NCBI GenBank assembly: GCA_023334545.1 | Contig: JAADVB010000121.1 | Coordinates: forward strand, 1 to 53,676 | DNA: 53,676 nt | Source of the DNA: Salisapilia sapeloensis CBS 127946 | Lineage: Eukaryota > Protista > Oomycota | Direction of reading: 5' to 3' | Shown here: in pieces, positions 1-53,676 of the stretch | Numbering within the stretch: position 1 is the first letter of the stretch | Layout: each line of letters begins with the position of its first letter | Notes under the pieces: model-generated | The model's database searches: none | Told to the model about the DNA's origin: nothing | The model's input: only the letters and a program-made list of their open reading frames with translations | Position numbers and translations under genes: made by a program

Positions 1-262
1 GAATACCAAGCGTGACTTGAAGTCTTCTCGATGGTTTCCTTCTAATTGCATCAATATAGAACGATCACTTGCTTTTGTACCCTCAGTTTAGCAGGAAAGT
101 TATATTGAAGTGTCACGATGAGTTTCCAATGGCAAGCGGTATATCAAATCAGCTATTCTCAAGAAACACAGAGATTGCCAATTCGATTTTCATGAATAGA
201 ATTACAATAGATGTATCCGCAATTATGCCAAATAGGTATTTAGCGAACACTTTCTTACTGTA
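1..262 (+). repeat. Partial copy (A) of a degenerate dispersed repeat, truncated by the window start
   Basis: Aligns by eye with ~25361-25625 and ~30200-30440 (shared cttgaagtctt..., catcaatatagaacgatcacttgct, tttagcaggaaagttatattgaagtg, tttccaatggcaag, gagattgc), same orientation. Confidence 0.85.
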
Positions 263-516
263 ATTCCTATCAACTATACTTCGTCAGCGACATTCGATCG
301 CCTCGTAACTTTGAATACTTCTTGAACGTCATTCCTATCCGTATCCTTATATACCACATTCCATAAATATACGCTAGTGCTCCATCCTGACACTACCACG
401 AGTAGCTAAGACGATTACCTCCAATATCGTACTTGATCGAAATGCGACGAATTTTGATAGAACCATCAACAGCCGCATCGACTAGGCGAAAGCGAGGCAG
501 AGCGATCTCTTCCACC

Positions 517-3408
517 ATGTCACTCTTACGTAAATCCGCGGTACACTCCTTTCCATTTACATTGCCGATATCATAGCAGATACCTGACTTGCTGCTCTGT
601 ATATACCAGGTGAACTTTGAGCAAGTTTGGGAAGGAATTGAGCAGCCTCTCGAGTCCCTCGTCTCGGGCGAGCCACAGACACTGAGCAATGACAAGTGGC
701 TAGAAATGTACACGTACGTATTCGCAATCAACAAAACCTCTTAGATTCATTTTCTGATGGTTCAATGCAGTGGCATCTATAATATATGCACGAATCCAGG
801 AGCTCCGCAGGCCGAAGCACTTTTCTTTCGACTTCATAAGCTCCTTTCGGATCATGTAGAAGGTATCCTATCAGACTTAAAGGCCACGCGTGGAGATACA
901 GAATTTCTAAAGCAGTACTGCGCTGCGTTTGACTCGTTTGCAACTGGCACGAACTACATATCCAACCTCTTTCGCTACCTCGTACATGCCTTTTGCATCA
1001 TTCCTTCCAGCCTCATGGTCTCATTGTAATACTAGGATCGATACTGGATTAAATACTCACACTGTGAGACCGGTCAAGCTCCTGTACCAGGTGTCTACCC
1101 CGTCACAGAGGTAGCTGATCCATCATTTGATCGTAGAAGACGGCTTCTTATGCTTTTCTAGTTGGCACTTCATATCTGGCACGACGTCGCCTTTACGAAG
1201 CTCAAGCATCGACTAGCCGACTCAATCATTCGCCTCTTCCGAGTGTCTCGAGACGAACGGAGTGAAGTGTTTGATGAAGGAGAGTACATTGCCAACACAG
1301 TCGAAGTACTCTCTTCCTCTCTCATCTTTACAAATACGTACTAATCGATACTTCCAGACATATTCCACTTTGGGGTTGTGCATGTCTGACGCCATGTCCT
1401 TGTATCGAGATGATCTAGAAGCTCAATTCCTCAAGGTATGAAGGCATGTTGCTTACAAAGAGGAAATGATACGATGTGAATTATAGGATACGGCTCAATA
1501 CTACTCTGCACTAGCGAATAACCTCCTCTCACAAGTATCGATTGCAGAATACTTAAAACAAGTCGAGACATTATGCAACCAAGAACGACGTCGTTGTGAA
1601 CATCGTATGCTTCGATCGTACGTCCATTTCTCCTTTATCAGCACCAATATAAAGCTCATCTATACCCATAGCACGGCCATTCAAACGCGACAAACGTGTT
1701 GTCGCGTCCTCGTCGATGAACACGCTGAGCGTATCTGTCAAGACGCTGAAACGTTCTTAATTCACAACCAAACGGACGATCTCCATCGTCTCTTTTCCCT
1801 CTTTTCCGAATTACCAAAGGAACAGGCACTCATATCGTTCAAAAATATTTTAAAGAAATACATTGAACGCAGTGGACTCGACGTCGTTCGTAAATTCGAA
1901 CATGAAGACGCCGCGAAGAATCCAGAAGGGTACATCGAAGCACTTGTCCAAGTCCGGAACAAGTACTACGACCTGATTAAAGAAGCATTTGGTTTCCATG
2001 CTCTCATGCGCACAGCTCTCGATCAAGCCTGTCGCTCATTTGCTAACTCCCATCCGAGATTACCAGAGCTACTAGCCAAGTACACTCACTTTCTCATGAC
2101 GCATCGACGTAAGAGCTCTCCCAAGACGTCTGCCAGTACGTTGGAGCATGAAGAGGACGGATTAGATGGCAAGATTGAGAACATCAGCATTGTGTTTGGG
2201 CTTATTGACGACAAGGATGTGTTCCAAAAGTATTACGCCAAGTTTCTGGCCAAGCGTCTGATTAAAGAGTCGTCCATCTCGGATGATGCTGAAGCATTGC
2301 TTATCCAGAAGCTACGAGATGTCTGTGGTCTTGACTTTGTCTCGAAACTACAGAAGATGATGAAAGATAAAATGCTTAGCAAGGTACGATCGACACTGGA
2401 TCTACATGAGTATCAACTAACAGTTTCATAGGAGCTGGTGGAGTCGTTTGATGCATGGTTGGAGAGTCATGATGTAGAGCTACGAGCAGCAGACGCTCGT
2501 AACGTGAATGCGATTCAGCTCTACCATCGTATATCCTTCCATTGTGATGTCTTGACGGCAGGTGCTTGGCCGATATCAAGCACCCAAGCCGACTCAAGTG
2601 TCCAACTACCATCGGCAATGCAGGCACAGTTGGATCTCTTCACCAACTTCTATACGAGTCAGAGCAGTGGGAGGAAGATCATGTGGGTTCATCAACTCTC
2701 GTTTGGTATTCTCCAAACAAGAGGATTTGACAAACGCTACGAGCTGTCGCTAAGTTTCTACCAAATGATTCTTCTACTTCTGGTACATGCCTCTCAACAG
2801 CCTTATTTTGTATATATTTCTCATTGCTTTATGACAGTTTAACGACATGAATGAAGCGTCTATTCAACGGATGCTGGAGCACACCAAGATCCCAGTTTCC
2901 GACCTTCACCATCATCTCGATAGTCTCCTGAAGGTTTCTCTTTCCTACTGACATCTCCTACCTCTGCTGATGTTTGACACTAGGCCAAGTTACTGCTTTC
3001 TGACCGGATGGATGGGAACGATACAGTCTATAAGCTCAACAAGCAGTTCCACAACCGAAAGCTTCGGCTCTCTGTAGGTCCTCAGTCTAGCAGCACTCGT
3101 ATATGCTCTGACGTCCATGTCTGTAGATGCGACCGAGTAGTCCTGTCGAGTCCCCAAAGGAGGTGAAAGCGTCCACAAGAGTGGTAGAAGAAGATCGGAA
3201 GATGGCACTACAGGCAGCTATCGTCCGTGTGCTCAAGACCCGTCGAGATATTACTCAATCCCAGCTCCAGCGAGAAGTAGCTCAGATGCTTCGACAGCAA
3301 TTCGTTCCGACATCTATTGCGATTGATCGGAATGTGGATATTTTGGTTGAAAAAGATTTTCTTAAACGTCATGAAGATGATCCACATCGTCTACTTTACG
3401 TCGCATAA
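517..3408 (+). CDS. Cullin (Cul1/Cul2-like), about 10-11 introns
   Basis: Spliced N-terminus MSLLRKSA|VNFEQVWEGIEQPL...YNICTNP...LFRYLNRYWIK. Cullin-homology motifs PELLAKY and DKDVFQKYYAKFLAKRL. C-terminal neddylation/winged-helix AAIVRVLKTRR...LVEKDFLKR...YVA* with the acceptor Lys kept. First intron 541-609. Confidence 0.93.
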
Positions 3409-3448
3409 GACGAATCAAACGACGCTTTATTGACCATTTTCATGTTAT

Positions 3449-4369
3449 TTAAACGACATAAAGCGTTTTATCCTGATACCCGTACTTGGTTTTGTACGTA
3501 TCAAACGTATGGATGAGAGACTTGACGTACTTGTCATGCACGGCATCAATCTCTTCCTGTGTCGGATTCTCCACCTTATCGACGGGAATCGGCTTCCCGA
3601 AGACCATGTGCAGCTCAACATCTTGATACGGTTTCAACGGGTTTAGTTTCGATGGACCGTGGCCGAGGATCGCAGCAAAGTTGAGCTTTCGGGATAACTC
3701 TTGGCGGAAGCTTAGGAGGAAGTCCGAATGTGTATATAGGTCCGTCTCGCCAAAGACATAGGCAGGAACGAGAGGCACACCGTGCTTGATAGCGAGTCGG
3801 ATGTGACCCTTGCGTCTTTTGACGTAGATCGTATGCTCCCCTTGCTTTGTCAGCATCTGCTCCGTGATACCACCGACGACGATGCCGAGACTGAGACCTT
3901 GTGTAAGCATCTTGTTCGCTGTCGATCGAGACGCATCGACTGTCCCGAGCCACAGGAGGTATTCTCGGTACACAGGGATTCTGAAAATAACAGACGCACC
4001 TAGGTCCCGGCGTTTGTGCATCGGCGAGTAGTCATGGAAGGACGGTTTGGATGATCCGTCCAGCATCGCACCGTGATGGGCTGACATGAGACCGTGTGGA
4101 TGGGTACAGAAGATATATTGTTTTTCGGGATCGACGTCTTCTTCGAACTCTAGCGTACATGGCGCTTGAGGTCCGTGCACTCGGCACCACTGCGCAAAGG
4201 CTGGCCAATAGCGATCCCCAGAGAGCTCAGCTCCATCGAGGTAGGACGGTAGATAGCCAATTAGCAGTACGAAGAAGATAGTGTTTTTATACGAAAAGTT
4301 GGCAAAGATGCACACGACGAGCGCGACTGATGCGGCGGTCAAGCAAGGAACCACGGTGCTCCGCGGCAT
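3449..4369 (-). CDS. DGAT2/MGAT-family (DAGAT) acyltransferase, intronless
   Basis: HPHG motif (FCTHPHGL), VVGGITE, RRKGHIRLAIKHGVPLVPAYVFGE, VFGKPI, N-terminal hydrophobic segment. Start uncertain (4369 or 4420; ORF is open to 4483). Confidence 0.88.
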   Translation of the reverse strand: MPRSTVVPCLTAASVALVVCIFANFSYKNTIFFVLLIGYLPSYLDGAELSGDRYWPAFAQWCRVHGPQAPCTLEFEEDVDPEKQYIFCTHPHGLMSAHHGAMLDGSSKPSFHDYSPMHKRRDLGASVIFRIPVYREYLLWLGTVDASRSTANKMLTQGLSLGIVVGGITEQMLTKQGEHTIYVKRRKGHIRLAIKHGVPLVPAYVFGETDLYTHSDFLLSFRQELSRKLNFAAILGHGPSKLNPLKPYQDVELHMVFGKPIPVDKVENPTQEEIDAVHDKYVKSLIHTFDTYKTKYGYQDKTLYVV

Positions 4370-4671
4370 GATGGATAAAGGGGAAAAAGAAGATGTGACG
4401 GATGCTCCAGTCAGACACATGCTGGCTGATCCACTACCTTTCAAGATCGATATACAACTTTGTGAATAGCTTAAGAGGTACAAGGAGCTGATTGAAGTGC
4501 ATCAAGCACGGGCTCAAGTAGAGATAGGTTGAAATTGGTCTTTATAATACTTGAGTATCATCTCCATCTCCATCTTCAGAAACAAGTACCTTGTATCTCA
4601 TGTGATTACGTATACTTATCCTAGGGCCGAGTCGAACGTGGAGATTCGTCAAGATCAGACAAAAACGTGTT

Positions 4672-7600
4672 ATGCTGCGCAAAGTCCCTCGAGTACGTGC
4701 CTCCGGTCATACCTTACGGACGAGGTATGGATTGCAATGGAAAGATGTGCGACCGATTCATCATGGTGCCAAGGTTTGTGTCTTTATGAGTGGATGGCTG
4801 GACCACATTCTCATGCGTTTCAAATCCATAGCAATCGACGGTCGAAATTGGCGGTGTCGTCGCTCCTGTTAAACCAGCTCAAGTACGTACTACGTGCATA
4901 ATGATACTTTGGCGGCATAGTAATCAAATGCATCCCTTTGTTCATGCAGTCGCCAGGATTAGTGCCGCGAGGGTATCTCCCGGATGGAAGGACTCGGCCG
5001 ATGTCACAAGAACTTCTCAATCATTTACGATGGATGATACAGAAGGATCGACTTAATCAAGACATCTTCTTGATTGGGTATGGGCACTAGTATCTAGTAA
5101 CGACCCAACGTACATGACTTAGTCGTATACACCTCATAGACCACCAGGTGCATCACGGCGTGTTCTTAGCATGCAGTTTTGTGAACTTTTGAACCGAGAA
5201 GTCGAGTACGTCTCGATTTCTCAAGACACGACCGAATCTGATCTAAAGCAGGTGTGATCCTGTTTTTGGTAACCTCAGCACGAAGATTTAGCAAATCTAA
5301 CTGTTCTTTTTGTTATAGAGACGGGAAATTGTTGATGGTGCGGCCATTTTCACGGACCAAGCTCCTGTTCGAGCTGCAATTAACGGCAGAGTACTTGTTA
5401 TCGACGGTAATTTCCTTTCTCCTTCTTTCAACAAATGTATTCTAATTCGTATCATCCTCTAGGACTGGAACGAGCGGAGCGAAATGTGCTTCCAACATTG
5501 AACAATCTGCTTGAAAACAGGTGCAGTAGATCAATTCATCCATCTCTTCTTGACCTACTAACGTTGCGATAATGAAAAGGGAAATGACCCTGGATGATGG
5601 GCGATTTCTAATGAAAGCCGAAACGTAAGCTACTACGGATACATAGCATCAGGCAGTGACTTATTGAATGACGCGATCATGTAGTTATGACAACCTACTA
5701 ACGAACAACTCATCGTCGCAGTCAACGTCGACAAGGTTGGTGCGTGTCCATCCGGACTTTCGAGTCATTGCACTCGGGCTTCCTGTCCCTCCGTACCCAG
5801 GTCGTCCTCTCGACCCACCTTTGCGATCTCGTTTCCAAGCACGAAGCGTTCTTCCTTCATCTCCTGGTACTCAGTTGGAGCATCTGGTCACTCTTGCACC
5901 AGACGTTCCTATCGCTTTGTTAGAAAAGCTTGTGGGTGTCCGTGAGTCGATTAATGCTGTTGAAAGTCTCCATGAAGATGGTGCCAAGGAGCGCATGCCT
6001 TACTTCGACTATACATCCATTGCACATGCTGCTCATGTCCTTCAAAAGTTCCCAGAAGTCGATACGCGACGTCTATTGCAACGTGTTTTCCCACTTACAC
6101 GAGATGTCATGGGTCCTCGTTCCTCATCTCACTGTGAAAGTTTTGATAAAGTCGTCGACTCGTTCCTTTCGAGTGACGGAGAGAAGATTACATACAGTCT
6201 CCAGTCTGCTTCCACCGGTCCTAACTCATTCCTTCATTTCTCCACACTGGCATCGTCCAAAGACATGGCAGTACCTGCACCAATCGGTACAATGTCACCA
6301 CATGAAGAAGGCATTGCAGGGTTCATTCAAACGGCGACACACGAGAGTTTGATCTCGGAGATGGCGCAGGATCATGCAGCTGGATCGGACCTCTGTATCG
6401 TAGGTGAAAAAGGAAGCGGTAAGTCTGGTGTCGCTCGACTTTTTGCCCATCGACTTGGCTACGCAACGGAGTTGTTTAGCTTATTCAAGGACATGACATC
6501 CCGCGATCTGCTGCAGCGTCGAGCGACAGATGTGCATGGAAACACAATTTGGGAAGACAGTCCGCTTGTTCATGCTGCCAAGTACGGTCATCTTGTGATT
6601 CTAGATGGCATCCATCGCCTCGGATCGGATAGTTTGGGTATCCTCCAACGACTTGTACAGGACCGGGAGCTCGAATTAGCCGACGGCGGACGTCTCCTAG
6701 CTGAAGAAAAGTTCAATGCTTTGGACAAAGTAGATGGAGTAGCATCAACAGATCGCGTGTCAGCCATACATCCTTCGTTCCGTATCGTCGCAATCGCAGA
6801 GACAGATGCATCTAGTCAGTTGAGCGCTTCCAAAGCCAAACATGGTGCCTCCTCGTGGCTCACTTCAGACAGTATCTCCATGTTTGCCTTTCACAAGGTC
6901 CCGTCACTTTCAAGTGAAGAGAAGAAGCAACTTGTTCAACAGCTTTATCCGAAGTTACCTCATGAGACGTCTAGTAAGCTGCTTCAGTTTGCTGAAAACC
7001 TTGAAGAAACGAGGAAAGCGACGAGTGATTCGGAAATCATGGCCTTGTCACTCACGCTGCGACAAACACTACGCTGCTCCCGTCGCCTAGCTGCGTTCCC
7101 AGAGCAGTCATTAGCAGATTTAAGACCGTTGTTGCATGATACACTCATGACGTCGTTCTTACCAGCCTCATGTGTTCGCCTCGTGGATACATTGTTGGAT
7201 GATTGTGGAGTGCCTGCAACGTCGTCATCTAAAGAGGAGAGCGAAATACCTGCTCTAGGTATGCTTTTACGATCTCATTTGCCTGTAGACTAGTTGATTT
7301 AATCTCTATACAGTTGTAGAGCAAAAGGATGGACAAGTACGCATTGGCGATACGCAGCATCCAGTGCAAGTTCCTGAATACCCAGAATTGGTGCCTCAGC
7401 CTCAGTTCTTTGACATTCCAAAGCACACGGAGACGTTGCGACAGATCCTACAGGACATTGTTGCCGGTCAACAACATATTTTGCTCATTGGAAATCAAGG
7501 TACAGATATCAAAAATAATTCTTTGTCAATGTATCTCAATAACCATGTAAAAGGTGTCGGCAAGAACAAAATTGCTGACCGACTGCTCCAGCTCTTGCAG

Positions 7601-10600
7601 CAAGAACGGGAATACATTCAGCTCCATCGAGACGTACGTACATTAAGTAGTCCTCTACTACGTTTCCTATCATGCTAAGTGTGCATTTGATACGATAGAC
7701 GACTGTCCAGACGCTAACGCTTGTCCCGACCTTGGAGAATGGTCGTATCATCTGGGAAGACTCTCCGCTAGTACGAGCAGCAAAGTTCGGAAGGACATTG
7801 CTAGTGGATGAAGCTGATAAGGCACCGTTGGAAGTAGTCTGCGTCCTCAAAGGTTTAATCGAAGACGGAGAGATGCTGCTTGGAAATGGAAAGAGGTTGG
7901 TGGACACGACTAAGGTTGCTGTAGAGGACTGGAGAGATGCAGACGAAATCATTCCTGTCCACCCAGACTTTCGTATGTGGGTCTTGGCTAATCGACCAGG
8001 ATATCCGTTCCTTGGCAATAACTTTTTCCGAGAGATTGGGGATGTGTTCTCGAGCCATGCCATCGATAATCCGGATGAAAAGTCTGAGCTAGCTCTGCTA
8101 CAAGCTTATGCGCCGAACGTGTCAGTGGATATTTTGAAAAAGCTTTGTCGAGCCTTTAGCGACCTGCGCGCACTGGTGGACGAAGGAGCGATTTCGTATC
8201 CTTACTCTACGAGAGAAGCGGTAGCCGTGGCAAAACACTTGGAAGAGTTTCCAGACGATGGTGTGACCTCCGTATTGGTACGTTCCTTGGATATTTATGA
8301 CAGTATTCGAACTAACACAAGTGTGTCCTTAGGAAAATGTGCTAGCTTTCGACTCGTACGACAAGAATCTCCGTAAGCAACTGGCCGAAGTCTTCATCAG
8401 GTAATGAATGTGTACATTAAAAGTAGCAAATGCATATTTATCGAATCTACATTATAGATACGATTTAACCTAGAGTTTGATGCTATGAGGATCAATTGAC
8501 ATGCTTCACCTTTTATCCCTTTAATTCTATGTGCATGGCTATTAAATCATTAGCATCACTCTCTTGTCATTTATATCTACCTTTCAATCCAATGGATCTC
8601 ACTAACTGTATGGTCTGCTACAGACATGACATCCCCTTGTCTTCCGATGGACAAGTGCGTCGAGTAACTATCGACTTGTCGCCACTTACAACTTTACCAG
8701 AGTCAAATGTGATGGATAAATGGAAGTGGACTAGCCAAGAGAAAGTAGGATCACACTCGGACAGTCCAGCGCTATACAGCACGAAGCTCCGATGGGATCG
8801 AGCATGGATTGAGCCTGCTACATCAGCAACCTACTCCGTCCAGCAGCACCGTCTCCAGCGATTCTCGGAAGAAGTAGCATCCTTCCAAGTACCGTTGTTG
8901 GGTAATAGGAAGCAAGAAGCGCATGCTATCGTCTCTTCAAAGGACAATTCCATTCACGGTATACCACTCTCCTTACTTGATGCATATTGAAACGTAGTTG
9001 CTAATCATTTCGACAGTGCTAACTCGCCGTCCAATGGCCCTCCACACGTTTTCTGACATGGATGGATCTGAAAGGTATTATATTGTGTCTTCTACACCGC
9101 CAAAGTATGATAGCTAAACGTTCTTGTAGAACGCATACACGTCTTGAGCTCGAGAGCCAATTTATGCATTGGGAGGAAAGCCCAGTGCTGATCAATCTTC
9201 GTCAAAGTAACCAAGTTGCTGCATTCCTTCCATCCACAGGTAGACATCCTTTTTATCAAACATAAAGGCCCATGCATAGTTTTAAACAGAGCTAACAACA
9301 TGTATGAACTGTAGGTCTTTGCATTCGACTAGATCCTACTCGGAACACGGACGGACAAGTTGCATGCTTTAGGCTACCTGAAGAGGTTATGCTCGGTACT
9401 GTCCACACTCCTGAAGCCAAGTCTACGCAAAAGTCGAAACGAAGTCCATTCCCGACGTGGTTCGACACGGCATCCGCGTCCAATTGGGTAGCTCGATCGG
9501 ATCCCACGAATGCTGGCACACTCCTTCGATTTGAACGCGGCGGAAACCGTTTGCAGTTGATTGATATCGATGACGCTAGTGTCCAGTCTTTGGATCTTCA
9601 GTCGGTTGCAAGTGTCGATCCAGATGCTAGGATTATGGAAGTTCAGCCAGTCGGTTCCAATCAATGGCTTGTGCGAACGAGTGATGAGCATACGATGTAC
9701 TACCTCCAGAAAGATGACAACCAATTGGTGCTGCATACAGCCAACGCCAATACTGACACTACTTCCAGCATGACCCATTCCGTCGTGCCGTCTGGAGTAT
9801 CCGGCAGTCCTATCCACACAGTCCATCCATCCATGTACCTCCAAACGCTACATCTTGACACGAACGAAGGAGAGAATGAGATCGAATGTATTTCGCGTGA
9901 CTCAGAGTCGGAGCGTGATGACATCACAGGTGCGTGGGTATCCAAATCGAACGAATACATTGCCAACGTTCGATCTGGTGATGATACATCCGACTTGGAA
10001 GTCACATACCCTTCCAGCAAAACTACGAAAACGATTCCTCTTCATCCTACTGTCGAAGGCAATGAGGAAACGGTAGCTGATGCGACTGAGCTTTCTAAGG
10101 GAGATTACTTGGCGACTGTCAGCTCTAAAGGTAGAGTACGTCTGTGGCAGCTTGAATCTAACGCTTTAGACGAGTCTCTCGATGCCTGGAAGAAAATGTT
10201 TGGTCCTGCAGCCTTGCAAGGAGATGAACGGCTTCAGCTTAAAGTGGATGGACAGCCTGCTGGTGGTGAATCGACCCCGAAAACAGGACTAGATGAGCCC
10301 AAGTACGGCAAGGACGATCCGAACAACGATCCGCATGTTGGTGGTAATACATGGGCCGGAGGGAGCGGTGGATCCGATACTGCTGGTCTTGGTGGTCGAG
10401 GTGGACCGTATCGTCTGGACAAGGGGCACGCTGTGCATCAAGTTTCTCAGGAGAAGAAAGATGAAGTATCGGATGAAATGAGGGCGAAAGCTAGAGCTTT
10501 CGCAGAAGAAGCGCTTGCATCCAAGTTACAGGAGATTGATATGAGTAATCGCGAGTGGGAGTCGTATCAAAGGTACCTGGCAAGAGTCGAGCAAGAGTGC

Positions 10601-11371
10601 AGTGAACTGCGCTCGATTCTAAATAACGTCGAGTCAATGGCGGAAGAAAGAAGCTGGCTGAAGCATCAGTCCAGTGGAGAGCTAGATGACTCGAAACTTG
10701 TGGACGGAGTTTCGGGTGAAAGACTGATATTCAAACGTCGAGGAGTAAGTGATTCACCCTTCTCTTCAATCGGATCTCAAGACACTTTGCCAAAGAGACT
10801 GCTCTTCGTGATGGATGTAAGTGGCAGCATGTATCGATTCAACGGTCAGGACGGAAGACTGGAGCGAGTGCTGGAGACGACGTTAATGATCATGGAAAGC
10901 TTTGCTGGGTTCGAAGACCGGTTCGACTATAGTATAGTCGGGCACAGTGGAAACACTCCAGAGGCGCCATTCGTCGACTTTGGAGCTCCACCTGCCGACC
11001 GGAAGGAACGACTTAAGGTTCTACAACGCATGGTGGCACATACGCAGTACTGCATGAGTGGAGATAACACAGTGGAAGCTGTTGAGAGCGCTGTCAAGAG
11101 AGTCGTCGAAGAGGATGCGGACGATTATCTTGTGGTTGTTGTAAGTGATGCGAATCTTCAGCGATATGGCATTGAACCAGCAGAACTGGGAGATAAATTG
11201 GTGGTGGATCCACAAGTGCAAGCTCATGCCGTGTTCATCGCATCTTTTACGGATGAAGCAGACACGATCAAGAAAGAGCTACCGGATGGCAGAGGACACG
11301 TCTGTCTCGACACGACTCAGCTACCGCGCATGTTCAAGACCATGTTCACCTCAGCGTTCGGGAGACAGTAA
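4672..11371 (+). CDS. VWA8: VWA8-like AAA+/MoxR ATPase with C-terminal VWA domain, multi-exon, probably mitochondrial
   Basis: Arg-rich presequence-like start MLRKVPRVRASGHTLR. LNHLRWMIQKDRLNQDIFLIG, SQDTTESDLKQRRE, AERNVLPTLNNLLENRE. Walker A GEKGSGKS and GNQGVGKN (spliced), Walker B LLVDEADKA. Signature GGNTWAGGSGGSDTAGLGGRGGPYRLDKGH. MIDAS DVSGSMYRFNG. Confidence 0.95.
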
Positions 11372-11504
11372 AACATTGAAGCGATACAGACAATAAAATT
11401 TCTCTTCTAATGGCGAAAGCGTTTGTTTAATATTGCCTCCTTTACTCACATAATATGCTGCTCAACATCACACAAAGAAAGCTGATGCTCGACTCTAAAA
11501 TGCT

Positions 11505-12592
11505 TTATGAAGACTTGTTGAGAAGCTTTGGAGTTTTTGCATAAACAGTCTGATCGATGAGCTCTCCGGTTCGCTTAATGATCGCTTCTCGTAGCTTATT
11601 TGATTCAAGTCCAATGTCAGTAAACTTACTAGATTATATCATGTGAATTCAGCACCTCTGGAAACGTAACATAGCTAGCGCCTTCCTTTATCTTTTGTCC
11701 AAAGTGAGCTTGCATCTCGCTTTCCATGTTATCTCCATACTTAAGGAAGCTAGAGACATTTAATTAATATACTTGCCCATGTATAATGCAATGTTATCCA
11801 CATTAGACCACGTACAAGATTCTCATCATGTCGTCTAGTGCAATCTAGAAAGCATAATATAAGATGCATCCATAATGCGTGCTATGAAACACTTCTACCC
11901 ACCTTTCCACTTCTTTCTTTGTCGTAGATAAGATACGAGGCTAAGTAGAATAGATCGGATGGCTCTAGGCCAGACGTGTCGCTTCTTGCTCTCAAGTAGC
12001 TCTTTTCAAACTCATTAAATGATAGCTGGCCATCAAGCTTGTCATTGTTTTCCCATATAAGCTCTTCTTCATATCCTCTAGATCGATTGCTTGGCCCGTA
12101 TCCCAACTGGTCATGCACTATCGTCAGCCCCTTTGGACCAATGCTACATCGTAAGTGAGCAATCTCTTTTCTGCCGCTTTTCTCCTCTTCAAGAACAGCA
12201 TCATAAACGGCCATTTCACGGCTATACTTGTCGACTTTAGCATCAACCTCATGTCCTGCTTTCAAACGCTTTCCAGTTGCTCCGGCCTTTCAAAATGAAA
12301 ATGACGCATCTTTTCACAATCCCAATGCACATAAGAATACCTCTGGTTGATCCTCACTTGCTCGTTCCTTTGCTTTCTATTGCACCATACGTCATTCTCT
12401 GCTCTTGTGTGTATTTGGTGAAAGCGGAGAGCCTACCTCGAGCTTCTTTTCTACCTGCTGTCGAGGAATGTCGAAAGCCAAGAGTCGGAAAACTCTTCTC
12501 AACTGTAGCTGCTCTTCGATGCTCAATCCAGCCTGAGTCGACTGTTCTCCTACCTTTCTCTGCTGACCTCTTTGCACAGAGCTTATGGACAT
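11505..12592 (-). CDS. EF-hand (calmodulin/centrin-like) protein, multi-exon
   Basis: QLRRVFRLLAF helix, EF-like loops ENNDKLDGQLSFNEF and YDKERSGK, and a further exon YGDNMESEMQAHFG...YVTFPE. Boundaries rebuilt by hand. Confidence 0.65.
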
Positions 12593-12695
12593 CTTGAAGA
12601 GGTTCAAACGCAACAAAATGAACTGAATGAGCAGAAATAGAACCAAAGAATGAAGCGTTAGTATGTATTTAGCTCGTGTTCTAACAGTCACTTTC

Positions 12696-13982
12696 TCAGT
12701 AGTCGCCGTCCATTCCTTCTTCTTTCGGTTCCTACGTAGAGTAAGAACACTGCCTAAGTTATCATAATTAAATCACAATACCGTTGGTTCTAGATCTTCG
12801 CCATAATTGATTGCATGGTCAACATGCATGAGAACAGTTTCCACGCTCTCTTCTCGCGTTATGTTCATCGGGACAAATGCTACCATACTAAAGTCGTTGA
12901 TCTGCGTACATATCATAGATGAGCAAATGTGTTCGAGCATTTCTTAAGAGACGGACGTACCACTTCGCATATTGCAGCACTCAATGGTCTCCACTTGGGG
13001 TCTGTCGAACTAGCCAAATTCTCTAGCAAGTATCCTGACGATGGATCAAGGTATCTACAACACATTCCCATTACTATCGCCCGTTGTGGCTAGTATAGAG
13101 GATATATACTTGCTAAGTTCTTTTTCATCGACCAAGTCGCACTTGGTCAAGACGTTAATGTGTGGTAACTCTAGTTGGACCATTGCCGACAACGAGCAGA
13201 GGACACCAGAGATAAATTTGGATGGGTCGGCAATAAATAAGGAATCGATCTGTATCAGAAATTTCCTGCTATCAATACTACAGTCGCTGGTGGATGCAAG
13301 ATGAATATATACCAAGTAGACTCCACAGATTTGAAAGCCCCAGTCCTTCATCGCGTCACAGAGTTGCTTCATAACTGGCAAGTGAGAGTAGAGTTCAATT
13401 TGACCTAGAGATAAAGCATAAGATATGAATTATAACAATAGCATCGTACGATCTCACCTGGACAGTCAAAAATAAAGTAGTCATCCTCCCCATATTGGTC
13501 CAAGAGGTCTTGTAACCAATCCAGATTCTCAATCAGATACCTACGAAACGTCAGCTCTTACTCAGTTGGATTTAGACACGTACACGCACTCCATGCAGTA
13601 GACAAGTCCACCGTTCGGACCATATCCCAACTCTTCCATGACATCTTCGACGCTAATCAAGTCTCGAATGTCTACATTGCACAGGTGTACATGTCAATAA
13701 TTCACTCCAATCTCTTCCAACAGTAGCAAGTATCCTACCGAATGCCACTGGATAATCAAAGTGCTCAGCGGCAGGGTCCAAGTTCACTACATACGCCATT
13801 CGGCCGGAAGCCGCACAGAACTCATGAATATTCGTGCAATACGTCGTCTAAAAAACGCCATACAACGTCGGTTAATCGATCAACACTCTTGCACAGCATC
13901 TGCAATACATCTGCATTCATGAATGAAGCCAACGTACCTTGCCAGTGCCCGCAGGCCCCATCACCAATTGCCCACATCTCAT
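12696..13982 (-). CDS. GPN3: GPN-loop GTPase 3, multi-exon
   Basis: [15 protein letters not shown]|[31 protein letters not shown]|[43 protein letters not shown], all matching the GPN3 pattern. Confidence 0.93.
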
Positions 13983-14218
13983 CTTAGCCGCCACTCGATT
14001 TAGGTGTCCAAATAGTGTGTTGAAAATGGCATTCTATGCTTTATTCGAAATAAAAAGTAAAATATAGTGTTCGTTAGAGCTATAAACTAGCTATAAATCA
14101 ACTGTTTATTCTTGCAAAGTCGAAATGTGAAACTGTTCCTATATGCTACCTATAAATCGACTATTCTTTTCAACAGAAAATGTCAACTTGTTCATGTAAT
14201 TGAACGTCGATACTGGAG

Positions 14219-15790
14219 CTAATACGCCGCTGACTTGACTTTCGCTTCCACCTTGCCACGCACGGCCAATACGATCGCGAGCGTATAGGTATAACTGAAC
14301 GGATCTTTCATGGTTTCAATCGAGAAACGAGCCATGATGGCAGATAATACCAACTGGAGCTCTAACATCGCTAGTTTCTGTCCGATGCAAGTGCGTGGTC
14401 CACTAAAGAAAGCTGCAAACTTTGTGGATGGAACGTAGATGAGCTTCCCCGTCTCTGGATCAATCCATCGATCTGGTCGAAACTCTTCCGCGTCTTCTCC
14501 CCACTCACCCTTCATTCGATGAAGTGCGTACACAGACAGGAGCAGTCGATCTCCTTTGTAAAGCAGTGTCCCATCACTTAGCACTGTGTCTTCCAGCGCT
14601 GTTCGAGAAAGCATTGGAGCCGCTGGATTCAATCGCAGTACTTCTTTGATAGTTGCTTCCAAATATGTCAGGCGCTGCGCTTGCTCCATCGTTGGCACAC
14701 AGACTTGTCCTGATGCCAACTCTGGTAGCTCACGTTGGATCTCTCGCCGAATCAGTGCAGCAACTTCTGGATAGCGGTTCATGTAAATGAGGAACCAAGT
14801 CATTGTATGCGCAGTCGTCTCTCGACTAGCGACGATAAACGTCAAGGATATGTCTCGAATGGTCTCTGCATCCATCTCACCCTTCTCCAGAAACAACTGA
14901 ATCAAATCTTTTTTTCCACTACGTTCCTCTCCATCCACTTTGCTCTTGTCTGCCATACACTTGGCAATGATTTCACGCGCAAAGCTGTCGATCATTTGCC
15001 GATCTTTCGTCCCTTGGGCCTCTGGACCAATATTCAACCATTTCGTAAGCTTCCAGAGCCACACAGGCTGACGACTACGACGCATGGTTGCATAAGCCTG
15101 CCGATTGAAAGCGTCGCCAAGTGCTCGATTCATATCTCCTTTTTCCAGTCCTTGTAGATTTACACCAAATCCGATTTCAGTGAAGACATCCATCGTCAAG
15201 AGCATCATTATTTCAGCGATGTCCATAGGTGTATCGCTCCTTTGATACTCCGTCAGACGATTGCACAGGGTTTCCGTGTGCTGTCGTACGACCACCTGCA
15301 TGTGATCCCGTAGCATTTTCATTGAGAACAAGTGACTAGCTTGCTTCCGCTGAGCAGCCCAACCATGACCATTGAGAACAAAGAAGCTTTGACCGATAGA
15401 ATCTTCCGTTTGAATGCGCAGAATGTCCCCTTTCCCAAGAGTATCTGCATGCGTATGAAGGATGTCATGCCATTGCTCGGACGATGTGGTCACGAGGAAT
15501 GTATTCGTGAGCATTTGTAGACGCCAAGGCTTTTCATCTTGCCGCTTGCATTCATCGAGCATCCAGTCGTGGAAGCGTGCTTGGTGGGACAAGACGTGGT
15601 AGAGGTTTCCAAAGACTGGAAGCGTTTCCGGTGGTGTCGGAAAGTCTCGTAGGGTCTTGTAACCTCGAGTGTTCTTTTTGAGTAGGTCATAGAGACCGTA
15701 GAGAACTGGAGATAGGACAACTGGTAGTAGAAGATAGTAGAACATGGCAAGAGGCAGAAGAAGACTAGCTTTATTTTTCGCTGATTCCAT
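14219..15790 (-). CDS. Cytochrome P450 (CYP86/94/704-like, oomycete type), intronless
   Basis: N-terminal membrane anchor and Pro-rich hinge (FPTPPETLPVFGN), I-helix ASRETT, ExxR (EVLR), FRPDRW, heme ligand FFSGPRTCIG. Likely start MESAK at 15790 (ORF open to 15859). Confidence 0.95.
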   Translation of the reverse strand: MESAKNKASLLLPLAMFYYLLLPVVLSPVLYGLYDLLKKNTRGYKTLRDFPTPPETLPVFGNLYHVLSHQARFHDWMLDECKRQDEKPWRLQMLTNTFLVTTSSEQWHDILHTHADTLGKGDILRIQTEDSIGQSFFVLNGHGWAAQRKQASHLFSMKMLRDHMQVVVRQHTETLCNRLTEYQRSDTPMDIAEIMMLLTMDVFTEIGFGVNLQGLEKGDMNRALGDAFNRQAYATMRRSRQPVWLWKLTKWLNIGPEAQGTKDRQMIDSFAREIIAKCMADKSKVDGEERSGKKDLIQLFLEKGEMDAETIRDISLTFIVASRETTAHTMTWFLIYMNRYPEVAALIRREIQRELPELASGQVCVPTMEQAQRLTYLEATIKEVLRLNPAAPMLSRTALEDTVLSDGTLLYKGDRLLLSVYALHRMKGEWGEDAEEFRPDRWIDPETGKLIYVPSTKFAAFFSGPRTCIGQKLAMLELQLVLSAIMARFSIETMKDPFSYTYTLAIVLAVRGKVEAKVKSAAY

Positions 15791-16605
15791 GCGCCTGTGG
15801 AAGATATTCCACGGAAGGATGGCTTCGTCCGGTATAACATGGATGACTGAGACCGTCATCTTCGCGTGCCAACATGCGACTTCTTTTCGAATAGACTGCC
15901 CTGCCTCTACCCGATTGCATGGCTGCTTGGGAAAATGCTCGAGAGAATACTGACTGGATGACGGTATAGCTATTCGATTTGTACGAGCACCGGGACGGCC
16001 ATGACAAAGAAAGCGCGGTATTTAGTGGCTGCTTACCTGCACATCTTTAGCTTCAAGCAGATCCTATTAGTAGCGAACGAGACGCAATAGCAATTCTCGT
16101 GCAGAAGCCGTTTGACCGCAAAAGTAAATCTACCACAAGGTAGCGAGTAGACGCCACCTCGTTGCGTCACGAATGACTTTGGCACATCCTCCGACTTGCA
16201 TGCGACGAAACGCCCATGGAAAGAAAAACTGTCTGAGATTTTAAATTGCAACCGAAACGACTGCGTTAATTATAGACTCTTTCGATCGCGCTACTTCAAA
16301 TCTTTTTCTGTCTATCCATACGACCCATCTCCTTTTTAATATCTTTCTCCTTGTTCCCCTTCTTATCTCCTTCAACACAAGTAGCCGTTGCTCCAAACAC
16401 TCACCATCACATGCCTGCATGTAGTTTCATTCTTCAAAAAGCCTTCGTCCATCATCCAACGGCGGAAACGCTCGGGCGAAATAACTCCTTCTGCCTCTTT
16501 TTTTCCTCCGAACAGAGACGGACAGAAGGAACGTCGTGACTCGTCCAAGTGCCTGCCAAGCTCAAAAGGCCGCGATCATTCCCAGATTTCCATTCGACCG
16601 CGAAA

Positions 16606-16986
16606 ATGAAATCGACCGAACCACGTAGCTTACTTCAGGAAGCCCTCGAAAAGTATGCTCGTACACCGACATCGTCCCCTGACACGGTCGATAACCAGAC
16701 AGAGTTCTACGCCCCACCACGAGGCGTCTATCGCAGACAGTCCTCCCGTCTATCCATCCAGCGCCCCGGTCTCCCCATCATCTGTGACAATTGCGGCACC
16801 TCCTTCTACAGCAACGTGCAGGTGGATATGACCAGCGCTTGCTACTGCTCTGGCGACTGCAAATGGAGCGTCTACATCTATCAGGAGATGGAGCGTCGAC
16901 TCCAAGATCTATGTGAGGCACAGGAAGACGATCAGACCATGAGCTACCCGAGCTTTGAGATTGTCGACACGATCTCCTGCAGCTAA
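16606..16986 (+). CDS. Small protein with an FCS/FLZ-like zinc finger
   Basis: Intact 126-aa GC-rich ORF with CDNC-x16-YCSGDC (16783-16860) followed by a predicted helix (KWSVYIYQEMERRL). Confidence 0.7.
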   Translation: MKSTEPRSLLQEALEKYARTPTSSPDTVDNQTEFYAPPRGVYRRQSSRLSIQRPGLPIICDNCGTSFYSNVQVDMTSACYCSGDCKWSVYIYQEMERRLQDLCEAQEDDQTMSYPSFEIVDTISCS

Positions 16987-17128
16987 AGCCTCTGCCTCTA
17001 TCTATCTCTCTACACCTCGTGTCTATCCACTCGAATCTAGATTTTAAAACCAACAACGTCGCGTACCAATATATGCATATTCGAATGATTCGTGTTTCTC
17101 ATGTTGGAATATGCCTCGAAAAGATCCT

Positions 17129-18062
17129 TTATTCGTCATCGTCATCCGCCATCTCATCGTCTTCGATCGACTGCAACGCCCACGCATTGACTTCATCACG
17201 AAGAGCATTCGGCACGAGACGATGCGTCCAGTTCGTTTCTTCACAAATCCAACTGAGCTCCAGTTCGAACGGATGACGAACCTCGTCGTGCAAAACGTTC
17301 AGGATCTTGGCAATGTACTTCATCGCGTCACGGCAGGACATGTCAAAGAGAGAATCCTTCTCAATTTCCGTCTTGGCAGCCTGCTGACCCTTGCCGATCG
17401 AGCAGCCACGGAAGCTGTACGAGACACCAGACGGCTCGATCATGTGGAGCGAGTGCTTCTCATCATCAACGTCGTATCCAGCGATCATGATGGCAGCGCC
17501 AAACGGACGCACAGAGCCATGGAGCGTGCAATAGTGGACGAACTGACCCATACGGTCCGCTAGCACTTCTGGAGGAATCGCACTGCCGTAGTTTTGCTTG
17601 TACGCACGCGCTTCTTCCCGAGCGCGGTTCACGAGCTGCCTGCCATCCGGTACTAGTCCGGCCATGGACTGTATCGACGTTAGATTGGGATATAGTAGAG
17701 AGTAGTTATGTGGTCGTACAATGCCGAGGTGACGGTCGACGGAAAAGATGCGACGCTGGGTTCCTGGCACGAGCATTTTCGATAAAAGGGTCTTCTCGAC
17801 GCCCATGATCACGCCATCTTTGCATTTGATGCCGATAGCAGTTCTATTTAATCAGTTAGACATAAAAATATCATCTAGAAGGAGAAGTATGGTGCGTACC
17901 CGCTATTTTCAATGGCTTTGCGCGCATATTCGACTTGGAAGATGCGTCCATCGGGGGAAAATGTACCCGCCGATAAGTCATACTAGAAACACACAAACGG
18001 TCAGTAACCCGCATATACGCTACCGCAAATATAAAACATACTCCTGCTCCAGTGCTTGCCAT
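17129..18062 (-). CDS. PSMA3: 20S proteasome subunit alpha type-3 (alpha7), 2 introns
   Basis: MASTGAG|[28 protein letters not shown]|[17 protein letters not shown]...HGSVRPFG...FELELSW, acidic tail. Confidence 0.96.
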
Positions 18063-18131
18063 GATTAATAAAGTCTACAACAAAAGTCCATATCAAAAAC
18101 CTTGCTCGAAGAATCTACGTAAACCTAGTTT

Positions 18132-19168
18132 ATGCCGCCAAGGAGGAACATAGATAGAAAGACTCGAAAGGGTCCAACCATCCGTGCAGTCTCCAAGGGG
18201 TCTACTACCAATAAAGCGACGTACCTAGCTAGAAGAAGCGTACGTGAGATCGCTTCCACCGTCGCTTGCTTGGTTGTTTTCTTCTTGGTCAAAAGATTTT
18301 CAGTCGAGGTCGTCGTAAGGTTGCTCGAACGAAAAGGCACTTATATGGTACTGTACCGACACAATAAACATCTCCATCAAAAACTTGTATATGATGTCGG
18401 TATCAGCTAGGCCATCTACCGGCTATATGCCGCATGTGGAAGGTGTAGTCAAGCTTGCATATCCTCTTGAACGTACCCCGAGGTCAAAGACGGTGCAAGT
18501 GTATGAGAACCCTCTACATGTGGGCTATGGTCCGTGTGCTGAGACAGCTACTTCGGTCATGGCGATTGTATTGGAATGTACATGATTGTATTTGATTGAT
18601 AATGAGTCTGTAGCTTATATTGCTTGTATGTATAGCTCCGAATTATGAACGCTCGCTTGTGTATTTCTACGATCAATGGGCGAAAAGTGTGGAGCATATC
18701 AAGTCGAAGTACAAGATGAAGATTCAAGGCCGAGGGGTCGTGCAATTCATGTCGACTGCAGGACAAGATACAGAAGAGCCTATTACATGCTACGTCGTTG
18801 CAGAGAAGCGGCTGTTAAAGCATACAATGGAAAAACTTGGCGAACGAGAGACGCCGTTTGCACTGCCGACTGGTGTCGCCATCGCCGTCGAGTATCAGGA
18901 AGCGCAAGAAATTCCCGGAACACATCAAGTCTATTACGTCGAGTCCAAAGTCATTCGAGGCGCAGATCTATACGGTATATGCCTTTGTCAATCATAGAGA
19001 GAGACAGGGAGAGTAATAAGTATATAGCTGAGCGAAAGACGATCACGCCAGAGGCCAAGTCCAAACGAGCGAAAAGCGTGCGTATGCTCTAGACAAGATG
19101 TTAGGTAGCTATATCCATTTATATGTGTCTAGAGCGTCGCGAAGAGAGGAAAGCGCAAATTAGACTTG
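18132..19168 (+). CDS. Basic N-terminal tail + OB-fold-like module, probably the 5' exons of the POT1 gene
   Basis: Five GT-AG introns (18221-18303, 18348-18406, 18578-18635, 18975-19027, 19078-19132) have mutually compatible phases and lead with no stop into ...SVAKRGKRKLDL-MSSTQTKYSY of POT1. Confidence 0.65.
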
Positions 19169-20805
19169 ATGTCCTCTACCCAGACAAAGTACTCGTACGT
19201 CCAGATTGCAGATTTGCAGGAAGGCGACGCGCATCTGTATGGTGTCGTTGTGAATCTGACGCTACCAAAGATGGCAAGAAACGGCTTTGACTTTTACGTA
19301 CGTCCATACATCTGATCTCAATTCAACATGACCTAACGAGTCTGGCGGTCGCAGATTTCCATGCATATTGTGGATGAAAGTTGTAAAAGTCGAGAGCTTG
19401 CTATGCCTGTGAATATCTTTTCCAAAAAGACTTGCAATCTACCTCCTGTCATGGTACATTCCGTCACTAGTAGGCACGTTCCTCTTTATTCATGTAGCTC
19501 TAGTTCATTGGTGATATCATCCGCTTCCATCGGCTTCCCATTAATACCTTCCGAGAACGTCATCAAGGCATCGGCAAGTACGTTTCTATTCATCAAAACC
19601 TATAGACAGCTCCTTGTATTGACGTCTTGCAGACCTCCTAAGACAAGATACGTGATCTTTCGAGAGAATGACGACGGCAGCATCAATCCCATCGCAAGTA
19701 CAGAGAACTACGCGTACACTGATTCGGATCGAGAGCGTATCCAAGCTTTACAGTACTAGCTACATCCTAAAGCCTCCAAACTTCAGTCTTTATTTACATT
19801 TGCTGTAGAAAGTTTAAACGAGAGCTACTTGCTCATGACGATACGCTTCCAGCTGGATGTCCGAACCATCCGATTCCACTCACTCACGTAAAATCAGTGG
19901 AAGACTTTGGAGACATCCTCGTACGTGTTTTAGCTGTCCAGATCAAGGACAATTACGCCAGTCTTATCGTCTGGGATGGTTCGGGCGATACATCTTCTCC
20001 TCTCCATGACGACTTGTTCGACCAGATCCCTTCGAACGTAGAGAAACCTTCGCATGGCATGCTCATGGAACTCTTTGTCGATTCTTGTTGGCACGTCATG
20101 GAGAAAGTAGGATTTGCTAGGTATTTAACAAAGTACTGGTGTCGTTTTCGTAATATCGCAGTGGAAGAAGATGAAGAAGTACGTCGTGGAAGCACGCACT
20201 TCCATCGACTCTTCTTCCGAGAAGTCTCGTCCATCATGTTCGTGCCGGACTATGACATCCAAGTCCAAAAGCGGACGAAGAGTGCGGTGGTACTACCTTC
20301 TAAAAAAGTGGCGACAACTGTACCACCGTTTGTACTGGAGAAGACGGACGTGACGTCTTTGGAACTCGTTCGACAAGCGACAGTCGTGCCTAGAAAGTAT
20401 CATTGTCTCGTCCAAGTGACACAACGATGGCCGGAACAAGTACAGGACCTTACCAAGCTAAAGGATGGTCGGTGGGTCTACTCTTTTGTTTTAAGACTAA
20501 GGGATGAATCCGACGCTCTAGACGTTATTGTCCACGGCACTGATGCAGTAAGCACTTACACTCGTAGCATGCAGAGGTAATAGGCTGACGATACCTTGTA
20601 GGAACAATTCATGCACGGCATTCCACCGTGCGACCTATCGACCAACTCTAGCTCCAGATCTCTAGTGCAAGATCGTCTCGACACTCTCATCCGAAGTGCA
20701 ACATCCGTCCACTGCTGTCTCAAGTCCTATCACCCAACGTTCACGACCGGGTCGAACCCGAGTGTCCGCTACCGCCTATTCGACACCACCTTGCACTACC
20801 ACTAG
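19169..20805 (+). CDS. POT1: POT1/TEBP-alpha telomeric ssDNA-binding protein core (OB1, OB2, C-terminal OB)
   Basis: YSYVQIADL...LYGVVVNLTLPK...DFY|ISMHIVDES...LPPVM|FIGDIIRFHRL (OB1). DILVRVL...LIVWDGS...KYWCRFRN (OB2). RKYHCLVQV...VYSFVLRLRDESDALDVIVHG...HCCLKSY...YRLFDTTL (C-terminal OB). Confidence 0.92.
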
Positions 20806-20863
20806 TCTATATATGTCTTGATGTGAGATCAACTAGGAGGAAATAAAAGTCAAAGGTAGTGCA

Positions 20864-23056
20864 TTATTGTTCGTTGATACTGGATTCCGCCAGACCGGTG
20901 AAACTACTTCCTGGACTCTGTCCATCCGACCGCATGTGCGTCAATGGACCTTGTTGATGCAATTTCTCTAGCCAGTAAAATTGACTACTCTGAGGCGAAA
21001 CGAGACCACCACCAAGTGCATGCTGAATTGCTTGTGACTGCATCATCTGCTGTGATAACGACAGTGTCTGGTGACTCGCATCCATGACACTATCGCCGAG
21101 ATTCATCGACGACTTTTGGAGCTCATCTTCTTGGAACCTCCCGAGACGTTGCATCAAGGCTTCACCTTCGGAACCTCCAACCCATTGTGGATGATTCTGT
21201 TTAAAGTTCACGAAAGAGCTTTCCATCTTGGCATCACTTCCATACTCTTTAAAGTCAAATTCACCAAACCGACAGACTGCACCGGCGTGTGGTAATGTCA
21301 ATGAATGCGAACGGATAAAGACGAGGATCTCTCGCGCACGTTTCGGTAGTGAAAAGCAGAGAATGTAAGGAGTCATGAGAACAGACAGGCATTCTTGGAC
21401 GAACAAGACTGCTTTTACAGGAAAGAGAGACAGGAACTCGTCGCGAACATCAAACGAATGGCAACGACCACGCCATTCCTTTGGAAAGTGGTGCGTCTCA
21501 CCAGCAAGCTGCATCATCGCTTCTTCACAGTCACCATACGGCTGGAAGGCAGGTGAAGATGTCGTGAAGGATCTAGCAACTACGAAGATGCTGGTGCAAA
21601 TCGTTAGATACCAGACGAGCTGTCGTCCGAAGAGCGTCGTCTCCAGCAATAAGGACTCTTCCACGAGACTCATGCCAAGGAGCACTGCCATCAAGGAGCT
21701 TGCACAAAACGAGATACCGCCAGCCAAGATTGCTAATGGACCAGCAGGAAAGAGAGACAAGTATTTTTCTGCTAGAGGATGTGATCGATCAATGCGTGCA
21801 TCGAGGACGTGTGGAAGTTCATTATACTCTCGGAATTTCCATAAAGCATAGTTACTCCATCGTCTAGTGCTAGGGTAGTGACTTCTCGAAGTATTCCACT
21901 CTTGTGCCGAGAGTAGAAAGAAGCGAGAAGCACGATAGATGAGAAGGAAAGGAGTAAGAAGCAAATTGAGGACACCAGCGACCACAAATCGTTTCTGAAG
22001 GACTTTCGGGTCTTGAACAAAGTCTCGCGCGAGACGATGCTGTCCGTCAAAGAGTTGATCGATGAGACAAATGTTCAGGTTCGCTTCCATATTCCGAGAT
22101 AGCATGACATGCGTAGCAGATGCGAATTGTAAGGCTGGTGGCAAGAGCTCTTGACTTGTAAACAACGACTGGTTCATGCAAGCGATGAGATAGTTCTCTC
22201 GGCGCATGATGCGTCGAGCAAAGTCATGAGGACTCGAAAGAGCGGCAGAATCAATGTGTAGACGATAGTTCGAAGCCTGCTTTAGCTGTTTCGATCCGTC
22301 GACGAGTGCCAATACGCGACTGACAATCTCGTCCCATTTCACAGTTTGGACTTGCCGAGCGTCAATATGAAGCCGATCGGTGTAGAAAGCGCCCATAGCT
22401 CTCGCATCTCGCAACGTCCCGATGAGCTGCACGAGGCGGAAGAGCCAGTAGACAACAAACAAAAGAAAGTAAAGACCGATGATCATCTTCCCAGCACCTC
22501 CTTCTGCGCTACAAGAGACGTAGCTTTCGACTGTACAAGTTCGCTTTGGATCTTCATGGCAATCGATCATATCGTGCCACTGGATGCATCCGAAAAGGAA
22601 CGTCGAGAGCACGACGCTGAAAAGACCTGTGACGAGACTCACTGATTCCACTACAACAATGCTCCAAAAGCCTCGATGGTAGTAGTAGTTGTACAGATTA
22701 ATCAGAAACGCATCCAAATTCGCTACACGTCCCTGATTGTCTGGAGCGTACGTCGGTCGACCAGGAGAAGAAGACGGGGCTGTGCCTCCTGCAGCAGTAT
22801 TTGACGTGAGAGACGCTCGGGCAGTATCAACGACATCATGGAAGAGTTTTGAGATAGCAGGCAAGTGAATGTTAGCACGTAAAGAAGGCATGTCGACTGT
22901 CGGAAGAGCCTCGACGTCCGAATGATTCCCATGTCGGTACTGCCGATTGGATTGATTAGAGTGGGATTCATCGTCATCCTTCAGTTCTTTCCAAAGCAAT
23001 TCATCATCCTCTTCAATACGGTCATTCGGTTCACGATCATACATGGGATTCTCCAT
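20864..23056 (-). CDS. ATG9: Autophagy-related protein 9 (lipid scramblase), intronless
   Basis: NLDAFLINLYNYYYHRGF, RIMRRENYLIA, RRWSNYALWKFREYNELPH, multiple TM helices, VCRFGEFDF. Likely start MENPMYD at 23056 (ORF open to 23149). Confidence 0.95.
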   Translation of the reverse strand: MENPMYDREPNDRIEEDDELLWKELKDDDESHSNQSNRQYRHGNHSDVEALPTVDMPSLRANIHLPAISKLFHDVVDTARASLTSNTAAGGTAPSSSPGRPTYAPDNQGRVANLDAFLINLYNYYYHRGFWSIVVVESVSLVTGLFSVVLSTFLFGCIQWHDMIDCHEDPKRTCTVESYVSCSAEGGAGKMIIGLYFLLFVVYWLFRLVQLIGTLRDARAMGAFYTDRLHIDARQVQTVKWDEIVSRVLALVDGSKQLKQASNYRLHIDSAALSSPHDFARRIMRRENYLIACMNQSLFTSQELLPPALQFASATHVMLSRNMEANLNICLIDQLFDGQHRLARDFVQDPKVLQKRFVVAGVLNLLLTPFLLIYRASRFFLLSAQEWNTSRSHYPSTRRWSNYALWKFREYNELPHVLDARIDRSHPLAEKYLSLFPAGPLAILAGGISFCASSLMAVLLGMSLVEESLLLETTLFGRQLVWYLTICTSIFVVARSFTTSSPAFQPYGDCEEAMMQLAGETHHFPKEWRGRCHSFDVRDEFLSLFPVKAVLFVQECLSVLMTPYILCFSLPKRAREILVFIRSHSLTLPHAGAVCRFGEFDFKEYGSDAKMESSFVNFKQNHPQWVGGSEGEALMQRLGRFQEDELQKSSMNLGDSVMDASHQTLSLSQQMMQSQAIQHALGGGLVSPQSSQFYWLEKLHQQGPLTHMRSDGQSPGSSFTGLAESSINEQ

Positions 23057-23703
23057 CCTCAGCGACGAACTAGCTAGCACGAGCTCGAGAGTACTTGTAC
23101 CTGCTCTAATTATGGAAGAGATGGCTGATGTAGAGGATGCGTTCCCCATACGAAAAACAAGATACCGAATGTACCTATTTTATAGGACATCTGGGTATAA
23201 CTTCAAGTTCGTGATATGATGCACGGATAAGAATTGGAGATGATGCACGTCCAGGAGTATGGTGACTATCTTTACAAATAAATTGGCGCGTACAATGTCA
23301 GTGAGTGCATCGAAATGGCGGTCTGAAAGGGGAATTGTTTCCAAGCGAGACGTTCCTGCTGTATTGGAGCCGCTTGAACACAAGCCTGTGCCAAAGGAAG
23401 CTACTGATGAACTCTTTCAAGTAACAAAGGTATATTTTAGTACTATGAACGTCATGTCTGAGCTAATAGGGTATGTCTAGAGGCCTGGACGAGATAATTG
23501 CAAGCACAACAAGTCACGTCCACTTGTCCTGGAGAGCCTATCACCACCAACTGTATTGCTATGAGCACACCTCCCTTTTCCAGTGCACTTACGCTATGGT
23601 CATAGACAAGCGCCGTGGAATCCTAGCAGACAAAAGTTCTATTCATGCCATGAACGAATTTTGAAGCCTAATACCAATACTAGTCGTATGTCGTGAAATG
23701 CAT

Positions 23704-24652
23704 TTATTCTACTTTCTGTCGCTTCGCTGGTGTTGCTGCAACATCACCTTCATCCTCACTTGATGCACCATCACTGAGTGAGTCTTGAGACTCTTGGCCA
23801 TCACTCACGGATTCTCTTGGGGATGTCGATTCCTTTTTTTCTTCCGTTGATAGCATTGGAGGAGCAGGAGCCTTTTCCTCCAGCTCTTCACCTGTAGATG
23901 CTTGGGCAGTTGATTCACTGGCGTACTGGCGAGTTAGCTCTACTGCCTTCCGGTTAAATAACTCCCGATCGTGCTTGAACATGTCCGTCTTGTAGGATGA
24001 AAGTTAGTACTGGATAGTGCTTGGGAGTATTAGGCGCGTACGATGTCCGGCATAAGACCATCGTCTGCATTTGGTTCCGCCATGAGCAAGCGGATGGTCG
24101 TCAGTAGCGTGCTAATGTTCACGGAAGGCATCCACGATCCCTATAATTCCTCATGTATCGGTATAACGCAATCGTATTGAAATCAGAGCATTAAAGGTAA
24201 CCTTTGGTTGCATCTTTAGAGTGTCAAGACAAATTCGGCCTGCATCGTCAATGTTGGGATGGAAGATGGGCGTCACAAACTTCACTTTAGGTGGCTCAAA
24301 TGGGTATCTACAGCAGTCGATGGTCATATGGACGAGACCAAAGGATCCTGTAGCCAATCTACCTTTCTGGGATCTCAATATCAAGTTTAAAGATTCCTTT
24401 CTCATATGGAGAACCATCTGGACCAAGAATCTCTACATTATCGTCTTTAGCATACATGACCAATACAAAACTGAAGACTGGTGTACGAGCTTCGAGTTTG
24501 TCAATCTGCTCTTCTTTCGGCCAAGCACTGACGCCTATACTACGCATGACTAAACTAGAATTAAAATGGCACATAGGTATGGTAAAACCATGAGGTGGAT
24601 CTGTCTCTAGCATCTCCAACTCCTTCCTCATCCTCGCTCGCATGGCACTCAT
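23704..24652 (-). CDS. UBE2T: Ubiquitin-conjugating enzyme E2 T, multi-exon
   Basis: [39 protein letters not shown]|[27 protein letters not shown] (HPN and catalytic Cys), acidic tail ending in the NLS-like PAKRQKVE. Confidence 0.9.
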
Positions 24653-24964
24653 CTTTTCTTGTAGCACTTGATGTCCAAGTGTTCATAACATTGAAATCTC
24701 CTGCTATGCAACTGATGTAACGGATTTGAATATCTGCCAACTTGGACACTTTGGGCGGTAAGAGCAACCAGTCCGAATAGCAATAGGCACGGTTTTGGAT
24801 TTTCCCATCCATTTTCCTATGAATATCCAAGTATCATGGCCATAATGTAAGGAGCTAAGAAATTAGAATACTGTTTGAGGGCAAATTGTCAGTGTGTCTA
24901 AAAGTCAACTCGACAGCGTAACCAAAAGTAAGCAAGAATAGATACAGGCCTTGTTGGCTGAGTA

Positions 24965-25740
24965 GGAAATCGGGTAATATGCAAGGAAATATAATCATCG
25001 TGTGAACAAGCACGCAAAAGGTGTATTTGGAATCAATAGCCACTTCGTTGGCGATTCTTTCTACTTTCAGGTCACTACCTACCTTTCCAGTCCTATCTAC
25101 GTGTATCACCCGTTCCTCTGTCATGCTTTCGTGGAAATAGTACCGTGCATATCGTGGTAGATCATCGGAAGTCATTCAGGTTGAAGTGTCATTCGCTTTA
25201 CTTGCAACACTTAGCTCTTCGCCATTTCAATGGGACGAGTACAGTGTGATTCACAAACATCGACCAACTATTCCATCTGTCACTGTACTATGCTTGTTTC
25301 GAAAGAATAGCGAAGAGCTCACCGAGTCTTTTGCTCGCTTTTTTAAATTTGCACATTTCGAGCACCAGGCGTTACTTGAAGTCTTTTCGAAGATGGCTTC
25401 TTTCTAATTCCATCAATATAGAACGATCACTTGCTATTGTACCCCCAGTTTAGCAGGAAAGTTATATTGAAGTGCTTCGCTAGGTTTCCAATGGCAAGCG
25501 ATAAATCAAATTAGCTATTGTCAAGAAACAGAGATTGCCTATTCCATTTTCATTAATAGAATGGAAACATGCGAAGCCCCAATGTTGTCGAATAGGCATT
25601 AAGCGCGAACATGCTTTAACTATTTTATCAGAGCGGAAGTGTTCCACCCTTCTAATGATGAAAATCTTATCTCAACCTGTTATAGCTAGTTTGCAACAGG
25701 CAGCTTCATCTTTGGAGAGCTGCAGGATGTGGTATAACTA
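24965..25740 (+). repeat. Copy B of the degenerate dispersed repeat (probable pseudogene or mobile-element relic)
   Basis: Long collinear match to 29800-30495, including an exact 61-nt block (25197-25257 = 30015-30075), and to 1-262. Open frames are broken by stops and indels. Ends are approximate. Confidence 0.9.
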
Positions 25741-26292
25741 TGTATCAAGATAAATTTATGCCATGGGTACAAGTCGGCCAAGTAGCTTTAGGGAAACCAT
25801 CATCGATAAACAATGGTACCATTTTGGGTGGAGTCGAAAATACAAACATTCATCCGTTCTCCATGACTATTTTCCAAGCCCTAGCAATAGATAGCAGTTG
25901 CTTGTGAATGCGTAGTAAAATCCATTTACAAGTTAAATTTGATGTGCAATTATGCATTCATAGGCTGATCATCAAGTAACTCTGCTATAAATCGTAAATA
26001 GAGTATCAAACAAAGAATTAGGACGCAGAAGCGTATCACGAGCACAGCTACACAATATCTCTTTAACATTCCATCTTTCTGACTACTTCAATGAGCCTAC
26101 GGGACTACTCGTCAGCATCCGCCCGTGAGACAGTTATAGAATCTTCAGCCGCGCCCAACGTATCTACCAATACGATTTCCTCTTCCTCCTCTTCCATATC
26201 TCTCATCAGTATTCCTTCCATACTCATCGTATTCTCTTTTCCAGACGACATCTACAATTATAAATTAGCAGAAACTTTAACTTGAAATGTGA

Positions 26293-27327
26293 TCATCGTA
26301 CCAGCCAATTCCGTCCATGACCAACTTGCCACGTCCCATCAAACACCTTCCTTCCACTCACGGGATACACAATGGAAGATTCGTAATACGCCAGAGCCTT
26401 TTCATACTGTCGATCCAACTCGAGCTGTCCACCTTCCTTTGCATCTTGATAAGCACTTTCAAACATGACTTGAAAAGTGCGAATGAGAGAGCTTGTCTTG
26501 TCATACTCCTGTATGTTCTTCCGTTCTTGCCGAATGCGTTTCGGAGACCAGCGTTCCGGTAGAATTCCTGGGGCCGCCACTTGCTGACAGATGTACACCG
26601 TCGCTGGCGGAAGGTACATATTCTCCGTGACAAGCCAACCGGCGTGCGGGATTATTTGGTTCGCTTGCTGGATACCTCCATGCTCTGCAAACTGATGCTC
26701 CATTATCTTGACGTGTGAAGTCGCTTGGTGACGACATCCGAAACGCGGACATAACAAGACGTTCTTCATTTTCCTTTTTCTACGACAGATACGACAGACG
26801 GAGCATTTGCATTTCTTCCGCCTTGTCGGATCATTCCAAATCGTCTCATATGCTTTTTCAACCATGACATTCGTACTAGACGATTTTTGTAAATGCCAAA
26901 AGAATTTCGTCGGACGATATCTATTCAACTGACGCCAGGGACGAGGTACTCTTTTCTTACGTCGTCGAGTAGACAAGCTTGTATCATTCCGTACCATTTC
27001 TGGGCTATAGCGCTTAGAATATAAAGTCGATCGAGCGAAAAAGAGGCTACTGGCAAGTTTGTAAGCATAATACCGACGAGCAGCTTTACTAGCTTGTAGG
27101 TATCTCCTTTTAGCCGTCTGTATCTTTTTCATAGCGGCACGAGCTACTTTATAAGCGAGGTCGCGCGTATCTGGTGGTATTAATCCAGCTCGAATTAAAA
27201 AATTGCGGATGGCCATCGGATTGTGACCGAGCTGTCTAGCTATATATCCTATTGTACGGTTCTCGTCCCGATACCATACGATGATATGCGCTTTCTCAAG
27301 CTCTGATAGTGCTAGTGTGGCTCCCAT
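26293..27327 (-). CDS. Tc1/Tc3-type HTH + C2H2 zinc-finger protein without a DDE catalytic domain
   Basis: MGATLALSELEKAHIIVWYRDENRTIGYIARQLGHNPMAIRNFL fits the Tc3/IS30-type HTH pattern. C-x4-C-x12-H-x4-H at 26680-26751. Intact ~344-codon ORF. A further 3' exon near 26110-26260 is possible. Confidence 0.65.
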   Translation of the reverse strand: MGATLALSELEKAHIIVWYRDENRTIGYIARQLGHNPMAIRNFLIRAGLIPPDTRDLAYKVARAAMKKIQTAKRRYLQASKAARRYYAYKLASSLFFARSTLYSKRYSPEMVRNDTSLSTRRRKKRVPRPWRQLNRYRPTKFFWHLQKSSSTNVMVEKAYETIWNDPTRRKKCKCSVCRICRRKRKMKNVLLCPRFGCRHQATSHVKIMEHQFAEHGGIQQANQIIPHAGWLVTENMYLPPATVYICQQVAAPGILPERWSPKRIRQERKNIQEYDKTSSLIRTFQVMFESAYQDAKEGGQLELDRQYEKALAYYESSIVYPVSGRKVFDGTWQVGHGRNWLVR

Positions 27328-28326
27328 CCTAGACCTCGGAGAGCACCTTGCCAAACCACCTTTCGTTGTCAGCTAAAGTTACTAGCTTCAAAAGCTAATC
27401 TGCGTTCCTAAATTCTAATTATACGACCGACAACTGTTTTTGATGAGACCTAGCCTTTCGATCGACGTGTTGTGGAAACCTGGCAACCACCACAATTTGC
27501 CCGAGAGCAGAGAGAAATTGCTACTATATCTGCATGCTTATGGCCTCAAGATATTTTCCACACATAAACAAATGACTTTATACCATTACTTGTCAAATAT
27601 AATTGAGATTTAGCTTCACCTTTCAATAGCTTTGATCGTAATCATCGCTCAAATCGATACACTTCTCTGCTTTCGCTGTGCGTAGTCTGCTCGCGTCAAT
27701 CTTGGCTACTATCTCCATTTCGGCTGTTTCCTCGCTCTTTATAGACACGCTTTTACGTTATCAAAAAGGTTTTTTCGGACGTATAGAGTATCTTTCGCGC
27801 TTGTCGAGTACTTTCGATAGACCGCTTCTCCGTGTCTACTTCTATGTGATAGCTATCATCTTTAGTGCTTGTTGTTTTGAGACCAGTAAAACCCTTAAAA
27901 TAGCCTAGGAGTCTGTACAGTTCTTGTGACACATTTGGTAGCTGCTTTCATCGAAGGAAGGTGTTGTCAATTAATACGATATGCTTCAACACGACATGAT
28001 CATTGCTACGTAGTTGCACAATTGGTTCACCGATGATTGCAAAAAGGCGTCTTACGCAGCATATCAACGTGAGATGGGCCATACCCGTGTGCGATTGCAT
28101 CTACTTTATGAGAAACTTTAAATGCTAGCAAAGGATTGGAACATGCGCATGTTCATGTCAGCATGCATGTAATTGTACTCGCAGGAAATACTCAACGTTT
28201 ATGTAAATGCAGCTCCACTTCGATACTATTTTATTGATATGCGCGTTGAGCACAACTCCACAGCTCATCTACACGTTGCACGTGCCATGGACTTTGGTTT
28301 TCAATTCTCTCGAGAGCCTTTGCTAA

Positions 28327-28342
28327 GCGCATTTTCACTTTT
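28327..28342 (+). promoter_or_regulatory. Oomycete INR-FPR core promoter element
   Basis: gcgcattttcactttt matches 15/16 positions of the oomycete consensus GCTCATTYBNNNWTTY and lies 36 nt before the pectin lyase ATG. Confidence 0.6.
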
Positions 28343-28378
28343 GCTCCAACTCTAGCACCCGCCTTCAGTTCGGACAAA

Positions 28379-29557
28379 ATGGTGCAGCTACTCAAGTTTG
28401 CTCTTCCCCTCCTATTCTCCGTATGCGCTTCGGCCTACGACTACGAAATCGGAGAAGCGCCTGGTATGGCTGCCGGTACCACCGGAGGTGCTGGCGGACG
28501 CGAGGTGACGCCAAAGTCCAACGATGAGCTCATCAAGTACCTATCGTCAGACGAAAGCCTCATTGTCATTATTGACCGCAAGTTTGACTTCCGAGGAACG
28601 GAAGGCACAAGCAAGGGTAAAGTCTGCGCCTCTCACTACTCCAAGCAATGTCCGGACCAAGCTCAATACGTCATTATCGATGGAGATATTAGCAATACTG
28701 GAGGTTGCGATGGTGACTACACGAGTAAGGAATATACTTGGGACAATGCCGGTAAGGACGGCCTACACGTCGAAAGCGATAAGACTATTCGCGGTATCGA
28801 AGACAAGGGAGAAATTATTGGCAAGGGGCTTCGTGTCTTTGGCAACAATGTGATCGTCCAGAACGTCTACATTCATGATATCAACCCTCAGTTTGTGTGG
28901 GGAGGTGATGCTATCTCAATTGACGGTCGTGACAACAAGCCTGTTGAAAATCTCTGGATTGACCACGTTAAGCTCAAAAACATTGGTCGTCAAATGTTTG
29001 TGGCTCACTACGGTGGTGCAAAGTCAGCGACAATATCGAACTCTGACTTTGATGGCCAAACCTCTTACTCTGCTTCGTGTGATAACCGTCACTACTGGAC
29101 ATTCCTTATTTACGGCACGGACACAAGCATGAGCATTATTGGCAATTACGTCCACTCTACTTCTGGTCGCTCTCCAAAGGTTAAGGGCGATGATGGTAAT
29201 CCTGCATACGTGCACGTCGCGAACAACTTCTGGCAAGGCAGCTCGCGTGTGTTTGAGCTTGGAGAGGATGCTTATGTCGTGGCGGAGGGAAATTACTTTG
29301 AAAATGACGAATGGCAGGACCAGTCGAAGGCCAACTTCTTCTTTGCTACTCCAGCATCTGAATGCTCTTCACTTGGACGCCAATGCGAGCCTAACGTCCT
29401 TGAGGACACAACTGATGTTGCGAATCATAACGGTGGAAACGCTGTCCAAGGCATCTCGAAATTCGACGGCATGAAGGGATACAAGCCGATTGCCGCGAGA
29501 AGGATTGCCAAGAAGTCCGGATACTTCGGTGTTAACGGTGTGCACCCGTACATATAG
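28379..29557 (+). CDS. Secreted pectin lyase (polysaccharide lyase family 1), intronless
   Basis: Signal peptide MVQLLKFALPLLFSVCASA. GTTGGAGG, SDKTIRG, NVIVQNVYIHDINPQFVWGGDAI, LWIDHV, IGRQ, SCDNRHYW and SGRSPK. The VWGGD + IGRQ combination is typical of fungal-type pectin (not pectate) lyases. Confidence 0.93.
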   Translation: MVQLLKFALPLLFSVCASAYDYEIGEAPGMAAGTTGGAGGREVTPKSNDELIKYLSSDESLIVIIDRKFDFRGTEGTSKGKVCASHYSKQCPDQAQYVIIDGDISNTGGCDGDYTSKEYTWDNAGKDGLHVESDKTIRGIEDKGEIIGKGLRVFGNNVIVQNVYIHDINPQFVWGGDAISIDGRDNKPVENLWIDHVKLKNIGRQMFVAHYGGAKSATISNSDFDGQTSYSASCDNRHYWTFLIYGTDTSMSIIGNYVHSTSGRSPKVKGDDGNPAYVHVANNFWQGSSRVFELGEDAYVVAEGNYFENDEWQDQSKANFFFATPASECSSLGRQCEPNVLEDTTDVANHNGGNAVQGISKFDGMKGYKPIAARRIAKKSGYFGVNGVHPYI

Positions 29558-29799
29558 CTGGAGAATATTCACTTTTCAATTTGCAAGATTGTCTTATAAA
29601 GAACGAACAAAGATATTTTGCAATTATCCAAGATATATTTGTGAATTATCCTAACTTTCGATGGGCTCGTTCGAGGTATTTGAATGACTTCATAGATAAG
29701 CAGCTATTTGATCGTCGCTCTGGAAACGAACAGGTGGGACCTTAAGCAGTAAATCGAATGAGTCAGATGCACAATGCTTATGTCGTGTTTATTGAGCGC

Positions 29800-30495
29800 A
29801 TAATCGGGTATTATGTATGAAATACTAGGTATTTTAAATGCAATAGGAATCAATAGCCACTTCGTTGGCGATTTTTTCTAATCTCAGGTCACTACCTACC
29901 TTTCCATTGTTATCCACGTGTATCACCCGTTCGTCTGTCATGATATATCGGGGCATAGTGTCGAGTGTATCGTGGTAGACCATCGGAAGTCATTCAGGTT
30001 GAAGTGTCAATCGATTTACTTGCAACACTTAGCTCTTCGCCATTTCAATGGGACGAGTACAGTGTGATTCACAAATGTCCCCAATTATTTAGTTCAATGC
30101 GGTACTACGCCTGTTCCGAAATAACAGCGAAGAGCTCAATAGCGCAAGTAAAGCGAAGAGCTCATCGAGTTTTTCGCGCGCTTTTTCAAATTTGCACATT
30201 TCGAGCACCAGGCGTGACTTGAAGTCTTCTCGATGGTTTCCTCCTGATTGCATCAATGACCAAGATAGAGACAGATCAAGAATAGGAATTCGCATCTCCA
30301 TTGGCAGCACAGAACAGTCGCTTATGCACCCGATATAGTGGAAGAGAGGTATGCTGAAATAATCTGTTAGGTTTCCAATGGCAAGTAACTAACAAAAATT
30401 GGCAATTATCAGCGAAATTGAGATTGCGTGAATCGATCGTCATGAACAAAGCTGCAAAATGAGAAACCTCAGAGCTGCAGAATTGGTATTCAGAG
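29800..30495 (+). repeat. Copy C of the degenerate dispersed repeat (direct repeat of copy B)
   Basis: Collinear with 24965-25740 at an offset of 4818 nt in the core. Carries a local 26-nt duplication-like insertion (agcgaagagctc twice, ~30127-30162), a ~50-nt insertion near 30258-30308 and a deletion near 30450. Confidence 0.9.
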
Positions 30496-31029
30496 CAAAC
30501 ACGCATTCATAGTGTCAATATTAGCAATAATTTTGCAACGATAGGCTTTACAGCGCATTTGCGATCATAGTTCCTATTAAAAAGCTCGCGTAAACGGAAC
30601 GACGTCGGAGATCACTTGACCGTGAATACATTCACTGGTGTGATCATGGTTGGCGTTACTGTGAATAAGTATGAATAAACAACGCGTAGCTTGAGGTAGT
30701 CTGTTTGCTGGTTGAATGCAGTTCAAAAGTTCCCAATAGTGCGTTTGAGGATAGCTGTCAGATCTAGTGGATACGATGGAAACTATTCCGCTGGATGTGC
30801 CATACGGGATTCCACCTTTCAATCATACCCATCAAAGAAAAGCACGAGAAGCAGTTGACAGGTCGTGAACTACACTGCAGAAACGGAAAGGAGAAAACGA
30901 CATGTATTATTGGTTTCGCTAAAAGTGAGAAAGACATAAGGACATAAAGAAATAAAGAATACTACTAATTCTACGGTAATCACGGGTGGCCATTCAGCCA
31001 GAAGCGTTTTGGTGAGCCGGAACCATACT

Positions 31030-32619
31030 CTAGATGGTCGCTTCTTCCGGTTGCTTCGACATCTTCGCACCGATCGGACGCGTGACGTAGCGGGTGCTCA
31101 ATCGAAATGGGTCGCGTATCATGCCAGCCTTCCTGCAGAACCAATGATCTCCGCGTCTTGGACCACGTCCATAGTCGATGGGGAAATCCAGGAAGGGTGT
31201 GTCGTCGGAGGCCGAGTCGAACGTCGTGGCAGGGGACGGCTTGGTCTTGGAAATCTTCATCTTGAATCGGTAGTCTTTGATCGCATTGGACGTCCGCTGG
31301 GCACGATCCGAGGCCTTATGCATCAGTGCTCGCACCTTTCCAACTGCGGTCGATAGCATCTTGTTGTGCTGTCGCTTTTCTCTTCCGACCGCTGCTTTCT
31401 TGCAGTAGTGCTCATCATTCGTGCGGTGTACGATGCCGGTATAAGGCGATGCCGGAGCGGATTCATAGTCAGCTTCGAGGGGAAGCTTCCTATTTATAAG
31501 TGATGGTAATAGAGCGTAGCCATATTTAGCTTCGAGGGGAAGCATGTTATCCGTTGGTGATGCTGCCACATCGTAGTCCAAGTCAGGTTGGACCGGAAGC
31601 TCCTTCCCGGTCAGCGACGTCAGCAGAGCGTAGTCGCTGACGGTTTCGATGCGGAGCTTGTGGTTGCCAAGCATGCTGGTCGGCGCTTTGGCGCTGTCAT
31701 GTTCGGGCAGTGCGTTGCTGTAGGTAGCCCCAGAAGGTTTGGTATTAATGGCGGCGACTTTGCAGTCCATATCGGCGGTATCCTCCGTCAAAGACATGGC
31801 GGAGACGTAGCCACTCAGCTTGTTTCTTTCTCCCAATTTGAGATTGTCAGTCTCAAGGGCGGTGGCTAAGTCGATCTCCGTGTCGTCGATGGGGGAGGAT
31901 GTGGCGTCCATGATGTCACTCAGTGAGGACGCAGCCGAACTTCTGGGGAAAGACTCTTCATCTTCATCTTTCCTCTCGACCACAATGGAGGCGGAAGACG
32001 TTTCACTGTGCGTGCCGTCGGTGGAGTCGGCATCATCCGTCGGAAGATAAGTGGTCACTTCGGCGTCTCCGAGGGTTTTGGAGGTCAAGTTTCCAGAAGC
32101 AATCGGCAGACACTCTTTCGGCTCTTCGATGGCAGTCGCGACGACAGAAGTCTTTCGGGCGACCGGCTCCGTGGTTTCCACATCCGATGGCGCATCAAAC
32201 TCGATCTGGTCATCGGTAACGCAGTCCTTGATCAAGTCCGTGGCGGTAATGGGTTCCATGTCGATGAGTTTGACATTGGCATTATCTTTGTCTTCAGAGA
32301 TGTCGCTTTCACTGGTCGTAGTGGTCGCATACAGGACGATGTGGATGCGTTCTGGTTTCGCGGATGGAGCGGACGGCGACTCACTGCGTCCGGACTTCTT
32401 TTTCTTCTTCCTTCCGTCCTCGACGACGTGGACGTAGTCTGGCTCGAAAGCGCAGTCGATGTGGATGTCCGTTGACTTGGCGTGAGGGATGGTCTTGGTC
32501 CGAGCGGAAGCGCCACGAAGCAAGACTAAGGTGATGGTTAGGCAGTCGTAAGCTGCTTCACGGCCCCTGCCATAGCAGGCCGCAAAGAGGTGCGTGAGGC
32601 GGTGTAGTAGGTCGAACAT
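31030..32619 (-). CDS. Orphan acidic/low-complexity protein with an internal duplication, intronless
   Basis: Long intact ORF (580 codons; first plausible ATG is MFDLLHRL at 32619), Lys-rich GRKKKKK stretch, D/E/S/T-rich middle. No family recognised. Confidence 0.65.
   Translation of the reverse strand: MFDLLHRLTHLFAACYGRGREAAYDCLTITLVLLRGASARTKTIPHAKSTDIHIDCAFEPDYVHVVEDGRKKKKKSGRSESPSAPSAKPERIHIVLYATTTTSESDISEDKDNANVKLIDMEPITATDLIKDCVTDDQIEFDAPSDVETTEPVARKTSVVATAIEEPKECLPIASGNLTSKTLGDAEVTTYLPTDDADSTDGTHSETSSASIVVERKDEDEESFPRSSAASSLSDIMDATSSPIDDTEIDLATALETDNLKLGERNKLSGYVSAMSLTEDTADMDCKVAAINTKPSGATYSNALPEHDSAKAPTSMLGNHKLRIETVSDYALLTSLTGKELPVQPDLDYDVAASPTDNMLPLEAKYGYALLPSLINRKLPLEADYESAPASPYTGIVHRTNDEHYCKKAAVGREKRQHNKMLSTAVGKVRALMHKASDRAQRTSNAIKDYRFKMKISKTKPSPATTFDSASDDTPFLDFPIDYGRGPRRGDHWFCRKAGMIRDPFRLSTRYVTRPIGAKMSKQPEEATI
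31444..31680 (-). repeat. Intragenic degenerate tandem duplication (~37-40 aa units)
   Basis: YALLTSLTGKELPVQPDLDYDVAASP versus YALLPSLINRKLPLEADYESAPASP. Exact 16-mer agcttcgaggggaagc at 31471 and 31528. Confidence 0.8.
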
Positions 32620-33413
32620 GCTGGTGTCAACGGCGACTTGTGCGTTTGGTAGCAGGTTCGGAAATGAGGTTTCTGTGTGTGGGGGGGGCGATATCTGATG
32701 TCTACGATTCTCTTGCCGTGAAGTCAAGAGACGTTCATCCGAGGTCGGGCATGTTGAGGAACGTGCATGCAAGCATCATGCGCATTAAAATTATAAAGGA
32801 GTATAAATTTTATATTGAAATTTGCGTATCCTGTTTGGGTTACTGTTGGGGCTCTAGTAGACGAGTACGACTGCTTCCGTTCATATGACCCTGGAAGATA
32901 CTTTAGCGATTGCGGTTTTTGTCTCTTGTTGGAATTTGTTGTAAGCGACACTTGGCTGCAGCATCCCTTCTCTTTCGACCTCTTTTCTTTTAAAGCGCTT
33001 CGACTATCGGATGGGGCAGCGACAGGCCAAGTACCACTGTTCCCGCTCTCTAAGCCACGAACAGCTCATCAAGTGCACCGACTTCTTAGCCACGTATTGG
33101 AAGTTGCATACCGCCATGTCCGTCATATGAGCATGAAGTTCTTTCTTGCCTACATAATATATTTAACGTAGCTCATGTTGCATGACACGAAAGCAACAAA
33201 GGAAGCAAGTGCAATGCAAATTCAATTAACACATCGCTTTAAGTCTGTTCCCATAAGGGTTACTGTGTCCTGCTATGCCGCCGTCGGATTTGCAGGCACA
33301 GGTTGATACTTTATGAGAAAAGTATATCAGCCGTCTCCGATTGGATAGGAGCAGCTATAGTTCCAGTGTTGAACCACTCCTACTTTGCAGCCACCTGCGT
33401 ATTATCCCAAGCC

Positions 33414-34492
33414 ATGAGCGTCGCGCTGGAACACCTTGGCCTGCTGTGCGCCTTCATCGGAGCGTTCGCGAGTTTATTCCGGATCGCAAATCGATTTTCA
33501 ATCGAATATGTGCCTGCATACCGTAAATTTAGCCGTGCTGACCAAGGTGATTGGTGCTCACGGTATGCAATTCGATGCTATCTCTAACTCCTGTACATGC
33601 TAAACTGTACGTCTATGGCCATAGAATCAACTCTACTATCCATGCTGGCGTCATTGTCTCGGGAATGCTGTATACTCTGCACAAACAGTCTTGGGATGAA
33701 AATATGCTCCCACTCAAGTCCACGACGCTTGCTTCTGCACTTTTCTGCTTCTGTACGTCGCATGTCATACATGTACCATGGCTTTATGAACTAACAAGGG
33801 TATCATCTAGCCGCCGGATACTTTTTATTCGACATCTACATCCTGGTCGGATGGGGCGTACCGCTCTGGCGAGTATTCGTCGTCCACCACATCATCGCCG
33901 TGTACGCTCCTCTATCCCCATTAATCTTCCATCTCTCTTCCTCACTGCCTATTCACCATACAGACTTCCGTATTTGATCTATAACTTTTGTGCCGACTGC
34001 GCCATGGATCTGTACCTCTTGACGCTGTTCCTCCTCGTTGAGGCAGCCGTCATACCACTTAATATCACCGGCTTCTTGGAGCAGCTCGGCTACGGCCAAA
34101 CGCGTATGCACACAGTATGGTTCTACGTCACGTACGTCTCGTGGTTCGCTGCGAGGGTCGTGCTGCCACTATATAACATCTATATTCTATGGAAACACGT
34201 TATCCCAGAGGCAACTACGTCTCCCATGTGCATTGTGCCTGCAGCTGTATGCGGTCATTTAATCGCTGGTTTCTGTATCGGCGTCTTTGCATTCGTGTGG
34301 ACACCTGATGCGATTGCCAAGTGGAGAGCTCCTGTCCAAAAGATGGAGGAATACAGTGATCATAAGCTTATCATGCGGCAGACCATGTCTCCTGTCTCTT
34401 CGTCCATGGTGGCGAATTACAGTACTGCTGAGAACGCAACCTATGGTGCTATTCCTCAATCTGTTGAAGAGTCTGAAGCTTCGTACGCTTAA
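33414..34492 (+). CDS. TLC (TRAM/LAG1/CLN8) domain membrane protein, TMEM56/TLCD-like, 3 introns
   Basis: Spliced model (introns 33563-33624, 33753-33810, 33902-33963) gives R|INSTIHA...SAGYFLFDIY...FVVHHIIAV|LPY...LLVEAAVIPLNI...WFAARV, the TLC pattern. Confidence 0.85.
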
Positions 34493-34712
34493 TGCTTCGT
34501 CAAAAGTTCCAAGTCCTAGTCGAGGTGAATATAGATGAAATACATTTTGTAAATCCATTTCTGTTCAATCATATCCGGCCCAGAATGGGTCGTAGATACA
34601 TGGAAAAGCGTCTGAAACGGACGATGAACAGGTGCTTCAAGTCCCTTGCTAGCATCGCATACGACTCTTGGACAAACTTCCGAGCGTAGCGCATTCTAGC
34701 TCTTGCCAAACC

Positions 34713-37700
34713 ATGGATCGACCGACTGAGTTCACTGGTATTGACAGTGCACATCGTCTCGAACGTCTCCAGCAACTAGTAAAAGATAGTACCATCTCGA
34801 CTAAGAGTGTCGATGGCGTCTTGATCGTTGGTGGAATTGATAGTCATCATGCTGAGACTTGTCAGGCAGTGCTAAAATACCTCTTTGTCGGTAGTTCTGG
34901 ACAAGAACTTGTCGGCAACCAAGTCTTTCCTTCTTCATTTGAATTTCTAGAAGATGTCATGCTACTTATCTCACGTCATGGCATCGAGATATTCTATAGT
35001 GTTGCTGATGCTTCTTCTTCAAAGATACTGCCGATTATATCTCAATGGACGAATGTGACAGAGTACGTTGTCCATGATAAGATGACCATAGATGTCCAAG
35101 AAGAGTTAAAAGTTCGTGCATTTCGTGAGATGATGGATCGAGTAAAATGTGTCGGGATTCCCTACGGTCTAGGACTCTCGAGTGGACAGAACCTTGAGGA
35201 TGACATGATCCCGGAAAAGTGGCCGATTATTCAGTCGTACGGCCTGGAGACCGGAGAAAAGGAGAGTGGGTTCTTATCAATGAACCGCCAGATTACCAAT
35301 GTGTCATCTCAAATCATTGATGTGCTGTCAGAGGTCGATACGTTTACTTCCAAACGACTGTGTGAAGAGCTACCGCCTATTATCAATCATCATTTCGATC
35401 AATTTCTACACAAGGTGGATTTGCTTGATGCTGAAGCGAGACAGAAGACACCGGAGCTTGCGCTGGCGGAGGATCTAGTCAGCTTTTACGAGTTTGGCTC
35501 ACTACAATCGCAGCAACGCGGTATCGAGGAGAATGATCCTTTGCGAGGGAGTCGATTACTATTTGGCACGCGTACGAACTCTCCGACCCAAAACTCATCC
35601 TCTTCGATAACCTTACAAGAGGCTGGCCTATCCGATGAGGTTCCAGCTACTCATATGCTCGTGCACGTCGAAGACCCTTTCACAGGCGTACGTCTTACTC
35701 GCACTTACTTTACCTCTGTTGGAGTGAGTACTACAAGTCTTGATCAACCTGAAATTCGAGAAAACGATATTGCAGACGAAGATATCGATGAGCGACAACA
35801 AGTGAAAGTCCGTGAAGATACGCAACTACTTATGGCAATTTACAGGACGATACTACATGGGCTTCGCGCTGGGTTTAAGTGCATGACGACAAAAGGTGTA
35901 CATACAGAGAAAGCATCTATATCAGACATCCAGACAGACTTTTCCTTGGTCGCGTCAAGCGCAATGAGTTCTTTTGTATTGAAATATGGTGAATGTAACT
36001 ACTACGGATCACTTTGCCATGCCATTGAGCATCGCCTGTCCGTCACGTTTGATATTATGGACTCATGCGGACGATCATCACGAGAATTAGACCGCAATTG
36101 GGTCGTAGCTTACGTTCTGATGCAAGTTGAGGATGTACGAGCTGTATCAATGCCATCCCATACGCTCGGATCGGTGTGTGTTGGAGACACCCTTCTCCTT
36201 CGTAGCAGCTACGATTCTGTCCGCGCAAGTGCGTCAAATAGAGCAGTAAATCTTACAGAGCATATCAAGTACGTATGTTGCTGGCGACAAAGTGGTCAAG
36301 AAGAAAAAACAGCTTCAGCCATGAAAAATCTCTTGTACAATCCATTCCAACTGGAAAGCAAGTCAATTCAGCTCGGTTATCCGATCGTGGTTGATGACGA
36401 AGGTGAAATTAAGACGAATTCTTCGTCTGACACATCTACACATCTCCAGTTTATGCAAGTACATTTACTTCTGGATGACGAGGACATTTCCACACTTGAA
36501 GGAATTTTGCACTTGTTCCAACGCGGTTTCATTTTCGAGACGCCACAAATGACTCCAATGTTGATCTCTTTCGAAAGGCATGTCGACAACGTATGTGTAA
36601 TTAAAACTTCATACGAGAACATGTCATTGATGAAGATTACTTTCCATGATGAACAGAGTGCAAGGAATCCAGTAAGTCACCATTATTCTTGTTTCTTGCT
36701 TATATAGTAACTAAGTCCGCTCTTATGCGATCATAGCTCCAAGAATCGCTTCCATTTGGTATAACCGGACGAGAAGTCTATATGCCACTTGTGACAGGAA
36801 CACGAATGCAACGAGAGATGATTCAAGTCTTGGAAATATGGAAATCATTTGCCTCTCGTGACGATCTGTTCATTTACAAAGATAGCAACAACAGCTATAC
36901 TACCGAGATTCCTATACCAACCAAGCGCGCGTGTGATGATCTAATGCGTCGAGATAGCATCAATCCAAATATTGCTCCAAGTGAGTGGTTTTCAACTTGG
37001 AAACTGCCAATGCCGAGTGTCCAAAAAGACTCGCCAACAGATTTTACAAACTCAGCAACAATGACTCCAATTACAGTGTTTCTTGGTATACCTGGAAGCG
37101 AAGTCCATGTTTTATCACGCAGTATAAAGGAGCTGTCGAGTAATGAAAATAATTGGCTGTCTTTGGAAATCGACATGAGGGAATGTCAGAAAGGAGAAAA
37201 CATTTATCAGTATATGCAAAAGCAAGTGGAAGCAATAGTTGCAAAAGTGCACGAAGATAGTCAAACTACTTCACATCGACGACTTCTAGTATCAATCTGT
37301 GGGTACGTTGACGTGCGCTCTGTCACAGGGGTAATAGATGGTATCAATTATAGCTACATCAGCGCAGTCATAGCCTGTATCAATGCAACCTGTGTCTATA
37401 AGCCACAAGAATTTGGTAGCTTATCACCATACCCGACATTGTTCGACCAAACGCTGGCAGGTTTCACGACACACATCCTCCTGACAAACACGAGCCATGT
37501 CAAAGAGACTTGCATGAAAGGTATTCGTTTACGTCTATCGAAAATGAATCCTTACGCAGATGTATACCTTATGCCTCATCGCACATTTGAAAGATCGCTG
37601 GCCTCACTTCTTGGACACAGTTACTTTAGCAGCAAAGAATACACTGAATATCGCAAAGCCCGTTTTGGACAATGGAAGCACCAAGTCATTAATGATGAAA

Positions 37701-38496
37701 AGTCTACAACAAACCTGGTTATGTATAAACTTGCTTCTGGAATGAATCAAGCTTGTTTCATTGAGCTTGTGGCTAAAACGCTAAGTCCATATGCGATCCT
37801 CGACAAAAGCATGAAAGTCGAGACACATCCATCGCTACTCAATCCACTGCGCTTAGCTCAATCAGCTGCAGCCTTGAAAGTGTACAAGGACCATCGATCG
37901 GATGCCAGTGGCAACGGGAGCTTCGAAGACAATTCAGAGGCTGGAAGGCAGGAGTGTTGGGTCATTGAAGGGCTCCTCAACTTCCAGGAACTCCCAGACC
38001 AAACGTATGAACATCTTTCAACAGGTCTCTATGCCTACTTACGCCCAGCACAGACTCAACTCAAAACACCAGACTTCTATCTTACGATTACTGGAAAAAA
38101 TCTCGATGAAGAGAAGCTACGTGATGCACTGCTGAATTGCTACCGCTGTGGAGAAGAAAAGGTTCTTCCGCTGCGCACCAAGAACGGTGTAAGTGCCGTC
38201 GAAAAGCAAGAAATCCAGAAACAACATGTACGTGATCTTAGTTGGTACCAGGAAGATGTATAAGCATTCTAACAAAATTGTGCGTGTGTCCATAGTCAAT
38301 GGATCCTCTACCAGAAGGCTATATGTTCGATGGTGTCCACTACTATGACTTCACAGGCGCTAAATTCGACTTTCATCCTGAGATCGACAAATTCATTGAC
38401 GACCACCTTTTGGCGATAAATAAGCATGCAACAACGGCTAACAACAAGCTGGAAGAGCATTGTCGCAATCGGAGCGAGTATGTAACGAAAATCTAG
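34713..38496 (+). CDS. DNAAF9: Dynein axonemal assembly factor 9 (Shulin/C20orf194)-like, 2 introns
   Basis: RLERLQQLV...DGVLIVGGIDS...LEDVMLLI...IPYG...EKWPIIQSYGLE...GFLSM at the N-terminus, a CobW-like segment, and the C-terminal PLPEGYMFDGVHYYDFTGAKFDFHPEIDKFIDD...NKLEE, as recalled for C20orf194. Confidence 0.8.
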
Positions 38497-38553
38497 TAGC
38501 CACATCCTTGACTTTAAGGCTAATAAAATAAATTGAGGCATTTCATGGTTTAT

Positions 38554-39940
38554 TCAAAAGTCTCCAAAGAACTTTATATTGTCATCCGAATCGATACTTT
38601 CAGCACTAGATTCACTGCTATCACCACTGACCATCATGGTTGTCAAGCCTTCATTCTTTAATTTTTGAACGCATGCACCCAGCTCGTCCTTAGCTGTCAC
38701 TGTAGTCTCGCCACAATCTTGCTGATTGGCCATCTCATTCCAGTCGATGTCTCGAAACCATGGATGTGTCATCACCTATCAGAGAGCAAGATTTTGTCAT
38801 GCTTTTACTCGCTAAGTACTTGAAGCTATATGCTGACATGTACCTCACTACTACCATTGCATCCGAGTCTAGTCTCTGGCGACACCTGAAGTAGTTCCCT
38901 ACGGAATAATATATATAAATATATACAAATATGATTCAAATGAGATAAATTTTATACTTGACGATTGATACCAAGTCGTCACTGAGCTCATTATCAGTAC
39001 CTTCTTGCAACCAAGCTGTTCGATCAAGCGCCATATGATCTCCTGTTTCTTGAATCTTAGCGTAAAAGGAATTTAAGCTGCCAGAGTCACTGGGTTTGTA
39101 TCCCCATGATGGTCGTCCAAGCACCATCTCTAGTATAATCACACCGAGTGCCCTATTAAAGCCAATTTCAATAGACGTTCACTTATTCAAAGAGGTAAAA
39201 GAGCACGCACCACCAGTCGACCATTGGAGAAACCATCAAGTCTGACGTAAAGAGCTCGGGCGGACGGATATAATGAGTCCCACCAGTTAATGTGTTCTCA
39301 TATGTGGTTGAAGTATCTGGAAAGTCACGAGCAAATCCGAAATCGATGACTTTGATCCAACCATCTTTAGTGACCAGTACATTGCCACTCTTTAGATCAC
39401 AATGTATCAAGCGGCGAGATTGGAGATCAGCTAGTGCAAGAACAAGTTGAGCTGCAATCCATTTCGCGATAGACTCTGGCAATCGTCTCTTTTCATTAAA
39501 ATTCCATATGCATCGGTACAAAGGCTCTCCGTCAATGTACTCCATCGTGATGTTATGGAAGTTAGGACTGGTAGCCGTAATGGGGACAGCGCGACAGATA
39601 AACGAGCTCTCATTGTTTTCAAGCACTCTCTTTTCCATTTCAATCCGGTCTTGTTGCTTCCCTGTCAAATCGGCTGATGGAATCTGCTTTAAAGCTGTGT
39701 TTGTATCATAAATAAACATATAGGCCTTGACATCAGGTAGAAAGGGGATAGTACTCACCATATTCCACTCCAGTCTCCTGGTCCCGGCAGTAATAAACTC
39801 TGCAACAACACCATCGTTGTCAGTATACTAATTAAGCAAAGGCGCTTATACAAAAGCAGATAAATGATGCGAATAAACCTTCCATAGCCGCCCTTGCCTA
39901 GGAATCGCACCGCATCCTTGCAATCGGATCCTGTCGCCAT
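38554..39940 (-). CDS. Divergent AGC/PKA-like Ser/Thr kinase, multi-exon
   Basis: GKGGYG, ALK, MEYIDGEPLY, HCDLKSGN, DFGFAR, PPE, VDWW|ALGV, HPWFRDIDW and a terminal FxxF (FGDF*). Confidence 0.85.
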
Positions 39941-40013
39941 TCGCACCCTCTGAAGATTGCTAAATATTATAAAATGCCATGCTGGACAAATAACCCGCGA
40001 AAACGATTATAGG

Positions 40014-43000
40014 ATGGACGTCACGGACTTTGTGCCGGATTCAGATGATGAAGAGACCAACTTGGTCGATCCAACACTTCCTATAGACTTTTCTACCCTA
40101 CCTGGACCTGTGGACAATTGGACAGAAGCTAATGCGAGTCAGAACGATCCAAATCAATCGTCCATTTACGGGGCAGAGTCCTATGACCAATTGTCATCTA
40201 CGAATACAACTGAGTATAAGCAGCATGCAAGCTACATAGATACTCATGAAGAAAATGGAGAGGATATAGAGCAAAATGATCACGACGAAGATCCGTACAT
40301 ACTTCAAATAGGTGATTTAGTCGAAGTCGAGTCACGTACTTGGCCTGGGATTAATAAACTGGGTGGTTCTGGGCGTATTGTTAACGTCCATATCGACAAA
40401 CCGAGTGGTGGTAATGGAACATCGCAGCCGAATGAAGAAGACATTTATTACGACATCCGATACGTGCTTGGTGGCTTTGAGAAGCGCGTTGAGAGTGAAT
40501 ACGTCCAACTCTCTCGGATCCTTGAGCGTCGTTTGACACAATCCAGAGTTCGCTATAAGCGAAATTTCTATCACGACGAGTTTGGTGAAGAGAAACACAA
40601 GAAAAAGAGATTGACCGACGCCAAGTCGGATGAACAGAACCAAAAAAGATTAACGCGCGAGCCTTCTAGCGCTCGAACTGCTCAAGTAGACACAAAGAAT
40701 GTGGAGAGGACAACCAAGCCCACCAAACTGGAAACAGGTACAAAACAAAAGCACTCCGTAGCGGATACACGAGTACATTCTGCATCAGGAAAAGCGAAAA
40801 AAGGTTCAAATCGCCAGTCGAAACGACTTGCTGAGAGCAGTTTTAACTATAATCTGGACTCATCTTCCCAAGACGAAAACTTGAAGCATTTCGTCACCAT
40901 CGAAAGAGAACAAGCGAGCACAGTTCCAGAGAAAACTAGTTCTAGCAATCAGACCAATAGTCGTCCTCGACACATCCTTATCGAAAGTAGTGATGAAGAA
41001 GAATATGCAGTCGACGAATCCATGGACAACGAACAGCCTTGGCGAAGGACATCCACGCAAGCGCCAATCTCACCACCACGACTACCCAGCGTACGAAAGC
41101 GACCACGAGCGCGTCGTCGACGTCGACGTTATGTTGGTGGGTACACGCACGGCATCGAAGATGACCCGGACGCCAACTTCATCCAGCCGGAAGATGACCC
41201 GAATGACCTTCCAGACGATGTCGCGGACATTGCCGATGAGCTCAACTATACATTCGCTGTGTCGACAGCTGAGCTGAAAGAGCAACTGAATCGTGCTATG
41301 TCTTCGATGCGTCAGAATCTCGACAAATTCAAGAGCGACCAGGATGAAGTCAATTCAAGCATCAAATATCTTCGTAGTCGTTCGACAGATGAATTAAGCA
41401 ACCTTCATGCGAAAGTTACAGCGATGAACACTTTTCTACTACAGTCTTTGATCCGTGGAGGTGAAAATGTTGTCGATCGGATCCATCGCGAGCTTTATAA
41501 ACGCAAGGCACAATTGTCCGAATCGGTAGAGCTTGAATTCGATCAGTGGTATCAGCTAAATAAAGACCATGCTGCGTGGATTCGAGGTACGTTGCCTACA
41601 ATCGAGTCGGCGATGACACGAAATGGAATGGATATTCCAGATACAGAGGTGGACCCTCCATCATCACAAGAAGACGGGTGGAGGGCTATTTTGGACTCAG
41701 AATCGTCAGATGAAGGGAGTCAACGTAGACAAAGACTAGCTGAAAGAAATCGTATCGATCGATTTGTAGAGCATGATCAGGAGCCTTCAGATGAACCGAC
41801 TGCAGTGGCCGGACGTAAGCGTAGACGTCGGGAACAGACGCATTTGGACGAGTATGGGTTGGATAACAGCGTTGATTTATGGTCAAAAGACGAGCGTATA
41901 AACACAGACGATTACGGTCGGAAGAGTACAGTAAAGAGGTCGAGACACTACATAAAGTCGTCATCTAGACTGGATGACTACGATTTTGTTCGTCTTCCAT
42001 CCGCACGTGATACTAGTGCTTGGAATACAGACTTTTCTTTACAGACTTCCAACGTACGCTCCATGCGTCGAACTAAACCTATCGATGCGTCTGATCCGCG
42101 ATGGAATTGGCGTAAGATAGCAGCTCAGCAACGTCAGAACAAGTCGTCTACATCCACTTGGAGAGGTGATCGTATTGACAGAAGTGCCTTCCATCCATCT
42201 AATGCAGCAACAGGAACTAGTTCATTCGTTCGAAGGAAATCCAAGCGGTCATCTCAACCACTTACAGGAAACGCACGCATTGACATGCAACGATACCGCA
42301 ATCGTCCTGTGGATAGAAGTAGCAGACAAACTCCAAATCATTCGTTCGGGCCTCGATCTACCATCTCTGCAAGTGAAGCATTCTTTCAACCTCGCATACC
42401 ACCTAATGAACATCAGGAGAAGAAATCACAGTCTTCCTTCCGTCTCGACACGAAAGAGGAGTCTGCTGCCCATGATAAGGCAGGAGATAGTGTTTCGGAG
42501 GTAGTCGACTGGACTAGTCCTATCGAAATGTTAACCGCCGATACGATGGAAATGGATGGAGTGGCTAATCAACCGAAGTACTCACCAAGTACGATAACGA
42601 AACTTCTTATGTTTGGGACTCAAGCAGCCACGAGTCCAAGTGTGATTCAAGATAAACAGCTTCCTCTTGGATTTATCGATACGAAAAGTGTCTTTGCTAC
42701 ACGTTGCTTGCGGCTTCGACAGACACTCGTTGCTATTCGCCATCGGGAAATTGAAATGCTGGACAAACTGAGCAGCCAAGCTACAAATTCAGGCATGACA
42801 CTAGAGACGTTGTGGAATGACGAGTGTACGTCTCAGTGGAATGCACTGATGCAACAAGCACATCAGTATCAAACCTCGTTCTTCTATCTATCCATTGATA
42901 TGATAAAGACTGCAAGAGAAACACCTCTATCGTCTCGCTCGACCTTCATCCAGTCGTGCTTAGTACAGATATCACGCATCGTCGGACAGCTTCCAGACTG

Positions 43001-46000
43001 CTCAGCTCTCTTCGGCTCTTGTGCATCATACGAATTCTACTTTGAGGTCGCTTGTACTCATGTCAAGACGACACCACTCCTCTCGTCGATCGCACACACT
43101 TTTCTACGAACACTTCAGCTTGTAGTCGAACTAAAGGCATCTTTAATGAAGGATGATGAAGCTTCCAAAGCTCACCAGCATGAGTTCGATGCCATGATAC
43201 AGCAGACATTGCCAGTCAATCGCGTGATCTTAGCCACGATGCTATTCCTCTTTGATTTAGCACTCTATCTACCATCTTCACATCGTATGAATGGCACTCC
43301 TGCTGATCAACTTGACGCAGTGGATTGTCCAGCATTATCCTTATGGCTCCTTGTTCATCGCTACTTTGCAACTGGAAGCTTTGATCCGCCAGCAGACGAC
43401 AGCACCATGCCTGAACAGCGCTTGGGTGAATTTTGGATGCTATTGCGGACAATCTTCCAAGACCAATTCATTGAGCATCTAGCTCTCGCCTACATACAGG
43501 ATCGGTCTCATGGTGGTTACTTACGAAACAATGTCCCAAACATGAAATCAGAGACGAAAGATGTATCCAAGCAAGATGTGGTGGAAAGCAAGTTGCTTGC
43601 TCAGGAGTGCGGATGGGATATGCTGCAAAAGCTAAGCGATTTGGTTGCCGCCTATAGTAATGACGGAAATGCTCCAGCTATCGCCAAGATTAAATGGGAA
43701 TTTGTACAGGATTTGATGCGAGCAGGTGCTGATGTACTTGCAGTAGACTCTAGTACGTCCATCTCCCGTGCACAGTCGGAAGAGATGGAGGCAATACTTT
43801 ATGAGAAATGGTTGACAAAAATCCAAGCCATGTCTGAGAGCTGGCCACCAAGTGGTGACACGATTAAAACTCTAGTGGAAATATTGCTGCTTCGAAGGGA
43901 GACAGCATCTTTAGATAACACGCTGCCGAGGATAGTCACAGATGTCTATGAGCAGTGTATACATGATGCAAGTACAGACTGGGACTCGCTACTTGGTCAA
44001 ATGACGATAAAGAGCTCTGATGCCTTGGAGGCTGTGTGCAAGGTCGTGCTCACGCAACTCGCAAAGCTATCGAAACCAGCTCAAAGACTTCGATTCCGGC
44101 AACCTCTGCTACAATCCATCAATGATCGAGCTAAGACATTGACCCCATCTATACAGACTTTACATCCGACCTCTAAAACGTCTTGGAACTGGCGAGCGAA
44201 TACTACGCAGGCATCGCAAGGTGGAAAGGTACAATTAAAGGATGGACCACACGTAGCAGCGGACACATCAGCAGATGACAAACCAGTTACGCTAGAAGAA
44301 CAGCGTAGTATTATCTCGTTACTCTTAGTCTTTGCGCTAGTGAGCTTGAGATCTTGCATTCTTCCGGATGAAACGGGGCTACAAGCTTTAGCATCAAAGA
44401 AACAGGTCAAGCGCGATGTGGAGTTTTACGGAAAGGAGGTCGTTCGACTTGCTAATAACGCACCAGAACTCTTTCCTACCGTTGCTCAGGCACAATACGT
44501 TCTTGGGTCACTCGCAATGAAAGCGTCGTGTAACTTTTCCATTGTTTTCACTCACCTGAATACGCAGCTTGTTCAGGCTCTTAAAGCACTCCAATCGCAT
44601 GCCATTACATATCCAGACACAAAACAGTTGACACAGGAACAAAAGCAGCAACGAATGCACTATTACGAAGCTGTTTCGAGCAACATCGTTCTCATGCGTG
44701 ACTTGACATCCAGACTAGTGGACACCATCGCTAGTCGGAAAAGTGAACTAAACGCGCAGGAAAAGGAAGCTTTTACGCAAAGTATCTCTAGTATCCTTGA
44801 CACTGGTCTATCCTCTTGTCTGGAAGCCTCACTTGCGTTCAAAGCGCCCGCTACAGGAACTGGATCGAAAGGAGGAAAGGAGAGAGCACCGCTGTTGTCA
44901 CGTGAAGACATGGAGATGGTACTAGAGATTATCCGTCTTTTGCAACCACGTGATCGACAGCAATCAGCTCAATGTCCACACCTAAAAGTTATTCAATCCA
45001 ATGCCTCAAAAGCAAAAACCACCGAGACAGATAGTTTCGACGAGTTTGGTGATGCCGAGTTGGATGAACTGTATGCTTCAGTCGATCTCGAGACGCTGAC
45101 TGCACCAACGCAAACGGCAGTACCTCAGTCCATTAAAGTATTTTCCTCTGTCATCATGCAGCAGCTATCGACTCACTTCCGCTTACCACTCCAGACGCTG
45201 CTCATCCGCTATCCGTACGCCTCTCGACCATCGTACTTGGAAATGTATTTGGTAGAACTACTTGGAAAGATGATTTCAAGCTGTTCATTCAACTTTAGTT
45301 GGCAACTAGTGTCGCTAAATTCGTTAAAGCAGCGAATGTTGGCGCCTCGACTCTTGGAAGCCACACTTCAGCACTATCCAGAAAAGAAGTGGTTTAGTAC
45401 GCGCTTTCTTAATGAACAAAATGCGGAAGTAGAACTTACCAAGATGTGGGTAATGGCTACGCTTGACGTGCTTTCACTCACAGCTTCTGAAGTCAAATAC
45501 GTGCCGAGGGATTCTTCCTTTTCGATCATGGCCTCACAGTACACAGATAAAGCCGTGCGTTACTCGGACTATTGGTTTGCATTAACGGATGGTATTATCT
45601 GCAATGTACTAGGAGAAGATCAAGTCGTGCAGTACAAAATGGATAGATCGATCTACACATTGCTGCAGCGAACTGCTTCTCATGCTTCCTTTGCTAGCTA
45701 CTGTATGGAGAGTCCAAAGCCTCCTACGCTTACGACGACGTTGTATGACATGCATCTGAATCTGTTTGCTACATTCTGTAAGCATGTTCGTACGTTATGG
45801 TCGGAGCTAACTACTACCAGAGAAGCCGAAGGCACTGATGCCGGGTCGTTTCGAACCAAAGTGCTCGACTTGAACACTGGAATCATTGTTGCACTTCCAG
45901 AGTACGTTCTATTCTTTCTTACCCTTCTTTAGAAATATTCTAATCTGTACATAATGCTTTAGAGCGTATGAGATGAACCTTCAACGAGTCTGTCTGGAGC

Positions 46001-47498
46001 TTGATAGGAAGACAGACAAGTGGCAGGCTCTGTCATTACTATTCCAGCAAGAGATTACAGATAACGATCCAACCAGTCGAGCTGTCTTCCACTCTACAAG
46101 CGGGTGTAACTCGACCAAGCTGGAAAAGCTAGAGAACGCTCCGTCTGCACGCAATCTAGTTCTTCTCTTTGAGTTTATGTACGACTGTGTCGACGTCTTC
46201 TTCCAAAACTGTGGGATGATGGCTCGTGGGCAACACAACATCTTCTTCTCTATGCTTGCACGCATGTTTAGACAAGCATGTACTGCCGAATTTCCTCAAG
46301 CCCAAGAACGCTTAGCTCAGATACAAAAGGACGCGTCTGGAAATGAAGTCGACTCGCACTGGCTACACAGGATGAGTACATCTCAGCTGAAGGACGATGG
46401 TGATGATAAACTGTTTGGTAAGACGAACATTTCAGCTCCATGTCGAGCTTTCGTCGAAAGCGTACGACTCTATTATGCCCAAGAAAAGTATCCTCGTCTC
46501 ATTCGATGGTTTGCTGAGGTACAAACTATTTGTCAGCCCATCTATTTGTATGCTACTTTATCATCTAACTTTGTTACTCATAGACGGCAGAGCTATATCA
46601 GACGCTACAGAGTGGATGGCTGACTTCGCCCTTGCGTACTCTATTGCTAAATGTCTTGGATCCTCATGGACCGCTTGGCGTCCATTGCTACTATCCTGTT
46701 TCGGTCGATACGAGTAGTCATGATATTCATGCAATCCGTCGTGAAGCGTTTTACGTCGCCTGTGGAATGTTTAATTGCGACCAACGTCCGTCTTCTAGTA
46801 CTTCACAGAGTCGCATCGCTATCCAAACGCTACGGCACTTTGTCCTTTGTGACTTTATGACCGAAAGCATTGAGCATGCAGCAAGGAGCGCGTTGACTCT
46901 ACGAGAGTCGCTCGTACCGCTTGCTCACTTCTTACGTGCTGTGCTTCACCATTGCACCTTGACTTCTGATACCACAACTGCCAGTGACCAACGAGACATT
47001 ACCGTTGCGGCTGATGCATTGCCGTGTCTGGAACTCTTGACTTTGTATCTAGTACAGGCAATGAAATCCCAAAGCGTGGTAAAGAGCCCACTAGACCTAG
47101 TTCTCCTAATCGAGTTCTGTGGGATCGTGGAAGAAGCAATGAAGATACATGAACGAGTGACTCGAGATACAGAGCCTCTTCTATCTCTTCTTCAAATTGG
47201 AAATGGGTTTCTCCATGGACTCTACAAGCAGTTGGAGGAGTCATCTTCACGTCCGATGGAGTTTGATTTCCCTCTACTGCTACCAAGTAGCTCGATAGAC
47301 AGTGTGTTAGATAATTACACACTATCAAGTACAACTTCGTGGACATTGGATGCGATGATCATGGCGGAAGACCATAGCGACGGCTCCCAAGATGAATACG
47401 ATATAAGTGTATGGAGAGCACAGTCGGACCTTACAACTGCACTAAAGCGCGTGGCAAGGTACTACGAAAAGCTGTCCTGCAGTGTTTCTGTCATCTAA
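40014..47498 (+). CDS. Very large protein (~2400 aa): Tudor-like N-terminal barrel, long disordered linker, MMS22L-like helical region; 2 introns near the 3' end
   Basis: The 1991-codon ORF continues into ORFs 45973-46623 and 46632-47498 through GT-AG introns. Ordered motifs DCPALSLWLLVH, FWMLLRTIF, GWDMLQKLS, KWEFVQDLM, ESWPPSGDTIKTL and ISLLLVFAL parallel MMS22L as I recall it. Coding confidence is high; the family call is moderate. Confidence 0.6.
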
Positions 47499-47533
47499 TT
47501 TGACCGCGCGCTTGTAGCACGATCGTGCACTCG

Positions 47534-49266
47534 TTAAAGTCGCTGGGAATAGTTGTTGCTGACTGGCACTAGGTTATCTCTCTTGAGCAATCCCAAGCCA
47601 TGTCCGAGGTACTTAGATTTGTGCTGCGGATTGCTTCTAAACGTAATAAAAGTCAGACCGTACAAAGAATATGAGTTGAATATCTCGGAGTACATATTTG
47701 TATCCGAAGAGGACGCACGTCTTGACCTAGATAACATACACTCTAAGTCCTCTCTTCTTCGGCGTAGCAGAAATTGCAAAGTTTACCTGTGAAAAAGTAG
47801 CTTCTTCGGTGGTTCAGTTGGGCTATCTGAACACTGGAAACACTCTCGACTTCCGTATTCACTACTTGTCTTTGGACTGGAAACTCGTCCGGATGTTGGA
47901 CTTTTGCTCGATTTGTTTCCAACATGAGGCAAAGCTGTTAAGCTTGCTGTCATTGCCAACGTTCGGTTCGGGATAATGTCACGACGATATTTTCGAACGG
48001 CACGATCACCTTTCGTCACACCATGAACCTTGCCCAAATTACCAGATCGCAAAACCATCGTCTTGTCATCTGATTCTGTCCTGTCAATCTCATACCCTCG
48101 CTATAGTGAAATATAAAAAACAATGTCGATGCTGCTTTCTATAAGAGACAGTAGATAAGGTGATTAATACCGTCAGCGCTTCATCGACTGACGTATGTGC
48201 TACGGTCCACAAAATTATTTGTCATAAATACAAAAAATAAACAAGGCTAGTTGTACATACTTGTTGCTTGCTGAGCGAGTCGGAATTGTGCTGCGTGGAG
48301 ATCGAGCATGACCTGCTCATAGCGCAGAATCCATACAGTTGATTCTTTCTCTTTACTCGTCAACTTTCTATCAAAATCAAATTATTTATCAAAACTGTAA
48401 GTCTACAGTTCTCCACGAAGCTATTATCCTCGCTATCGATGCAATACCTGCTGCAATCGAGTAACTTCAATTGTGTCGTTCCCAAAGTCTCTCTTGTCTT
48501 GCCAAACTCTTCCTCAGTTTTCTACAATGGAATTTGTACGTTTATATAATTCTTGTCATGAAAGCATACTATAGCAATACCTTTAGCAGTTTTGCACTGC
48601 AACGTAAGGTAGCTCGTAATCCGTCCAATTCGGCCTCTTTATGCTTGAGCTGGTCACGAAGATGCGAGACTTCCTGCGTGACATTGTTCTATGAAGAGAG
48701 GTAAGACACATGTTACTCAATGACATTCTAGTTTGACCTACTGCTCCTGCTATCATCGCCTCGATCTGTTTCTCTTTTGCGTAAATTTCCTCCAAGTCCT
48801 GAAGTCTTTGCACTCGCTCTTCTTGCAACTCAAAAATCAATCTATTCGTCTGACGGTCCTTTAAGATCTTCTCTCTACATTCAAGACGCATAAACTTTTG
48901 TATCAAATAGAAGTACTGGTGACCAAATACTTTTCTTCTCGTTCCTCTTCAAGTGCTATTCGCGTCTTCTCCAACTCTTCATCTAGTACACTGAGAAGTT
49001 ACGAGTAAAAGATAAAGCTATCTTAACATTTACAGCTGATCAATGGTTGATTACCGAAGACGTCCTCGCTGAGCTATACATTCCACAAAGATTTAGCAGG
49101 CATTCTACTTCGCTGATAAGCAACTAGCAATACATGTATTCATGAGCTTTTGCATTGCCAACGCGTCTTCCAATTTCTTGATTCGTTCCTACAACACCAC
49201 ATCAGGAAATAGATGACCAGAGGCATGAAATGCGTACGTTCACACCTCATATTGCTTCTGATGCAT
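47534..49266 (-). CDS. Coiled-coil protein of unknown function, many short exons
   Basis: Heptad-rich exons (ERIKKLEDALAMQKL; LDEELEKTRIALEEEREEK; IFELQEERVQRLQDLEE; QEVSHLRDQLKHKEAELDGLR) separated by GT-AG introns. Start and exon structure are approximate. Confidence 0.5.
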
Positions 49267-49385
49267 CGTAATAACCCAGTCTATGAATATCTCACTGCTG
49301 CTACAAAAGTATTGCTATATTTCCAGCTTATCTAAGCGGTTTCAAGTCTATCTCCAGCGATACCAAAGCAGTCATGTTAACTCTA

Positions 49386-52284
49386 TCACTCGAGACGTGA
49401 TACTAGTTTCCTCTTTCGACGCCAACGCCAGCGCATGGACGACGTCTGATTTTCATCCGCCTCCTCTTCTTCAAAGCACAAGTTATCCAGCAAAGCATAC
49501 AAGTCGCTCCCATATCGCTCGTTCATCCAATTCACAAACAACTTCCCACGGAACAAATGATGTCTCTCCTCTAGTACATACGAAGCAAAGCAGATGAGGT
49601 AAAAGTATCGCTCGAGGTAATTCACAGCTCGACGCATGTAGTACTCTCTCTTCGCTGGCGGCAATTCCTTATCGCCAGCAACGTCTCTTGTCTGGGCAAT
49701 GCAATCGCGTAGGTTCTGCATGTGCTCACACTGGTCCACAGCGTAGTCGACCAGCAACTTGCATTCATTTCCATTATCTAACGTCGCCAATAGCTTTCGA
49801 ATGGCCATGAACTCTGCTGCGTTCGCAGACGAGATTCGACGTCCGGACGTATCGTTTACACCCCCACAGATCTGCGCAAGAAGACTTCCTTCACCACTAG
49901 CGACAAGATCCTGCAGTGACGTTCGAAGCATATAGATACACACTAACGCAGTCGTCGTCCTCCCTCTTCCCATCTGACAATTACAAATCACTGCCGTCTT
50001 CTTCTCATGCCCAGGATGTCCGTCCAACCCGAGCTCTTTGATGAATGCAGGCACCAGCAGTCGGACCATATCATCCAAATCTTTCTCCTCCGGTGCCGTC
50101 TCATCTGACACGGGAATACGAGCGTATCGAAGGTCAAACGCATTCGCCGTCGCAACGTCTGCATGTACTTCATCTAATGTTCGAATCTCTTCATCTGGTG
50201 CAATGTACTCCATCCTCTCTTCATTCACCATATCCTTTGGTTCATGCCAATACAAGAACAATCCATTCGCTTTCTTCACTTCTCCAATCATCTCTCGTTT
50301 CAACTGCCTTTCAATCGCGCATATTTCATCCACTTCGACGCCAGGATACTCGACATTCTCTAACAAATTCTCTGCATGACGCAAAACAAATGGACGTCCG
50401 CGAACGTACATGACTGCTTCTTCACGCAGATTAATCCAAATCGCTTGATCAAAGTCTTGTTTCAAATGTGCGACAGCTTCATGCAGTCCGTCTTCTAGTG
50501 CCTGTGCTGTACCAAAGAGTGGCTGCTGAGGGATACGACGGAAGTTCGGAAGATTCGGAGATAGTTCCGTCGGGATACGAGCGATGCCGAAGAAGTGATC
50601 GAACTTAATAGCCGTGCCTTTTAAGACACTGTCTGTTCGGTACTTGACGCCACCCATGTCGTCCAAAAGTCGGAACAAGTGATGACGATTCTGCAGCCAC
50701 TTGGAGAACGATGGCTGCTCCTCTCTTTCGGATGCATCGGCATCGTCTGCATAGATGGACAATATGTAGGAACCAAAGACGATGAGGTAAAAGTATCGCT
50801 CGAGGAAACTTAATGCGTGATGCAAGTAAAAGGAACGCTTTGCTGGCTTGGCTTCTGCTGTCGACAAGGCATGGAAGTGAGAAATGACACTGCGGAGGTT
50901 GTAGATGGCTGTGCACTGGTCAATGACATGATCTACCCAGCGTTTAGCAACGTATCCAAGAGGTAGATGCTTCTGCACTTCTCGAATGACGTTAAAGTCA
51001 CCTTCTTCCACCTCTTTCTCACCAGCGTTTTCGTACTGTTTAGTATCTATCCTAGGTCCATTCCACATGAGACTCGACAGCACGAGCGCCGTTGTTGTCC
51101 GTCTCTTTCCCATCTGACAGTTAAACACGACGGCAGTGTCTTGACCGTCCTCCGTCATCGTGCGTTGGATAAGAGCCATGAGACGCTCGACATCTGCCTG
51201 CTCTGGTGCATTCCCTCTTTCAATCGGAATGCGATGGTACTCGACTAGCTGTATTTGCTCCACTGCTTCTGTCACTTCTGAAGACAAATACAGCTGAGGT
51301 AGCGTTAGCACCTGATCTGGATGGACTTGAGACGTATGTAATTCATTATTATGCACTTCTGCTTCTTCATGCCAATACTCGAATCGATTTTGGGCAGCAG
51401 TAAGCTCTTCACGGAGACTCATCTGCATCGATGACTCCATGACTTGGACACGATGGCCAGTGATGCCTGGAATCAAGTCATTCTCATTTAAATTGGCACT
51501 TCGGCGAGCTGTAAAGGGTGTCCCATTGACATAGATCACAGCTTCTTCTCTCAGATTGATCCAAATAACTTTGGAAAACCCGTCACTCGCCACTCGGTTC
51601 AATACTTTCTTAATCCCTTCCTACACACCACGATTTTAGCAACCATTTTCCTTGACATTTTAAAATGAACTATACGAGAGTCGGCTGTGCGGAGCCATAG
51701 AATGGAGTGCCATCTAGACGACGAAAGTTCGGGACTAGAGAAAGCATGTTAGCAGAAATAGCATCGTACAAAAAAGTCTATACGGATACCCAAGTCGCCA
51801 TCCGGTGTATCGAGTACATGGCAATTAGGAAAGCGATCTGTCTTGAGTACATACTGGCGTAGAACCTGAAAAAAAGTACTCAGTAGCTCTCCTTTCTATT
51901 GACACTATAAAGCATACTTTGGTTCCCTGGACGAGCAAACTCTTCTGACGAGTTAAGATCCGACGCTCACTTTTGCCACGAGCAAGAGCCTGTATGCGCA
52001 TGGCAGCATCATCTGCTTTGGCATGCTTCTTAGCTACCGAACTACCTGCTTGCTTTAATGACAGATACTGTTAGCTCGACACGAATAAACTAGGAATAGA
52101 TCATGAAGCCTACGGATGGAATCATATCTGAGCTCTTAGGCTTTGCGGAAGCATGATCCAACATCCAACTTCGTATCGGTTCCAAAAGCTCACGTAGCTT
52201 ATTCTGCGGGTTCTCAGACTCCTTCACTTCATTCGCCGAGGCATAAACGCCTTCTAATAACTCATCTACCTCCATGATCGTCAT
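49386..52284 (-). CDS. Paladin-like (PTP-like phytase/phosphoinositide phosphatase) protein with an N-terminal IQ motif, 4 introns
   Basis: VLKTDRFPNCH..LPNFRR..GSAQPT, WINLREE (x2), RIP, two CX5R loops (NCQMGKRRTT, NCQMGRGRTT), LERYFYLI (x2). The 5' exons splice in frame. Confidence 0.88.
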
Positions 52285-52370
52285 GATGACCTAGACAAAG
52301 AGAATGATATTCTAATTGGCTGAAAAACACGCCTTTGTGTATTCTGATTTGCTGTTTTACTACTATGTTT

Positions 52371-53610
52371 TCAGCCAATTGTGTGCAAAGTTAGTGTTGA
52401 AGTTACGGATCTTGAGAGGTCGTTTTTGTGGTGGAGAGTCTCGTCCTGCCTAATGCAAGTGGGCAATGCCGATCGAGCGATAATGACTATTTCTGCCTGC
52501 AGCCATGAGCACTCCAAAATCGCTTTGGCACTCGAGACAGAATTCATAAACGAGTTGATCGACCTGACGTATGGTTGATCAATAAATTTGTAGATGCTGT
52601 CAAGTAGCTATACGCATTAAGCGTACCTGATGCAGATAGTTTTGAATGGCTTGCTCGTTATCTAGAGGCCATTTACTCATCATGGAGTCTAAATCGTCTT
52701 TCACTCGAGATAGCTCTGCTCTCTTCTCATTGTGCTGTACCAAGGATACATTTTACCCATCAAATGGAGTTTCGGCGTTGTAAACTTGCGTACCTCTTGC
52801 GTCACTTGTGCGATATGGTTCATGTCTTTCTTGTCAAGCTTTAACGCAGCCAGCTGAAACGTAAGTCAAAAGCTGGCACGATACATGTCTACTAGGATAA
52901 TGTACCTGCCGCTTGATGTAGTCCAGCTCCAACTTGATGTTCTTGTACTCGACAATGTTCGCGTAGACATGCTTCAAGCATTCAAGACGCTCGTCAATGC
53001 TGCGAAGCACCTTACGACTTACCAATTCCTATAGCAGTAATTATGATAACCATCGTACTCGTTATCGTACAATTGAATCGTAATGGGAGATTAGAGAGTT
53101 GCATACATCAAGTCCGTAAGCATGCTCAACCATGCGATTTATCGTATACAGAAAGGTGGGTGGATGATCTTCTGTCGATCTTGAAACTCCATTCGAGTCC
53201 CTCGCTACCGTTTGAAGAGCTAGCATTGCATCTAGAATGTGGTTAAATAGATCAAGCGGATACTTTATATAACGATTCTGTCGTGCCATACGTAGAACGG
53301 AAGTGGTGTATGCTTGGATTGTCTTTTTAGCACTTGTCGACGACTTGATCGCGACAGAGTAGTCATGCAAGTTACGCTCAAACTGAACTTCTTCGTAGTG
53401 CGGAACGAGTCGAGTGGCCGTCAAAATGCGCTGGACCAACCGGTTCTTTCGAGATTTCAACCATGCTAAAAATCCCTCTTCCCTCTTCCTAGGACGACTA
53501 TGATCAGTGTATTCCTCACAGCTCCTCGGACTAACGTTCTCTAGCATCGGGATAGCAGATTCTCCGCTGCCATCTCTTCCAGTAGGGCTTGAGACCTTCT
53601 CCGTAGTCAT
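52371..53610 (-). CDS. Helical protein, possibly BAR-domain, multi-exon
   Basis: YEEVQFERNLHDY...KKTIQAYTTSVLRMARQN, KVLRSIDERLECLKHVY..YKNIKLELDYIKRQ|LAALK and EKRAELSRVKDDLDSMM resemble the three BAR helices. Coding is well supported; the BAR call is tentative. Confidence 0.5.
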
Positions 53611-53676
53611 CTTGCCAAGTACCCACCCGCCTTTCGACTAGAATCTACCTCAACTCGTGTCCTTTAAGGAGATGGA

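What the first reader, a model, noticed from the sequence alone, without database searches (positions are those of the whole stretch)
18132..20805. POT1 apparently carries an extra N-terminal OB-fold module (4-OB telomere protein)
Seen: the ORF fragments upstream of POT1 can be joined by five phase-compatible GT-AG introns. The last (donor GTGCGT 19078, acceptor tgtctAG 19132) reads with no stop into the POT1 ATG (…AKS|SVAKRGKRKLDL-MSSTQ). The added ~250 aa are a K/R-rich tail followed by HVEGVVKLAYP...SVMAIVLES...RSLVYFYDQWAKSVEHIK..KMKIQG...ITCYVV, an OB-like strand order. VEGVVKLAYP echoes the VYGVVKFFKP of human POT1 OB1. Established: POT1/TEBP-alpha typically has three OB folds, and additional OB folds characterise Cdc13/CTC1 or come from the partner TPP1/TEBP-beta. 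Inference: this is either a POT1 fused to an extra or partner-like OB fold (one-chain end capping or telomerase recruitment) or a Cdc13-like architecture. The competing donor GTATGC at 19082 would give an out-of-frame product, so alternative splicing could switch between fused and separate proteins.
Basis: partly seen in the sequence, partly recalled or inferred. Interest (0 to 1): 0.7.

Follow-up and report, generated by a model that had tools for sequence, protein, structure and literature searches.

The report
Oomycete POT1 with four OB folds

Summary
Spliced contigs from three runs cover 18382-20870 as one molecule with eight GT-AG introns removed. These include 19078-19132, which joins the upstream module in frame to POT1. 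A roughly 94%-identical relative shows the same joint. The joined ORF (ATG 18391 to stop 20805) is 658 aa, with 204 aa ahead of the "MSSTQ" methionine.

Some details are wrong. There are three introns before that methionine, not five. The exons at 18132-18380 and their K/R "tail" are not in the RNA contigs or in any orthologue.

So this is a four-OB POT1. It is not unprecedented: an N-terminal "OB-N" is published for most metazoan and basidiomycete POT1s. Sequence homology to that OB-N could not be tested here. I found no sign of a fused TPP1, of a Cdc13 layout, or of a splicing switch.

Verdict: new member of a known kind, moderate interest.

The parts
18382..20870 (+). Transcript as seen in spliced contigs (one contig per run, three runs)
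   Evidence: table 8: X1 starts at 18382; X2 and X3 start at 18384 and end at 20870 and 20863. All eight introns are removed.
18391..20805 (+). Coding region of the 658-aa four-OB POT1. Exons: 18391-18577, 18636-18974, 19028-19077, 19133-19297, 19355-19453, 19504-19577, 19633-19752, 19809-20547, 20602-20805.
   Evidence: all introns are GT..AG and 50-58 nt long; there is a single open frame.
18391..18964 (+). N-terminal OB fold (aa 1 to ~172; exon 1 plus most of exon 2). Motifs: VEGVVKLAYPL, GYGPC, VYFYDQWA, YKMKIQGRGV, TEEPITCYVVAE, YQEAQEIPGTHQ.
   Evidence: Alignment to orthologues. AlphaFold model of the orthologue module, pLDDT 82.6. Only OB folds among structural neighbours.
18965..19180 (+). 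Basic linker, predicted disordered (aa ~173-208), with NLS-like K/R clusters (KSKRAKS...KRGKRK). Interrupted by introns 18975-19027 and 19078-19132.
   Evidence: 11 K/R in 30 residues; pI 10.45; the equivalent residues 160-198 of the orthologue have pLDDT 32-43.
19078..19132 (+). It joins the N-OB and linker to the OB1 exon. If retained, the frame stops at TAG 19090-19092.
   Evidence: table 5: joint 19077>19133 in X1-X3, and the same joint in relative X5. An intron lies at the same linker position in Phytophthora oleae and Saprolegnia diclina.
19181..19708 (+). POT1 OB1 (aa ~209-330; YSYVQIADL...LYGVVVNLTLPK...GDIIRFHR)
   Evidence: Aligns with the PF02765 region of the orthologues (E 1e-13 to 5e-20; alignments).
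19709..20244 (+). Helical connector and OB2 (aa ~331-490)
   Evidence: Full-length orthologue model: helix 322-341, beta domain 356-480. Weak PF16686 hit in P0038.
20272..20805 (+). C-terminal OB3 (aa ~500-658) and stop codon
   Evidence: PF25507 OB_POT1A in orthologues (E 1e-7 to 7e-11). Window exon 8 gives a weak PF25507 hit (E 0.023) and a weak hit to the PDB POT1 chain 7cui_A (E 0.07).
18132..18381 (+). Not part of the gene as far as the evidence goes; this is the divergent promoter / 5' region shared with the proteasome alpha-subunit gene on the minus strand.
   Evidence: No coverage by X1-X3 contigs. In-frame stop upstream of ATG 18391. Orthologues have no such tail.

Best explanation
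Window 18391-20805 is one gene for a 658-aa POT1 orthologue with four OB folds. An N-terminal OB fold (aa 1 to ~172) is tethered by a disordered linker of about 35 residues (K/R-rich, NLS-like) to the canonical POT1 body: OB1, OB2 and the C-terminal OB3.

Shown here:
- the fused, spliced mRNA;
- the open reading frame;
- the same module at the N terminus of POT1 in orthologues from Saprolegnia to Phytophthora and Pythium, with an intron at the same linker position in the two orthologue loci examined (P. oleae, S. diclina), so the fusion predates the split of these oomycete lineages;
- the OB fold of the module, modelled on an orthologue.

Inferred:
- By position and fold the module is the oomycete counterpart of the OB-N of metazoan and basidiomycete POT1, and of the N-terminal OB of RPA70.
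- OB1 and OB2 bind the telomeric G-overhang and OB3 holds the partner protein.
- The flexibly tethered N-OB most likely recruits or regulates other proteins at the chromosome end, for example recombination or replication factors. In Ustilago, OB-N binds Rad51 and does not bind nucleic acid.
For: RNA: one spliced contig per run in X1-X3 from 18382/4 to 20863/70, all eight introns GT..AG, including 19077>19133. The same joint appears in relative X5.

ORF: 658 aa with no internal stop.

Conservation: an HMMER search with exon 8 found only 22 proteins. Every one I looked up by name is oomycete. The full-length ones align the exon at the same offset (query residue 4 to positions 351, 363 and 313). 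Named orthologues of 574-720 aa come from Pythium oligandrum, Lagenidium giganteum, Phytophthora spp., Plasmopara and Saprolegnia. All carry the module. Its identity to the window is 29-40%, against 29-43% for the rest of the protein. Pfam POT1 OB1 starts only at residues 202-241 in these proteins.

Gene structure: the linker intron is at the same position in P. oleae and S. diclina. No stand-alone homologue of 62-196 aa was found.

Full-length model: pLDDT 84, four beta domains, and a disordered linker at 160-198.

Substitutions against the relative: mostly synonymous (20 of 31), with the non-synonymous ones clustered in the variable loop at aa 28-37.

Precedent: PMC8653790 and PMC9119445.
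Against: - The runs are only guessed to be RNA. The inference rests on the exact removal of eight introns.
- Contigs cannot exclude a minor internal transcription start giving a three-OB isoform from ATG 19169, or intron retention giving a 196-aa N-OB-only product.
- The fold was modelled on Phytophthora oleae (37% identical in the module), not on the window's own joined protein.
- There is no sequence-level link to opisthokont OB-N, to RPA70N or to POT1 OB1-3.
- The functional role is by analogy only. Net charge of the module varies from -13 to +8 among orthologues, which neither supports nor excludes DNA binding.
Confidence: 0.85

Rival explanations
1. The N-terminal OB is a further ssDNA-binding domain that lengthens or alters the footprint of POT1 on the G-overhang, as in multi-OB binders such as Teb1 or RPA70 DBD-A/B, rather than a protein-interaction module.
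For: The nearest structures are DNA-binding OBs: SSB, PriB, RPA DBD-A, Teb1 OB-A/B and POT1 OB1/OB2. Language-model features of residues 1-160 of the orthologue lie nearest to POT1 OB1 (PF02765) clusters, score 0.92, a lead only. Conserved aromatic residues sit on strands (AYPL, YDxWA).
Against: The only tested OB-N (Ustilago) shows no nucleic-acid binding (PMC9119445). The most conserved motif (YEEPQ..P.SDQ) is acidic. Net charge is not conserved. The disordered tether of roughly 35-40 residues and the pTM of 0.50 do not suggest a fixed DNA-binding array with OB1.
Confidence: 0.3
2. The module is a fused partner-type OB (TPP1 / TEBP-beta / Est3-like), so that one chain does the work of the POT1-TPP1 heterodimer, including telomerase recruitment.
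Against: No TPP1, Est3 or TEBP-beta chain appears among the 50 chains listed from 48,161 PDB representatives, whereas RPA, SSB, Teb1 and POT1 OBs fill the list. OB3, the partner-binding domain, is retained and conserved, which would be unnecessary if the partner were fused. An earlier, unchecked note of this scan lists a separate TPP1/Est3-like candidate elsewhere in the genome.
Confidence: 0.07
3. Two neighbouring genes (a ~196-aa OB protein ending at TAG 19090-19092, and a three-OB POT1 starting at ATG 19169) are occasionally joined by read-through and splicing. On this reading the fused form is a minor chimera.
For: A stop codon lies 12 nt into the intron and an ATG lies 36 nt after it. Contigs cannot quantify isoforms.
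Against: The only contig form in three runs and in a sister species is the spliced, in-frame one. The fused architecture and the linker intron are conserved from Saprolegnia to Phytophthora. The internal Met is not conserved. No stand-alone homologue exists in a 5.8-billion-protein collection within the searchable length range.
Confidence: 0.05

Closest known systems
Four-OB POT1 with OB-N of metazoans and Capsaspora (Myler et al. 2021, PMC8653790)
   Different: The oomycete module has its own conserved motifs and no Pfam family. OB3 here lacks an HJRL insert, and I saw no C-x-x-C zinc motif. The lineage (Stramenopila) lies far outside Opisthokonta.
Basidiomycete Pot1 OB-N (Ustilago maydis; Zahid et al. 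2022, PMC9119445)
   Same: A 200-350 aa N-terminal extension before OB1 containing an OB of about 120 aa. The extension is connected by a less conserved stretch. It is present across a whole clade and absent in others.
   Different: Rad51 binding, lack of DNA binding and telomere shortening on deletion are shown for Ustilago only. Nothing functional is known for oomycetes. Homology is untested.
RPA70 and Tetrahymena Teb1
   Different: The body of the protein carries the POT1 Pfam domains (PF02765, PF25507), not the RPA ones. No RPA family scores on the module.
Three-OB POT1 / TEBP-alpha (human, S. pombe, Oxytricha, plants)
   Same: OB1, OB2 and OB3 are clearly orthologous (GDIIRFHR, VWDGSGD, RYRLFDT motifs; Pfam hits).
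   Different: These lack the N-terminal OB.

Membership tests
POT1 / TEBP-alpha family | N-proximal telomeric ssDNA-binding OB1 (Pfam PF02765) | tested here: met
   Orthologues score E 7e-13 to 5e-20, above the cut-off, at residues 202-363. The window's exons 4-7 align to that region at ~45% identity. The single window exons are too short to score alone.
POT1 / TEBP-alpha family | C-terminal partner-binding OB3 (Pfam PF25507 OB_POT1A) | tested here: met
   Orthologues score E 1e-7 to 7e-11. Window exon 8 alone gives E 0.023, below the cut-off, and a weak hit to PDB 7cui_A POT1 (E 0.07).
POT1 / TEBP-alpha family | Sequence-specific binding of the telomeric G-strand overhang | not testable with these tools
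   Needs biochemistry.
Four-OB POT1 (OB-N type) | N-terminal extension before OB1 in the same polypeptide | tested here: met
   Spliced contigs and a 658-aa ORF with 204 aa before the OB1 region. The same holds in more than 15 orthologues.
Four-OB POT1 (OB-N type) | The extension folds as an OB barrel | tested here: met
Four-OB POT1 (OB-N type) | Sequence homology to metazoan or basidiomycete OB-N | not testable with these tools
There is no Pfam model for OB-N. The PDB profile search was empty.
Four-OB POT1 (OB-N type) | Protein-interaction role (Rad51 binding) without nucleic-acid binding | not testable with these tools
   Known only for U. maydis.
TPP1 / TEBP-beta / Est3 OB | Fold closest to the TPP1-type OB | tested here: not met
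   None among the 50 chains listed from 48,161 PDB representatives or among Foldseek's 50 listed hits.
Cdc13 / CTC1 architecture | Cdc13- or CTC1-specific OB domains instead of POT1 OB1/OB3 | tested here: not met
   Pfam finds only the POT1 families in the orthologues.
RPA70 | RPA70N / DBD-A, -B, -C sequence families | tested here: not met
   No RPA Pfam family scores on the full-length orthologues or on the module. The resemblance is structural only.
Internal duplication of a POT1 OB | Detectable profile similarity of the N-OB to OB1, OB2 or OB3 | tested here: not met
   hhalign probability 0.1, E 0.4-0.7. blastp of the window's N part against its C part gives best E 1.4.

The most novel reading that the evidence does not exclude
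The oomycete N-terminal OB is orthologous to the OB-N of animal and basidiomycete POT1. That would be the first case outside Opisthokonta, and would place a four-OB, RPA70-like POT1 at or near the root of eukaryotes, with repeated losses in plants, ascomycetes, ciliates, primates and rodents. The alternative that is also not excluded is an independent gain, meaning convergence on the same four-OB layout.
Probability: 0.4. Interest if true: 0.55.

Novelty: new member of a known kind. Interest (0 to 1): 0.4.

Why it matters
Myler et al. proposed from animal data that POT1 began as a four-OB protein derived from an RPA70-like ancestor. Support from outside animals is so far limited to Capsaspora, basidiomycetes and the RPA-like Teb1. 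An OB fold at the N terminus of POT1 that is expressed and conserved in oomycetes from Saprolegnia to Phytophthora gives a distant lineage in which to test that idea, by profile and structure comparison with OB-N. It also gives a tractable group of plant and animal pathogens in which to ask what OB-N does.

On the practical side, many deposited oomycete POT1 gene models are truncated or broken inside this domain. Examples are P. infestans PITG_03043 at 481 aa and the models that start at 'MQFLKRHYKV'. The RNA-supported structure here can serve as a template to correct them.

Tried and rejected
- Pfam on single window exons found nothing for the module and only a weak OB_POT1A hit for exon 8.
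- Pfam on 18 module sequences at E<=10 gave only chance hits; one Sugar_tr hit comes from a mis-fused gene model.
- PDB sequence searches with exons 1 and 2 and with the module profile found nothing.
- A word-indexed search with exon 2 for stand-alone homologues of 62-196 aa found none.
- ESM Atlas features for exon 2 were uninformative, score 0.76.
- The Atlas structure search returned only generic OB clusters, TM 0.34-0.43.
- Internal duplication was rejected: blastp and hhalign of the N-OB against OB1, OB2 and OB3 show no signal.
- Net charge and pI of the module were tried as a hint for DNA binding; they vary too much among orthologues to use.
- The paper library has no paper on oomycete POT1 architecture.
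- The organism's name is coded in the tools. By similarity it is an oomycete roughly equidistant (38-43%) from Phytophthora, Pythium and Lagenidium, and further (29%) from Saprolegnia.

Full report
**What is in the sequence**

The region holds many short ORF pieces in three frames, separated by stretches of 50-58 nt that begin GT and end AG. A search of public runs found four small runs of one organism (X1-X4; Logan contigs, ~15 Mb each, guessed to be RNA) and one run of a second organism (X5) that hold the stretch.

I laid X1, X2, X3 and X5 on 17900-21100. In each of X1-X3 a single contig, matching the window at every aligned base, starts at 18382-18384. In X2 and X3 it ends at 20870 and 20863. 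In X1 it continues into the convergent neighbour. Eight segments are missing from these contigs:
- 18578-18635
- 18975-19027
- 19078-19132
- 19298-19354
- 19454-19503
- 19578-19632
- 19753-19808
- 20548-20601

All eight are GT..AG. Exact removal of eight introns shows that these contigs derive from spliced RNA, whatever the library label says.

X5, a relative with about 5-7% base differences, has a contig with the same joint. Its first exon-4 codon is AGT instead of AGC, both serine.

Joining the exons in a script gives one open frame of 658 aa from ATG 18391 to the stop at 20803-20805.

**What is not there**

The contigs do not cover 18132-18381. The frame of ATG 18391 has a stop upstream with no other ATG in between. 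Every orthologue starts 10-30 residues before the first conserved strand. The extension is 204 aa.

The K/R-rich stretch that does exist is the linker between the module and OB1 (KSKRAKS|SVAKRGKRK; 11 K/R in 30 residues, pI 10.45). It depends on the unsupported ATG 18132; with ATG 18391 the distance to the proteasome gene's ATG (18062) is 328 nt.

**Is the downstream part really POT1, and is the upstream part extra?**

The part from MSSTQ onward aligns along its whole length with oomycete proteins. In those proteins Pfam finds POT1 OB1 (PF02765, E down to 5e-20) and the C-terminal OB_POT1A (PF25507, E down to 7e-11). In all of them OB1 begins only at residue 202-241. So the N-terminal ~200 residues are additional to a complete OB1-OB2-OB3 POT1.

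**Conservation**

An exhaustive HMMER search of 1.84 billion representatives with exon 8 (by reference) returned 22 proteins. The full-length ones align exon 8 at the same offset as in the window. Look-ups and a profile search name them:
- Pythium oligandrum (695 aa)
- Lagenidium giganteum (689 aa)
- Phytophthora oleae, P. ramorum, P. cactorum, P. fragariae and others (652-720 aa)
- Plasmopara halstedii (677 aa)
- Peronospora and Hyaloperonospora
- Saprolegnia diclina and S. parasitica (586 and 574 aa)
- an unnamed metaclust protein of 713 aa whose first strand, VEGVVKLAYP, is identical to the window's

All complete models carry the module, with these shared motifs:
- G-x-[IV]-K-x-A-Y-P-L
- G-x-G-P-C
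- V-[YF]-x-Y-D-x-W-A
- Y-K-V-x-I-x-G-x-G
- T-E-[ED]...C-x-V-V-A
- Y-[EQ]-E-[PA]-[QI]-x-x-P-x-[ST]-[DH]-Q

After the module comes a basic linker of G-K-R-x-L type. The module is about as conserved as the rest of the protein: 29-40% identity to the window against 29-43%.

The methionine at 19169 is not conserved. In the loci of P. oleae and S. diclina an intron sits at the same place in the linker, a few residues before the K/R motif. So the fused gene, intron included, predates the split of Saprolegniales and Peronosporales. No stand-alone protein of 62-196 aa resembling exon 2 exists in the word-indexed collection.

Between the window and relative X5, 20 of 31 listed coding differences are synonymous. 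Seven of the eleven replacements fall in the loop at aa 28-37, which is also variable in length among orthologues and has low confidence in the model.

**Fold**

I therefore did not send it to any search or folding tool.

Instead I folded the orthologous module of P. oleae (P0023:1-194) with an alignment of 18 module sequences that includes the window's exons 1 and 2. The result has mean pLDDT 82.6 and pTM 0.74. The order of elements is beta1, a long variable loop, beta2, beta3, a short helix, beta4/4', beta5, a helix, and a conserved C-terminal hairpin.

- Foldseek against the PDB gives no hit at E<=0.001. Its listed hits are almost all OB-fold SSB, RPA or HIN domains, with probability up to 0.99.
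- No TPP1, Est3 or TEBP-beta chain is listed.
- The ESM Atlas shape search gives only generic OB clusters.
- Language-model features of the module lie nearest to POT1 OB1 clusters (0.92), a lead only.

A full-length model of the orthologue (pLDDT 84, pTM 0.50) shows four well-folded beta domains: 1-160, 205-315, 356-480 and 529-681. The linker at 160-198 is disordered, with pLDDT 32-43.

At the sequence level the module matches nothing: no Pfam family, no PDB sequence, and no profile similarity to OB1, OB2 or OB3 of the same proteins.

**Comparison with what is known**

Two papers in the library change that.
- Myler et al. 2021 (PMC8653790) report that all metazoan POT1s except those of primates and rodents, and the POT1 of Capsaspora, have a predicted fourth, N-terminal OB fold (OB-N), modelled on RPA70 OB-A. 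They propose a four-OB, RPA70-like ancestor.
- Zahid et al. 2022 (PMC9119445) find the same in most basidiomycetes. For Ustilago they show that OB-N does not bind nucleic acid, contributes to Rad51 binding, and that its deletion shortens telomeres.

Neither paper mentions oomycetes or stramenopiles. The library holds no paper on oomycete POT1 architecture.

So the architecture is a known kind, and the oomycete case is a new member in a distant lineage. Whether the oomycete N-OB is homologous to OB-N or was gained independently could not be tested.

**Mechanism**

Shown: one mRNA, one ORF, four OB domains (the first modelled via an orthologue), a flexible basic linker, and conservation across the oomycete orthologues found.

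Inferred from family knowledge: OB1 and OB2 bind the G-overhang, and OB3 binds the partner.

Inferred by analogy (about 50% confidence): the tethered N-OB is a recruitment or regulatory module like OB-N or RPA70N. The main rival (about 30%) is that it adds ssDNA contacts. A fused TPP1-like OB (~7%) and a read-through chimera of two genes (~5%) are unlikely, for the reasons given under rivals. The K/R clusters in the linker look like a nuclear localisation signal; this is inference only.

**Limits**

- Contigs show presence, not proportions. A minor internal start or intron retention, which would stop at TAG 19090-19092 and give a 196-aa N-OB protein, cannot be excluded.
- The 5' end at 18382-18384 leaves only 7-9 nt before the ATG and may be an assembly end rather than the true cap site.
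- The joined window protein was computed and aligned only inside local scripts.

**Verdict**

New member of a known kind; interest 0.4.

Noticed in passing
window 20864-23149 (-): Single-exon 761-aa ATG9 gene (PF04109, E 5e-136), convergent with POT1. Its stop (20864) lies inside the 3' end of the POT1 transcript (contigs end at 20863-20870), and in run X1 one contig runs through both genes, so the 3' UTRs overlap. The POT1-ATG9 tail-to-tail arrangement is the same in Phytophthora oleae (L001).
   Followed up: partly
window 17129-18062 (-): Proteasome alpha-type subunit gene (PF00227), divergent from POT1. A contig of relative X5 shows a joint 17982>18225 with 33 replaced letters, so the relative differs in sequence around that gene's 5' end.
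   Followed up: partly
P0015, P0028, P0030, P0034, P0036, P0037, P0010, P0019, P0033, P0035, P0039, P0008: Many deposited oomycete POT1 gene models are defective in the N-OB region. Several start inside it at 'MQFLKRHYKV' (e.g. P. infestans PITG_03043, 481 aa) or skip the YDKWA exon. Two are merged with neighbours: P0039 begins with a sugar-transporter piece, and P0008 is 1485 aa.
   Followed up: partly
window 18382-18391: The assembled transcripts leave only 7-9 nt of 5' UTR before the first ATG, which is followed directly by a second ATG (18394). Either the contigs are 5'-incomplete or this mRNA has an unusually short leader, which in other eukaryotes favours leaky scanning.
   Followed up: no
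window 18472-18500 (aa 28-37): All seven listed differences from relative X5 in this 10-codon stretch are non-synonymous. The stretch is the variable beta1-beta2 loop of the N-OB, which also differs in length among genera.
   Followed up: partly
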